Shown here one piece after another: positions 1 to 64,000 of a DNA stretch of 64,000 nucleotides. The notes under the pieces are model-generated. The model was given only the letters and a program-made list of their open reading frames with translations, ran no database searches and was not told the DNA's origin. This stretch comes from Octopus sinensis (taxonomy: Eukaryota): contig NC_043001.1 of NCBI RefSeq assembly GCF_006345805.1, positions 81,778,001 to 81,842,000 of the forward strand, read 5' to 3'. Every line of letters begins with the position of its first letter. Positions within the stretch are counted from its first letter, which is position 1. The position numbers and the translations under genes are program-made.

Positions 1-12
1 TATATATCTATA

Positions 13-360
13 TCAACGGGCATCCGTGCCAGTGGCACATAAAAAGCACCTTTCGAGAGTGATCATTACCAGTGTCGCCTTACTGGCACTTGTGCCAGTG
101 TGCAGGTGGCATGTAAAAAAAAAAAACACCATTTGGGCATGGCCGTTGCCAGTACCACCTGACTGGCCCTTGTGCCGGTGGCACATAAAAGCACCCACTA
201 CACTCTCGGAGTGAATGGTGTTAGGAAGGGCATCCAGCTGTAGAAACTCTGCCAGATCAAGATTCGAGTCTGGTGCAGCCATCTGGTTCGCCAGTCTTCA
301 GTCAAATCCTCCAACCCATGCTAGCATGGAAAGCGGACGTTAAACGATGATGATGATGAT
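13..360 (+). mobile_element. SINE-like family B (internal tandem units, (GAT)n tail)
   Basis: Ends ...CATGCTAGCATGGAAAGCGGACGTTAAACGATGATGATG; about a dozen copies in the window. Confidence 0.75.
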
Positions 361-449
361 ATATATATTATATACCTTTTAAGAGAAATGGTCATACCAA
401 GGTAGGGCCTCCAAGACAGGCAAGAGATAGACAAGAAGCCTTACCTTAC

Positions 450-457
450 CTTAAAGC
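450..457 (-). CDS. Caskin: Candidate 8-nt Caskin microexon GCTTTAAG
   Basis: Context tagtctttttcag|GCTTTAAG|gtaaggtaag, with tandem donors. Joined to the 12-nt exon it gives EASPGFK. No transcript support visible. Confidence 0.3.
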
Positions 458-1580
458 CTGAAAAAGACTAGACTTTGCTAAAGAAACTCAAGGAACAAGA
501 CAGTGATGTTAAACCAGTAATGGATTAAATCTACCACTCAAATAGGTCATGCTGAGATTTGAACTCAGAACACAAAAATCTAGAACAAATACTGCAAGCA
601 ACCCAGTTTGAAATTCTTACAGTTCCATCGCTTCACCACCATGGACTGGTACTTTGTTATTGATCCCCCAAAAAGATAAAAAGCTAAGTTGAATGCCATC
701 TGGCAGCTAAAAACATAGACAGTAACCCAGTTCAGAGCTTGAACCAACTACAGCATCTTTGTTGTAGTTTGTTGTTGTTTAGCCCTATGTCAATACTGAC
801 CATGCCAAACTATGATTAAAGTCTTTACAGTCTTAGCTCTTCTGATTTTGATTTTAGAAAAAATTTAAACCATGTTTATCTGGAAGGAAATGTCTTCATT
901 ATTTTATAAAAATATATCTTGAGAGTGTGATTTGAGGAAGATTTGACTGTTGTTTCTAGTAGGCAAAGGGTCCCTCTTTGTTATCCAATGTCTTCGCCAT
1001 GATAATTCAATGTAATTCAAGGAGGTGATTCCACCCTTTAGCATTCAGGTTATTCTGTCAAATGTAACAAATATTCATTCGCATTGATTTAATTAATTAT
1101 ACATTATCTCATGGCTTTGAGATTTCAATGATCTATTGTTTATGTTTTCAATAACATTGTAAGGTATGTGTGAGAGGCAGGATCTGACCAGTTTTGATAT
1201 GAAACAGAAAATTTGGGGCCAGATATTCATCATCGTCACTTACCATCCGTTGTCCATGCTGGCATGGGTTGGACAGTTTGACCAGAGCTGGCAAGCTGGG
1301 GAGCTGCACCAGAATCCAGTCTGATTTGGCATGGTTTCTATGATTGGATACCCTTCCAAATGCCAACCACTTTACGGAGTGTGCTTGATGCTTTTCATGT
1401 GATGCCACACAGGTGCTTTTACATGGCACCACATGGGATGTAGTATCCTGGTTTAAATACTAAAGGGTTAAGGAAGATTTGACTGCTCTTTCTAGCAAGT
1501 GTAGGATCTCTCGTTTCATAAGAACCATTTTGAAACCAACCAATAAATTAGCTTAAAAAGCCTTATCTTACTTTCTATAC

Positions 1581-1975
1581 TTTTACTCTTTTACTCGTTT
1601 CAGTTATTTGACTGTGGCCATGCTGGAGCACCACCTTTAGTCGAGCAAATCAACCCCAGGACTTATTCTTTGTAAGCCTTAGTACTTATTCTATCGGTCT
1701 CTTTTGCTGAACCGCTAAGTTACAGGGACGTAAACACACCAGCATCGGTTATAAAGTGATGATGAGGAAACAATCACAGACATACAAACATATACATATA
1801 TACATATATACGACAGGCTTCTTTCAGTTTCCGTCTACTAAATCCACTCACGAAGCTTTGGTTGGCCCAAGGCTATCGTAGAAGACATTTACCCCAAGAT
1901 GCCACACAGTGGGACTGAAACTAGGACCATGTGGTTGGTAAGCAAGCTACTTACCACACAGCTACTCCTATGCCT
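1581..1975 (-). mobile_element. SINE family A (tRNA-like head, central (GT)n, GTAAAAGA tail)
   Basis: Full-length reverse copy of the most abundant repeat; well over 15 full or partial copies in the window. Confidence 0.8.
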
Positions 1976-2980
1976 ATAGATATGGTGCATCGGCCGGGAT
2001 CAGAGAACAGTCAATACCACACAGTTTGATTTTCTACAGATGGATGCCCTTCCAGTCACCAAACTTTCCCAGTAAGGTAATATTTCTCATGACTGTACAT
2101 ATTTCCACAGAAGATCGGAAATGAAGGACACTGCTTCTATGACAGGGACGCTCATTTACCACTTACGTACAAGACTCAAACCACCCATGCACACACACAT
2201 GCATACATAATACACACACGCTAAAGTGCAACTCAAACTCCCCCCCACCTGCAGACCCTCCTTTGCGATGTCCCTGGCTCTTCTATACTGCTCTAGTCCT
2301 GAACAGCCACCCCAGGCACCGGCACCCTTCACACCCATCAGGATGAAAAGGGTAATTCACTTGCTACAGATTAAACTACTCAGATATGAATTAATTCTGC
2401 CACCATTGCCAATACACACTCAAACACACACAACAGGTTTCTTTCAATTTCCATTTTCCACATCCACTCACAAGGCTTTGTGGTTGGCCCAGGGTTATAG
2501 AAGAAGACATTTGCCCAAAGTGCCACACAGTAGGACTGAACCTGAAACCAGGTAGCTGTGAAGCAAACTTCTTGACCACATAACCATGAACTGTATCTAA
2601 AAACAGTATCATTTTTATTGAAATGTTTTACTTAAAACTTAATATTCTCAATAAATATTCGAAAATCTAAGACAATTTGATGAAGAAAACAAACCTGCTG
2701 ATAAGTGGACATAACTTGAAAGTATTTGCATTAATTCTAGATTAAAAAAGGGAAACTAAATAGGTGATGCTATGCTAGGCGTCCAGCTGCAGAAAAAAGG
2801 TGGTGGTGGTGGAATACAGGTATGGCTATGTGGTTTAGAAACTTGCTTTGTAACCACATGGTTGTGGGTTCAGTCTCACAGTGCAACATCTTGGGCAGGT
2901 GTCTTCTACTATAGCCCTGGGCCAATCAGTGCCTTGTAAGTGAATTTGGTAGACAGAAACTGTGTGGAAATCCATCATGC

Positions 2981-3011
<31 letters not shown>

Positions 3012-3493
3012 TGTGTGAGTATGTATGTGTGCTTGTGTCAGTGTTTGCCACTGCCTCCACTGCTTGACAACCGGTGTTGGTGTGTTTACATCCCTGTACC
3101 TTAGCAGTTTAGCAAAAGAGACTGACACAGTAAGTGTCAGGTTTTACAAATAAATACTGAGGTCTATTTCTTTGACTAAAAGCCTTCAAAGCAAGCAATT
3201 CAGTATGACCACAGTCCAATAATAACTGAAACAAGTAAAGACAAAAACCCCTAACAATTCAGATCAATGTAAGAATTTGCAGAAATATAACACCCACACC
3301 AACAAGAAAAAAAAATGAATATTGGAAATTGTATTTTTTCTTATTTTTTTTTTTAAGAAATATATTCCATGTACAACATAGCATATATGTATATATATAG
3401 TTAGTTATCATTAGAGAATTAACATTTTCTACATTAACCAAAAAGACTGTAGCCAGTAGTTCTGACTGATCTTTGAACAACCTATTTTCTTAC

Positions 3494-3505
3494 CGGGGCT
3501 TGCTT
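3494..3505 (-). CDS. Caskin: Candidate 12-nt Caskin microexon AAGCAAGCCCCG
   Basis: Long pyrimidine tract then cag; donor G|gtaaga. Read in phase 1 it gives (E)ASP(G), like the EAS linker before the Caskin SH3 domain. No transcript support visible. Confidence 0.35.
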
Positions 3506-3864
3506 CTGATTCCGTGAATGAAGATAATGGTGAGGAGGAGAGAAGAGAAAAGTTGCAAACAACTCTCTGATGAAGAGAGCTACTTTGATAAAGGGAAACA
3601 ACCCCTTCAACAGTTTTTCAAAGTGTAATAGGCTCTTATTCACACATAGGCACAAGGTCACTGTTGTTGTTTAGCATCAACCAAGACTTGATTGAGAAGA
3701 TAAATTCAAGATCAAAGACATTCCATTTATGACTATATTGATTATATCATTTTATTTTTTCCCACATCTAATTGTGTCTAGGACTATATTATTCAGTGTT
3801 AGTGGCAGTCACTGCTTAAAGGAGAGGCCTGGTGAATTGAAATTTGTAGTCTATGAACAAATGC

Positions 3865-4090
3865 TATCTATCCATCTATCTATTGATCTACCTATCAATC
3901 TCTCTACCAATCTATCTCTAATTGTCTTATCTATCTATCTACCTATATCTATCTATCTACCTACCTATATCTATCTATCTATCTATCTACCTACCTATAT
4001 CTATCTATCTACCTATATCTCTCTATCTACCTATCTATCTACCTATCACTCCATCCATCTCACTCTCTTTTAATCTACCTATATCTACCT
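3865..4090. repeat. (TATC/TACC)n microsatellite
   Basis: Directly visible. Confidence 0.9.
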
Positions 4091-5175
4091 TGCTCAGTCA
4101 CTCTCTAATCTAGTTCAGCTCATTACCATCTTGAGTTCAACTCAAGCTTACGATTTTAAAACTTTATATGAGCATATATACGCATGCACGCACGCACACA
4201 TACATACACACACACACACACACAGAAGGTGTAACTAATTGTAAGAGTTATATAAGAGAAATCTGGTAACATTAAACTATGAACATTAATATCAAAAGCT
4301 ATTTTGAAAAGATAAAGGGAAACATTTAACCTAACAACAACAACGCGAACAACACAACTGGAGGACAATACAACAGAGCGAGGGAGGAGGAGAGGGAAAG
4401 AATAAAATGAGAAATTTAGGACGAGCACTCCTCTAACAAAAGCATTTATTAAAATCATGCGTTTGCATTTTAGTTTGAGAAAATATGAAGAAGATAAATG
4501 GAGCTCTTTTTTCTTTCTTTTTCGTTATAAAACATGAACAGATATGGTAATAGGGACAGAAAGTTGGTGACAGTTTAGGGATTAGCCATATTTTAATAAG
4601 TTAACTGGGTTAACCAACCAATGTTAATGAAAAGTTTACGTAGTTGTTAACACATTGAAACATTTTGATTGAAAGTTCACAAGGTGGAGAGGAGAGGTAA
4701 GCATGGCCGTGTAGTTTAGAAGTTATATTTTGCAGGCCACATGGTCCTAAGTTTTGATGGTACTAGGAAGAACTTTTCAGGAGGTGTGTCTGTCTCTTTA
4801 CTGTAGACTTAGATTCACCAATACCTTGTGAGCAGAATTCGGTAAATGGAAACCATGCAGAGGTGTTTCCAATAAAACATCATCATGTATGTGTGTGTGC
4901 ATGAAAAAACATTTGAGCGAGGTCGTTGCCAGTGGTGCTGAACTGGCTCCTAGCGTGGCTGTTGCCAGTACTGCCTGACTGGCCCTCGTGCTGGTGGCAT
5001 GTAAAAGCACCCACTACACTCTTGGAGTGGTTGGCGTTAGGAAGGACATCCAGCTGTAGAAACTCTGCCAGATCAGATTGGAGTCTGGTGCAGCTATCTG
5101 GTTCGCCAGACCTCAGTCAAATCGTTCAACCCATGCTAGCATGGAAAGCGAACGTTAAATGATGATGATATACAC

Positions 5176-5215
<40 letters not shown>

Positions 5216-6354
5216 CTGTAGTGTAACATAAGAATTCATAGAATTGCATAGAAAGCTCTTTCAGTGGCCTTGGCTAACAGACCAGATCACATAGTAATCC
5301 AATATAGAGTTCCATGCAGTTCAATCACTGATGTAATCTTATAAGCTAGCTAGCTTCATCTGCATTGATTTGTGAATATACAATTGTACAGGTATAATAA
5401 TGCATAGTATGCATATTAGTACAGACACGCAAACATAATTTCTTATGCATTGAAATTATTATTACATGATGAAGGCTGCGAAACAGCTGTAATCCTAACA
5501 ATGACAAGTGGCTAAATAAATATATTCACCTGATTTTGTCCTCATTCTTGATCACTCACTCTCTCTTTCTCTGGCTGAGTGACCATGTACACCCTCTACA
5601 GCAAGATACTTGTTTCTGTCTCTCTGATACAAGATCACCTCTTCCAATTCCCCCTCCCCTCTCAAAGGATCTTTGTCTTGCAAGTGACTCGGTGGCCGTG
5701 CCAGTTCTGGTGTCGCGTAAAAGGCATCCAGTCCACACAATGAAGTGGTTGGCATTTGGAAGGACTTCCAGCAGTAAAAACCATGCCAAAACAGACCTCG
5801 CCTGTACTCATGCCACATAAATTTGCTGGGTGGTTGCTGTTTTGGTGTTAGGAAGGGCATCCAGCTGTAAAAGCCATGCTAAAACAGACAGAAGTCTGGT
5901 GCAGTCATCTGCATGGCCAGCTCCTGTCAAACTGTCCGACCCATGTCAGCATGGAAGGTGAATGTTAAATGATGATGATGACCTCTCAGATCTCCTGACT
6001 TTTTAAGGTATACATTCATATATATATATTCAGCCATGTATCCTCTTGACAGCAAGACACCTATGCTTGTCCCTCCATCATACGTTAACCTTTCAAAACC
6101 TGACACAAAGCCACCCACCTTCACCTTTGTTCTCCCCTCAGAGCTTTTTCTTTTTTTCCCCCTGTTCCTTTTCTAGCTTGCAAATTTACATGGGAACTTC
6201 ACAAACACCAGTGGCATCAAGAAACAGCCTAGTACACTCTGTAAAGTGTACTAGTTGACAAGATTCGGTGAGCTGCAAGGCTGCATCAAGCTCCAATGTC
6301 ATCATTTTTATGCAGCACCATTACCAGTACTTTTTTACATGACACCAGTATGAT

Positions 6355-7035
6355 AGGCTTCTTTCAGTTTCTTATTTATTTATTGCCCACAGGGGGCTAA
6401 ACATAGAGGGGACAATCAAGGACAGACAAAGGGATTAAGTCGAATATATCGACACCAATGCATAACTGGCACTTAATTTATTGACCCTGAAAGGATGAAA
6501 GGCAAAGAAACACATCCAAGTCACACACACACATTGTATTTTCCGGAATACAAGGTGACAGTTTTTGTATCTGGTTTGCAAGACTCTTTATGTTAATTTG
6601 TGTGTTGAAACAGTGTATGTTAATAATCTTTTCTACTCTTGGCACAAGGCCCAAAAATTGGGGGGAGGGGGCCAGCTGATTAGATCAACCCCCGTATGCA
6701 ACAGGTACTTAAGTTACCAACCTCGAAAGGATGAAAGGCAAAGTCGACCTTGGCGGAATTTGAACTCAGAATATAAGCATTTCGTCCAGCATGCTAATGT
6801 TTCTTATTTCTTTATTGCCCACAAGGGGCTAAACATAGAGGGGGTAAACAAGGACAGGCAAACGGATTAAGTCGATTATATCGACTCCAGTGCATAACTG
6901 GTACTTATTTAATTGACCCCGAAAGGATGAAAGGCAAAGTCAACCTCAGCGGAATTTGAACTCAGAACGTAATGGCAGACGAAATGCCGCTAAGTATTTC
7001 GCCCGGTGTGCTAACATTTCTGCCAGCTCGCCGCC
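6355..7035 (-). mobile_element. SINE family C cluster
   Basis: Three reverse copies containing GAAAGGATGAAAGGCAAAGTCGACCT. Confidence 0.7.
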
Positions 7036-7643
7036 TTCTTTCAGTTTCTGTCCACACACAGGTCTTTGGTCAGCCTATAGCTATAAAGGAATCACTTGCA
7101 CAAAGTGCCCTGCAGTGGGACTGAACCCAGAACCCTGTGCTCAGGAAGCAAACTTCTTAGTACACAAACATGCCACACCTATAATACATACATACATACA
7201 TACATATATCTTTTATCTTCTACTTGTTCCAGTCATTTGACTGCAGCCATACTTGAAGGCACTTGAAGGATTTTAATCAAACAAACCAACAAGACTTATA
7301 TTTTTGAGTCTGGTACATACTCTATCAGTCTCTTATGCTGAACTGCGAGGTTACAGGGACATAAACACTGGTTGTCCAGTGATGGTGGGAGAGACACAAA
7401 GACAGGCACACATAGCTATTTATATATATGTATATATGTGTGTGTATATATATATATACAAAAAAATCTATATTATTTGTCATTTATGTTTTGGTTTATG
7501 TCTATCACTGTTTGAGTTGCATAATAATGGTTTTATCTCTAATTTATATTTTATATATTTATACTGTGAAATTTGATTTAATACTAAATTGAATTTTTCC
7601 CTGTAAGTTTGGAGTTATACTCCCTAATATTATTATTATTATG

Positions 7644-7687
<44 letters not shown>

Positions 7688-7852
7688 GCTTCTTTCAGTT
7701 TCCATCTACCAAATCCATTCACAAGTCTTTGGTTGGTCCAAAGTTATAGGAGAAGATACTTGCCCAGAATGCCACACAGTGGGACTGAACCTGGAGTCAT
7801 GGGGTCGGAAAGCAAACCTCTTACCACAACCACACCACACCTATAATATGTA

Positions 7853-7889
<37 letters not shown>

Positions 7890-9361
7890 TCTTTTATAAC
7901 AATGAAATCATTGCCTTACTGGGTTTGAGTAGTTATTTTACAAAAGGATAATTTCTCATAAAGTCCAGAATAAAAGAAACACACACCCCGCCTTTGCACA
8001 ACCACGACGATCACAGCTTTTCAGCTACAATCTATTTATAAGACTGTTAGCTAATTGTGTTATGTAACAACAGAATTAAATATGTCAGTATAACCCCCTG
8101 TGTCATCATATTTCCAGGCACAAGCTTGACTATTGTGTCATTTCAGAAAGCCAGGTTGTGTAAACAACCTGAAAAGCAGGATGAAATTTTACCAAAACAA
8201 TATTACACAATAAAAAAAAAGAATAAATAAAAAATAAAGTAAAAAAAAAAAACTTTGCTTTAGACATTACTGCCACTTGACTAAGATATATATCTGCTAC
8301 CTTTAACGTGTATCAATCATTGAATTGCGGCCATGCTGGGGCACCGCCTTGGAGGGGTACTTTTTTTTTGTTTTTTTTCTAAAGCCTGGGGCTTAACTAT
8401 CAGTCTGTTTTGCTGGATTGCTAGGTTGCGGCGATGTAAACACACCAACACCCATTGTCAAGTAGCGATGAAGAACAAACACACACACACACACATAAAC
8501 GACAAGCTTCTCTTAGTTTCCATCCACCAAATCCACTCAGGTCAGTCTGAGGCTATCGTAGAAGACACTTACCCAAGGTGCCACACAGTGCAACTGAACC
8601 CAGAACCATGTGGTTGGAAAGCAAGCTTGTTACCATGCAGCAATGTCTGTGACTATATGTATGTACAAGCAAAACGCTCCTGTCCAATGGACGGTTCTGA
8701 GTTATCAAACATTTAAACCAATTTTCTCAAAACAACTTGTCCGACCGTCCCATTTTGTGGCATTATTTCAAGCCAGCCGGCTTTTTTTGCACAAACTGCA
8801 CATGCATTTTTCTCACATACGCATAGTATCGATTGCAACAGCTGATGTACTTGCGCGTACAAATGCACGTTTACATGGCTTTATCGATCGCATTTTCACC
8901 TGGAATCGATTTTTGTAATTTTTTCAAGACTTATATATACCCTGATACCATCGGTATCTACATATCAAATTTGAGCACAATTGGATGGAGGATGCCCGAG
9001 ATCCTAGAAGACACACACAGACAACGGATTTTATATAATAGATATATCATCATCATTGTCGTCATCATTTAACATTAATTTTCTATGCTAGATTGGGTTA
9101 GATGGTTTGACAGGAGCTGGCTAGGCAGAAGTCAGCACCAGGCCTCACTGTTTTGGCAATGGTTGGATGCCCTTCCTACCACCAAACACCCCACAGAGTA
9201 AACTGAGAGGATTTTTATGCGACAGCAGCACTGCCAAGGTCCATTTTGGTATGGGTTTTACAACTGAATGCCCTTCCAAATACCAGCTACTCTATAGTGT
9301 GGACTGGATGCTTTTTATGTGGCACCACAACTGGTGGGGGTCACCAAATAACTTGCAATAA

Positions 9362-9398
<37 letters not shown>

Positions 9399-10809
9399 CC
9401 TGTGTTTGTCCCCCGCCAGCACTTAACATATATTTCATGGAATTGTCTTTGTGCTGTTGAAGGAGACAAGGTTGGCCACATTGGTTTGGCCACATTGCAG
9501 AATGCTTTTGAGGTTCACAGAGGTCAATGTAGATTTGTATATACATAAGACGGATACACAATGTGAATATAAGTGTATAGGGGAGATGTTTGTATTAGGG
9601 CAGTGATATAACATGGACAGGTGTGTATATAAATGTATAACAGATGTGTATAGAGGGAAGATGCGCATATAGAACAGATGTGTGATAAGACTGATATATA
9701 ATTTTGGTTTCAAATTTTGGCACAATGCCAGTAACTTCAGGGGAGGGGTCAAGTCAATTACATTGACCCCAGTGCTCAACTGGTCCTTATTTTATTGACT
9801 CTGGAAGGATGAAAGGCAAAGTCAACACTGGTGGAACTTAAACTCAGAACGCAAAGGTGGACGAGATGCTGCTCAGTATTTTGCCTGTTGCATTAACAAT
9901 TCTGCCAGCTCACCACCTTATGGATAGACATATATTAACAGACATGTATACAGAGATGTGTGCCAGGGAGATATATATATATATTGTTGCTATTATGCAA
10001 GTGTTGTTAATCCAAAATGTTGCTTTTTCAGAAAACGAAAAAGTAGTTTCACCATTCCATTTTTTACATTAGCAACAGTTTCAGCTTAACAACAATCATT
10101 CTTAGGTGCATAAACTCATAACTCCATGCATGTGAGAAATATCTTTGCAAAACTGTCTTATGTGGGCCTTACTACACTTTTGGAAAATGCTAAACCATTG
10201 TACGACACTTTGACAATTTTCATATCTCGGTATCTGAAGCAGCTGGAGATATAATAATTTGACCAAAAGAACTGGCAATTGCAAGCAAAATTAAATATTG
10301 CAAAAACGCATTTAGCTAAATTTGGACATACGATTGTTTGACATAACAGCAACATATATATATATATATATATGTTTATTGAAATGGATAAATGAATTAT
10401 CTTGTTAAGGATTTTTCAAAATTTAACCGAAACCTGGGTAGCAAAAATCACAACAGAAAAAACACGGTTGAAGTTACGACCTTGGGGTGTCGCAACCGTG
10501 CCTTAACGCGGATAATTGAAGTTTAATATATTTAGTGATGGGAAGAAATGGAGCTGAACGAAGATTCTACAGAATTCCTTTTATTATTTTCTACACGTTT
10601 TGGATTTTTAAATTCCTGGATTTCCTGAAAAGAATGCTGCAAAATGGTCTCCTTATTCAATCCGAATTTGGAAATTTGCGGCCTTTGAAACATGTGTAGA
10701 AAATAATAAAAGGAATTCTGTAGAATCTTCGTTCAGCTCCATTTCTTCCCTTCACTAAATATATATATATATTAACAGATGGGAATTCCAACCACTTCTT
10801 GTGGTTTGC

Positions 10810-11390
10810 TACCTCAACAGCTCCTTTATAGGATCCAGTGGCTAAGGACATCATCAGGAGGAACCATGTCCGGTTTTGTCCCCTACTCCTCTACAGTTTT
10901 TGACGTGGTGGTGTCTTCAGCTCTGGTGTTGAATGCATTTTTTTGCTTTTTTCTTTGGTTTCCTCAATGCAGCATCAACAAATGCCAACAGGCGAATGAC
11001 CACCCTGCCAAATTTCCCTTCAAATACTTGCTGGTAGGCATTGGCAGCCAATGCCAGCTAACTGTCACATGACACAATCTAAATTTCAACTGACCAATGA
11101 AGGGAAAGGGCATGTAGTTCTGGTCTGCGCCCTCTCAAGACCTACCTTCCAACAGAGCCGTGTTAGTTTCAGTTACAATAGCCAGAGTAACCACTAGGTG
11201 TCTAGTGGTTCAAGCCTTCAAACTATCGGGGAGAAGGGTGTGCAATGAATGAAATGGTTCCCTTGGTCCACCTGTCAAGCAGCAATGCAAATTAAGTGCC
11301 AGCCAGCCTTACCTAGCAATGCTATTTCCCAGTCGGCATGTTATGGCTTTCAAGCCATTTTGAGTCTTCTCATTTCAGCCATGTATAGAA
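10810..11390 (-). mobile_element. Old degraded RTE-like LINE C-terminal fragment
   Basis: Frameshifted minus-strand remnants (LLYMAE..., EGRS.., ALAAN..QQVFEG, K-rich end) resembling the RTE/BovB ORF end. Confidence 0.45.
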
Positions 11391-12085
11391 GCTGGGGGGG
11401 AAGGAATAACTGTGTGGGATAGATATGTAATATTGGTTTCATATTTTGGCACAAGGCCAGCAATTTCAAGTGAGGGGATAAGTGAATTACACTGACACCA
11501 GTGCTCAACTGGTACTTATTTTATTAACCCCAAAAGGATGAAAGGTGAAATCGACCTCACTGGAATTTGAACTCAGAACAAGAGTGAAATGCTACTGAGC
11601 ATTTTGCCCGGGATGCCAATGATTCTGTCAGCGCACCACCTTAGATAGATATATATTAACAGTTATGTAGCCAGGGAAGATGTCTGCATGGGATACATGT
11701 ATAATATTAACAGATGTATATACAGAAAAGATGTATGGGATAGATATACAATATTAACAGATGTGTATATGGAGAAGATGACTTTATTAGGAGAATCATA
11801 ATGTGGACAGTTGGGTTCAGGGGCGATACCTATATTAAAATAGACATGTAATATTGATAGATATGTGTAGGAGAAGATTTCTAAACTAGGACAGGCATGG
11901 TACTAACAGATATTCACAGGATAAATAACTGTATTAGCACAGATATATGATCTCAACAGAGAGGTACAGGAGAGAAATTGTTATCAATATAGATAAGTAA
12001 TACAGACAGGGATGTACATGAGAAACATCTGTATTAGAATAGATGTGTGATATATACAGATATATTTGCACGAGTCAAGTGGTAT

Positions 12086-12600
12086 AGTTAAGTTAAGTTA
12101 ATTTTTTGGCTCAAAAAGCAAAAAGCAAGGCCATGTAGGGGGACATGGAGTTATGTACAGGGAGGGTGTTCATGCAAAGAGTTCAGGCCATTTCTGATCA
12201 AGAGCAACTTTGAACCGAGCGGTCGTCGGCATCTTCACTATCTCGTCTGGCAGCTTATTCCACGGATCCGCAACCCGGACGGAGAAAGCCCCTCTCCTTC
12301 GATTGAGATGAAATCGTCGCAGATAGAGCTTTTCGGAGTGACCCCCGCAGCCGACGCTCTGGAGCAGGAGTGAAGAACAGCTCTTTCAAGAGGTTACACT
12401 TTCCGCTTATGATGTTGTGAGCGAGAATGAGATCACCACAGCGTCATCGTTTTTCTAGAGAATAAAGGTCGAGCGTCTTCAGCCTTTCTTCATAAAACAA
12501 ATGCTTGAGACCAAGAACCACACGGGTAGCCAGCTTCTGGACTCTTTTGAGATGATGTATGTCTTTGAGGAGTGAATGTCGGTGTAGATGATATTAACAA
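12086..12600 (-). mobile_element. CR1-clade LINE 3' fragment
   Basis: Minus frame reads ...[42 protein letters not shown]...FSVRVADPWNKLP..., the CR1 RT C-terminus, followed by a 3' UTR and (AACTT)n tail. Confidence 0.85.
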
Positions 12601-13261
12601 ATGAGTACAAGGGAGATGACTGCTGGTATAACCATGTGGTGCAAAGAAGATGGCTGCATCAGTCTCTTTTACTTGTCTCAGTCATTTGACTGCAGCCATG
12701 CTGGAGCACCGCCTTTAGTCGAGCAAATCAACCCCATGACTAATTATTTGTAAGCCTAGTACTTATTCTATCGGTCTCTTTTTCCGAACCGCTAAGTTGC
12801 AGGGACGTAAACACACCAGCATCTGTTGTCAAGTGATATTGGGGGGACAAACACAGTCACACAAACAAACACACACATATATATACATATATACGACGGG
12901 CTTCTTTCAGTTTCTATCTACCGAATCCACTCACAAGGCTTTGGTTGGCCCAAGGCTATTGTAGAAGACATGTGCCCAAGGTGCCACGCAGTGGGACTGA
13001 ACCTTTTGAGTCACATGAGATCATAGTCGTAGCCAATGCTAATGTTGTGCCAATGGCATGTAAAAAGCACCCACTACATTCTTGGAGTGGTTGGTGTTAG
13101 GAAGGGCATCTAGCCGCAGAAACCATGTCAAATCAGATTGGAACATGGTGCAGCCCCAACCTCTGCTCCCAGTTTACTAGTTTTCAGTCAAACAATCCAA
13201 CCCATGCCAGCATGGAAAACAGATGTTGAATGACAATGATGATGATAATGATAAGTTAACC

Positions 13262-13553
13262 CAGTGGTTCCCAAAGTTTTCCAGGTTACCGCCCCCTCGG
13301 TTCTAAGGCCATATTCCCAGTGCCCCCCCCCCACACACACACACACCACAACCACCACCACCACCACCACTCACATCACAGACCATTTTCTGCAGCAAAT
13401 TCAAATCGACAGTATTTCACAAATAAAACTTCTTTTTTTTTTACATCCATTGCCCAGTTTTCGTCACCTCATTATTGTCTCATTTTTCTTCAACACCCAC
13501 CTGGATCTTCCCCCCCCCAGGGGGGTTGTTACCACCCAGTTTGATAACCACTG
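13262..13553. mobile_element. hAT-type MITE with perfect 8-bp TSD
   Basis: TIRs CAGTGGTTCCCAAA / TTTGATAACCACTG; TSD AGTTAACC at 13254-13261 and 13554-13561. Confidence 0.8.
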
Positions 13554-13698
13554 AGTTAACCTACTGCTTTGTGCTGTAAATTTTGGTTCGAAAAGTTTAA
13601 CTTGCATGGTGGAAAAACATGGTACACACACACACACACACACAACATACACAACAACACACACACACACACACACACCAAGATACAAACTAACTTAC

Positions 13699-13829
13699 TT
13701 AACGATATCTGTGTGTCCATTCCTGGCAGCTAAATGGAGGCAAGTGGTATGTTCATTATCAACCATGTCGTCTGCCTGGTCCTTCAAAAGTTCTTGACAT
13801 TGACTGCTTTTTATAAGGAGTTCCACCAC
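13699..13829 (-). CDS. Caskin: Caskin-like ankyrin-repeat exon (131 nt, phase 0 to 2)
   Basis: Acceptor tttctttccag, donor AA|gtaagt. Encodes VVELLIKSSQCQELLKDQADDMVDNEHTTCLHLAARNGHTDIV(K), colinear with Caskin VVQLLL...LHLAAKNGHIDII. Confidence 0.93.
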
Positions 13830-14062
13830 CTGGAAAGAAACCAATTCTTAAGAATATCAAAGAACTAGAGAGTAATATTACATATAATTTAATAGGCAAC
13901 ATTTCACTTTATGAAGTAAGAAGCTTGGGTTTAACCCTTTCATGACCATAATTCTTTGTTTCAATTACTTTTGAAAATAATGAAGAATTTAGTAGAGTAA
14001 CTTTGGTCAAAGTGGTCGCAGAAAGATTGGTATCAACTATGTCAAAATGGACAAGATGAAAT

Positions 14063-14300
14063 CATCATCATCATCATCATCGTTTAACGTCCGTTTTCCA
14101 TGCTAGCATGGGTTGGACGGTTCGACCGGGGTCTGGGAAGCCAGAAGGCTGCACCAGGCTCCAGTCTGATCTGGCAGTGTTTCTACAGCTGGATGCCCTT
14201 CCTAATGCCAACCACACCATGGATGTGTAGTGGGTGCTTTTTACGTGCCAAGCGAGGCTGGCAATGGCCACAATCGGATTGGTGCTTTTTACGTGCCAGA
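14063..14300 (-). mobile_element. SINE-like family B
   Basis: (CAT)n followed by CGTTTAACGTCCGTTTTCCATGCTAGCATGGG. Confidence 0.7.
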
Positions 14301-15257
14301 TTCCAAAATTTACACGAAGAACTACCAAGACAGATTGTTAACATCAAGATGAAATTTACAGCCAAACAATCCATATATTCATTAACCCTTTAACCTTTAA
14401 TTGAACCATATCTGGCACAAACTGTTTAGCTTGGAACATAGATTAACAGGAAATTTCAATGGAAACTTTTTCGTCACTTTAACCTCTTCATTGTTTCTGT
14501 TGAAATACATGGCTTTTATTTCAACTAATTTAGAAATTAATGAAAAATTTAGTAAAATAACTGTAGTTACTATGCTGATATTTTGGAACAAAAATTAACA
14601 TGGAATTTTGACAGAAGCTTTCCAATTTAGATTACTTTACGATTTTATCACCATATTTATGTTGAAATACACTGTCTTTCTTTCAATTAATTTGGAAAAT
14701 AAGAAAGAATTTAATAAACTAATTTTGTCATTATTAAGCTGGTGTTTAAGGTGGAGAGCTGGCAGAATCATTAGCACGCTGGACGAAATGCTGAGCGGTA
14801 TTTCGCCCATTTTACATCCTGAGTTCAAATTCCACAGAGATTGACTTTGTCTTCCATCCTTTCAGGGTCGATAAAATAAGTACCAGTTGAACACTGAGGT
14901 TCATGTAATCGACTCATCCCCACCTCACCCAAACAGCCTTTTTGGCAAAAATTTGAAATAATTATTAAGCTGGTTCTGTTGTGTCTGGGGAGAGTCATTT
15001 TCTTTTTGTGCCTTATAATTTAACACACTCACTGGTAAAATTTCCACTTTTTTCTTATTTTTATTTTCCTAAAATTTTCGTTGCGTCTTGCAACCTTTTC
15101 AATTTTACTGGTGAGTGTGTTAAATTATGAGGCACAAAAAGAAAATGACTCTCCCCAGACACAACAAAATATGCTTCAACACACGAACACATATAAAGAA
15201 TCTTGCAAACCAAATCCAAAAACGAAATGTTAAGCTGGTGTTTGGGATATAAATTAA

Positions 15258-15390
15258 TAGCCTTTTCCACTGTAGTTTCAATATCAGTCATGGTAGTATT
15301 TACTTTATGATGAATTAGGCCTAACGATAACAACAGGCGCCTCACACTGTGTCCAACAAACCCTCTACATCCGACTTCATTCCCAACATT
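15258..15390 (-). mobile_element. HERO/NeSL-like (R2 group) RLE C-terminal fragment
   Basis: EVGCRGFVGHSVRRLLLSLGL...IETTVEKA matches the EVGCRGF motif of restriction-like-endonuclease LINEs. Confidence 0.55.
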
Positions 15391-16153
15391 TAGGATATTC
15401 AGGACTATAGTGGAAAACACATGACAAAGTAGGGCTGCACGTTGGCACTGACCCAGAAACCATGTGATTGCAAAATAAGCTTTTTAACAAAACAGCCACA
15501 CCCTATACATAATTATATCTTATTTTTTACTTCTTTCAGTAGGATATGGCCATGCTGGGGCACCATCTTGAATTTTATGCTAACTAATTATCTTTTTGTA
15601 AGGTCTGGTACATAAACACACCAACACTGGCTGTGGGGTATAAACACAGAACATGCACACATATATATATATATATATATATGTACGCACATACATACAT
15701 ACATACACGATGAGCTTCTTTCAGTTTCTGTCTATCAGATCCACTCATAAGGCTTTGGTGGGCCCAAATCTATAGTAGAAGACACTTGCCCAAGGTGTCA
15801 CACAGTGGGACTGAACCTGGAACCATGTGGTTGGGAAGCAAGCTTCTTACCACACAGCCACACCTGCGCCTATACTCTCTCTCTCTCTTTTACTGGTTTC
15901 AGTCATTTGACTGTGGCCATGCCGGAGCACCGCCTTTAATCAAGCAACTTGGCCCCGGGACTTATTCTATGTAAGCCCAGTACTTATCCTATCGGTCTCT
16001 TTTGCCGAACCGCTAAGTGACGGGGACATAAACACCAGCATCGGTTGTCAAGCAATGCTAGGGGGACAAACACAGACACACAAACATACACGCACACATA
16101 TATATATATGTAAAAAATACAAACTGGGACAAGAACGCAAAACATTTAGAAGA

Positions 16154-16236
<83 letters not shown>

Positions 16237-16484
16237 TACAACGGGCGTCTTTCAGTTTCCGTCTACCAAATCCACTCAAGGCTTTGGTCGGCCCGAGGCT
16301 ATAGTAGAAGACACTTGCCCAAGGTACCACGCAGTGGGACTGAACCCGGAACCATGTGGTTGGCAAGGCTACTACCACACAGCCACTCCTGCGCCTATGT
16401 GTATATAAAATATTTTGTGTGTGTGTATGTACCTATATATACCCACACACATAAATTATTGCATATCTATCTCTCTCTCTCTCT

Positions 16485-16601
<117 letters not shown>

Positions 16602-18327
16602 TTATGTGTAAATACATATTTCACTGTTAACAGTGTCTTTCCTTCGAAAAGTAAAAATATTCTTTCTACTTAAATCTATTGAATATAACCTTCTTTATAC
16701 ACAATATGACCTCCGTTAATCTTTGTTTATACGTCTATTAGCGTGTTTGTGTGTATACGCACACACAAACATTACACAAAACATACACACACGCACTCAT
16801 ATATACATGTACTGACGCTTCGTAGTCTTTGTTTACAATCTACTAGACGACAACAATTGCAACTATAACTGAGAAAACAATTAACCATTAGTTGTTCTAT
16901 GGATTTCACAAAGGACTCTATTTATTAAAGGTGCAGCTACTTTGCTGCGAGGAAAGTTCCGGAAGAGGATACGTAGCAAACCTTGGCTGAAATAGGGATC
17001 ATTGTAAAATAATTATTGGGAGTAACAAGGGAGGTAATTGTGAGGAGTTATTTCCCTTGCAACAAATAGGCGAGGGTGAAATATTCGTTGATGGATTAAA
17101 AAACAGAAAGCTTCCTTCTCTTTCCTGTTTTTTTTTCCTAATTAATAGAAAGGACAAATTGAAAATGTAGTGCAATTCACACCTTTGCTAAATTCTAATA
17201 GATAGCATTAGGCATCGAAATGCGACCAAGTAACAGCTATAATTATTCTTTATAATAGTTTCCAATTTAGGTATAAAAGTAAAGAAAGAAGTGGGGGAGG
17301 GTAACATCAACCCCCTGTTCTTCACTGGTACTTTATATTGTCAAGCCCTAAGTGACGAGAGATTACGTTGGTTTATAATAATAATGATAATCCTTTCTAC
17401 TATAAACGCAAGGCCTGAAATTTTGGGAGCAGGGGCTACTCAGTTTCATCATTCCCAACACTTATTTTATTGAGCCCTTGAAAGGACAAAACACATAGTC
17501 AACCTCAGCAAATTTGAACATAAAGACAGAGGAGATGAGACTAAGCATTTTGTCTGGCATGCTAATGAATCTGCCAGCTCACTGCTTTAATGAAGACGAT
17601 GATGATGAAGAAGAAGAAGATCCTTTCTTACCATAGGCACAAGGAAATTTTGGGGAAGGGTCTAATCTAAAGTACCAGTGCTTAAAACTAGTACTTATTT
17701 CAATGACCCAAAAAGGATGAAAGCCAAAGCTGACCTTGACAGAATTTGAACTCAAAATGCAAAGCCAGAATAAATGCTGCTAAGCATTTTGTCTTGGCAC
17801 AAGGCCAGCAATTCTGAGGAGAGAGTAAATCAAAACCTCAGTACTTGACTGGTACTTTATTTTACCAACTCAGAAAGAAATCAAATGCAAAGATGACATT
17901 GGGAGGATTTGAACTCAGAATGTAAAACAGGCATGGGAGTGGGTGTGTGGTAGGTTGCTTGCTTACCAACCACATGGTTCCAAGTTCAGTCCCACTGCAT
18001 GGCACCTTGGGCAAGTGTCTTCTACTATGGCCTCGGGCCAACCAAAGCTTTGTGAGTGGATTTGGTAGAAGGAAACTAAAAGAAGCCCGTCGTGTATATA
18101 TATATATATACACGACGGGCTTCTTTCAACTAAATCCACTCACAAGGCTTTGGTTGCCCTGGGTCTATAGTAGAAGACACTTGCCCAAAGTGTCATGCAG
18201 TGGGACTGAACCCAAAAGTATGTGGTTAAGAAGTAAACTTTTTACCACACAGCCACACTGGCACCTAAATGAAATAAAAATATTATGCTTCCACCATTCC
18301 TGACAAACAGTTTCTACATATTTTTAA

Positions 18328-18548
18328 CAGGGCTGTGGAGACTGATTCCGACTCACAATGTCTTTATTCTTTAATATAAACCAGTTATAATATATGGGCC
18401 TACTCAATACACAAGCGTATGCATATGCTTTTAGAGATATGTAGACCACAATCACTTAATTACATAAAGAGGAATCAGAATCGGAGTCGGAGGTGTCAAT
18501 AGTACAGGAGTCGGAGTCAAAGTTTTTTGTTTTGACTTCACAGCCTTG
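18328..18548. mobile_element. hAT-like MITE
   Basis: Imperfect TIR CAGGGCTGTGGAG / CTTCACAGCCTTG, internal GGAGTC repeats, near-identical 8-bp flanks ATTTTTAA / ATTTTAAA. Confidence 0.55.
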
Positions 18549-20220
18549 ATTTTAAATGCCAACCTTCATCACCTCTGCACCGCTGGTCACTGCAATTAGC
18601 AGTGCAGCTGCACTTTGAAACAGGTCAAACCAGATTAACAGGGTGCAATATAGAAAATAGCAGCTTATTAGCTCTCTTTCATCTAATTTTGGAGAACTGG
18701 AAAAACTATTAGAGTAACGGAAACAATGCTTTGTAGAAGTACTTCTGACTAATTACATCCTGAATCCTACTTCCTTCGGGGTCAACTCTGCTTTTCATCC
18801 ATCCGGAGTTGATAAAAATAAAATACCAGTAAAATACTAGGGTCAATGTAATTGACTTGCTTCTTCCGCTCCAAAATGTTGGCTGGCTTTGTGGCAAAAT
18901 TAAAAAGAATTTTATACAGGCAGAGGCATGGCTGTGCACTAAGAAACTTGCTTCCCAACCACATGGAGTTCCGAGTTCAGTCCCACTGCATGGAACCTTG
19001 GGCAAGTGTCTTCTATTATAAGGCTCAGGCTGACCAAAACCTTGTGAGTGGATTTGGTAGACAGAAACTGAAAGAAGCCCATCACATATAAATGTAGAGT
19101 GTATGTGTGTGTGTGTGTGTGTGTGTATGTGTGTGTGAAGTAAAAGACTAAAAGAATATGTATATATCTATGTGTGTGTCTTTGTGTCTGTTTGTCTCCC
19201 ACCACCACCACCACCTCACAACCAGTGTTGGTGCTTACATTCCTGTAACTTAGTGGTTCAACAAAAAAAGAGACCGATAGAATAGGTGGCAGGCTTTAAA
19301 AGAAAATCAGCCCTGAGATTGATTTGTTCAACTAAAAACCTGTCAAGGTGGTGCCCCAGTATGGCCACAGTCAAATGACTGAAAGAAGCAAAAGATAAAT
19401 GGTAAAATGTAAACAACATCCAAAATACCACCATCACAGCAGCAGCAGGAGCAGTAGTAGCAACTCTGCCATGACCACCACCACTGCCGCCATCACCACC
19501 ACCAAGGTCTTCGTCTTTGAATATCTATATGTCTCATAAAGTCACAGAACTGAATCTAGAAATTTGTCTCCAAGATGTAAGCCTGAGTAAAGATTCTTTT
19601 AATCCAAGACCAGCATGTACCTCTCTCCACACCATTGATGGTATTTATAGAAAAGGAAAACGGTCCATACAGTTTGGAACCAGTATCATCACAGTTTGTT
19701 GCTGTCAGAACACTTAGATCAGGAACATATTCTGCAAGGCAACTTAATTCTACCATTCCATTGCACTTATTTATTGACTCGGAAAGAATGAATGCCAAAG
19801 TCGACTAGAGTGGGATAGGAACTCAGAGCAAAGAGGGAGAGAAAAATACCATAAGGCATCCTATCTAACATTCTAACAGCTCTAGTAAATTATCAGCAAC
19901 ATTACCTGCATATTATGACAAAGATGATTTAAAACGACAGGGTAGCTTAAGTCAAAAGGCACTCATAGAAAAGAAGACATTGCCATCAAAATTTAGAGCA
20001 GCTAAAGTCAAAAGAAGCTTACAGAAAACAAAATGACAACACTGATGGCAAAAGTTAAGGCATCTAAAGTCAAATAATGCTTATAGAAAATGATGAGACA
20101 ATGATGTCAAAAGTGAGGGTAGCTAAAGTCAAAAAGCACTTAGAGAAAACTTAATGAGTATGATGATATCTAATGTCAGTGTAACTAAAATCAAAGATGC
20201 TTATGGAAAACATGACCTAC

Positions 20221-20316
20221 CCGAAATCGACCGAATTCACAGGCCGAGTCTATTGGTGTACGATGTGCGTTATTTACAATGCGTGGGTCAGCATGTTGCA
20301 CCAATAACATGTTCAC
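20221..20316 (-). CDS. Caskin: Caskin-like ankyrin-repeat exon (96 nt, phase 0 to 0)
   Basis: Acceptor ctttctcttgacag, donor CGG|gtaggt. Encodes VNMLLVQHADPRIVNNAHRTPIDSACEFGRFR, in frame with the previous exon; ACEFGR is a Caskin hallmark. Not in the ORF track. Confidence 0.93.
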
Positions 20317-20928
20317 CTGTCAAGAGAAAGTAAAAAAAAAGCATGAATTAGTATTAGTGTGATTAAAACATTAGGGGTGATTCTACAAGGATTCACAAAT
20401 TAGAATAAGGTTTCATATATCACAGAAACAACAAAAGAAGGGTCAATTTTTGATTTTTTAATTAAGCAAATTGTACAGGCCAAAAATTATTTATGACAGT
20501 TTATCTTTCTATGCCTAAAATGCTTTGTCAGTAGATCAAGCAAACTTGAGCAAACTATATACTGTGTTGATGAGGTCTATCTTGCTGAACTGCTAAATTA
20601 TGAGAATGTAAACAAACCAACACTGGTTTGTCAAGCAGGTGTGGGGTGAGGTGGGGTGGTGGCGATACATACACAGGAACATAAACACACTAGTATCGGT
20701 TGTCAAGCCATGGTGGGGAAGAAACAAATACAGAGATACACACATATATACATACATGCATATATATACTCTTGGAGTGGTTGGTATTAGGAAGGGCAAC
20801 CTTGCCAAATCAGGTTGGAGCCTGGTGCAGCCTCCCGGCTTGCCAGTTCTCAGTCAAACCGTCGAGCCCATGCCAGCATGGTAAACTGACAGTAAACAAC
20901 AATGATTATATATACACACACACATATA

Positions 20929-21305
20929 CACTTGCGTCAGAAATTAATTAGCACTTCTCAAATTTCTACATTAAATAGGTTAAATCAATTAACCTATGAG
21001 CTGTTCAAAACGTCTTACGCGATGAGAAAACTTAGTATGGTGTGATTTCGGTCCTTGCGAGGCGCTACCTATATCTATTAAACAAAGGAAGATTTGTCTG
21101 CATCCGCACTCCAAGTTGTTGTTGCACTGCTATGTCAACATCATAAGGCTGTAGACTATCAAACTGCTCTGCAAACAAAGTTACGTCATCGTTCTGTGCA
21201 ACAGTGAACTCGCAACAAAGCAATAGTTCGAGATATGGCCACTAGGTGACAGCACATACCTTGAGTGAAGAGCAAATCAAGGCTGCTAATTAATTTCTGA
21301 CGGTA

Positions 21306-21308
<3 letters not shown>
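20929..21308. mobile_element. Tc1/mariner-type MITE
   Basis: TIR core CGTCAGAAATTAATTAGCA is perfect over 19 bp; CACT...AGTG ends; TA on both sides. Confidence 0.75.
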
Positions 21309-21340
<32 letters not shown>

Positions 21341-22120
21341 TATCACACACACACATATATACAAGATTCTTTCAGTTCCAGTCAACCACATCCATTCAGA
21401 AGGTTTTGGTTGGCCCGAAGCTATAGTAGAAGACACTTTGCCCATGGTGCCATGCAGTGGGACTGAACTTGAAATGATGTGGTTGGGGAGCAAGCTTCTT
21501 ACTACACAGCCATACCTGCACCTAGTTGCAGACTTAAAATAGAAAATATGTACCGAGGTTGATTTGTTCAACTAAAAACCCTTCAAAACAGTACTCCAGC
21601 ATGGCCGCAGTTCAATAACTCAACCATGTAAAAGAGAAGAATGGTTATCTCCCCTGTTCATCACATAGCATTTTTTTCATTCATACCTATAGCTCCTCAC
21701 TCAATCACTCCTTCCTCATCTTGCTCAACAATCGTCTTCTGTTTCCTGATTGATTGAGGACAGCAGTGAACCTCATTGCTTCCTGTCCATGTAATTAACC
21801 CGGAAGCATTCAGATTCCTCTGTCAGTTGTAATGTATATTTATTCACATTGCTTTCAATTAATCCGGAATATCTCTTAGCTTCAACATTTCAATCACCTG
21901 ACGTTTTGCTATTTTTAGAACAACATTGCGGGATAGGTGTGTTCGAGGCTAAATCTGGTCAGTTTGAATGTAAAACAGGGCAAAAAATTTGATCAGATAA
22001 TTGGCACCCCATCGACTATGATGATGAGTGTTCCTGTTGATCTGATCAATGGAACAGCCTGCTCGTGAAATTAATATGCAAGTGGCTGAGCAGTCCACAG
22101 ACATGTGTACCCTTAATGTA

Positions 22121-22396
22121 GAGCGTCGGCTGCGGGGTCACTCCGAAAAGCTCTATCTGTGACGATTTCATCTCAATCGAAGGAGAGGGGCTTTCTCTGT
22201 CCGGGTTGCGGATCCATGGAATAAGCTGCCGGACGAGATAGTGAAGATGCTGACGACCACTCGGTAAAAAGTCTCATTTGACCAGAAATGGCCTGAACAG
22301 TTTGCATGAACACCACCCTGTACATAACTCCATGTCCCCCTACATGGCCTTGCTTTTTGCTTTTTGAGCCAAAAAATTAACTTAACTAACTTAACT
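22121..22396 (+). mobile_element. CR1-clade LINE 3' end (same family as 12086-12600)
   Basis: High identity to the reverse complement of about 12086-12360; ends in an aacttaactaacttaact tail; nested inside another SINE. Confidence 0.85.
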
Positions 22397-22600
22397 CAAG
22401 GAGATTCGGCATGACACAGAATATGACATGGCTAACTTCTGGTCAGTTTGAACATGGAACAGAGTGAATATTTGGGCCAGATAACTGGCACCCCATCAAT
22501 TGCAATGACAAGTGTTTCACTTCATCTGATTAACGGAACAGCCTGCTTGTAAGATTAATGTGCTAGTGACTGAGCACTCCACAGATATGTGTACCCTTAA

Positions 22601-23200
22601 CCCTTTGATTACTGTATATATTTTGAGATGCTCTGTGTTTCTTTTAATTAATTTTAAAGGAGTGGCTGTGTGGCAAGTAGCTTGCTTACCAACCACATGG
22701 TCCCCAGGTTCATTCCCACTGCATGGCACCTTAGGCAAGTGTCTTCTACTATAGCCTCGAGCCAACCAAAGCCTTGTGAGTGGATTTGGTAGACGGAAAA
22801 TTGAAAGAAGCCCGTAGTATATATATAAGTATGTGTGTGTATATGTTTGTGTGTCTGCGTTTGTACCCCCCATCATCGCTTGACAACCAATGGTGGTGTG
22901 TTTATGTTCCGTAACTTAGTGGTTCAGCAAAAGAGACGGATAGAATAAGTACTAGGCTTACAAAGAATAAGTCCTGGGGTCGATTTGCTCGACTAAAGGC
23001 GGTGCTCCAGCATGGCCACAGTCAAACGACTGGAACAAGTAAAAGAGTAAAGAGGAAATAACTTAATTATCATTAAGCTAATGTTAGGAACATAAATTGT
23101 GACTATGGTTTGGTGGAAGATTTTAATTCAAAACTTATGAAAACAAGGCATTTGTACTACAGAGGCACAGGCAGTTTCAGCCGGGTTGGTATTGAAAGGG
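22601..23200. mobile_element. piggyBac-type MITE family E with nested SINE
   Basis: TTAA|CCCTTT...AAAGGG|TTAA; contains a full family A SINE (about 22661-23055) and sits in a family D SINE. Confidence 0.65.
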
Positions 23201-23369
23201 TTAATGTAGTTCTCAGGGGGATTCAGTGTGACACTGAATGTGACAGGGCTGGCCCTTTGAATTACATGTACAATTCATTTTTGTCAGTTGAGTGGACTGG
23301 AGCAATATGAAATAAAGTGTCTTGCTCAAGAACACAATGCATTTCCAGTTCTTTCTTGATTGTACCCTT

Positions 23370-23790
23370 CTTCTCGATCTTGGCCCAAACTGTTTACTAA
23401 TAATTGTGGAAGCCTTCTGTCTGGCTTTTCTAATTTCTTGGGCCCCACTCGTCAACTGCATGCCCTCTCCACACCCCATATTGTCTGTGAGCCTTGCAAA
23501 ATGTCTGGTTTTAAGGAACTTTTGCATTCAAGATTCTGCAATTCGATTTCTCTGCTCTGTAGTCAAATTATCTCAAGTTTGGATATACTCTCGCAAGGAT
23601 ACTCCTAGCATGGATCTTTCCAAGGCTCTTTGCTTCATAGCCAATCAGTGTTCTGTCTTTGTAGTAACCCATCTCTCTCGCTTGCAAGGAAGAGTGCAGG
23701 CAGAATAAACCTATTGAAGAAACTGGAATCCAGTACCTTGTCCAGCTTTGTTTTGAGCACGGCTTCTATTCAAGTAAACACATTCCATCT
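23370..23790 (-). mobile_element. Degraded RTE-like LINE fragment
   Basis: Minus frames give LAMKQRALERSMLGVSLREYI and HFARLTDN, typical RTE post-RT motifs, with stops and frameshifts. Confidence 0.6.
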
Positions 23791-23873
23791 GACCCTTATT
23801 CAACTTGAGATTACAGCATACATGATTTGATGTATACTGTAGCTCCCAAATAAACTGAATTTTTCAGACCATA

Positions 23874-24282
23874 GGCGTAGGAGTGGCTGTGTGGTAAGTA
23901 GCTTGCTTACCAACCACATGGTTCCGGCTTCAGTCCCACTGCATGACATCTTGGACAAATGTCTTCTACTATAGTCTCAGGTCGTCCAAAGCCTTGTGAG
24001 TGGATTTGGTAGACGGGAAACTGAAAGAAGCCTGTCGTATATATGTATATGTATATAAATGTGTGTGTGTGTGTGTGTATGTTTGTCCCCCCCAACATCG
24101 TTTGACAACTGATGCTGGTGTGTTTACGTCCCCGTAACTTAGCAGTTCGGCAAAAAGAGACCGAAAAAATAAGTACTAGGCTTACAAAGAATAAGTCCTG
24201 GGGTCGATTTGCTCGACTAAAGGCGGTGCTCCAGCATAGCCGCAGTCAAATGACTGAAACAAGTAAAAGAGAGTAAAAGAGT
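23874..24282 (+). mobile_element. SINE family A, full length
   Basis: A-box-like TGGCTGTGTGGTAAG, B-box-like GGTTCCGGCTTCAGTCCC, tail ACAAGTAAAAGAGAGTAAAAGAG. Confidence 0.8.
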
Positions 24283-25284
24283 AGCTCAAAAGAAAAGTAG
24301 GTCAACTTATACACCAAAACGACATTGGAGGATCAAATGTTCCATGTGACATGCAGCAGGTTTTGGGGAGACAGCGACAATGTTTATATGCTTACACATG
24401 TTTATATTATATGCTACATTAAATTGACTTGTATGCTGAAAAGCTAAAAAGTAGTGTGAGTATGTGTTTGAGATCTGAATCAAACAGCATTAGGTCAGTA
24501 AAACTAAATATATCTACTTTCATTTTATTCCTACATGTTCCTTTAATGATGTATTCACGCATACACACAGATACCTTACATGTAATACAAATGCATGGAT
24601 AATTGCACATAAAAACACACAGATAAATGCACACCTATACATAATATAGACATACAGAGAAATACATAAGCCCACATGCGATGAAATACACACACAAACT
24701 TAGAGACAAATACACAAGCACAAACATAGACAGCTACATACATACACACACACACATACAGACATACACAGACACAGTGGAAAAAGGGTTAAGTGTTAAT
24801 GGAGCATGAAAAAAAAAATGGTGTTATGTGATTAGATTTAGGATCAAAGTAAAGTATTTAAGACTAAAGAAGTCACCATGGAACATCACACCTATCATAA
24901 AGTTGGTGTGGCATCGGTGTTGGTGGTGGGGGTGAGGGTTTGTGTGTGAGAGGAGAGAAGAGAGAAGGGATGGGTGGAATGGCAGGAGGGAGGGAGAGAA
25001 GCGAGAGAGAGAATGTGAGAGACAGAGATGGAATGGAGGTTGGAAGATCTGGGTGGAAAAGAGAGAGGAAGGAAGAAGGAGAGGTAAGAGTGAGAGAAGG
25101 CTGATGGAGGGATGGTGGGAGAGAAGAGGAAGGGTGGGGGAAGAGGGAGGTGGAGGAGGCGGGAGGGAGATAGGGAGAAGAGGGAGAGGGGGAAGATGGA
25201 GGGAGGGAGAAAGAGGAGAGAAGAGAGAGAAAAGATGAGAGTAAAGAGAAAGAGCCGAGGAAGGATAGAGAAGAGGCAATTAAG

Positions 25285-25465
25285 GAGAGAGAAGAGGCGA
25301 GGAAAGAGAGAGAAGAGGCGATGAAAGAGAGAGAAGAGGCGAGGAAGGAGAGAGAAGAGGCGAGGAAGGAGAGAGAAGAGGCGAGGAAGGAGAGAGAAGA
25401 GGCGAGGAAGGAGAGAGAAGAGGCGAGGAAAGAGAGAGAAGAGGCGAGGAAGGAGAGAGAAGAGG
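25285..25465 (+). repeat. 21-bp purine minisatellite (GAGAGAGAAGAGGCGAGGAAR) x about 8.5
   Basis: Directly visible; source of the spurious KEREEAR ORF. Confidence 0.9.
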
Positions 25466-27405
25466 AGGGAGAACAAGGGAGAGACAAGGGAGAAGAGGGA
25501 GAGAAGAAAAGAAAGACGTCGGAGAAGAGGAAGGAGAGAGAAGACGAGGGGGTAGAGGGAGGGTTAACAAGGAGATAAGAGTGACAGAGAAGAGAGAGGG
25601 GTACAAGAGAAGAAAAGAGAACGTGAGTGAAGAGAGAAGAAGAGGAGAGAACCGAGGAGAAAGAAAGAGGAGAGAAGTGGAAAATAAAAAAAGAAAAGAA
25701 AGGGGAAAAAAGAATAACGACAAGTATGGTCGCAATTATAAATGCCACACCAGCAACAAATACACCAACCACAACAAATCACCTCAACCACAACACTAGC
25801 AATTTTGTAGAACCAATAATGGTAGGATTCGAAAGTAAAGACAAATCACCGTCGAAAAAGTGTCTGCAAGTGTGTATTGGAGGTGACGGGGAAGAAGAAA
25901 CGGGAGTAGATGGGGTAGTAAAAAAACAAGAACAACGGTAACAGAAACGAAAAACGAAGGGAGAAAGATGATAGAAAGTAAAAACAAAACGAAACGAAAT
26001 TTATAAAAAAAAATGTTTCTAGGCACGTTAGTAATGTTAGGGAATTGTTTGTTTGTGCTGTTTGGTTTGGTTTGAGTGAAGAAAAGAAATAAAAGACAGT
26101 ACGGAAGAATGAAAGAAGAAGCAATAACCCCAAACTGATAAACACACAAGCACGTACATATAAACAAACATACACACAAACAGAAACATGCGCGCGCGTA
26201 ATAAATATATGAAAAAAAAAAATTTTAATATTCATCGAGAGATTGTAAAAGAAACTGTTTTGATTAAGGAAGGGTTTGGTTTGACGTGTAGAAGAAATAA
26301 AACTGAAGCATCAAACGCAGAATGTAATCACCACCACCACCACCACCACCACCACCGCTACCAGCATCACAACCAATATCACTACCACCAACATCATCAT
26401 CATCATCATCATCACCATTATCACCACAACCATCATCATGACCACCACCATTGCAGCTATTACTACCTCCATCATCATCTATTACACATTAAACTCAAAA
26501 ATACAAATATAAAAACACACGCACACCAAATATCGACTAATTACATTTGGAGTGATTGGGGAATTTTTTTTTTTTTTATGTTGCCCCCCCCCCCTTACCT
26601 TTCAATATCACTGATTGGTTTCTACAACACTAACGACGACGACGATGATGATGATGATTAATGATGATAAGGGAAAAAAACACAAACAAAAGCAATGCAA
26701 TCCACTTTCTCTTCATTAATAACATTGCTCATTGCTCTCAGAACTTACCTCAAAGTCATCCCAATCATATTACGAGGGGTGGAAGTGAAGGGGCAGACTG
26801 GGTAGATAAAGCAGCGTACACCTTACACAGTATACCTCTGAACATTAGACTCTATACGGCAACAGCTGGATGTGGTCAGCTTTCGTGAGGGATATGGTGA
26901 ACCTGTTGGTCGGGAACCTGGCTCGACACATGCATCAAATGAATACCATCATAAGTACAGGTGAGTACAATATCTCCATAGGCACAGGTGTGGCAGCTGC
27001 AGGGTAAGAAGCTTGCTTCCCAAGCACATGGTTCCTAGGTTAAGTCCCATTGAGTGGCACTTTGGGCAAGTGTCTTCTATTATAGCCTCAGGCCGACCAA
27101 AGCCTTGTGAGTGGATTTGGTACACGGAAACTGAACGAAGCCCATCGTGTGTGTGTGTGTGTGTATGTGTCTTTGTTGGACCCCCACCACTAATGCTTCA
27201 CATTCGACATTGGTGTGTTTATGTTACTGTAATTTAGTGGTTTGGCAAAATAGACCAAGAGAGTAAGTCTGTAAAAATTCAATGTTATTATCAGTTCAAA
27301 TATGCTTGTGGCTCACTCGAACTCGTAAGCAAGCCATTCACTGTGTTTTGCCATGGAGAAAATTTCTCCATAACGAAACTGGTAATAACGTTGCAGTTAC
27401 ACACC

Positions 27406-27808
27406 AGGAGTGGCTATGTGGTAAGAAGCTTGCTTCCCAACCACATGGTTCTGGGTTCAGTCCCATTGCATGGCACCTTGGGCAAGTGTCTTCTGCTATA
27501 GCCGTGGGCTGACCAAAGCCTTGTGAGTGGATTTGGTAGACAGAAACTGAAAGAAGCCCATCATATTATATATATATATATGTATATATGTGTGTGTGTG
27601 TCTGTGTTTGTCCCCCTACCATTGCTTGACAACCGATGTTGGTGTGTTTACGTCTACATAACTTAGTGGTTCAGCAAAAGAGAACCGATAGAATAAGTAC
27701 TAGGTTTACGAAGAATAAGTGCTGGGGTTGATTTCTTTGACTAAAGGCGGTGCACCAGCATGACCGCAGTTAAAAAAAAAGCTGTAACAAGTAAAAGAAT
27801 AAAAGAGT
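27406..27808 (+). mobile_element. SINE family A, full length
   Basis: Colinear with 23874-24282. Confidence 0.75.
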
Positions 27809-28181
27809 TACTGCTTAGCACTCTTACCTCATAATCTATAAAGATTGTGCCAGTGAGATAATTAATTGGTGCATTAATGACTTACAGTCATTAATGCACC
27901 ACTTAATGGATAAAGGAGATTGGAATAGAATATCCTGTAATGTTTCTACAGAAGGTTTGCCTCTTAGGAACAGGGAAGATCACCAGAAGGGTTCTGAGCA
28001 CTTAATGGCATATTGAAATCATGTGGATATCTAAGGTTACAGGTAGTAACCCACTAGTCACATAAATTCTACAAGGAATAAGACCAATATTGAGACAAGA
28101 AAACAACCATATCAACAACAATAAGAACAACTTCACAAAGAAAGGTTTAACCCATAAGCATTCAGATTTCTTTGTAAGGCA

Positions 28182-28760
28182 GTGAGCTGGCAGAATTGTT
28201 AGCATACCAGGTGAAATGCGTAGCCGTATTTCGTCTGCCGCACCATTCTGAGTTCAAATTCCGCCGAGGTCAACTTTGCCTTTCATCCTTTCGGGGTCGA
28301 TTAAATAAGTACCAGTTACGCACAGGGGTCGATATAATCAACTTAATCCATTTGTCTGTTCTTGTTTGTCCTCTCTGTGTTTAGCCCCTTGTGGGCAATA
28401 AAGAAATAGGTATTTCGTCTGTCATTATGTTCTGAGTTCAAATTCCGCCGAGGTTGACTTTGCCTTTCATCCTTTCGGAGTTGATTAAATAAGCACCAGT
28501 TACGCACTGGGGTCGATATAATCAACTTAATCCATTTGTCTGTCCTTGTATGTCCTCTCTCTGTTTAGCCCCTTGTGGGTAGTAAAGAAATAGGTATTTT
28601 GTCTGTCTTTATGTTCTGAGTTCAAATTCCGCCGAGGTCGACTTTGCCTTTCATCCTTTCGGGGTCGATAAATTAAGTACCAGTTGCGTAGTGAGATTGA
28701 TCTAATCAACTGGCCCCTTCCCCCAAAATTTCAGGCCTTGTGCCTAGAGTAGAAAAGATT
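28182..28760 (+). mobile_element. SINE family C head-to-tail trimer
   Basis: A-box-like TGGCAGAATTGTTAG and B box GAGTTCAAATTCC; body repeated three times with period about 185 bp. Confidence 0.75.
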
Positions 28761-29016
28761 CAGATTTCTTTGTCAAATATATTGCTTATTTATTCACATT
28801 GTTTTGAATTAATCACACATTATTTTGTAGCTTCAAGATTTCAATTCTGTGTTTGTATATTTTTAGAATGATGTTGTAGGGCAGGTGTGAAAGAGGCTGG
28901 ATCTGGTCAATTTTTTAACATAAAACAGGTAGAATATTTGGGGTGGATATGGCCAGATGAAATGCTAAGGGGTCAAGATCAGAGGTGAAAGAGCAGAGTA
29001 AGAAAGGTCAGCTTAC

Positions 29017-29162
29017 CACATCATAATGACCATGTTGAGAGGCAAGATGGAGAGCCGTACCACCATCATCGGCTTTCTCGTCAACAGGAGAGCCATGTTC
29101 AAGTAAGAGTCGCACTGGTTCAACTTTACCCTGCCAAGCAGCATAGTGTAATGCTATCATGC
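29017..29162 (-). CDS. Caskin: Caskin-like ankyrin-repeat exon (146 nt, phase 1 to 0)
   Basis: Acceptor tttgtctgttgcag, donor GTG|gtaagc. Encodes (G)[48 protein letters not shown], matching the Caskin-type LHYAAWQG...LHLAAQHGHYDV ankyrin repeats. Confidence 0.93.
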
Positions 29163-29840
29163 CTGCAACAGACAAAAAAAAAAAAAGGAAAAAATAAGAT
29201 TTCAATCCTGACAAATATGGTAACTTTATGGACATCATTTTCATTCTTTGTTTTACATGTTTTATAAAGATATGACACAGATTTTACAGATACATATATA
29301 TTTGATTTAAAAGCTTTTGTATTAATGGAAAACCTATATATTTGGCTGATGAGCACTCAGCATCTTAAATCTGCTGTAATACTTACAACTTTTAATAAAA
29401 TGATGTAGTGTGAAACAATTGTACCAAAACACCGGAGTCATTCTTGTTGCTTATTTTGATTATAATCACCCTGCAAATTTTTATGGATAACACCATACAA
29501 AATTCTGGTGCATCTAAATTAAGTACCATATTCATTTGAATCTAAATTGTTGCTGAACTTATATATATATATGTAAATAAGGATAAGATCGTTAATTTAA
29601 TTATCAATTTTATGAAATGGTCAGCATGGAATAAAAATCTTCAAAGGTAATAATTATTATTAAAATTATAATTTAGGGTATCTAAGAGATACCTCCACAT
29701 TGGAAATAGCAGCCAAATGTTGACTCTAAAACCACATTAAATGAACATTTAATATGGTTTTAGAGTCAAGATTTGGCTGCTATTTCCAGCGTGGAGGTAT
29801 CTCTTGGATACCCTAAATTATAATTTATATATATATATAT

Positions 29841-30286
29841 AAATACAAAATGGGACAAGAATGCAAAACATTCAAATAGACGATTCAAAAAACGGACGGG
29901 TCATTCAAAGCCTCTAATCTTCAGTCAAGAACCGGATCATCCTCGCAATTTCGGCTATTTGAATGTTTTGTGTTCTTGTCCCATTTTGTATTTTTATAAA
30001 TATATTATTGCAGCAACGTACACCTTATTCCTCTCTCTCTCTCTATATATATTATATACTATATCTATCTATATATTATATATATTATATATATATATAA
30101 ATACAAAATGGGACAAGAATGCAAAACATTCAAATAGACGATTCAAAAAACGGACGGGTCATTCAAAGCCTCTAATCTTCAGTCAAGAACCGGATCATCC
30201 TCGCAATTTCGGCTATTTGAATGTTTTGTGTTCTTGTCCATTTTGTATTTTTATAAATATATTATTGCAGCGAACGTACACCTTAT

Positions 30287-30300
<14 letters not shown>
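29841..30300. repeat. Tandem duplication (period about 258 bp) of a 153-bp fold-back unit
   Basis: Units 29841-29993 and 30099-30250 are nearly identical; each has about 39-bp terminal inverted repeats. Confidence 0.85.
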
Positions 30301-30317
<17 letters not shown>

Positions 30318-30338
30318 CTATATCTATCTATATTTATA

Positions 30339-30377
<39 letters not shown>

Positions 30378-30859
30378 CCACACACACACAAATTATATAA
30401 TTCTTACTACCCACAAGGGGACAAACAAGGACAGACAAACAGATTAAGTCGATTACATTGACCCCAGTGCGTAACTGGTACTTAATTTATCGACCCCAAA
30501 AGAATGAAAGGCAAAGTCAACCTTGGCGGAATTTGAACTCAGAATGTAACGACAGACGAAATACGGCAACGCATTTCGTATGGCGTGCTAACGTTTTTGC
30601 TAGCTTGCCACAGAAATGCAATTATATAATTAATGAAAAATTTGGGTTCAATCCCAGTGTGTGGTAGCAGCACTTTGGGTGCATGTGTTTAATAATACCT
30701 TGTGGTTGAGTTTGACAGAGAAAACTCTACAGGGAGAGAGATTTGTGCAGAGTAATTTGAGGGAGATTTGGTTACTATTTCTTGTAGTTCAATGGATCAG
30801 GTTGAGGCACCCACTATTGGTTCATTCATAAATATAGACAATGGAAGTGATCGCATACA

Positions 30860-31676
30860 TTCACACACACACACACACACACACCTCTGAGGAAACAAAC
30901 ATATGCTAAACATGCAAATGCAAACAAACTTACTGACAAATACTATGCACACATTCACACACACACATCTGCAAACAAATGCATGCACACATGCAAATAT
31001 AAAAAAAATACACTGATCATGCTACACCTGCAAGCATGCATGCATTCCTGCAAATGAGTGCACAAGCACCTGCACCAGATAACAAGTGTATGCCTGCAAA
31101 CGTGTACGTATGCATGCATTCATGTACAAACAGGCGTAAACACAATCATGGCATAAATGTTTGCGTGTGCATGTGTACACAGAGACATACACAAATAGCC
31201 ATACACACATTCACATAAACATGCATATACACACACCCATAATACTAAGGTCTATACATATACATACACGCAAACATACAATCACATACAAACATGCATA
31301 CACACTCGTGGTACAAATATGTATTTGTATATACACACACACACACACACACATGCACTTACATACAAACATACATAAACACACTTGTGGTACAAAAGTG
31401 TATTATATAAAATACACACACACACACAGAGTCAATTACAAAGACACATACATTTACATACAAATGTACATATACTCGTGGTACAGAAGTGTATGTGTGT
31501 ATATATGTATATATATATATATATATATTATTCATATACACACATACATTCACTTAAATATGCATATATACACACACACACACAATATCTATATATATAT
31601 ATATATAGATATATATACACACACCACACTCATGGCACAAGTGTACATACACACACACAGCATAAAACTGCATAAG

Positions 31677-31735
<59 letters not shown>

Positions 31736-32115
31736 CCATACAAATGTACATATAAACACATACACATGGAACATGTGCAAACGTGCAGACATACACAAAC
31801 ACATATATTCATATACAAACATGCATATATACGTGCACACATACGCTACAGTATGTGTGAATGCGTACACACACCATACCATACATACAAAAGGTTCACA
31901 CACACACACAATACATACAAATGCAAACACACACAGCAGGTACAAATATATACAAAGCACATGTACACATACAGCAAGTGCAAACATGCACATAGATCAC
32001 GTACAGGTGCATACATGCACAAACACACACACACACACACCACAAGCATTCATGCACATAACCTCCTGCATGAATAAGAATACAACACGCACAAACACAC
32101 ATACACACACACACA
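30860..32115. repeat. (CA)/(TA) low-complexity field
   Basis: Directly visible; similar fields at 16155-16600 and 37600-38170. Confidence 0.9.
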
Positions 32116-32425
32116 GAGAACTATGCTGTAAGAAAGAACGACAGTCACTCCCCTACTTTCCCCAACAGTGTCCCCGCCCTAATTATACAACAATGAACCC
32201 CTTAGAAATGCATTCTTCACATTTCTAAAGACATTCCACATCATGAGGAATGTCTACAGAAATACTTGTTCCATTACTAATCACATTGTCACATTCTCGA
32301 GAAATTCCTTCAGCTCATCCCTACCACGGCTTCTCCTTGTCCCCACCTCTTGAGAACAGGGAGAAAACAAGGTAAAAAGGGGAAAATATGTACCTGCAAA
32401 TATCAGGAAATAATAATAATAATAA

Positions 32426-32456
<31 letters not shown>

Positions 32457-32592
32457 ATAATAATAATCCTTTCTACTATAGGCACAAGGCCTGAAATTTT
32501 AGGGGAGGGGTCTAGTCAATTACATTAACCCCAGTATTCCACTGGTACTTATTTCTTAAATCCTGAAAGGATGAAAGGCCAAGTTAACCTCA

Positions 32593-32958
32593 GCAGAATT
32601 TGAACACAGAACACTGAGACCTCCTTTGGTCATGACTGACCGTGGGATTGCACCTAGAAAATTACCCTCCCAGACACAAGTCTGAGCAAGTTTGTCGTAT
32701 GTTTATGGAAGACCAGCAATCGCCCATGCATACCGGCCTCCCTTCTCCACACCACCAGTGTTATCCAAGGGAAAGGCAACAGCAGATACAGCTTGGCACC
32801 TGTGACGTCGCAACTCATTTCTACAGCTGAGTGAACTGGAGCAACATGAAATAAAGTGTCTTGCTCAAGAACATAACATGCAGCCCGGTCTGGGATTCAA
32901 ACTCAAACCTCATGATCATAAGCTCGACGTTCTAACCACTGAGCCATGCGCCTTCATT
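32593..32958 (-). mobile_element. SINE family D (tRNA head, AAGTGTCTTGCTCAAGAAC central motif)
   Basis: Reverse tRNA-like head (TGGCTCAGTGGTTAG ... GAGTTTGAATCCC); related copy at 39146-39395. Confidence 0.65.
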
Positions 32959-33694
32959 TTTGTGTTTGTGTGTCTATGTCCCTATAACTTAGCAGTTTGG
33001 AAAAAGAAACCAATAGAATATGTACAAGGCTTGAAAAGAAAATAAGTACTGAGGCTAAACTTCCTCAAGGTGGTGCTCCAGTAAGGCCACAGTCTAATGA
33101 CTGAAACAAGTAAAAGATAAAAGGTGCCAAGCAGTGGGACTGAACCCATGACTTTGTGGTTGCAAAATGAACATCTTAAACATTCAACTACACTGCACCC
33201 ACAGTAGGCAACTAACAAGCAGGATATCAAAATAAACTGTACTGAAGGAGGAATATAATAACAGGTAGGAAGAACATCGATGTAACTTGTACTACAGGTG
33301 TTTAGGAAAAAAATAACAGGTACAACATCAAAACTTGTGCTACAGGTATAGAAAAACTAACAGGTAGAGCACTGAAAATTAAGTGCAACACAGTTGTAGT
33401 CCCTTCACATCAAATATAACAGGTAGCATACCAAAATAAGGTGTACCACAGGTATAGCAAATTAACAGGTAGTACATCAAAATAACTTGTACCACAGGTG
33501 TAGCAAACTAACAGGTAGAACAAGAAGCAAGAATACTAAAATAAATATGCCAGGTGTAAACAAACGTCAAAATATCAGGTATGACAAATACAGGAAGATT
33601 ATTTATATATATATATAAAGAGAGAGAGAGAGAAAGAAAGAGAGGGAGAGATACTGCATGAGTGTTTATATGTGTGTATATGTATGTATGTATG

Positions 33695-33740
<46 letters not shown>

Positions 33741-34335
33741 TACATATATATACACATGTGTTTGTGTGTGAGTGTGCATGCGCGCACACTTGCGTGTTGT
33801 ATATTTGATCCTAAAATAAGAAAGTTAATAAAATAAGCAGCACAAAAGTTCTGGAATTTCAAACAACTGACTGTTTTCCTTCCCACACATTGATGGCATT
33901 GTGCCAACATTAAAAAAATCATTACCATTATTATTGTTGTTAGAATGGAGCGGTTTCTAAAATGGTAGATGACACAATTAACAGAACAGCTGTGAAAATG
34001 TCTCTTAGTATTTCATCATACTTACTCGTGGTCATCTCAATGGATATCTGTCATCTGTCACGTAGGTCAGTTCAAAATCTAATGCTTACCCCCCCCCCTT
34101 CCAGGTTAACGTCAAGTATTGTACCAGTGTCAAAAATTCCTTATCACAATTGTTATGATTACGCCAAGGTAGACTTTGCCTTTCATCCTTTTAGAGTTAA
34201 CAAAATAAAGTACCAATCAAGCACTGGGGTTGATATAATCACTTTACTTCTTCCCTAAAATGGCTGCCCTTCTGCCAAAATTTCAAACCATTACTATTAT
34301 TGTGGGTAGTAAAGAAATATATTATTATTATTATT

Positions 34336-34888
34336 GAGTGAGAGAGCAGTGCATGCCATCAAAGTGACACTGGGGTAAAATATGCAAAGCCCACTATATC
34401 CATCATGACTACCCGTCTGATAAGGGTACACCAGGCACATGCATCACAACCATATGTGCACGATATGGTGATTTCATATTAAGATAAACAGCACATGACC
34501 TTGCAGGTGGGGCCCAGTTAGAATTTTCTTCTGGTCGAGTAACCCATCCCACTCAAAAGATCCCTGAATAAGGGTTGTTTAAGGATGTTGAACGAAACAC
34601 CCATGTTTCCAGAGGTGAATTATTCAAGCCCCAAAAATCCTTCTCAAAACATGGTTACGATGCTCCTCCACTACTTCTACTCATGATCAGAGATGCACAT
34701 ATCATCAGCCACTAAGGGACATGCTCAACTGGTTAAGGTCAAACAACTGACAAGCAAATCTGTGGCATTGAGCAGAATATTTGCTGTAGCCCATCTTTCA
34801 TACCAAGACAAAACAATGTACATGATAACACTTCCAATAAGTTAAGATCTGAAGCCACGAGAGCCACTGCCTGGTACTGCATCAGGGC

Positions 34889-34889
<1 letters not shown>
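34336..34889 (-). mobile_element. About 550-bp non-coding element bounded by (TAA)n
   Basis: TAA arrays on both sides. Its 3' part recurs in opposite orientation at 58445-58583, again followed by (TAA)n. Confidence 0.55.
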
Positions 34890-34920
<31 letters not shown>

Positions 34921-34922
<2 letters not shown>

Positions 34923-35360
34923 TAGTCTTATTTTTATCAAGTAATTTCACTGCACTACCGAGCGCAGCTCTGTGTGACTTGGGTATGTGCTGTGATTTGT
35001 TGTGGTGCTGTTATTTTCATTGTATTGAAAGTACTATACGTAAGATGTGTACAGTGGTGCCTAGTAGTGCTATTTTCTGCATGTTATATATACTTGTAAG
35101 TCCTGGTGTTTTTATCTGAATGTTTTTTATCATACCTAATGCACCTACTATAAGAGGAATTGCTTGTTTTTAGGCTCCACATTTGAGTTATCACTATTCC
35201 AGATCTTCGTATTTTGAAAGTTTCTCCATTTCTTTTAGAGAAATGTTGTCATCTGTTTGTATTGATATATTGATTAGAAAGCATTTTTATTCTTGGTGAT
35301 CTGACAACTATATCCGGCCTATTAGCCTTGATTTTTTTTACCTGTGTGTATTAGCATATC
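34921..35360 (-). mobile_element. R4/Dong-like non-LTR retrotransposon 3' fragment (RLE endonuclease)
   Basis: Frameshifted IHT.KKIKANRPDIVV...KEMEKLSKYEDL...IVGALGMIKK; (TAA)n at the 3' end and TAA-rich sequence at the 5' end. Confidence 0.75.
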
Positions 35361-36095
35361 CTTATTATAATTATTTTTTATTATTATAGAACTATCAGCC
35401 CATTCCAGTTCGATCCATCTTCCAATGACTCCAGCTAGACACCACTGATCCCAACAAGAAACCTTTGCTAACCAGAGTCTTTCAATAACTATAGGCAGAC
35501 AGCTTCACTGACTCCAGTTAAACACAACCAACTCCAGTTATAGTCCATTAGTGACAAGAGTCCCTCAATATTTTCAGACAGACAGCTGCACCCAATTATA
35601 ACTATATCTCTACTAACTTTAGTTAGTCCTTTTAATTAACTCTAATTAAACACCACAGCTTATTCAGTTGTTGACGATGTTTTATGGAATGTGAAGACAC
35701 TGCAAATGAGACGTGTGAATCACTTCAACCTAATTTCTCTAAAAACACATGTCTGATCTCAGCTAAAAAAAAATATTCTTTCTCTCAATCTTTTTTGTAC
35801 TACTTAAAAGGTAGGGGACATCTTTGTTGTTGTTGTTTAACCTGCTAGAAACAGCAGTCAAAATTCCTTCAAATCTCACCGTAACCTATGAACAGGAGAC
35901 AAATATTTAGGACAATGTTGGACAGCAACAACACTACCATTAATACAGTGGGGTTTTTTCTTGGCTTTTTTAAACAAAAATATAGTGTCACTAGAGTAAC
36001 TGCAAAGCTATGAGATTAACAACTAATATAGAAATAGAAGTGGAGACATTATCATCATCATCAGTTAATGTCTATTTGCCATGCCGAAATGTTTG

Positions 36096-36546
36096 GTGTA
36101 TGAAGAAATACTGTCTCAAAAGTAATGCAAGCCTTTGAGAAAGAGGGAAAAACCTCCTTGTTGAAACAAAACTCCAGAAGAAAACCAAAAGATTCAGATA
36201 GGGACCATCAGACTCTTACACAAATTGTAAGAAAGGATCACAAAAGTACAGCTTCCTAAATTACTGCAGAGCTTAATGACCATCCTGAGAACCCAGTTTC
36301 CACCAAAACTGTTAGCCAGGAGCTGCACAAAGCCGGATTTCACAGGAGGGCAGCAATCAGAAAACCACTACTTTCAAAAACCACAACTTTCAAAAGCGTT
36401 TAGAGTGGAGTAAAAACCTACAGAATTGGTCCCTAGAGCAGTAGAAGAATATTATTTTCTGAGACGAGTCAGCCTTTACCCTATTTCCGACCGCCAGCTG
36501 GATATACGTGTGGAGACAGGCAAAAGAAGCATTTGACCCAGACTGC
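36096..36546 (+). mobile_element. Tc1/mariner transposase relic (HTH and start of DDE domain)
   Basis: ...TQIVRKDHKSTAS*ITAELN...VSTKTVSQELHKAGFHRRAAIRKPLL / KRLEWSKNLQNWSLEQ*KNIIF*DESAFTLF...IYVWRQAKEAFDPDC, with stops and a frameshift. Confidence 0.85.
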
Positions 36547-36608
36547 ATGTGTATGAAGAAGTACTGTCTCAAATGTAATGCAGCCTTTGAGAAAGAGGGA
36601 AAAACCTC

Positions 36609-36689
<81 letters not shown>

Positions 36690-36900
36690 TGTAAACAAGA
36701 GAGACAGAGAAAGGCAGAAACAAGGAAAATGCCACTTATATTTGAACACTATACAACTATTCCTTTAAAAAAACTTTTCTTTTAATTTTTCTAAATTTGA
36801 TAATTTAATTGTTACAGTTGAAAAGGTCTCAAAATGACCGAAACCGGTACTGAAATGTTCTTTATAAAATTATTTTAGCATTTTCTATCTTGACTTGTTT

Positions 36901-36965
<65 letters not shown>

Positions 36966-37693
36966 TATGAAAGACTAAGGGACACAAACAAACACACACA
37001 CAAAGCCTTTAACTTTTTCTAACCAAAGGGTTTGTATCTCAATATCTACATGCTACCATTTATAGCTACATTTGCTTCAAGAATCACTGTTCCTAAAAAG
37101 AATCATTGATGAAGATGTTTAGGTGGGGTTGGAGGGGTGGGGTGGAAGACAGGCTAGAATCTCAGAAACTGGAAATACAAAAAACAAAAAGGGCTTTTAC
37201 TGGAATGTATCAAGAATTTCTTTTTGAAGATTGTTGCTCCAAATTCTTGGCATTTACTCCTTTCCTTTGAAGGTGGGGTTTACAAAGAATACCTTATTTA
37301 TAACTCCTACACCCTAGATAAAAATCAGATAAACCCTTCTTTGTTTTTATCATTCATTTTCACATGTTAAAAAAAGCAGTCAATTATTATTATTATTATT
37401 AATAATATTATTTTTGTTGTTGTTGTTTCAAGAATTTTCTAAAAGAATAACACAGAGTTCCATATGACATCAAAGACAACATGTCTTTTAAATCTGTGAA
37501 TGGAATGGAGCTGAAAGGATAACAATTTGTTGAGTTTCAGCTTCTGGTAAGTTATATAACTCTACTTTTGGTATTGAGCACTTACTCTCCCTGTTGTTCA
37601 TCTTTACGCATTTACATACATATATACACACATTCAAGTGTATATACATATAAACAAATTTTATATGTATATATATATTTACACACACAAACG

Positions 37694-37734
<41 letters not shown>

Positions 37735-38062
37735 TACATACATACACAAACATATATATATACATATATTTATACACACACACATATATATACATACACA
37801 TATATACATACACATATATACATATATACATGCATATATATACATATATACATACACATATACATGCATATATACATACACATATATACGCATATATATA
37901 ATATATATATATATACATATACACACACACATACATATATACACATACACACACATACGCACATATGTACACATAGACACACACATAAACATGTACACAT
38001 AGACACACACATAAACATGTACACACATGTATGTTTACATATATACACACTCATGTTTGTTT

Positions 38063-38166
<104 letters not shown>

Positions 38167-39682
38167 ATATATAGTTTTAAATGTCAGATTTTAGAAAGAA
38201 ATAACAAAAAGGTTACCAACATACCAAAAATCTTTACTAATTCATCAACAACATTTGAGGAATTTGCAAAAATTTTGTAGATGTGGGGTAAACAAAATGG
38301 AAGATTTTTGAAGTCAAATTTAGATCTGGTTCTACCCAGCTGCCATCTTTATTTCATTATTTATCTTCTTTTTTTTTTATTCATTTATTTATTTACAGAG
38401 GGAACGGAGGGGTGGGGTAACTTGACTGCTATATCAAGGGAACAAATAGAGCCAAACTTCAGTAAGATGCATCCCTGATATGTTATCTGTAAGTAGACAC
38501 AACAGATAATGGAAGGAAAACCTCGAAGAAGAGGGAAAATAGGCGAATACCTTCATAAATAGGAGGTAAAATAGTTTTGTTTGTGGTGAAAAACTGAAAT
38601 ATCTGTTAGCATTGATGGAGATATCCACCAACTGGTAAATAATATCTCTTAGTATAAACTGGGGAAAAACCCAAATTATCTATCTTTCTTTCAATCTCTC
38701 TCTCTTTCTCTTTGTGTGTGTGTAACAAACAAATTAGCAAGTTAGAAAATTTCTATGAGATGAAAGTAGTAACTATACAGAGATGTAATGCCTATTGCCA
38801 CTTCAACATGGCTGTTCTGTAGGAACCGATATTACTACCATTTGAACCCCAGGAGGATGCCTCCTCCAGATGGTTATTCAATGCAGTTTGTACCCGATAT
38901 ATATTGCAAGCAGGGGAGCGAAACACTACCATCTTCCAGCCAGAAGACCACCAGACCATAGAGTTTCAAGATATTTGTGCTCATGCTCAGTGGATGAGTG
39001 CAAATAGCTGGATGAACACAAAGATATATTTAAAAATAAAATGTAGGCGCAGGTATCCATTGATCAGATCAACTGGAACATACATCACCTTAACTGATGG
39101 AAAGCCAGCTTTTGCTGTTGCTTTCTTTTTTCATTACAAAAAATAAATGCGCCCTTTTAAAGCCTAGCCAGGCTCATGGGCCCGGTTTCCAGGTTTCTAT
39201 GGCATATGCGTTCCCCAGCTGGACGGGACACCAGTCCATCGCAGCGTTGCTCATTTTTGCCAGCTGAGTGGACTGGAGCAACGTGAAATGAAGTGTTTTG
39301 CTCAAGAACACAACGCGTCGCCTGGTCCAGGAATCAAAACTACAATCTTATGATCATGGTGCTAATACCCTAACCACTAAGCCACGTGCCTCCAAAAGCA
39401 TCTCAACGTCTTTTTTCATTAGCTAACCTTAATCTATACGGTGCCACATAAAAAGCAACAATGTTGGTGCCACATAAAAGGCATCAAGTAAACTCTGTAA
39501 AGTGGTTAGTTAGCATCAGGAAGTGCATCCAACCATAGAAACTATACCAAAGCAGACCACTGGAGCCTAGTGAAGCTCTCTGGCTTGCTAGTTCTTGTCG
39601 AACCTTCCAATCTATGCCAGCAAGGAAGATGGACAAATGATGATGATGATATATATATATATATACACACATTCAAAATGTG

Positions 39683-40085
39683 ACCGCGTGTGTACTGTTG
39701 GCGATTTTTTTTCCTCCGTCTTCCCTTCTCTGGATCTTTCCTTTTCCTATGTTTCTGACGAAGGGCTCCGCTCGAAACGTTAAACCCTCCTTCTTCCCTT
39801 CCTTCCTGAGCATCCAATAATACTATGTTCCACGTCCTCGCATTGTTATGTTTTCTCTTTGTGCTTTCATGTTTGGATTAACTTTATATATATATACATA
39901 TATTGGGGGAGAATTCACAAAAACCCCCAAAGACAAAGACAGGTGGTGTAGACAGCAAACAGATGTATTAGTATAACACTTGGGAAGTGAAAAAGTCTTT
40001 AATGTTTCGAGCCTATGCTCTTCCACAGAAAGGAACACAGAAAGAAACAAGGAGAGAAAATAAAGAATGTGTAGTGGCTAGCGAT
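39683..40085. mobile_element. Two opposed Penelope-like terminal-repeat fragments separated by (TA)n
   Basis: Each half carries a hammerhead-type motif (+ strand intact, - strand decayed). The 3' part of the + half recurs at about 47453-47525. Confidence 0.5.
39751..39785 (+). ncRNA. Minimal type I hammerhead ribozyme motif (Penelope-like element type)
   Basis: GTTT-CTGACGA-A-GGGC(TCC)GCTC-GAAA-CGTT-AAAC: intact core, stem I GUUU/AAAC, stem II, palindromic ACGU stem III, predicted GUU cleavage after 39781. Confidence 0.6.
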
Positions 40086-40111
40086 CTATCATGGCAAATG
40101 CCAGGTATATA

Positions 40112-40150
<39 letters not shown>

Positions 40151-41466
40151 TGGTCACTTGTAAGTGACAAGCTATCATCATGGTCATTGTTAAATGTCTT
40201 CTTTTCCATGTTGGCAAGAGTCAAATAGTTCAACAGGAACCGACACGCCATAGGATTGCAACAAGTGCCAATCTCTGCTTTGACAAGGTTTCTACAGTTG
40301 GATGCTTTTCATTGACATATTTCTGTTGAAATACAGCCATTTTTTGCCAAATAATTTTGAAGATGACAAAGAATTTTATAAAATAACTGTCATAATTAAC
40401 CCGTTAACATTCAAATTATCCATCAACGGTAATGCTTATTTGGTCATATTATTTTGAATTAATCATGCATTATCTTGTAGCCTTGAGATTTTGATAATGT
40501 GATTGTTTTTTAAAATGACATTGTAAGGTAGGTGTGAGAGGCCAGATCTGACCAGTTTAATAATAAAACAGGTAGAATATTAAAGCTGTAAATGGCCAGT
40601 TTAAATGCTAAAGGGTCAAGCCAGTGTTTGGAACATAAAGTAAAATTTTGAAGGAACGATTTTATTTAGTTTGCTTTAAGACATAGAGTTTCTGGTGGAA
40701 GCGTTAGCTTAGCACGCCAGGCGAAATGCTTATCAACATTTCATCTGCCGTTACATTCTGAATTCAAATTCCGCCGAAGTCGACTTTGCCTTTCATCCTT
40801 TTGGGGTTGATAAATTAAGTGCCAGTTACACACTGGGGTCGATGTAATCGACTTAATCCCGTTGTCTGTCCTTGTTTGTCCCCTTTATGTTTAGCGCCTT
40901 GTGGGCAATACAAAAATAAGAAAATCTGCCTTAATGAATTCTGTCTGACCCATACAAGCACAGGAAAAAGTAGTTGATATGAAAACAATGGTAGTGATGG
41001 TAATGATGATGATGACATGTGTAAAAAAAAAAAAAACTGGTGATGTTGCCATGGTGATATGAAACCATGTCACCAAATGACACCAAGATTTCATCATACC
41101 ACTAATGCAACAAATACAAAAAATACAAAATGTTTTGGAAAGTTTTAACACAAGCAATCAATAATATCTTTGATCGACTTAGCACCACCCTCCACCAAGA
41201 CCCACAGCATTACCATCAGGATCACGCCACAGTCAACCACCCCACTAACACCACCACCCACACAGAGCAATAAATCACCACTGTAGCACATACCATAATT
41301 ACAATGAATATTCTATACAACCATCACGTACTCAACACCACCACCACTGGTGTGCAGTGCCATCTTAAGGCATGGGCACACTGAACAATTGACCAGCAGG
41401 GCTCATGAGTTTAGGGGCCCATTCTGATCTATTTCTGCTGTGGTTTGCTGTTCAATAAACAGTATA

Positions 41467-41538
41467 TCCTCAGTAGTATAGTGGTAAGTATCCCCGCCTG
41501 TCACGTGGGAGACCGGGGTACGATTCCCCACCAGGGAG
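41467..41538 (+). pseudogene. tRNA-Asp(GTC)-derived pseudogene or SINE head
   Basis: 72 nt colinear with eukaryotic tRNA-Asp(GUC), anticodon loop CTGTCAC. CpG-type substitutions break the acceptor and T stems, and the B box is altered (GGTACGA). Confidence 0.8.
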
Positions 41539-41669
41539 GCTTGTTACTTAAGTGGCGGTGCCCCAGCATGGCCACAGCTCATGAGCTGAAACTAGATGAA
41601 AAAAAATATTACAGGGCCTAGTGCAATAATTTGCCCAGGGGCCGATAATGATACTAACATAGCTCTACC

Positions 41670-41680
41670 GCTGCTGCTGC

Positions 41681-41713
<33 letters not shown>

Positions 41714-42290
41714 TACCACCATTACCAGCACCACAACCACTTCTACTATGGCCACCACATCAATACTATTACATCATACACAGATGTCAGGAAGCATTTT
41801 GTTTGTTTTACTTTTTCCATTGTTTTCTTTTGTTTGTGTGCGTGGTTTTTTTTGTAACAGCTGGATGTCACTTCGTAGTTAATGATCCAAATTATAGCTT
41901 ACAGGTCAAATATACCACTACTACAACTACTACTACTACCACCCCCACAACTCACTACTACTATCACTACCGCCACCATCACCACCACTCCTACTACCAC
42001 CATCTCCACTACAAACATCACCACCTTCTCCACTATCACTACTGCCATTCCACCATTTTCACCACCAACACTACTACTACCATCACTGCCATTACCATCA
42101 TCACTACTACCACCACCACCACCACCTCACTACTACTATCACTACCGCCACCATCACCACTACTACTACCACCATCACCACCTTCTCCACTATCACTACT
42201 GCCATTCCATCATCTTCACCGCCACCACCACCATTACCATCATCACTACTACCACCGCCGCCATCACTACCACTACTACTGCTGCTAGAA
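41670..42290. repeat. (CAC/CTA/CAT)n trinucleotide field
   Basis: Directly visible; analogous fields at 26320-26470 and 57480-58050. Confidence 0.9.
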
Positions 42291-43058
42291 AATCGATACG
42301 AGATCAATACGTTGTGACAATAAAATTCATTTAAAATATTTTTCACGATAGGTTTATATCAAACAGTCTCTCTAACTTTCCCAAACTTCAACGCTATTAA
42401 GCAAATGTAGTTCACATAATATATCATTATAATTAACTAGGAGCAGGGGTGGCAGGGTAGGTGAGCGGAGTGGGGCAGAAGGAAACAAATGGATAAGTAA
42501 ATGAATAAAAATAAAATATACAAAAAAATGACAAAGCAACAACAAACAGTATTAATGACCCAATAGCAATTCTATATTCACTCCCAAACAATGTGTATTT
42601 ATACATACATACAAATATATATACACAATATATATATATATACACAATCTATATATATATATATATATATATACACCTATTTGTACATACATACAAAAAT
42701 GAACATATATATATATACACATATACATACACACATATGCATACACACAAAAATGTGTGCATGTGTAGCTATGTACATCTGTATGCGTTTTTAAGTATGT
42801 ATATATATATATATATATATATATAAGAATTGATGAGAATTTTTAAGCCAACAAAAATTAATGGTTTACAAAAACAATCCCATTAAAGAATCGTTTAAAA
42901 GACACAATAAAACCATTTTTGATTGAGCAACAAACAATACAACAACAAACAACACAGCACCAAAAAAAACCCCCAGAACAAATAACAACAAAAACACAAA
43001 CTATTTGTTTATTTTAAGAGAGTTTTTCCTTGTTGTCGATGTATGTATATTATTTAAT

Positions 43059-43093
<35 letters not shown>

Positions 43094-44670
43094 ATAGTAA
43101 CTTAACAGTAGGTGTTTGAAAGGCAAAAAAAAAAATTTATTTTTTTTCTGTATCTTTTTACTTTCTCTTTGCTTGTAAAACAGCTCGATAACCAATAATG
43201 GATGATGTTGCAACAATAAGATAAATAATTAAATAATAAATAAAAAAAGCTATATAAACAACAACAAAGCTTTTTGTTAGCAGAATCAGAAATAAAAATC
43301 AAAAATGAAAAACTAAGATATAAAATTGGTAAAGATAAAAAGACAAAAAATAAAATTAAAATAAAAAAGGTGGCGCCAGTAATTAAGTGAAGATTATCAT
43401 GCGTCTACAATTAGCAAAAACTGTATGTTTACTACTAATCTTGTGCTATTTGCTAACCACATACTTGCTAACCTCTTGGCATTTTACGCTCTAAGGGCAT
43501 TTAGAAAGAAGTTCAGCTTTTGTTAAATCAAAAAAGATTTGTAGGTCTTCAATTTTTTTGGTGGGGCAGGCAGGAGAGCTAGTTGCGGGGGGTTTGCAAT
43601 TTAGGGTGGTACAAGTGCAAATGCATGCTAATGCACATGTATGCAAAGTAAATGTATATGTGCATGTTTGTAAAAAGAAACCAACAAAATATTCAATTTT
43701 GTAGTAGTGTTGAAAAGATGTAGTGTAACAGAGAACAGGATAACAAAAAAGAGATAATTCCTTTGAGCATTATGTAATGGAAATGGAATAAATATTATTA
43801 TTAAAGAGCATATATTGGTGTAGGTTAAGTTTGGTTCCCAGTCACAGGGGTTCAGGATCAGTCCCTCTGTGTGATACCTTTGGCAAGTGTCTTTTACTTT
43901 AGGTTGGGCCAACTAAAGTTTTACAAGTGAATTTGGTAGAAGGAAACTGAAAGAAGCCCACCGTATGTATGTGTGTATAGGTGCAGATTTGTGGTAAGAT
44001 GTTTGCTTTTGAACCACATGATTCTAGCTTCAGTCACACTGCATGACACTTTGGACAAGTGTCTTCGACTATAGCCTTGAACCAAAGTCTTGTGAGTGGA
44101 TTTAGTTGTGTGGTAAGTAGCTTGCTTACCAACCATATGGTTCTGGGTTCAGTCCCACTGTGTGGTGGCTTGGGCAAGTGTCTTCTATTAAAGCCTCGGG
44201 CTGACCAAAGCCTTGTAAGTGGATTTGGTAGACGGAAACTGAAAGAAGCCTGTCATATATATATGTATATGTTTGTTGGTCTGTGTTTGTCCCCCCAACA
44301 TCACTTGACAACTGATGCTGGTGTGTTTACGTCCCGTCACTTAGTGGCTCAGCAAGAGAGCCCGATAGAATAAGTATCAATTTGCTTGACTAAAGGCGGT
44401 GTTCCAGCATGGCCGCAGTCAAAGGACAAACGAATAAAAGACAGAAACTAAAAGAAGTCATAGGAAAAAAAAAAAACTGCTGGAATGCTTTTAATCATAG
44501 CTCTGCTTGATTAAGGCTAAACAACATCACATCTAGGATTATATTGACTAAGGTAAGGGAAAATTTGAGTTAACTTGGTAGCTATTTCTTGCAAGCCGGG
44601 TGACTATGTAGAAACTCTGCAATTGAAGCATGTGCACAGATAGTGGAGTAGAGTAATGATTGGCCTTTAA

Positions 44671-44891
44671 CCCTTTAGTGTTCGCATTATTCTGCCAAAA
44701 TTAATCCTTTTTTATCCACATTACCTTGAACTAATCAGGCATTATCTTGTAGCTATGAGATTTTGATGAGGTAGCTGTTAATTTTAAAAACGATATTGTA
44801 GGGTTGGTGCGAGAGACCAGATCTAGCCAGTTTGAGCATAAAACAGGCAGAATACTTTTGGCCGGATACGGCCGGTTTAAATGCTAAAGGG
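44671..44891 (+). mobile_element. piggyBac-type MITE family F (221 bp)
   Basis: TTAA|CCCTTTAG...CTAAAGGG|TTAA. Related copies at about 1033-1470 (interrupted), 28760-28977 and 40410-40618. Confidence 0.7.
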
Positions 44892-45909
44892 TTAATCATG
44901 AAATGTTTTTAAATGTCATTTATATATATATGTGTGAGTGTGTGTGTCTTTGTGCCCAATCCACCACCATTTGACAAAGTGTTAGTGTGTTTACGTCCCT
45001 GTAACCTAGTGGTTCAGCAACAGAGACTGATAGAATAAGTATCAGACTTTTTTTTAAAAAAAAAGAAAATTTTAAGTACTGGGAGTGCAAGGTGGAGGAA
45101 TAGTGGTGCATGATGGGACTGATAACCAGCACCAATTAAATTCAGAAATCTGCTCAACACACCTTTATTTACTTAGTATGAGAACTGATGACGATGACGA
45201 CAGCAATGATGATGATGATTGCAGTGGTAATGATGATGATGTTGTTTGCATTGATGATGAAGATGATATCGAAATTGTTGGTTGAGAGGGGGCTATTTTG
45301 ATAACGGCTTGTCATAGATTGTGTTCTTCAGGTATGTATGTGTGAGTGTGTGTGTCTTTGTGCTCACTCCACTCCCATTTGACAGTGTTAGAGTGTTTAC
45401 GTCCCAATAACCTAGTGGTTCAGCGAAAGAGACTGATAGAATAAGAATCAGACTTTTTTTAAAAAAAAAAAAAGAAAATTTTAAGTAGTGGGATTGATTC
45501 ATTTAAATAACATTCTTCAAAGCAATACCCCAGCATGGCCATAATCTACTGAATGAAACCAGAAGATAAAAATATGATAAAACTCATAAAAAGGCTACAG
45601 TGAACTTCCCACAGGGAGTGGGAAATCCAACATTTAGGCCAGGGAAAAGTGGAAAGGAGAGAAAATAAAATGAGAGAGAACAGAGTTTTACATCCTCTAT
45701 GTTAGAAAGAAATCTGGCTCCCTATGGTAAATTCCCTATAATCTTATTGATTAAATCTTAACGCAGACAAACAACCTCTTTGAAATCTGATCATACATAT
45801 GTATATCATCATCATTTAACGTCTGCTTTCCATGCTGGCATGGGTTGGACGGTTTGACAGGAGCTGGCTGGGCAGAAGACCAGCCAGAATTTACTGCGTG
45901 TTTTGGCAT

Positions 45910-46378
45910 TTGAAGATTTTAAGTTTGAAATCTCTACTTAGATTTGATGACCAGATCTTATGCATATCATTACAGGCCAACCAGGCCATACTCTTTCTAG
46001 TTAGAAAATCTTTTTCAGGTGATGATATGTATGACCCAAGATATTTGTAATCAGAAACCATATTTATGAGCGTATTGTTGAGAGTATGGATGACGAAATC
46101 ACCGTTGGACAGGCACTTGTTTACATATTCAGTCTTGGACTCATTGAGGTAAAGACCTACACAATTTGAGGCTTGTTCAAGAGATTGTAAAAGAGACTCT
46201 TCTCCTCTGGAAGTCATCTGCTTGCAATACCAAAGGGCGCACATTCTCCTACCCTGATGCAATCTCCAGGGATACAGGCATCCAGCAACAGGACCTCTGT
46301 AATGCTATGATGGACCGTGAAGTCTGGCGTAACATAGTAAATTCCATTGTCTCGACCACGGTCGAACAATGATGAAAA
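45910..46378. mobile_element. RTE-clade LINE insertion with inverted 5' part and 11-bp TSD
   Basis: 45910-46200 minus encodes RT-region ESLLQSLEQASNCVGLYLNESKTEY...YKYLGSYI...KLKIFK. 46200-46372 plus encodes the ORF end LLWK...MMDREVWRNIVNSIVSTTVEQ. TSD TGTTTTGGCAT at 45899-45909 and 46379-46389. Confidence 0.85.
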
Positions 46379-46640
46379 TGTTTTGGCATGGTTTTTTACC
46401 ACTGGATGCCCTTCCTAACACATATATGTACATACATGTAAGTGTGTGCATGTGTGTATGTGTTACACATATGGTAGAGCATTAGGCAAAGTATTTTGTG
46501 GTATTTGCTTATGTCCCTTTACGTTTTTGAGTTCAAATCCTACACATCAACCTTTTGATTCATTCTCAAACTGATAAAAACATGTACCACCCATCAATAC
46601 CTACATATTTATAGCTGAAACCTATAAAAGAATATTTATA

Positions 46641-46945
46641 TGTGGAGGCGCAATGGCCTAGTCGTTAGGGCAGCGGACTCGTGGTCGTAGGATCGCAGTT
46701 TTGATTCCCAGACCGGGCGTTGTGAGCGTTTATTGAGCGAAAACACCTAAAACTTCACGAGTCTCTGGCAGGGGGTGGTGGCGATCCCTGCTGTACTCTT
46801 TTGCCACAACTTTCTCTCACTCTTTCTTCTGTAGGCCTGCTAGCTTAGCCAGCGGGATGGCGTCATTTGAAGGTTAAAGCAATGCGAAGCGCATTGTGAC
46901 CAGCGATGTGTAGCAACATCTGATAGCCTGGTCGATCACGTGATA
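46641..46945 (+). mobile_element. tRNA-headed SINE family G
   Basis: TGGCCTAGTCGTTAGG A box and a B-box-like segment; inverted copy at 56770-57056. Confidence 0.7.
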
Positions 46946-46955
46946 TACATATATA

Positions 46956-46989
<34 letters not shown>

Positions 46990-47534
46990 TAAATAATAAG
47001 GGTAGAAATTGATATTAATCAATTAAAACCAGTGACTTAGCATATTTAAAAAATCCAAAAATTAAAAATTGTGTTACATACAAAATTAAGAGGAATGACC
47101 ACTAAAGTGGACACCTAATATGCTAAATATAGATGTCAAATCGCCATTACCACAAAGAATCTCTCTCTCTCTCTATATATATATATATAAACACACACAC
47201 ATATATATGTACACACACACACAGTGGTTGAGTGTTGACTGCCATGAGAAAGAGTACTTAATATTGTAATAGAGAGTAATGATACTATTTAAGTCTCTTG
47301 CAAGTTCTTAACTGCATACCCAGTGCACCCACCCACAGTCAGAACTGGGGGGGGGGCAAGAAACTGACTCAAACTAACACATACACAAATATCATTATCT
47401 ATATGCATAAATATACGTGCATGTGTGTGTATGTGTGTGTGTATATATATATGAGCGTCCAATAATACTATATTTGTTCCACGTCCTCGCGTTGTGTTTT
47501 TTTGTGCTTTCTTGTTTGGATTAACTTATATATA

Positions 47535-47585
<51 letters not shown>

Positions 47586-48459
47586 AACATAGATATATAG
47601 ACAGATATACATACATACCTACATACATGTAAAAATATATTTAGGACAGTTACACTAAGAAACCTTTTATTCGTACCCTACCTGTGGAGCATGAAAGGTG
47701 GAGTGCAAGGTGGAGGAATGGTGGTGCATTATGGGATTGATAACCAGCAATGATTAAATTCAGAAATCTGCTCAACACACCTTTATTTACTTAGTATGAG
47801 AACTGATGACTATGACAACAGCAATGATGATGATGATGATTGCGGTGGTAATGATGATGATGATGTTAATGTTTGCATTGATGATGATGAAGATGATATT
47901 GAAATGGAAAGATAAACATTTGCAGGGCGTGAGGACGGGAGGGAGGGTGTTGGTGGGGAGTGTGTTGGTGGGGAGTGTTGGCAGGAGAGCTGCTGGGATA
48001 GGGCGGGGGGTTGGTCGTTATGTAGGTGCAACATCAGAGGACCCAAAGGTTTATTCCTATTCCTCAGTGGTGTGAGTGTGTGCATGGGGAGCAGGGAGTG
48101 TGTGTGTGTGTGTGTGTATTGGTGGGATTCCAACAGACACTCCACCCGCACTTTACCCCTCCCCCTCCACTCTCACTCACCTCAGAAAAAAACTTGGCGT
48201 AGGTGGGGGGAAATCCTGGAGTGAGAAAGGAAAGCTTGGTGCATTCTGTGAAGTGTGTGTGTGTATGTGTGTGGCGGGGGTGGCATTATAGGAAGAGCTT
48301 GGATTAAAAACATTTGTCTAAAAAGAACCCAGATAATGATAATATTAATAATAATAATAATAATAATAATGATAATAGCAACAATAATAATTTTTTATCT
48401 TTTACTTCTTTATTAGAACGCAATCATGCAGAGGCACCACCTTGAGTAATATTGATAAT

Positions 48460-48682
48460 AATGAATGGTTTCAAATTTTGGCATAAGGCCAGCAGGTTTG
48501 GGGGAGGGGGTTAAGTCAATTACATCAACCCTAGTGCTCAGCTGGTACTTATTTTATCGACCGACCCTAAGTGGAGGAAAGGTAAAGTCAAATTTGGCAT
48601 AATTTGAACTCAAAACCAAGATGGGAGGGAATTCCACAAAGCATTTTGCCTAGCATGCTAACAATTCTCCCAGGTCACCGTC

Positions 48683-48725
<43 letters not shown>

Positions 48726-49220
48726 TAATAATAACCCTAGGTGTACGGAAAACACTTGGCGAGAAATGGAAGAACAAGTCCTCACATTTAGGGGAAGGGG
48801 TTAAGTCGATTACATCGACTCCAGTGTGTAACGTACTTATTTAATCAACCCCGAAAGGATGAAAAGCAAAGTCTGCCACAGTGGAATTTGAACGTGAAGA
48901 CAGACGCAATACTGCTAAGCATTTCATCCAGTGAGCTAACAATTCTGCCAGTAATAACAATAATAATAATAATAAAATAATAATAATAATAATAATAATA
49001 ATAATCCTTTCTGCTGTAGGCACATGGCCTAAAATTTTGTGGGAGGGGCCAGTCAATTAGAACAACTTCAGTACACAACTGGCACTTGATTTATCAACCT
49101 TGAAAGGATGAAAGGCAAAGTCAACCTCAGCAGAATTTGAATTCAGAATATAGCAACAGACGAAATGTTACTTAGCATTTTGCCTGGCACAGTAATGGTT
49201 TTGCAAGCTCACCACCTTCA

Positions 49221-49262
<42 letters not shown>

Positions 49263-49480
49263 TCCTTTCTACTTTAGGCACAAGTCCTGGAACTTGAGGG
49301 GAGGAGGATAGCTGATCACATCTAGCCCCCCGCCCCCCAGTACTTGACTGGTACTTATTTTATCGACCCAAAAGGATAAAAGGCTAAGTCGACCTTGGCA
49401 GAATTTGAACACAGAACATGAAGACAGACAAAACACTAAGCATTTCTTCTGCCATGTTAACAATTCTGCCAGCTCGCCAC
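48460..49480 (-). mobile_element. SINE family C cluster interleaved with (TAA)n
   Basis: Four to five reverse copies separated by TAA arrays. Confidence 0.7.
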
Positions 49481-49484
49481 CTTC

Positions 49485-49522
<38 letters not shown>

Positions 49523-50943
49523 CAATAAATGAAGGGAACATATTTGCCTTTTAATATTCTTTTATTAATAATAATAATAATAATGATATTATTATTATTC
49601 ATTTGTCACCCCCACCCATCACCTCTTTTGCTAAGTTAACTTTTATCACCTTGGTGATAGAGCGTGGAGGCACAGTGCCAGGTTGATAAATAAGCTTTTA
49701 GGTTCCTTTCTGAAGACAGCGCAGGATTAAGGGTGGGAAGTAATGAGGCTGGGAGAGGCGGGGCACAGGATTTGAATTAAAGGGTGACGCAGTAGACAAG
49801 GAACCATATTTGTTATTTTTTCTTTTTTACTTTTTTTGTTGTTGTTATGTTTATAAAGGCTGACTGACATCAGATTGTGTGTTTGGCAAGCAGGGGTAGA
49901 TATAAGACAAGTTTATACTTTCACCCACCCATCCCATTCCCATCCTGTCTTCCATTTTAAGAAGAAAAAGTGATTTGTTTGAAAAGGGGGTGGTGTCCCC
50001 TTCAGGACCTTTTTTAACAAAAAGATGAGAATGTGAGAGTGGTGGTGGTGGTGGTAACAATGGTAATGGTGATGATGGTGTTGGTGGAAGCAGTGGTGGT
50101 AGCAGTGCCAATATTGGTGATGATGATGATGGCGCTTATGGTGGTAGTGGTGATGATGGTGGTGGTGATGAAGAGAAGGGTGCAGTGAAATATTTGTATG
50201 AAAGCAGACAAGTATGAAAGGGGTGGAATTAACAACAACAACAACAAAAAAGAAAATAGAAAATAAACCAAGGGGCCTAAACCCCCAACTCTACTGTTTG
50301 CAGACACACTATACACTGCAATGTTTCCCAGCCCCTTCAAAAAGCATCCTCTAAAAATTTCGACTCCTACAATAGCCAGAATACATAAAGAACCTTTTAA
50401 GGTGTTATTGCTGCTACTGTTGTTGTTGCTGTTTTAAACACTTTTACTTAAACAACACCGGGTTGGTAGGATGAGAGGGGCGAAAGAAGTGGACCCACAA
50501 TTACCCACCACTTTTTATATAAATATTCTGCTGTTTTTCTTTTTTATCTTAGCCACCACCTTTACACATCATCATCATTAGAGTGACTGCGAGGGGATAG
50601 GAAGAAAAGAAAGACCTGGTTATCGCTTCCCCCACATACACACACACACACCTTAAAACTTGGCCCTCCCTCCCATGCGCTAAACTTTTATAGCCGGTGA
50701 TATTTTCACACTTATCTGTCTATCCAACGCCTTGATTATAACACCCTGACTGTAACACAGCACTTTATCTTGACACCCCCGTCTTATGTACATGCGCGCG
50801 TGCGCGCACACACGCACCATGGATTCCACTCCTACAACCTCGGATGTGCGTGTATATGTGTATGCATACATGCACACATATATTTGTATACATATATATT
50901 ATGCATATAATAATACCACACAATGCTTCACCAAAATTACTTC

Positions 50944-50992
<49 letters not shown>

Positions 50993-51009
50993 TCGAAATC
51001 AAATTCAAT

Positions 51010-51468
51010 AACTGGCGTCTGTGCTAGTGGAGCGCTAAGAGCACCATCCGAGCATCATTGTTGCCAGAGCAGCAAACTGGCTTCCATGCCGGAGGCATGT
51101 AAAAAGCACCATTCGAACGTGATTGTTACCAGCGTCACCTTACTGGCACTTGTGCTGGTGGCACAAGAAAAAACATTCGAGCGAAGTCGCTGCCAGTGTC
51201 ACTGGACTGGCTCCTGTGCAGGTGGCATGTAAAAAACACCATTTGAGTGTGGCTGTTCTAGTACCGCCTGACTGGCCCTCGTGCCAGTGGCACGTAAAAG
51301 CACCCACTACACTCTCAGAGTGGTTGGTGTTAGGAAGGGCATCCAGCTGTAGAAACTCTGCCAGATCAAGATTGGAGTCTGGTGCAGCCATCTGGTTTGC
51401 CAGTCCTCAGTCAAATCGTCCAACCCATGCTAGCATGGAAAGCGGACGTTAAACGATGATGATGATGC
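51010..51468 (+). mobile_element. SINE-like family B, longest copy
   Basis: About four internal ~65-bp units plus the conserved 3' region and (GAT)n tail. Confidence 0.75.
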
Positions 51469-51708
51469 ATAGATACATAGGTGTGTGCATGTGCATGCAC
51501 ACATATATGCATATATAAATATATAGATCAAACCCATGATGCTACCATGGAAAAATAGATGTAAATTATATTTATACACACCCACGCAGACATGTGTGTG
51601 CCTTTAAACACCAAAACATATGCATGAGTGATTTGTACATTCATATAAGAGATGTGATTCCAGCCATAATTATCCATCCTGTCTTTTACACAGACACAAT
51701 ATATTTAA

Positions 51709-51929
51709 TCCTTTAGCATTTAAACTGGCCACATCCAGCACTAATATATTCTACCTGTCTTATGTTCAAACTAGCCAAATCTGGCCTCTCACACCTACCT
51801 GACAATGTCATTCTAAAACATGCAATCACATCGTCAAAATTTTAAAACTATGAGATAATACATGATTAATTTAAAACAATGTGATTAAATAAGCATTATA
51901 TTTGACAGAGTAATCTGAATGATAAAGGG
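51709..51929 (-). mobile_element. piggyBac-type MITE family F (221 bp)
   Basis: TTAA at both flanks; reverse complement of the 44671 family. Confidence 0.7.
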
Positions 51930-53603
51930 TTAAGACTACATAATCCAATGTGACCTTTCTTTTCTTTTTTTTTAAAGAATTTAGGGAACAATTAAATGAA
52001 GACATTGCTACTATTTTTATTACTGTACAGTTTAACTTCCCTTTGGTAGTAATTTACAAGGGACATACACATTCTGCAGCTCACTGATTAACCATTTGAT
52101 ATTTGAACTGGCCATATCCGACCTCTCATACCTACCCACCCCGAGTGGCTCTGTGGTAAGAAGTTTGCTTCCCAACCACATGGTTCCAGGTTCAGTTCCT
52201 CTGGCTATTGTAGGAGTCAACATTTTTAAAGGATTCTTTTTGAAGGGGCTGGGAAACATTGCAGTGTACAGTGTGTCTGTAAACTGTGAAGTTGGGGGTT
52301 TGGGCCCTTTGGTTTATTTTCTATTTTCTTTTTTTTTTTGTTGTTAATTCCACCCCTTTCATACTTGTCTTTTACTATAGCCTCAGGTCAACCAAAACCT
52401 TGTGAGTGGATGTGGTAGATAGAAACTGGAAGAAGTCAGTAAAATATGTGTGTGTGTGTGTGTCTGTCTGTCTCTGTGTGCATGTGTCTGTCCTCCTGAC
52501 ACCACTTGACAACTGGTGTTATTGTGTTTACATCCCTGTAACTTAGCAGTTTGGCAAAAGAGAACAATAAAATAATAGGCTTAAAAAATAAGTACTGGGG
52601 TTGATTCATTTGACTAAAAAGATAAAAAAGAGTGGTGCCCCAACATAGCCGCAGTCTAATGACTGAAACAGGTAAAAGAAACCACATCAAAATCTCAAAT
52701 CCACAAAATAATCTATAACTAATTCAAAACAACGTGGATAAATAAGCATTACATTTCACAGAGTAATCTGAATGCTAAAGGATTAATTAATAATAATTAA
52801 TATAAAACTTAAGCAGTCTCTCCATCTATGAATATCTGAAGAAGGAATTTTATTCCGAAATATCATCAGACTATGGATGACTAAATTCCAACAGGTATAT
52901 TTATATTATAGTGCATTGTTGTACCATTCAAAACTTTTTATTCTTTACGAACAATATACAAGTGAACTACAATACTCTCCTAACATTATCATTACTTTAA
53001 CACCTACTTTTCCATACTTGTTTGGGGCCAGGCGGGAGTATATTGGTACAAGGTTTGCTATTGCCAAATACCCTTCCTGTTGCCAACACCCAAACATTTC
53101 AAACAGAGTGATAATCTCCCAGTCTATTGAACAGTAGACAGCGTAGACATCTTTATGTGGAGAATTGGAAACAAACAACACCGTGTGGATGAGCCTTTTG
53201 TTTACAAAGATAACATAGCATGTCAAGAAGTTTGGACATAGCTTTCACAGTGGATTGTAAGGAAATGAGATCATTAGCGAAGCCCTTAATTACAATCAGC
53301 AAAAAAAAACAAAAAAACACATACAGATGAGAGACAATACAAAGTCTCACACACACACATATATATATACATAAATGTGTGTGTGTATAAATAAATAAAA
53401 AGGGGTTTGAATGATTGTGTATAGAGGGATAGAATATATAGTATAAATAGTATATATAGTAAACTGAAATGAAGTATTGATTGTCTTATTGAATAGATGA
53501 AATATTGAATATCAAATATTAAGCGACTAGTATAGTTTCTTGCATTAAAGCAATCTTCAAGGTCCCAGGTTGTGACAGGAGTATTTCAACTGTCCTGGTC
53601 GTG

Positions 53604-53641
<38 letters not shown>

Positions 53642-54173
53642 TCATTTTGTTTTTGCCTTAAACACTGTTTCTTTCACTCTTTTTTAATTTTCTTCTATAT
53701 TTTCTTTTTGATGAAGGATTAGTGTCCGAAACATCAAGACTCCTTTTTAAGCATTAAACTAATAGATTTGTTAAAAACTACTCTTTCTTGTGTTGTCTTC
53801 TTTCATTTTGTGTTTTTTACTTTCATAATACATACACACACGAGACAGGCTTCGTTCAGTTTCCATCTACAAAACCTACTTGCAAGGCTTTGGCCAGTCA
53901 CAGGGCTACAGGAGGCACTTGCCCAAGGTGACACGGCACACATTAGGACTGAGCCTAAAACAACCGCATGGTTGCAAGAGAACTTTTTAACCACCCAGCT
54001 AGCTTTCAGGGACACTGATTTCCAGCTCTTGCGTCAATAAATCATTCAACGATTTCCAGTGACTCGGAAATTCTACATTTCTATTACACCATTCACATGA
54101 GCAAAGCTAACTAGTAGCTGCAGTGAGGTGTGTTAAGATCTGTTGTTTTAAAGACCCCCCTCACCCTCTCACT

Positions 54174-54218
<45 letters not shown>

Positions 54219-55077
54219 TTCCCAATCTTAAATATAGACGGCCATACCTGACCTTTAACAGTCTGTTTTGATGTGGCTGTTCCATAATAAATGCTTTATT
54301 TTGGTTCCATATGTTGTTTTTTCGGTGAGGAAATTGTGTATCTATTTAAAACATTCTGGCATTTAATAACTTAGTAACTATTTTAAACTGTTACCATGGT
54401 GTCCAACTTATTTAAAATATGTTTTCTGGTGATCAAAACGCCAACTACCACACACACACTGTCCTTCTCTTAACATCTCCACATTGCTTTCTCTATCATT
54501 CACACTTGCTTTCCAAGTATACTCTGCTTTTTATTTCTGTTCCTTTCTCTTAGGTTCACTTTATCTCTCTATTACTTTCTATGTAGCTTTCCCTCTCTCT
54601 TTTTTTTATATGTGAGCATGTATTATAAAAGTACACTATCTCTCTATCTCTCCCTCTCTCCGTCCGTCTGTCTGTCGGTCTCTGTCAGTTTGTGTGAGTG
54701 TTACATCACTCTTTTTAGCTCACTCTCAATAGAACTCTCTCTCTCCACTTTAATCACCCACACAAGGTTACACACTTCACTTCAAACTCTTCACATTTCA
54801 AATTAATGAGGAAGCCATTATGCTGTTACCCAACCTGCTAGATATAACAGCCAAATCAACATCAAATCACTTTACAAATAACGACAACAAATTGTACTAT
54901 AACAACATGGCTAAAAAATTTTTTGTAAATCTAGCAAATTAGTTCACATAACAAATTGGTACAGCCATAGTACAAAATGCCTTGTGTTTCTTTTGGGTCT
55001 CAATAGTCTTGTGTTCAAATCTAACCACAATCAACTTTGCTTTTTATTCTCTTGGGGTTATAAAAAAAAAAAAAACA

Positions 55078-55482
55078 GGCGCAAGAGTGGTTGTGTGGTA
55101 AATAGCTTGTTTATGAACCACATGGTTCTGGGTTCAGTCCCACTGTGTGGTACTTTGGACAAGTGTCTTCTACTATAGCCTCTGGCCGACCAAAGCCTTG
55201 TGAGTGGATTTGGTAGACAGAAACAGAAAGAAGCCCGTCGTATATATATGTATGTATGTGTATGTATATGTTTGGGCGTCTGTGTTTGTCACCCCAACAT
55301 CGCTTGACAACTGATGCTGGTGTGTTTACTTCCCCGTAACCTAGCGGTTCAGCAAAAGAGACCGATAGAATAAGTACTAGGCTTACAACGAATAAGTCCT
55401 GGGGTCTATTTGCTTGACTAAAGGCGGTGCTCCAGCATGGCCGCAGTCAAATGACTGAAACAAGTAAAAGAGAGTAAAGAGT
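55078..55482 (+). mobile_element. SINE family A, full length
   Basis: Colinear with 23874-24282. Confidence 0.8.
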
Positions 55483-55593
55483 ATAGGTCTCTGAATTGTT
55501 AGAGCATCAAATAGGTTTATCTTGCAGCATCTGTGCTACATCTTTGTATTCTGAATTCTTAGTGGGAGCAAACTTTAACCTTTTAGTATTTAA

Positions 55594-56052
55594 CCCTTTC
55601 GTTATCAATCCGGCTGAAACCGGCTCTGGCTCTTTAGTATAAATGTCTTGTTTTCATAAGTTTTGAATTCAAATCTTCCACCAAATCTTAGTTAAAATGA
55701 TGTTCCTAACACTAGCTTAATGATAACGAAGTTAATTTACTAAATTCTTTGTTATCATCATCATCATTTAGCGTCCGCTTTCCATGCTGGCATGGGTTGG
55801 ACGGTGCAACTGGGGTTTGGGAAGCCAGAAGGCTGCACCAGGCCCAGTCTGATCTGGCAATGTTTCTATGGCTGGATGCCCTTCCTAACGCCAAACACTC
55901 CATGAGTGTAGTGGGTGCTTTTTACGTGCCACCGACACGGAGACCAGGCGAGGCTGGCAACAGCCACGATCGGATGGTGCTTTTTACATGCCACATTTAA
56001 AATAATTGAAAGTAACACAGAGCATCTCAAAATAAATACAGTAATGAAAGGG
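55594..56052. mobile_element. piggyBac-type MITE family E with nested SINE
   Basis: TTAA|CCCTTTC...GAAAGGG|TTAA; inserted in a family F MITE and contains a family B SINE (about 55760-55997). Confidence 0.65.
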
Positions 56053-56769
56053 TTAAACCAGCCATATTTGGCCCAAATATCTGACCTGTTTGTGCTCAAA
56101 CTGGCCAGATCTGGACTCTCACACTTCGTTTACAATGCTATTCTAAAAGTAAACTATCACATCATTTAAATCTGAAAGTTATAAGATAATATAGTATTAA
56201 TTCAAAGCAATGCGAATAAATAAGCATTTTGGCAATATGCTGTGCTTGAGAAGACTCATCATGTTTAGTGAAATTGTAGTGTGGCCATTTCTGGTGTCAT
56301 GTACCTGTGAAATCGTAATTGTGGCCATTGCTGGTAGTATGACCTTCGAAAGTTGGGCCTCACAGAGGTGAGGGACAAGGTGGTGAAGCACAATCTTTGA
56401 CTGTTGGGCCTTGCAGAAGCAATAACAAGTGACCAAGATCTTGGCAATATGCTGTGCTTGAGAAAACTCAGAAGCCAAGTGAAACATATTATTATTATTA
56501 TCATTAATTATTGGCACGTAAAAAGCACCATCCGACCATGGCCGTTTGCCAGCCTCGTCTGGCACCTGTGCCGGTGGCACGTAAAAAGTACTCACTACAC
56601 TCATGGCGTGGTTGGCGTTAGGAAGGGCATCCAGCCGTAGAAACATTGCCAGATCAGTCTGGGCCTGGTGCAGCCTTCTGGCTTCCCAGACCCCAGTTGC
56701 ACCGTCCAACCCATGCCAAGGTCAACTTTGCCTTTCATCCTTTTAGGTTTGGTAAAAAAAAAAAGTACC

Positions 56770-57056
56770 GATTGTTGCTACACATGGCTGGTCACAATGT
56801 GCATCATTGTTTTATCCTTCAAATGATGCCACCCTGCTGGCTGAGCGAGCAGGCCAACAGAAGAAAGAGTGAGAGAAAGTTGTGACGAAAGAGTACAGCA
56901 GGGATCGCCCCTCCCCCTCCATCTTGCCGGAGCTTCGTGGAACTTTAGGTGTTTTTACTCAATAAACACTCACAACGCCAAGTCTGAGAATCGAAACCGC
57001 GATCCTACAACTGCGAGTCCACTACCCTAACCACTGGGCCATTGCGCCTCCACAGT
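56770..57056 (-). mobile_element. tRNA-headed SINE family G
   Basis: Reverse complement of 46641-46945. Confidence 0.7.
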
Positions 57057-58629
57057 AGAAAGGATTATCACACAGAAATGTAACAACAGACTAATTAAGG
57101 CCCTTAATGTAGTCCCTACAACATACAACAAACTCAGTCAATACCACACAGAGACAAAGAAGATCCCTACCACACAGAAACAAACAAGGATCTCTGCCAT
57201 GCAGAAGAGGGCTCCATAAAAAGACATTTGGTAAATTCATTAAAAACCAAGCAGTATCCCCTAACCCCTAATTTTTTTTTTAATCCACTCCCTTAGGGTT
57301 CATAAAACATACATAAAAGGTGTTTTAAAGAGAAAGACTGGTAGACTAAACAACACTTCAAGGGTATGATGAGGTTAAGGTTAGGGTTAGTGAAAGGGGT
57401 GGGCAGTTGGCTAAATAACAAGAACAAAACAGTAGCATTGGTAAAGATATATAAAAAGACCCCAACTGTTTAAATGGGGGTGATGATAGTGATGATAATG
57501 AAGAAGGGTAGTGATGGTGGTACTAGTGACAGTGATGAAGATAGCGGTGGTGATAGCAATGATGATAGTGGTAGTGGTGGTGTGACAAGTGCTGTGAATT
57601 ATGGTTGTAGTGAGGTGTTGATACTGATGATGATGGTGGTGGTGGTGATGACAATGATGATTGTGATCATAACAATGATGGGCAGTGATGATAGTGGTGG
57701 TGGTGGTGGTTGTGGTGGTAGTAGTGACAGCAATACTGATGAAGGTGGTAGTGGTGATAGCAATGATGGTGGTACAGAAAAGTAATGGTGGTGGAATATG
57801 TAGTTGAATATGATGGTAGTGAGGTGGTGATGATGATGACGATGATGATGTGGGCATGCAGGTGTTGATAAATGATGTTGGCAGCAGCTGTAATGGCATG
57901 GCCCCCTACCACCCCCACACAAAATGGTAACGAAGTGATGATGGTGGTGGCAGCACTGATGATGATAAAAGTGTTGGTGGAGGTGGTGCAGGTAGAGGGT
58001 GGTGATAATGGTAGCAGTGGTGGAGGTGTTATCGATGACAGTGGGTGGAGCTAACATCAGCAGTGATGACATTAAGAACATGTGGTAAATGTTATCCCAT
58101 TTCACCATTCCCGGGGGGGGGGTTTCCCACTTGTTAAAATAATAACTGCTCTGTTGGGGACAACAAGGATTTTGAGATTGGTACTTGGGTGTTAAGCATG
58201 GTGGAAAGACACCCTGTGTAACCTTTGACAACAGGTTTCTGTCCCCTCACACAGAATTGGAACATGTAAAATGAAAAGGTCTGAGAAGTAAGCTAATACA
58301 ATAATAATATTCTACTGTGTCTAGGGAGAGTCATTTTCTTTTTGTGCCTTATAATTTAACACACTCACCGGTAAAATTTCCACTTATTTCTTATTTTTCT
58401 TTTCCTAAAATTTTCATTGTGTCTTGCAACCTTTTCAAAAAGGTTGGCCCCACCTGCAAGGTCATGTGCTGGTGATGCATGTGCCTAGTGTACCCTTATC
58501 AGACGGGTAGTCATGATGGGTATACTGGGCTTCGTATATTTTACCCCAGTGTCACTTTGATGGCATGCACTGCTCACTCACTCAATAATAATAATAATAA
58601 TGAAGATGATAATAATAATAATAATAATA

Positions 58630-58975
58630 ATTCGTTCGTTTATTGGCCACATGGGCTAACAAAAATTAAATAAAACATAAAGGGACAAAACACAGGACGA
58701 AAGTTACAAAGGGTTTTGTCTGTTTGAAAAAGTTCGTGTACAAAAGCAGGATAACAACGAAAAATAAGTAACTATTAAAACTCCCAATAGGGGGAGGCAC
58801 TTCGAAAGGTTACTCATGGAAAAATCAACTTTTTCAAGTTTCACTTGAAAAGGAAGATGAGAGTAGAGAGGGAAGTGCTGTCTGGTAGCAAGTTTATTGA
58901 AAGGTGGGTGAATGTCGCAAGAATGGCCAGTATGAATGGACCAATTCTGAGGATACACCTGTGAAAAATTAAGTA
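58630..58975 (-). mobile_element. Possible L2/CR1-type LINE 3' end
   Basis: Minus remnant NLLPDSTSLS..LFK*NLKKL, followed by AATAAA and a short repeat tail. Confidence 0.35.
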
Positions 58976-59670
58976 ACACTGGGGTCAATGTAATCAATTA
59001 CTTAATTTATTGACCCCCAAAAGGAAGAAAGGCGGTGGACAAAATACTGCTAAGTATTTCATCCAGCATGCTAATGATTCTGCCAGCTTGCCATAATAAT
59101 AATAATTATTATTATGGTAAAAATGGACCCTAATGACTATATGTTATGCTATAACATCCATACGACTGGAAATTTTCAACTCAAAATTTTCTATGTGCAT
59201 GTGTAAACTATTGACTATAAAAGTCATCCCGCTGGTCCACAAAGGGTTAATAATAATAATAATGGTTTCAAATTTTGGCAGAAGACCAGTGATTTCAGGT
59301 GAGGGGTAAGTGAATTACATCAACCCCAATGTTCAACTGGTACTTATTTTGACTCCAAAAGAATGAAAGACAAAATCGACCTCGGCAGAATTTGAACTCA
59401 GATCATAAAGCCAGGTGAAATGTGCTAAGCGTTTTGCCCAGCATGCTAACACTTCAACCAGCTTGCCGCCTTCGTAATAATAACAATAATGATTTCAAAT
59501 TTCGGCACAAGGCCAGCAATTTGAGGGGATTGGGCAAGTTGATTACATTGACCCCACTGCTTGCCTGGGACTTATTTTATAAACCTTGAAAGGATAAAGA
59601 GGTAACGTCAATCTCAGCAGAATTTGAACTCAGAATGTGAAGCTGGATGGCATGTTAACAATTCTGCTAG
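58965..59670 (-). mobile_element. SINE family C cluster
   Basis: Three reverse copies separated by TAA-rich spacers. Confidence 0.65.
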
Positions 59671-59694
59671 CTCACTGACTTCTTCATAATAACC

Positions 59695-59796
<102 letters not shown>

Positions 59797-60445
59797 ATGA
59801 GAAAGAAGGAAAACAACTGGACTCCAATGATACATGAAGAAGGAATGAGAAATCGAAAATAAAGATTCTTGAAATTCTTTTGTGGGATCAATTTCTTTAT
59901 AATGTTTTTTTTTTTGTTAAAAGTTGGGAGAAGGGCAAATATTGTGTGCGTACGTACTTGAAAGGGAGAGAAAATGTGCAAGTGAGAGAGAGACAGAGAG
60001 AGAGAGAGAGAGACAGTCAGACAAAGGAGCAGTGAATGTGTGAGGGAAAAAAGAGATAGAGGGAGACTGTGTATATAACGGAGAGAGAGAGAGAGAGAAA
60101 GAGAGGGGGTTATATCTGTAAGGCCAACAAAGTTTGAGAGCGTGTGCATGTACATGCCTGCAAGTGAAAATGCATGTGTGCATATTTTCATGTGTATGAA
60201 AACATTCTTGGTATAAAGGCCGAGGGCTGAGCATGAGGGAAAGAGAAAGGAAATAATATGTAATATGAGAGAGAGAGAGAGAGAGAATATCTGTGTGAGT
60301 GCGTGATAGAGAGAAAGAATGTTTATGAGAGAGAGAGAGAGAGAGGGAGAGAAAGAGAAAATGTGTACGAGAAAAAAAGAAAACGTATGAGAGAGAGAGA
60401 GAGAGAGAACATGTATGAGAGAGAGGACATGTACATGAAAGAGAG

Positions 60446-60599
60446 AAAACGTGTAGATGAAGGAGAGAAAACGTGTAGATGAAGGAGAGAAAACGTGTAG
60501 ATGAAGGAGAGAAAACGTGTAGATGAAGGAGAGAAAACGTGTAGATGAAGGAGAGAAAACGTGTAGATGAAGGAGAGAAAATGTGTAGATGAAGGAGAG
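60446..60599 (+). repeat. 22-bp minisatellite (AAAACGTGTAGATGAAGGAGAG) x7
   Basis: Six identical units plus one with a single change. Confidence 0.9.
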
Positions 60600-61685
60600 A
60601 GAGAATATATATGAAATAGAGAGAGGGGGAGAGATTGTGTGTGTGTGATAGGGAGAGAGAGAGAGAGAGAGTATCTGTGTGAGAGTGGGTGTGTGTGTGT
60701 GTGTTTCTGCAAGTGGAAATGTATATGTGAAAACATTCTTTGTATGCATGCTGAGGGCTCGGTGCATGAGTGTGTGTGTGTGTGTGTGTGTGGTGTGTGT
60801 GTGTGTGGAAACATGCTTTGTATGCATACTGAGAGGTGTGTGTGTGTGTGTGCATATTTACATAATTGTATGTGTGTGTAACTGTGACAACAATAAAACA
60901 GTGTCCCTATAAGGAGTTTTAGAGTGTGGGGGGAAGAGGGTGTAAGAGAATAGAATGCAGAAGAATCAAGGGGTGGGGAGATAGGGTGAGATGGGTGTAT
61001 TTGTATGAATGGTGGTGGTGGCAGGAGTAGAGAGAGAGAGAGAGAGAGGGTATGTGAATATGTGCATGTGTGTACAAAATTGCATGTGAATGTATCTGGT
61101 AGTAAGATATGTGTGTGTGTGTGTGTGTGTTGTGTGTGTGTGTGTGTATGTATGTGTGTGTGTGTGTGTGTGCAAAGGTGTATATGTATGTGATTGCATG
61201 CTGTATCTATCAGAGTCCAGACAGGCACACTTATCAGTGTTGTCCACCCCATGCCAACATGGAAAACAGACACATGATGATGGTGGTGGTGATGGTGGCA
61301 ATGATGATGATGATGATGATGAATATTCACTCATCCTGCTGCCGCATACCTCAAGAGATTATTAGATTAAGCTATTGTTTTTTAACGTTCACAGAGAATC
61401 ATTACATGAGATGTAAGGATATGTAAGGAGTCATTACATGAGATGTAAGGATATGTAAGGAGTCATTACATGTAGCGTCAGAACCTGCAAGGAGTTATTA
61501 CAGGAGATGTAAAAACATCTAAGGAATTATTTGATGTTATGTAAGGACCTGTTAGGAGTCATTACATGTGGTGTAAGGACCAGCATAGAGTCCATCCAAG
61601 GTAATAATGGGACCTGTAAGGAGTCATATGCAATGTAAGGACATGTAAGGAATCTACATGTGATGTAAAAATGCACAATCCTGTT

Positions 61686-62062
61686 ATTCTTTTATTTGTT
61701 TTAGTCATTTGACTGTTGCCATGCTGGAGCACCACCTTTAGTCGAACAAATCGACCCCAGGACTTATTCTTTGTAAGCCTAGTACTTATCCTATCGGTCT
61801 CTTTTGCCGAACCACTAAGTTACGGGGATGTAAACACACCAGCATCAGTTGTCAAGCGATGGTGGGGGAGGGGACAAACAGACACACAAACACACACACA
61901 CATATACGACAGGCTTCTTTCAGTTTCCATCTACCAAACCTACTCACAAGGCTTTGGTCAGCCCAAGGCTATAGTAGAAGACACTTGCCCAAGGTGCCAC
62001 ACAGTAGGACTGAACCCGGGACCATGTGGTTCGTAAGCAAGCTACTTACCACACATCCATGC
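61686..62062 (-). mobile_element. SINE family A, full length
   Basis: Reverse copy inserted in a degenerate 32-bp minisatellite. Confidence 0.75.
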
Positions 62063-63419
62063 TTGCACATGATATAATGACATGAGCAAGTAATCATTCT
62101 ATATATGATACATGATGTAAAAACATATAATGTATGGAATGATACATGATGTAAGAACATATATATATATGGAATGATACATGATGTAAGAACATATGTA
62201 TGGAATGATACATAATGTAAGAAACTATTATATGAGACGTAAGAACAGGGAACTATTTTATGTGATTTAAGAATAGGCATAGAATGATGATAGGATGTAA
62301 GAATATGTAAAGAATTGTTAAATGTGATTTAATATTATGCAGGAAAGTGTTATAGGAAGTGCAAGTATTCCTGCACCATGATTATTACATGCATATTCTT
62401 ACATCACATAAAATAGTTCCTTACATCATTACACGTGATGTAATAATACATAAGAAACTGTGTGCAAGACAATAATGCATAATATGTAAGAATGTGTAAA
62501 GAAGGATTACATGGAATGTTAGACTATGTAACAAATTATATAGGCCATAAAAGATCATTAAGTGATGCAAGGACTTATAATGAACTGTTATATGTAATGT
62601 AATGATCCATAAGTGTAAGAATACATTATTACTGCAATTTCAAAGCAGGATGGTGGACGGAGAATTGACAGAGTATGAAATTAAATAACACACAGCATTT
62701 AATGATGCATTGACATTGTAAGTTGAAATTCCACAAAGATCAGAATTTGTCTTTCAGACTTTTGCGGTGCATGTGGGTCACTGAAATGAAATAGGGGTCA
62801 AGTACTGGGCTCAACTCAATTTTGTCAATGATTCCTTCCACTCCCCTGAATCTGAGGCCTACATCTAAGTTAGATAGCATCACAGTCATTATCATTGTTA
62901 TCAATATTATTATTATTATTATTATTATTATCATTATTATTATTATTATTATCATTATTATTATTATTATGGTGATGAGCTGGCAGAATTGTTAGCATGC
63001 CGGCCAAAATGATTAGCAGCATTTTTTCCATCTGAAGGCGATCAACTGGCAGAATCATTAGCAAACCAGACATTCCATTTGTCTTTATATGTTCTGAGTT
63101 CAAATTCTTGTGAGGTCGACTTTGCCTTTCATGCTAAGTACCAGTAAAATACCCTGTTCCTACAGTAGAAAGGACTATTATAATTATTATGAAGGTGACA
63201 AGCTGGCAAAAATCATTAGGACACCAGGCAAAATGCTTAACGATATTTCATCTGTTTTTACGTTCCGAGTTCAAATCCCACCGAGGCCAACTTTGCTGTT
63301 CATCCTTTTGGGGTTGATAAATTGAGTACCAGTGAAACACGGATTGATGTAATCAACTAGACCCCCTCGCCACAAATTCGAGGCCTTGTGCCTCCAGTAA
63401 AAAGGATTATTATTATTAG

Positions 63420-63707
63420 GTAGTCTTATTTTAATCACGTACTTTCACTGCACTACCGAGTGCAGCTCTGTGTGCCTTGGGTATGTGCTGTGGTTTGTTG
63501 TGGTGCTCTTATTTTTACTGTATTGAAAGTGTTTTAGGTAGGGTGTGTGTGGTGCCTACTACAGCTACTTTCTGTATGTCACATGTACTTGTAAGTCCTG
63601 GTGTTTTTGCCATGCATTTGTCTGAATATTTTTTTATCATACTCACTGCGCCAACTATAACAGGAACTGTCTCTGTTCCCTGACTCCACATTCGAGTTAC
63701 CTCTATC
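63420..63707 (-). mobile_element. R4/Dong-like non-LTR retrotransposon 3' fragment
   Basis: IEVTRMWSQGTETVPVIVGAVSMIKKYSDK...IQKVAVVGTTHTLPKTLSIQ* (ORF 63515-63709). Same 3' UTR as the 34921 copy; embedded in (TAA)n. Confidence 0.75.
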
Positions 63708-63778
63708 AATTATTATTATGATTCTTTTCATTATTACAATTATTGTTGTTGTTGTGGTGGTTACTGTTATTATTACCG

Positions 63779-63818
<40 letters not shown>

Positions 63819-64000
63819 GGTCACAAGCTGGCAGAACCATTAGCATGCCAGACAAAATGCTTAGAGGTATTTCATCTGTCTTTATGTTCCGAGTTCAAAT
63901 TCCACCGAGGTTAACTTTACCTTTCATCCTTTTGTTGAGCAGTGGGGTTGATGTAATCAACTAGATCCCGCCCCTAAAATTCCAAGCCCTGTGCCTATAG

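What the first reader, a model, noticed from the sequence alone, without database searches (positions are those of the whole stretch)
450..3505. Candidate pair of Caskin microexons (12 nt + 8 nt) that together read EASPGFK
Seen: two tiny minus-strand segments with strong splice signals, cag|AAGCAAGCCCCG|gtaaga (3494-3505, long pyrimidine tract, NAGNAG acceptor) and tttttcag|GCTTTAAG|gtaaggtaag (450-457). After a phase-1 G they encode E-A-S-P-G-F-K and end in phase 0. From recalled knowledge, vertebrate Caskins have EASAALQ/EASGILK at the ankyrin-SH3 linker, starting at a phase-1 boundary but inside one ordinary exon. Inference, reading 1: this lineage has split the linker into two microexons. 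Reading 2: the next ankyrin exons lie left of base 1, the 12-mer is an in-frame insert (K-SKPR) and the 8-mer is a poison exon (AAG CTT TAA). They could also be chance splice-like sites.
Basis: partly seen in the sequence, partly recalled or inferred. Interest (0 to 1): 0.7.

Follow-up and report, generated by a model that had tools for sequence, protein, structure and literature searches.

The report
Splice-like decoys in octopus Caskin intron
The two tiny segments are really in the sequence, but they sit inside a long intron of the octopus Caskin gene, upstream of exons they would have to follow, so they are most likely chance splice-like sites and not the linker microexons proposed.

Summary
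Both strings are at the stated coordinates on the minus strand: cag|AAGCAAGCCCCG|gtaaga (3505-3494) and cag|GCTTTAAG|gtaaggtaagg (457-450). The host gene is octopus Caskin. The window holds three ankyrin exons, 29162-29017, 20316-20221 and 13829-13699, 100% identical to residues 96-220 of Octopus sinensis caskin-1.

All seven long annotated octopod Caskin proteins found (O. sinensis X1-X3, O. vulgaris, two O. bimaculoides, Argonauta hians) read ...[18 protein letters not shown]...[19 protein letters not shown]...SH3. The real linker is EASFAVK and follows two further ankyrin repeats. Nothing after residue 220 maps to the window.

Reading 1 (EASPGFK) is refuted on three counts:
- Exon order is wrong: the candidates lie before the exons for ankyrin repeats 5 and 6.
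- Phase is wrong: the upstream exon ends with AA (two bases of a codon), not a single G.
- The EAS match is uninformative: 6 of 6 control-strand decoys also give tripeptide matches.

In the true frame the 12-mer would insert SKPR into helix 2 of ankyrin repeat 4, and the 8-mer gives AAG CTT TAA, a stop. No annotated isoform carries either. The splice signals are near chance level for the 12-mer and moderately unusual for the 8-mer (about 5% of shuffles).

RNA-seq and cross-species DNA could not be examined. That leaves roughly 8% for a real 12-nt alternative microexon and 6% for a poison or recursive site.

The parts
3494..3505 (-). 12-nt splice-like segment AAGCAAGCCCCG inside the Caskin intron. 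In the true frame it reads AA|A AGC AAG CCC CG|N, an in-frame SKPR insert after K220.
   Evidence: Sequence. PWM scores: acceptor 1.7, donor 9.6. AG-free zone 55 nt and 23/25 pyrimidines. Chance counts. Absent from all octopod Caskin proteins.
450..457 (-). 8-nt splice-like segment GCTTTAAG followed by a tandem donor GTAAGGTAAGG. In the true frame it reads AA|G CTT TAA, a stop. The AG at 451-450 directly abuts GTAAG (449-445), which resembles a recursive splice site.
   Evidence: Sequence. PWM scores: acceptor 5.8, donor 11.4. 4.7% of shuffles of the intron part reach this level. It is the only AG|GTAAG site with a pyrimidine tract in the window.
13699..13829 (-). Caskin ankyrin repeat 4 exon ([43 protein letters not shown] + AA). 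It starts in phase 0 and ends with 2 bases of the K220 codon.
   Evidence: 100% identical to residues 177-220 of P0475.
20221..20316 (-). Caskin ankyrin repeat 3 exon, 96 nt, phase 0 at both ends (VNMLLVQHADPRIVNNAHRTPIDSACEFGRFR).
   Evidence: 100% identical to residues 145-176 of P0475.
29017..29162 (-). Caskin exon covering ankyrin repeat 2 and part of repeat 3 ((G)[12 protein letters not shown]…QHGHYDV). It starts with 2 bases that complete a codon and ends in phase 0.
   Evidence: 100% identical to residues 96-144 of P0475.
1..13698 (-). 5' part of the intron between the ankyrin repeat 4 exon and the repeat 5 exon (the latter lies outside the window). 44% of it has another copy elsewhere in the window.
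   Evidence: No match to Caskin residues 221-420, to an ankyrin consensus, to a gastropod Caskin tail or to 13 diagnostic 5-mers. Repeat content.

Best explanation
The two segments are intronic pseudo-exons, that is, chance matches to splice-site consensus. They lie in the first 13.7 kb of the long intron between the ankyrin repeat 4 exon (13829-13699) and the repeat 5 exon of an octopus Caskin gene.

Shown: the normal mRNA splices 13699 directly to an exon left of base 1 that begins (G/A)-CTN-CTN… (LLIQNG…). The real ankyrin-SH3 linker, EASFAVK, is encoded further downstream, outside the window.

Inferred: the tiny segments are ignored by the spliceosome. If they are used at all, it is as noise, and use of the 8-mer would create a premature stop and lead to decay of the transcript.
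For: 1. Spliced translation of the three window exons is 100% identical over 124 aa to UniRef A0A0L8GHC2 (O. bimaculoides) and to residues 96-220 of O. sinensis caskin-1 X1.
2. Seven annotated octopod Caskin proteins from four species, including three O. sinensis isoforms, all read [20 protein letters not shown]… with no insert. All carry [19 protein letters not shown] before the SH3 domain. Pfam places an Ank repeat at 205-233 and SH3 at 300-356.
3. Residues 221-420 have no match anywhere in the window. Ankyrin repeats 5 and 6 and the linker therefore lie outside it, downstream of both candidates.
4. The upstream exon ends in AA, not in a phase-1 G.
5. Pairs at the 12-mer's score level are expected about 1.2 times per 13.7 kb, and 6 occur on the non-coding plus strand.
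6. A tripeptide match to the 200 aa after DIVK is found for 6 of 6 plus-strand decoys, so 'EAS' carries no weight.
7. Neither acceptor has a UGC motif close upstream. The nearest is about 50 nt upstream for the 12-mer, and there is none in 83 nt for the 8-mer. Its relevance to SRRM/eMIC-dependent microexons is from my own knowledge.
Against: The 12-mer has a long pyrimidine tract and a 55-nt AG-free zone like the real exons here, a good donor, a length divisible by 3 and no stop. It is unique in the window at its own thresholds.

The 8-mer's joint splice score is reached in only 4.7% of shuffles.

Annotation pipelines commonly miss exons of 12 nt or less, so absence from predicted proteins is weak evidence. 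No RNA-seq and no orthologous intron DNA could be examined.
Confidence: 0.82

Rival explanations
1. Reading 2a: the 12-nt segment is a genuine in-frame alternative (probably neural) microexon. When included it turns …DIVK-LLIQ… into …DIVK-SKPR-LLIQ…, altering ankyrin repeat 4 of Caskin.
For: It is 12 nt and open in the true frame: AA|A AGC AAG CCC CG|N. It has a long pyrimidine tract, a 55-nt AG-free zone and a 9.6-bit donor. It lies in single-copy DNA. Caskin is a neuronal scaffold, a gene class rich in microexons (my own knowledge).
Against: No isoform in four octopod species has the insert. The insertion point, between residues 220 and 221, falls in the middle of a Pfam Ank repeat (205-233), which is helix 2; adding four residues including a proline there should break the repeat (inference from the known ankyrin fold). 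The bases just before the AG are purine-rich (ggaatcag), giving a PWM acceptor score of 1.7. There is no nearby UGC. Decoys of this grade are expected by chance.
Confidence: 0.08
2. Reading 2b: the 8-nt site has a regulatory role. Either it is a poison microexon (AAG CTT TAA) that sends Caskin transcripts to nonsense-mediated decay, or its AG|GTAAG|GTAAGG core at 450/449 is a recursive splice site that helps remove a very long intron in steps.
For: The donor is strong (11.4 bits) and duplicated, and the acceptor scores 5.8. Only 4.7% of shuffles match this. It is the only AG|GTAAG site with a pyrimidine tract in 128 kb of both strands. Joining the upstream exon end …TAA to GTAAGG would regenerate a usable 5' splice site (sequence). 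The intron is longer than 13.7 kb, and the orthologous Argonauta gene spans 335 kb.
Against: The pyrimidine tract is short, with AGs 8-20 nt upstream (tctag, caaag), so the AG-free zone is only 8 nt. A genome of this size would hold thousands of such sites by chance. There is no transcript or conservation evidence. Recursive splicing has not, to my knowledge, been shown in cephalopods.
Confidence: 0.06
3. Reading 1 (the headline): the ankyrin-SH3 linker of Caskin has been split into a 12-nt and an 8-nt microexon that together encode EASPGFK.
For: In a phase-1 frame after a G the two segments do read E-A-S-P-G-F-K. The true octopod linker is EASFAVK, which shares E, A, S and the final K.
Against: The true linker is present, intact and continuous with …KALLK and …ARAIKEH…SH3 in every model. 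It follows ankyrin repeats 5 and 6, whose exons are not in the window, so the candidates are upstream of exons they would have to follow. The upstream exon ends in phase 2 with AA. Tripeptide matches are routine for decoys.
Confidence: 0.01

Closest known systems
Caskin (CASK-interacting protein; vertebrate CASKIN1/2, Drosophila Ckn), the host gene
   Same: The window exons are 100% identical to annotated octopod caskin-1/caskin-2-like proteins. Those proteins have ankyrin repeats, an SH3 domain, two SAM domains and a weak Caskin-tail match. The linker motif EAS… before SH3 is shared with vertebrates (octopus EASFAVK; vertebrate EASAALQ from memory).
   Different: Nothing unusual. The window holds only ankyrin repeats 2 to 4. 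The 2015 O. bimaculoides model (151 aa) is a truncated fragment that reads into introns at both ends.
Intronic pseudo-exons or decoy splice sites
   Same: Consensus-like AG…GT pairs deep in a long, repeat-rich intron, at about the frequency chance predicts, and absent from all annotated mRNAs.
   Different: The 8-mer's joint score and the 12-mer's long pyrimidine tract are at the better end of the decoy distribution.
Neural microexons (3-27 nt, SRRM3/4 eMIC-dependent)
   Same: Size. A neuronal scaffold host gene. A strong 5' splice site. For the 12-mer, frame preservation and a long pyrimidine tract.
   Different: No transcript support. No UGC motif between the tract and the AG. The insert would fall inside helix 2 of an ankyrin repeat, not in a loop or linker. 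The 8-mer breaks the frame.
Recursive splice sites (ratchet points) and poison exons
   Same: The AG|GTAAG juxtaposition at 450/449 in a very long intron, and an in-frame TAA if the 8-mer is included.
   Different: Weak, short pyrimidine tract with nearby upstream AGs. No evidence of use or conservation.

Membership tests
Caskin gene (host) | N-terminal ankyrin repeats with Caskin-specific sequence | tested here: met
   124 aa spliced from the window are 100% identical to O. sinensis caskin-1 residues 96-220 and 94% identical to Argonauta caskin-2-like. Pfam Ank families match.
Caskin gene (host) | SH3 domain, two SAM domains and a C-terminal Caskin tail in the same protein | tested here: met
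   Pfam on P0475: SH3_2 at 300-356, SAM_1/SAM_2 with two stretches, and Caskin-tail at 23.7 bits, below its cutoff of 35. These parts lie outside the window.
Coding microexon of the ankyrin-SH3 linker (reading 1) | Lies downstream of the last ankyrin exon and upstream of the SH3 exon | tested here: not met
   The sequences for ankyrin repeats 5 and 6, the linker and SH3 (residues 221-420) are absent from the window. The candidates lie directly after the repeat 4 exon.
Coding microexon of the ankyrin-SH3 linker (reading 1) | Frame continuity with the upstream exon (a phase-1 G) | tested here: not met
   The upstream exon ends …GTT AA| in phase 2. K220 is completed by the next exon.
Coding microexon of the ankyrin-SH3 linker (reading 1) | Encoded peptide present in the protein | tested here: not met
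   All octopod models have EASFAVK, not EASPGFK.
Alternative in-frame microexon (reading 2a, 12-mer) | 3-27 nt, AG/GT flanks, preserves the frame without a stop | tested here: met
   AA|A AGC AAG CCC CG|N gives K-SKP-R.
Alternative in-frame microexon (reading 2a, 12-mer) | Included in some transcripts | tested here: inconclusive
   None of seven annotated proteins or isoforms from four species has it. Annotations often miss exons of 12 nt or less, and no reads were available.
Alternative in-frame microexon (reading 2a, 12-mer) | Sequence and splice sites conserved across species | not testable with these tools
   The orthologous gene range is too long for DNA retrieval (335 kb in Argonauta), and P0121 is not on record.
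Alternative in-frame microexon (reading 2a, 12-mer) | UGC enhancer close upstream of the 3' splice site (SRRM/eMIC type) | tested here: not met
   The nearest TGC ends about 50 nt upstream. There is none in the 83 nt before the 8-mer. That this motif defines the class is from my own knowledge.
Poison exon (reading 2b, 8-mer) | Inclusion creates a premature stop codon | tested here: met
   AA|G CTT TAA G.
Poison exon (reading 2b, 8-mer) | Regulated inclusion and conservation | not testable with these tools
   No RNA-seq and no orthologous intron DNA.
Recursive splice site | Pyrimidine tract followed by AG|GTAAG in a long intron | tested here: inconclusive
   ctttttcaggctttaag|GTAAGG at 450/449 has an acceptor score of 4.1 and is the only such site in the window. 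The tract is short and interrupted.

The most novel reading that the evidence does not exclude
The 12-nt segment could be a lineage-specific, probably neural, alternative microexon. It would insert SKPR into helix 2 of ankyrin repeat 4 of octopus Caskin, remodelling or locally unfolding the ankyrin platform. Separately, the nearby 8-nt AG|GTAAG|GTAAGG site could be a poison or recursive-splicing element in a giant cephalopod intron.
Probability: 0.1. Interest if true: 0.35.

Novelty: not a real feature. Interest (0 to 1): 0.1.

Why it matters
As it stands, it matters little. The result tidies the gene model: three Caskin ankyrin exons, with the next exon outside the window. It also removes a false microexon call.

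It is a useful caution. In repeat-rich cephalopod introns tens of kilobases long, AG…GTAAG pairs with decent pyrimidine tracts arise by chance, and three-residue matches to a remembered motif carry no weight.

If the 12-mer were real, it would be an unusual microexon that interrupts an ankyrin helix in a synaptic scaffold. That would be of modest interest to people working on splicing evolution in cephalopod nervous systems.

Tried and rejected
- Padded-query search. A search with the 92-aa two-exon peptide padded with X to reach full-length proteins was swamped by proteins with many ankyrin repeats. So was the exhaustive HMMER search with the 76-aa peptide of exons 3 and 4. Both rank by score summed over repeats.
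- What worked instead. An unpadded 124-aa search found the O. bimaculoides fragment. A padded 124-aa search found the Argonauta/Octopus Caskin cluster.
- Orthologous DNA for a conservation test. P0121 is not on record and the Argonauta gene range is too long. I did not scan the metagenome, bacterial or viral collections, which cannot hold cephalopod introns.
- Literature. No paper links Caskin to its own microexons. One preprint includes O. bimaculoides in a splicing survey but does not mention Caskin.
- A hidden ankyrin repeat 5 exon in 1-13698. Rejected. An ankyrin-like peptide LILQAGCSVN at 22558-22529 (minus strand) lies in the wrong intron and is a chance hit.
- The candidates as part of a transposable element. 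They are single-copy within the window.

Full report
**Observation.** On the minus strand the window reads …ttttctcttctctcctcctcaccattatcttcattcacggaatcag|AAGCAAGCCCCG|gtaagaaaat (exon-like bases 3505-3494). It also reads …gagtttctttagcaaagtctagtctttttcag|GCTTTAAG|gtaaggtaaggctt (457-450). The reference exon is cag|GTGGTGGAACTC…GATATCGTTAA|gtaagt at 13829-13699, 131 nt.

**Host gene and exon map.** An ankyrin-consensus tblastn found three minus-strand coding pieces. Inspection of their borders gives:
- 29162-29017: starts with 2 bases completing a codon and ends in phase 0.
- 20316-20221: 96 nt, phase 0 at both ends.
- 13829-13699: starts in phase 0 and ends with AA, two bases of a codon.

Their spliced translation (124 aa) is 100% identical to UniRef A0A0L8GHC2 of Octopus bimaculoides. 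That 151-aa 2015 model reads into intron at both ends. A padded search then found a 90%-identity cluster. It holds Argonauta hians caskin-2-like X1 (1346 aa), Octopus sinensis caskin-1 X1, X2 and X3 (1353, 1349 and 1340 aa), O. vulgaris caskin-2-like (1316 aa) and two partial O. bimaculoides caskin-2 models. Pfam on O. sinensis X1 gives ankyrin repeats, SH3 at 300-356, two SAM domains and a weak Caskin-tail match. The window is from an Octopus species. The coding sequence does not discriminate among O. sinensis, O. vulgaris and O. bimaculoides. Intron-derived residues of the 2015 O. bimaculoides model differ slightly from the window.

**What follows exon 13829-13699 in real proteins.** All seven long octopod models read …[106 protein letters not shown]…(SH3). 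The O. sinensis isoforms differ in only two places. One is a 13-residue N-terminal segment (NGNKMRTLERKSLE region). The other is a 4-residue SHSS repeat after the SH3 domain. Neither is at the DIVK|LLIQ junction.

A tblastn of residues 1-420 of O. sinensis X1 against the window maps only residues 96-220, at 100% identity. Thirteen diagnostic 5-mers from residues 221-310, plus eight from the N-terminus, have no hit in any frame. A gastropod Caskin tail finds nothing new either. The exons for ankyrin repeats 5 and 6, the linker and SH3 therefore lie left of base 1. Positions 1-13698 are the first part of one long intron. The Argonauta orthologue spans 335 kb, so introns of this size are normal for the gene.

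**Consequences for reading 1.** The proposed EASPGFK fails on three counts.
- It needs a preceding exon that ends in a single G. The only upstream exon ends in AA.
- It would place linker-coding exons upstream of the exons for ankyrin repeats 5 and 6.
- The true linker, EASFAVK, is present, intact and contiguous with its neighbours in every model.

The partial resemblance (E, A, S and the final K) is a coincidence. Among splice-like decoys of the same grade, 6 of 6 on the non-coding plus strand also give a tripeptide match to the 200 residues after DIVK. In the true frame the 12-mer itself matches 'SKP' from the SH3 region. The third, absence of reads, could not be tested.

**Consequences for reading 2.** In the true frame the 12-mer reads AA|A AGC AAG CCC CG|N, which is K-S-K-P-R: a clean four-residue insertion between residues 220 and 221. 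That point lies in the middle of the Pfam Ank match 205-233, in the second helix of the repeat (…[12 protein letters not shown]…). Inserting four residues including a proline there should disrupt the repeat. This is an inference from the well-known ankyrin fold, not something tested here. The 8-mer reads AA|G CTT TAA, a premature stop. Including both segments also reaches TAA. No annotated isoform contains either segment.

**Chance expectation.** I used a generic PWM built from approximate textbook frequencies, not trained on cephalopods. The three real exons score 5.2-15.1 (acceptor) and 6.5-9.2 (donor). The 12-mer scores 1.7 and 9.6, and the 8-mer 5.8 and 11.4.
- Pairs 3-27 nt apart that are at least as good as the 12-mer number 9 on the minus strand and 6 on the plus strand. 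Dinucleotide shuffles of the 13.7-kb intron part give 1.19 on average, and 62% contain at least one.
- At the 8-mer's level the shuffles give 0.05, and 4.7% contain at least one.
- The short PWM undervalues a distant pyrimidine tract, so I also measured the AG-free zone and the best 25-nt pyrimidine count. The 12-mer has 55 nt and 23/25, comparable with two real exons (43 nt and 24/25; 64 nt and 22/25). It is unique in the window at its own thresholds. At looser ones there is 1 on the minus and 2 on the plus strand.

The 12-mer is therefore a respectable decoy and the 8-mer a moderately unusual one. Neither is beyond what a 2-3 Gb genome (size from my own knowledge) produces in bulk. Neither has a UGC motif near its acceptor. 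The relevance of that motif to SRRM-dependent microexons is from my own knowledge. Both lie in DNA that is single-copy within the window, next to abundant interspersed repeats.

**A side possibility.** The 8-mer ends in AG directly followed by GTAAGGTAAGG. Positions 450/449 therefore form AG|GTAAG, the core of a recursive splice site. It is the only such site with any pyrimidine tract in the window. Its tract is short, and AGs occur 8-20 nt upstream. I rate this a low-probability curiosity.

**What could not be done.** No RNA-seq is reachable with these tools. Orthologous intron DNA could not be fetched. The literature search found nothing on Caskin microexons.

**Verdict.**
- The headline interpretation is refuted.
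- The most likely explanation is chance splice-like sites in a long Caskin intron, with confidence about 0.82.
- Residual possibilities are a real 12-nt alternative microexon (about 0.08) and an 8-nt poison or recursive element (about 0.06).
- Interest is low.

Noticed in passing
window 20221-20316 (-): A 96-nt Caskin exon for ankyrin repeat 3 (VNMLLVQHADPRIVNNAHRTPIDSACEFGRFR) lies between the two longer ankyrin exons. It escaped simple LHxAA-type motif scans because the repeat is atypical (TPIDSACEFGR).
   Followed up: yes
window 41467-41538 (+): ARAGORN calls a tRNA-Asp (GTC) inside the upstream Caskin intron, on the opposite strand. It could be a genuine nested tRNA gene or a tRNA-derived repeat.
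   Followed up: no
window 13630-13690 (-): A long (GT)n/(TG)n microsatellite starts about 10 nt after the donor of the ankyrin repeat 4 exon.
   Followed up: no
window 15-375, 1223-1430, 5066-5194, 14067-14176, 51359-51478, 55754-55859 and others: A SINE-like interspersed repeat family has at least 12 copies at 74-94% identity. Overall, 50% of the window has at least one other copy within the window.
   Followed up: partly
window 29163-29283 (-) versus protein P0121: The 2015 O. bimaculoides model A0A0L8GHC2 starts in the intron ([27 protein letters not shown]) and stops by reading through the donor at 13698 (GTT AAG TAA). Its intron-derived residues differ from the window (I for V, and a different poly-T run). 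The window is therefore not that assembly or haplotype, or it is a sister species.
   Followed up: partly
outside the window (O. sinensis caskin-1 isoforms P0474, P0475, P0478): The annotated isoforms differ by a 13-residue N-terminal segment (…VKN[NGNKMRTLERKSLE]LINSK…, a roughly 39-nt alternative exon) and by a 4-residue SHSS unit after SH3. These are the small alternative events that the annotations record for octopod Caskin.
   Followed up: partly
window 48181-48192 (-): Another 12-nt splice-like pair sits in the upstream Caskin intron: ttccccccacctacgccaag|TTTTTTTCTGAG|gtgagt, acceptor 4.8 and donor 12.1.
   Followed up: no
window 22529-22558 (-): The peptide LILQAGCSVN resembles the start of an ankyrin inter-repeat segment. 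It lies in the intron between the first two window exons, so it is in the wrong order, and I judged it a chance hit.
   Followed up: partly
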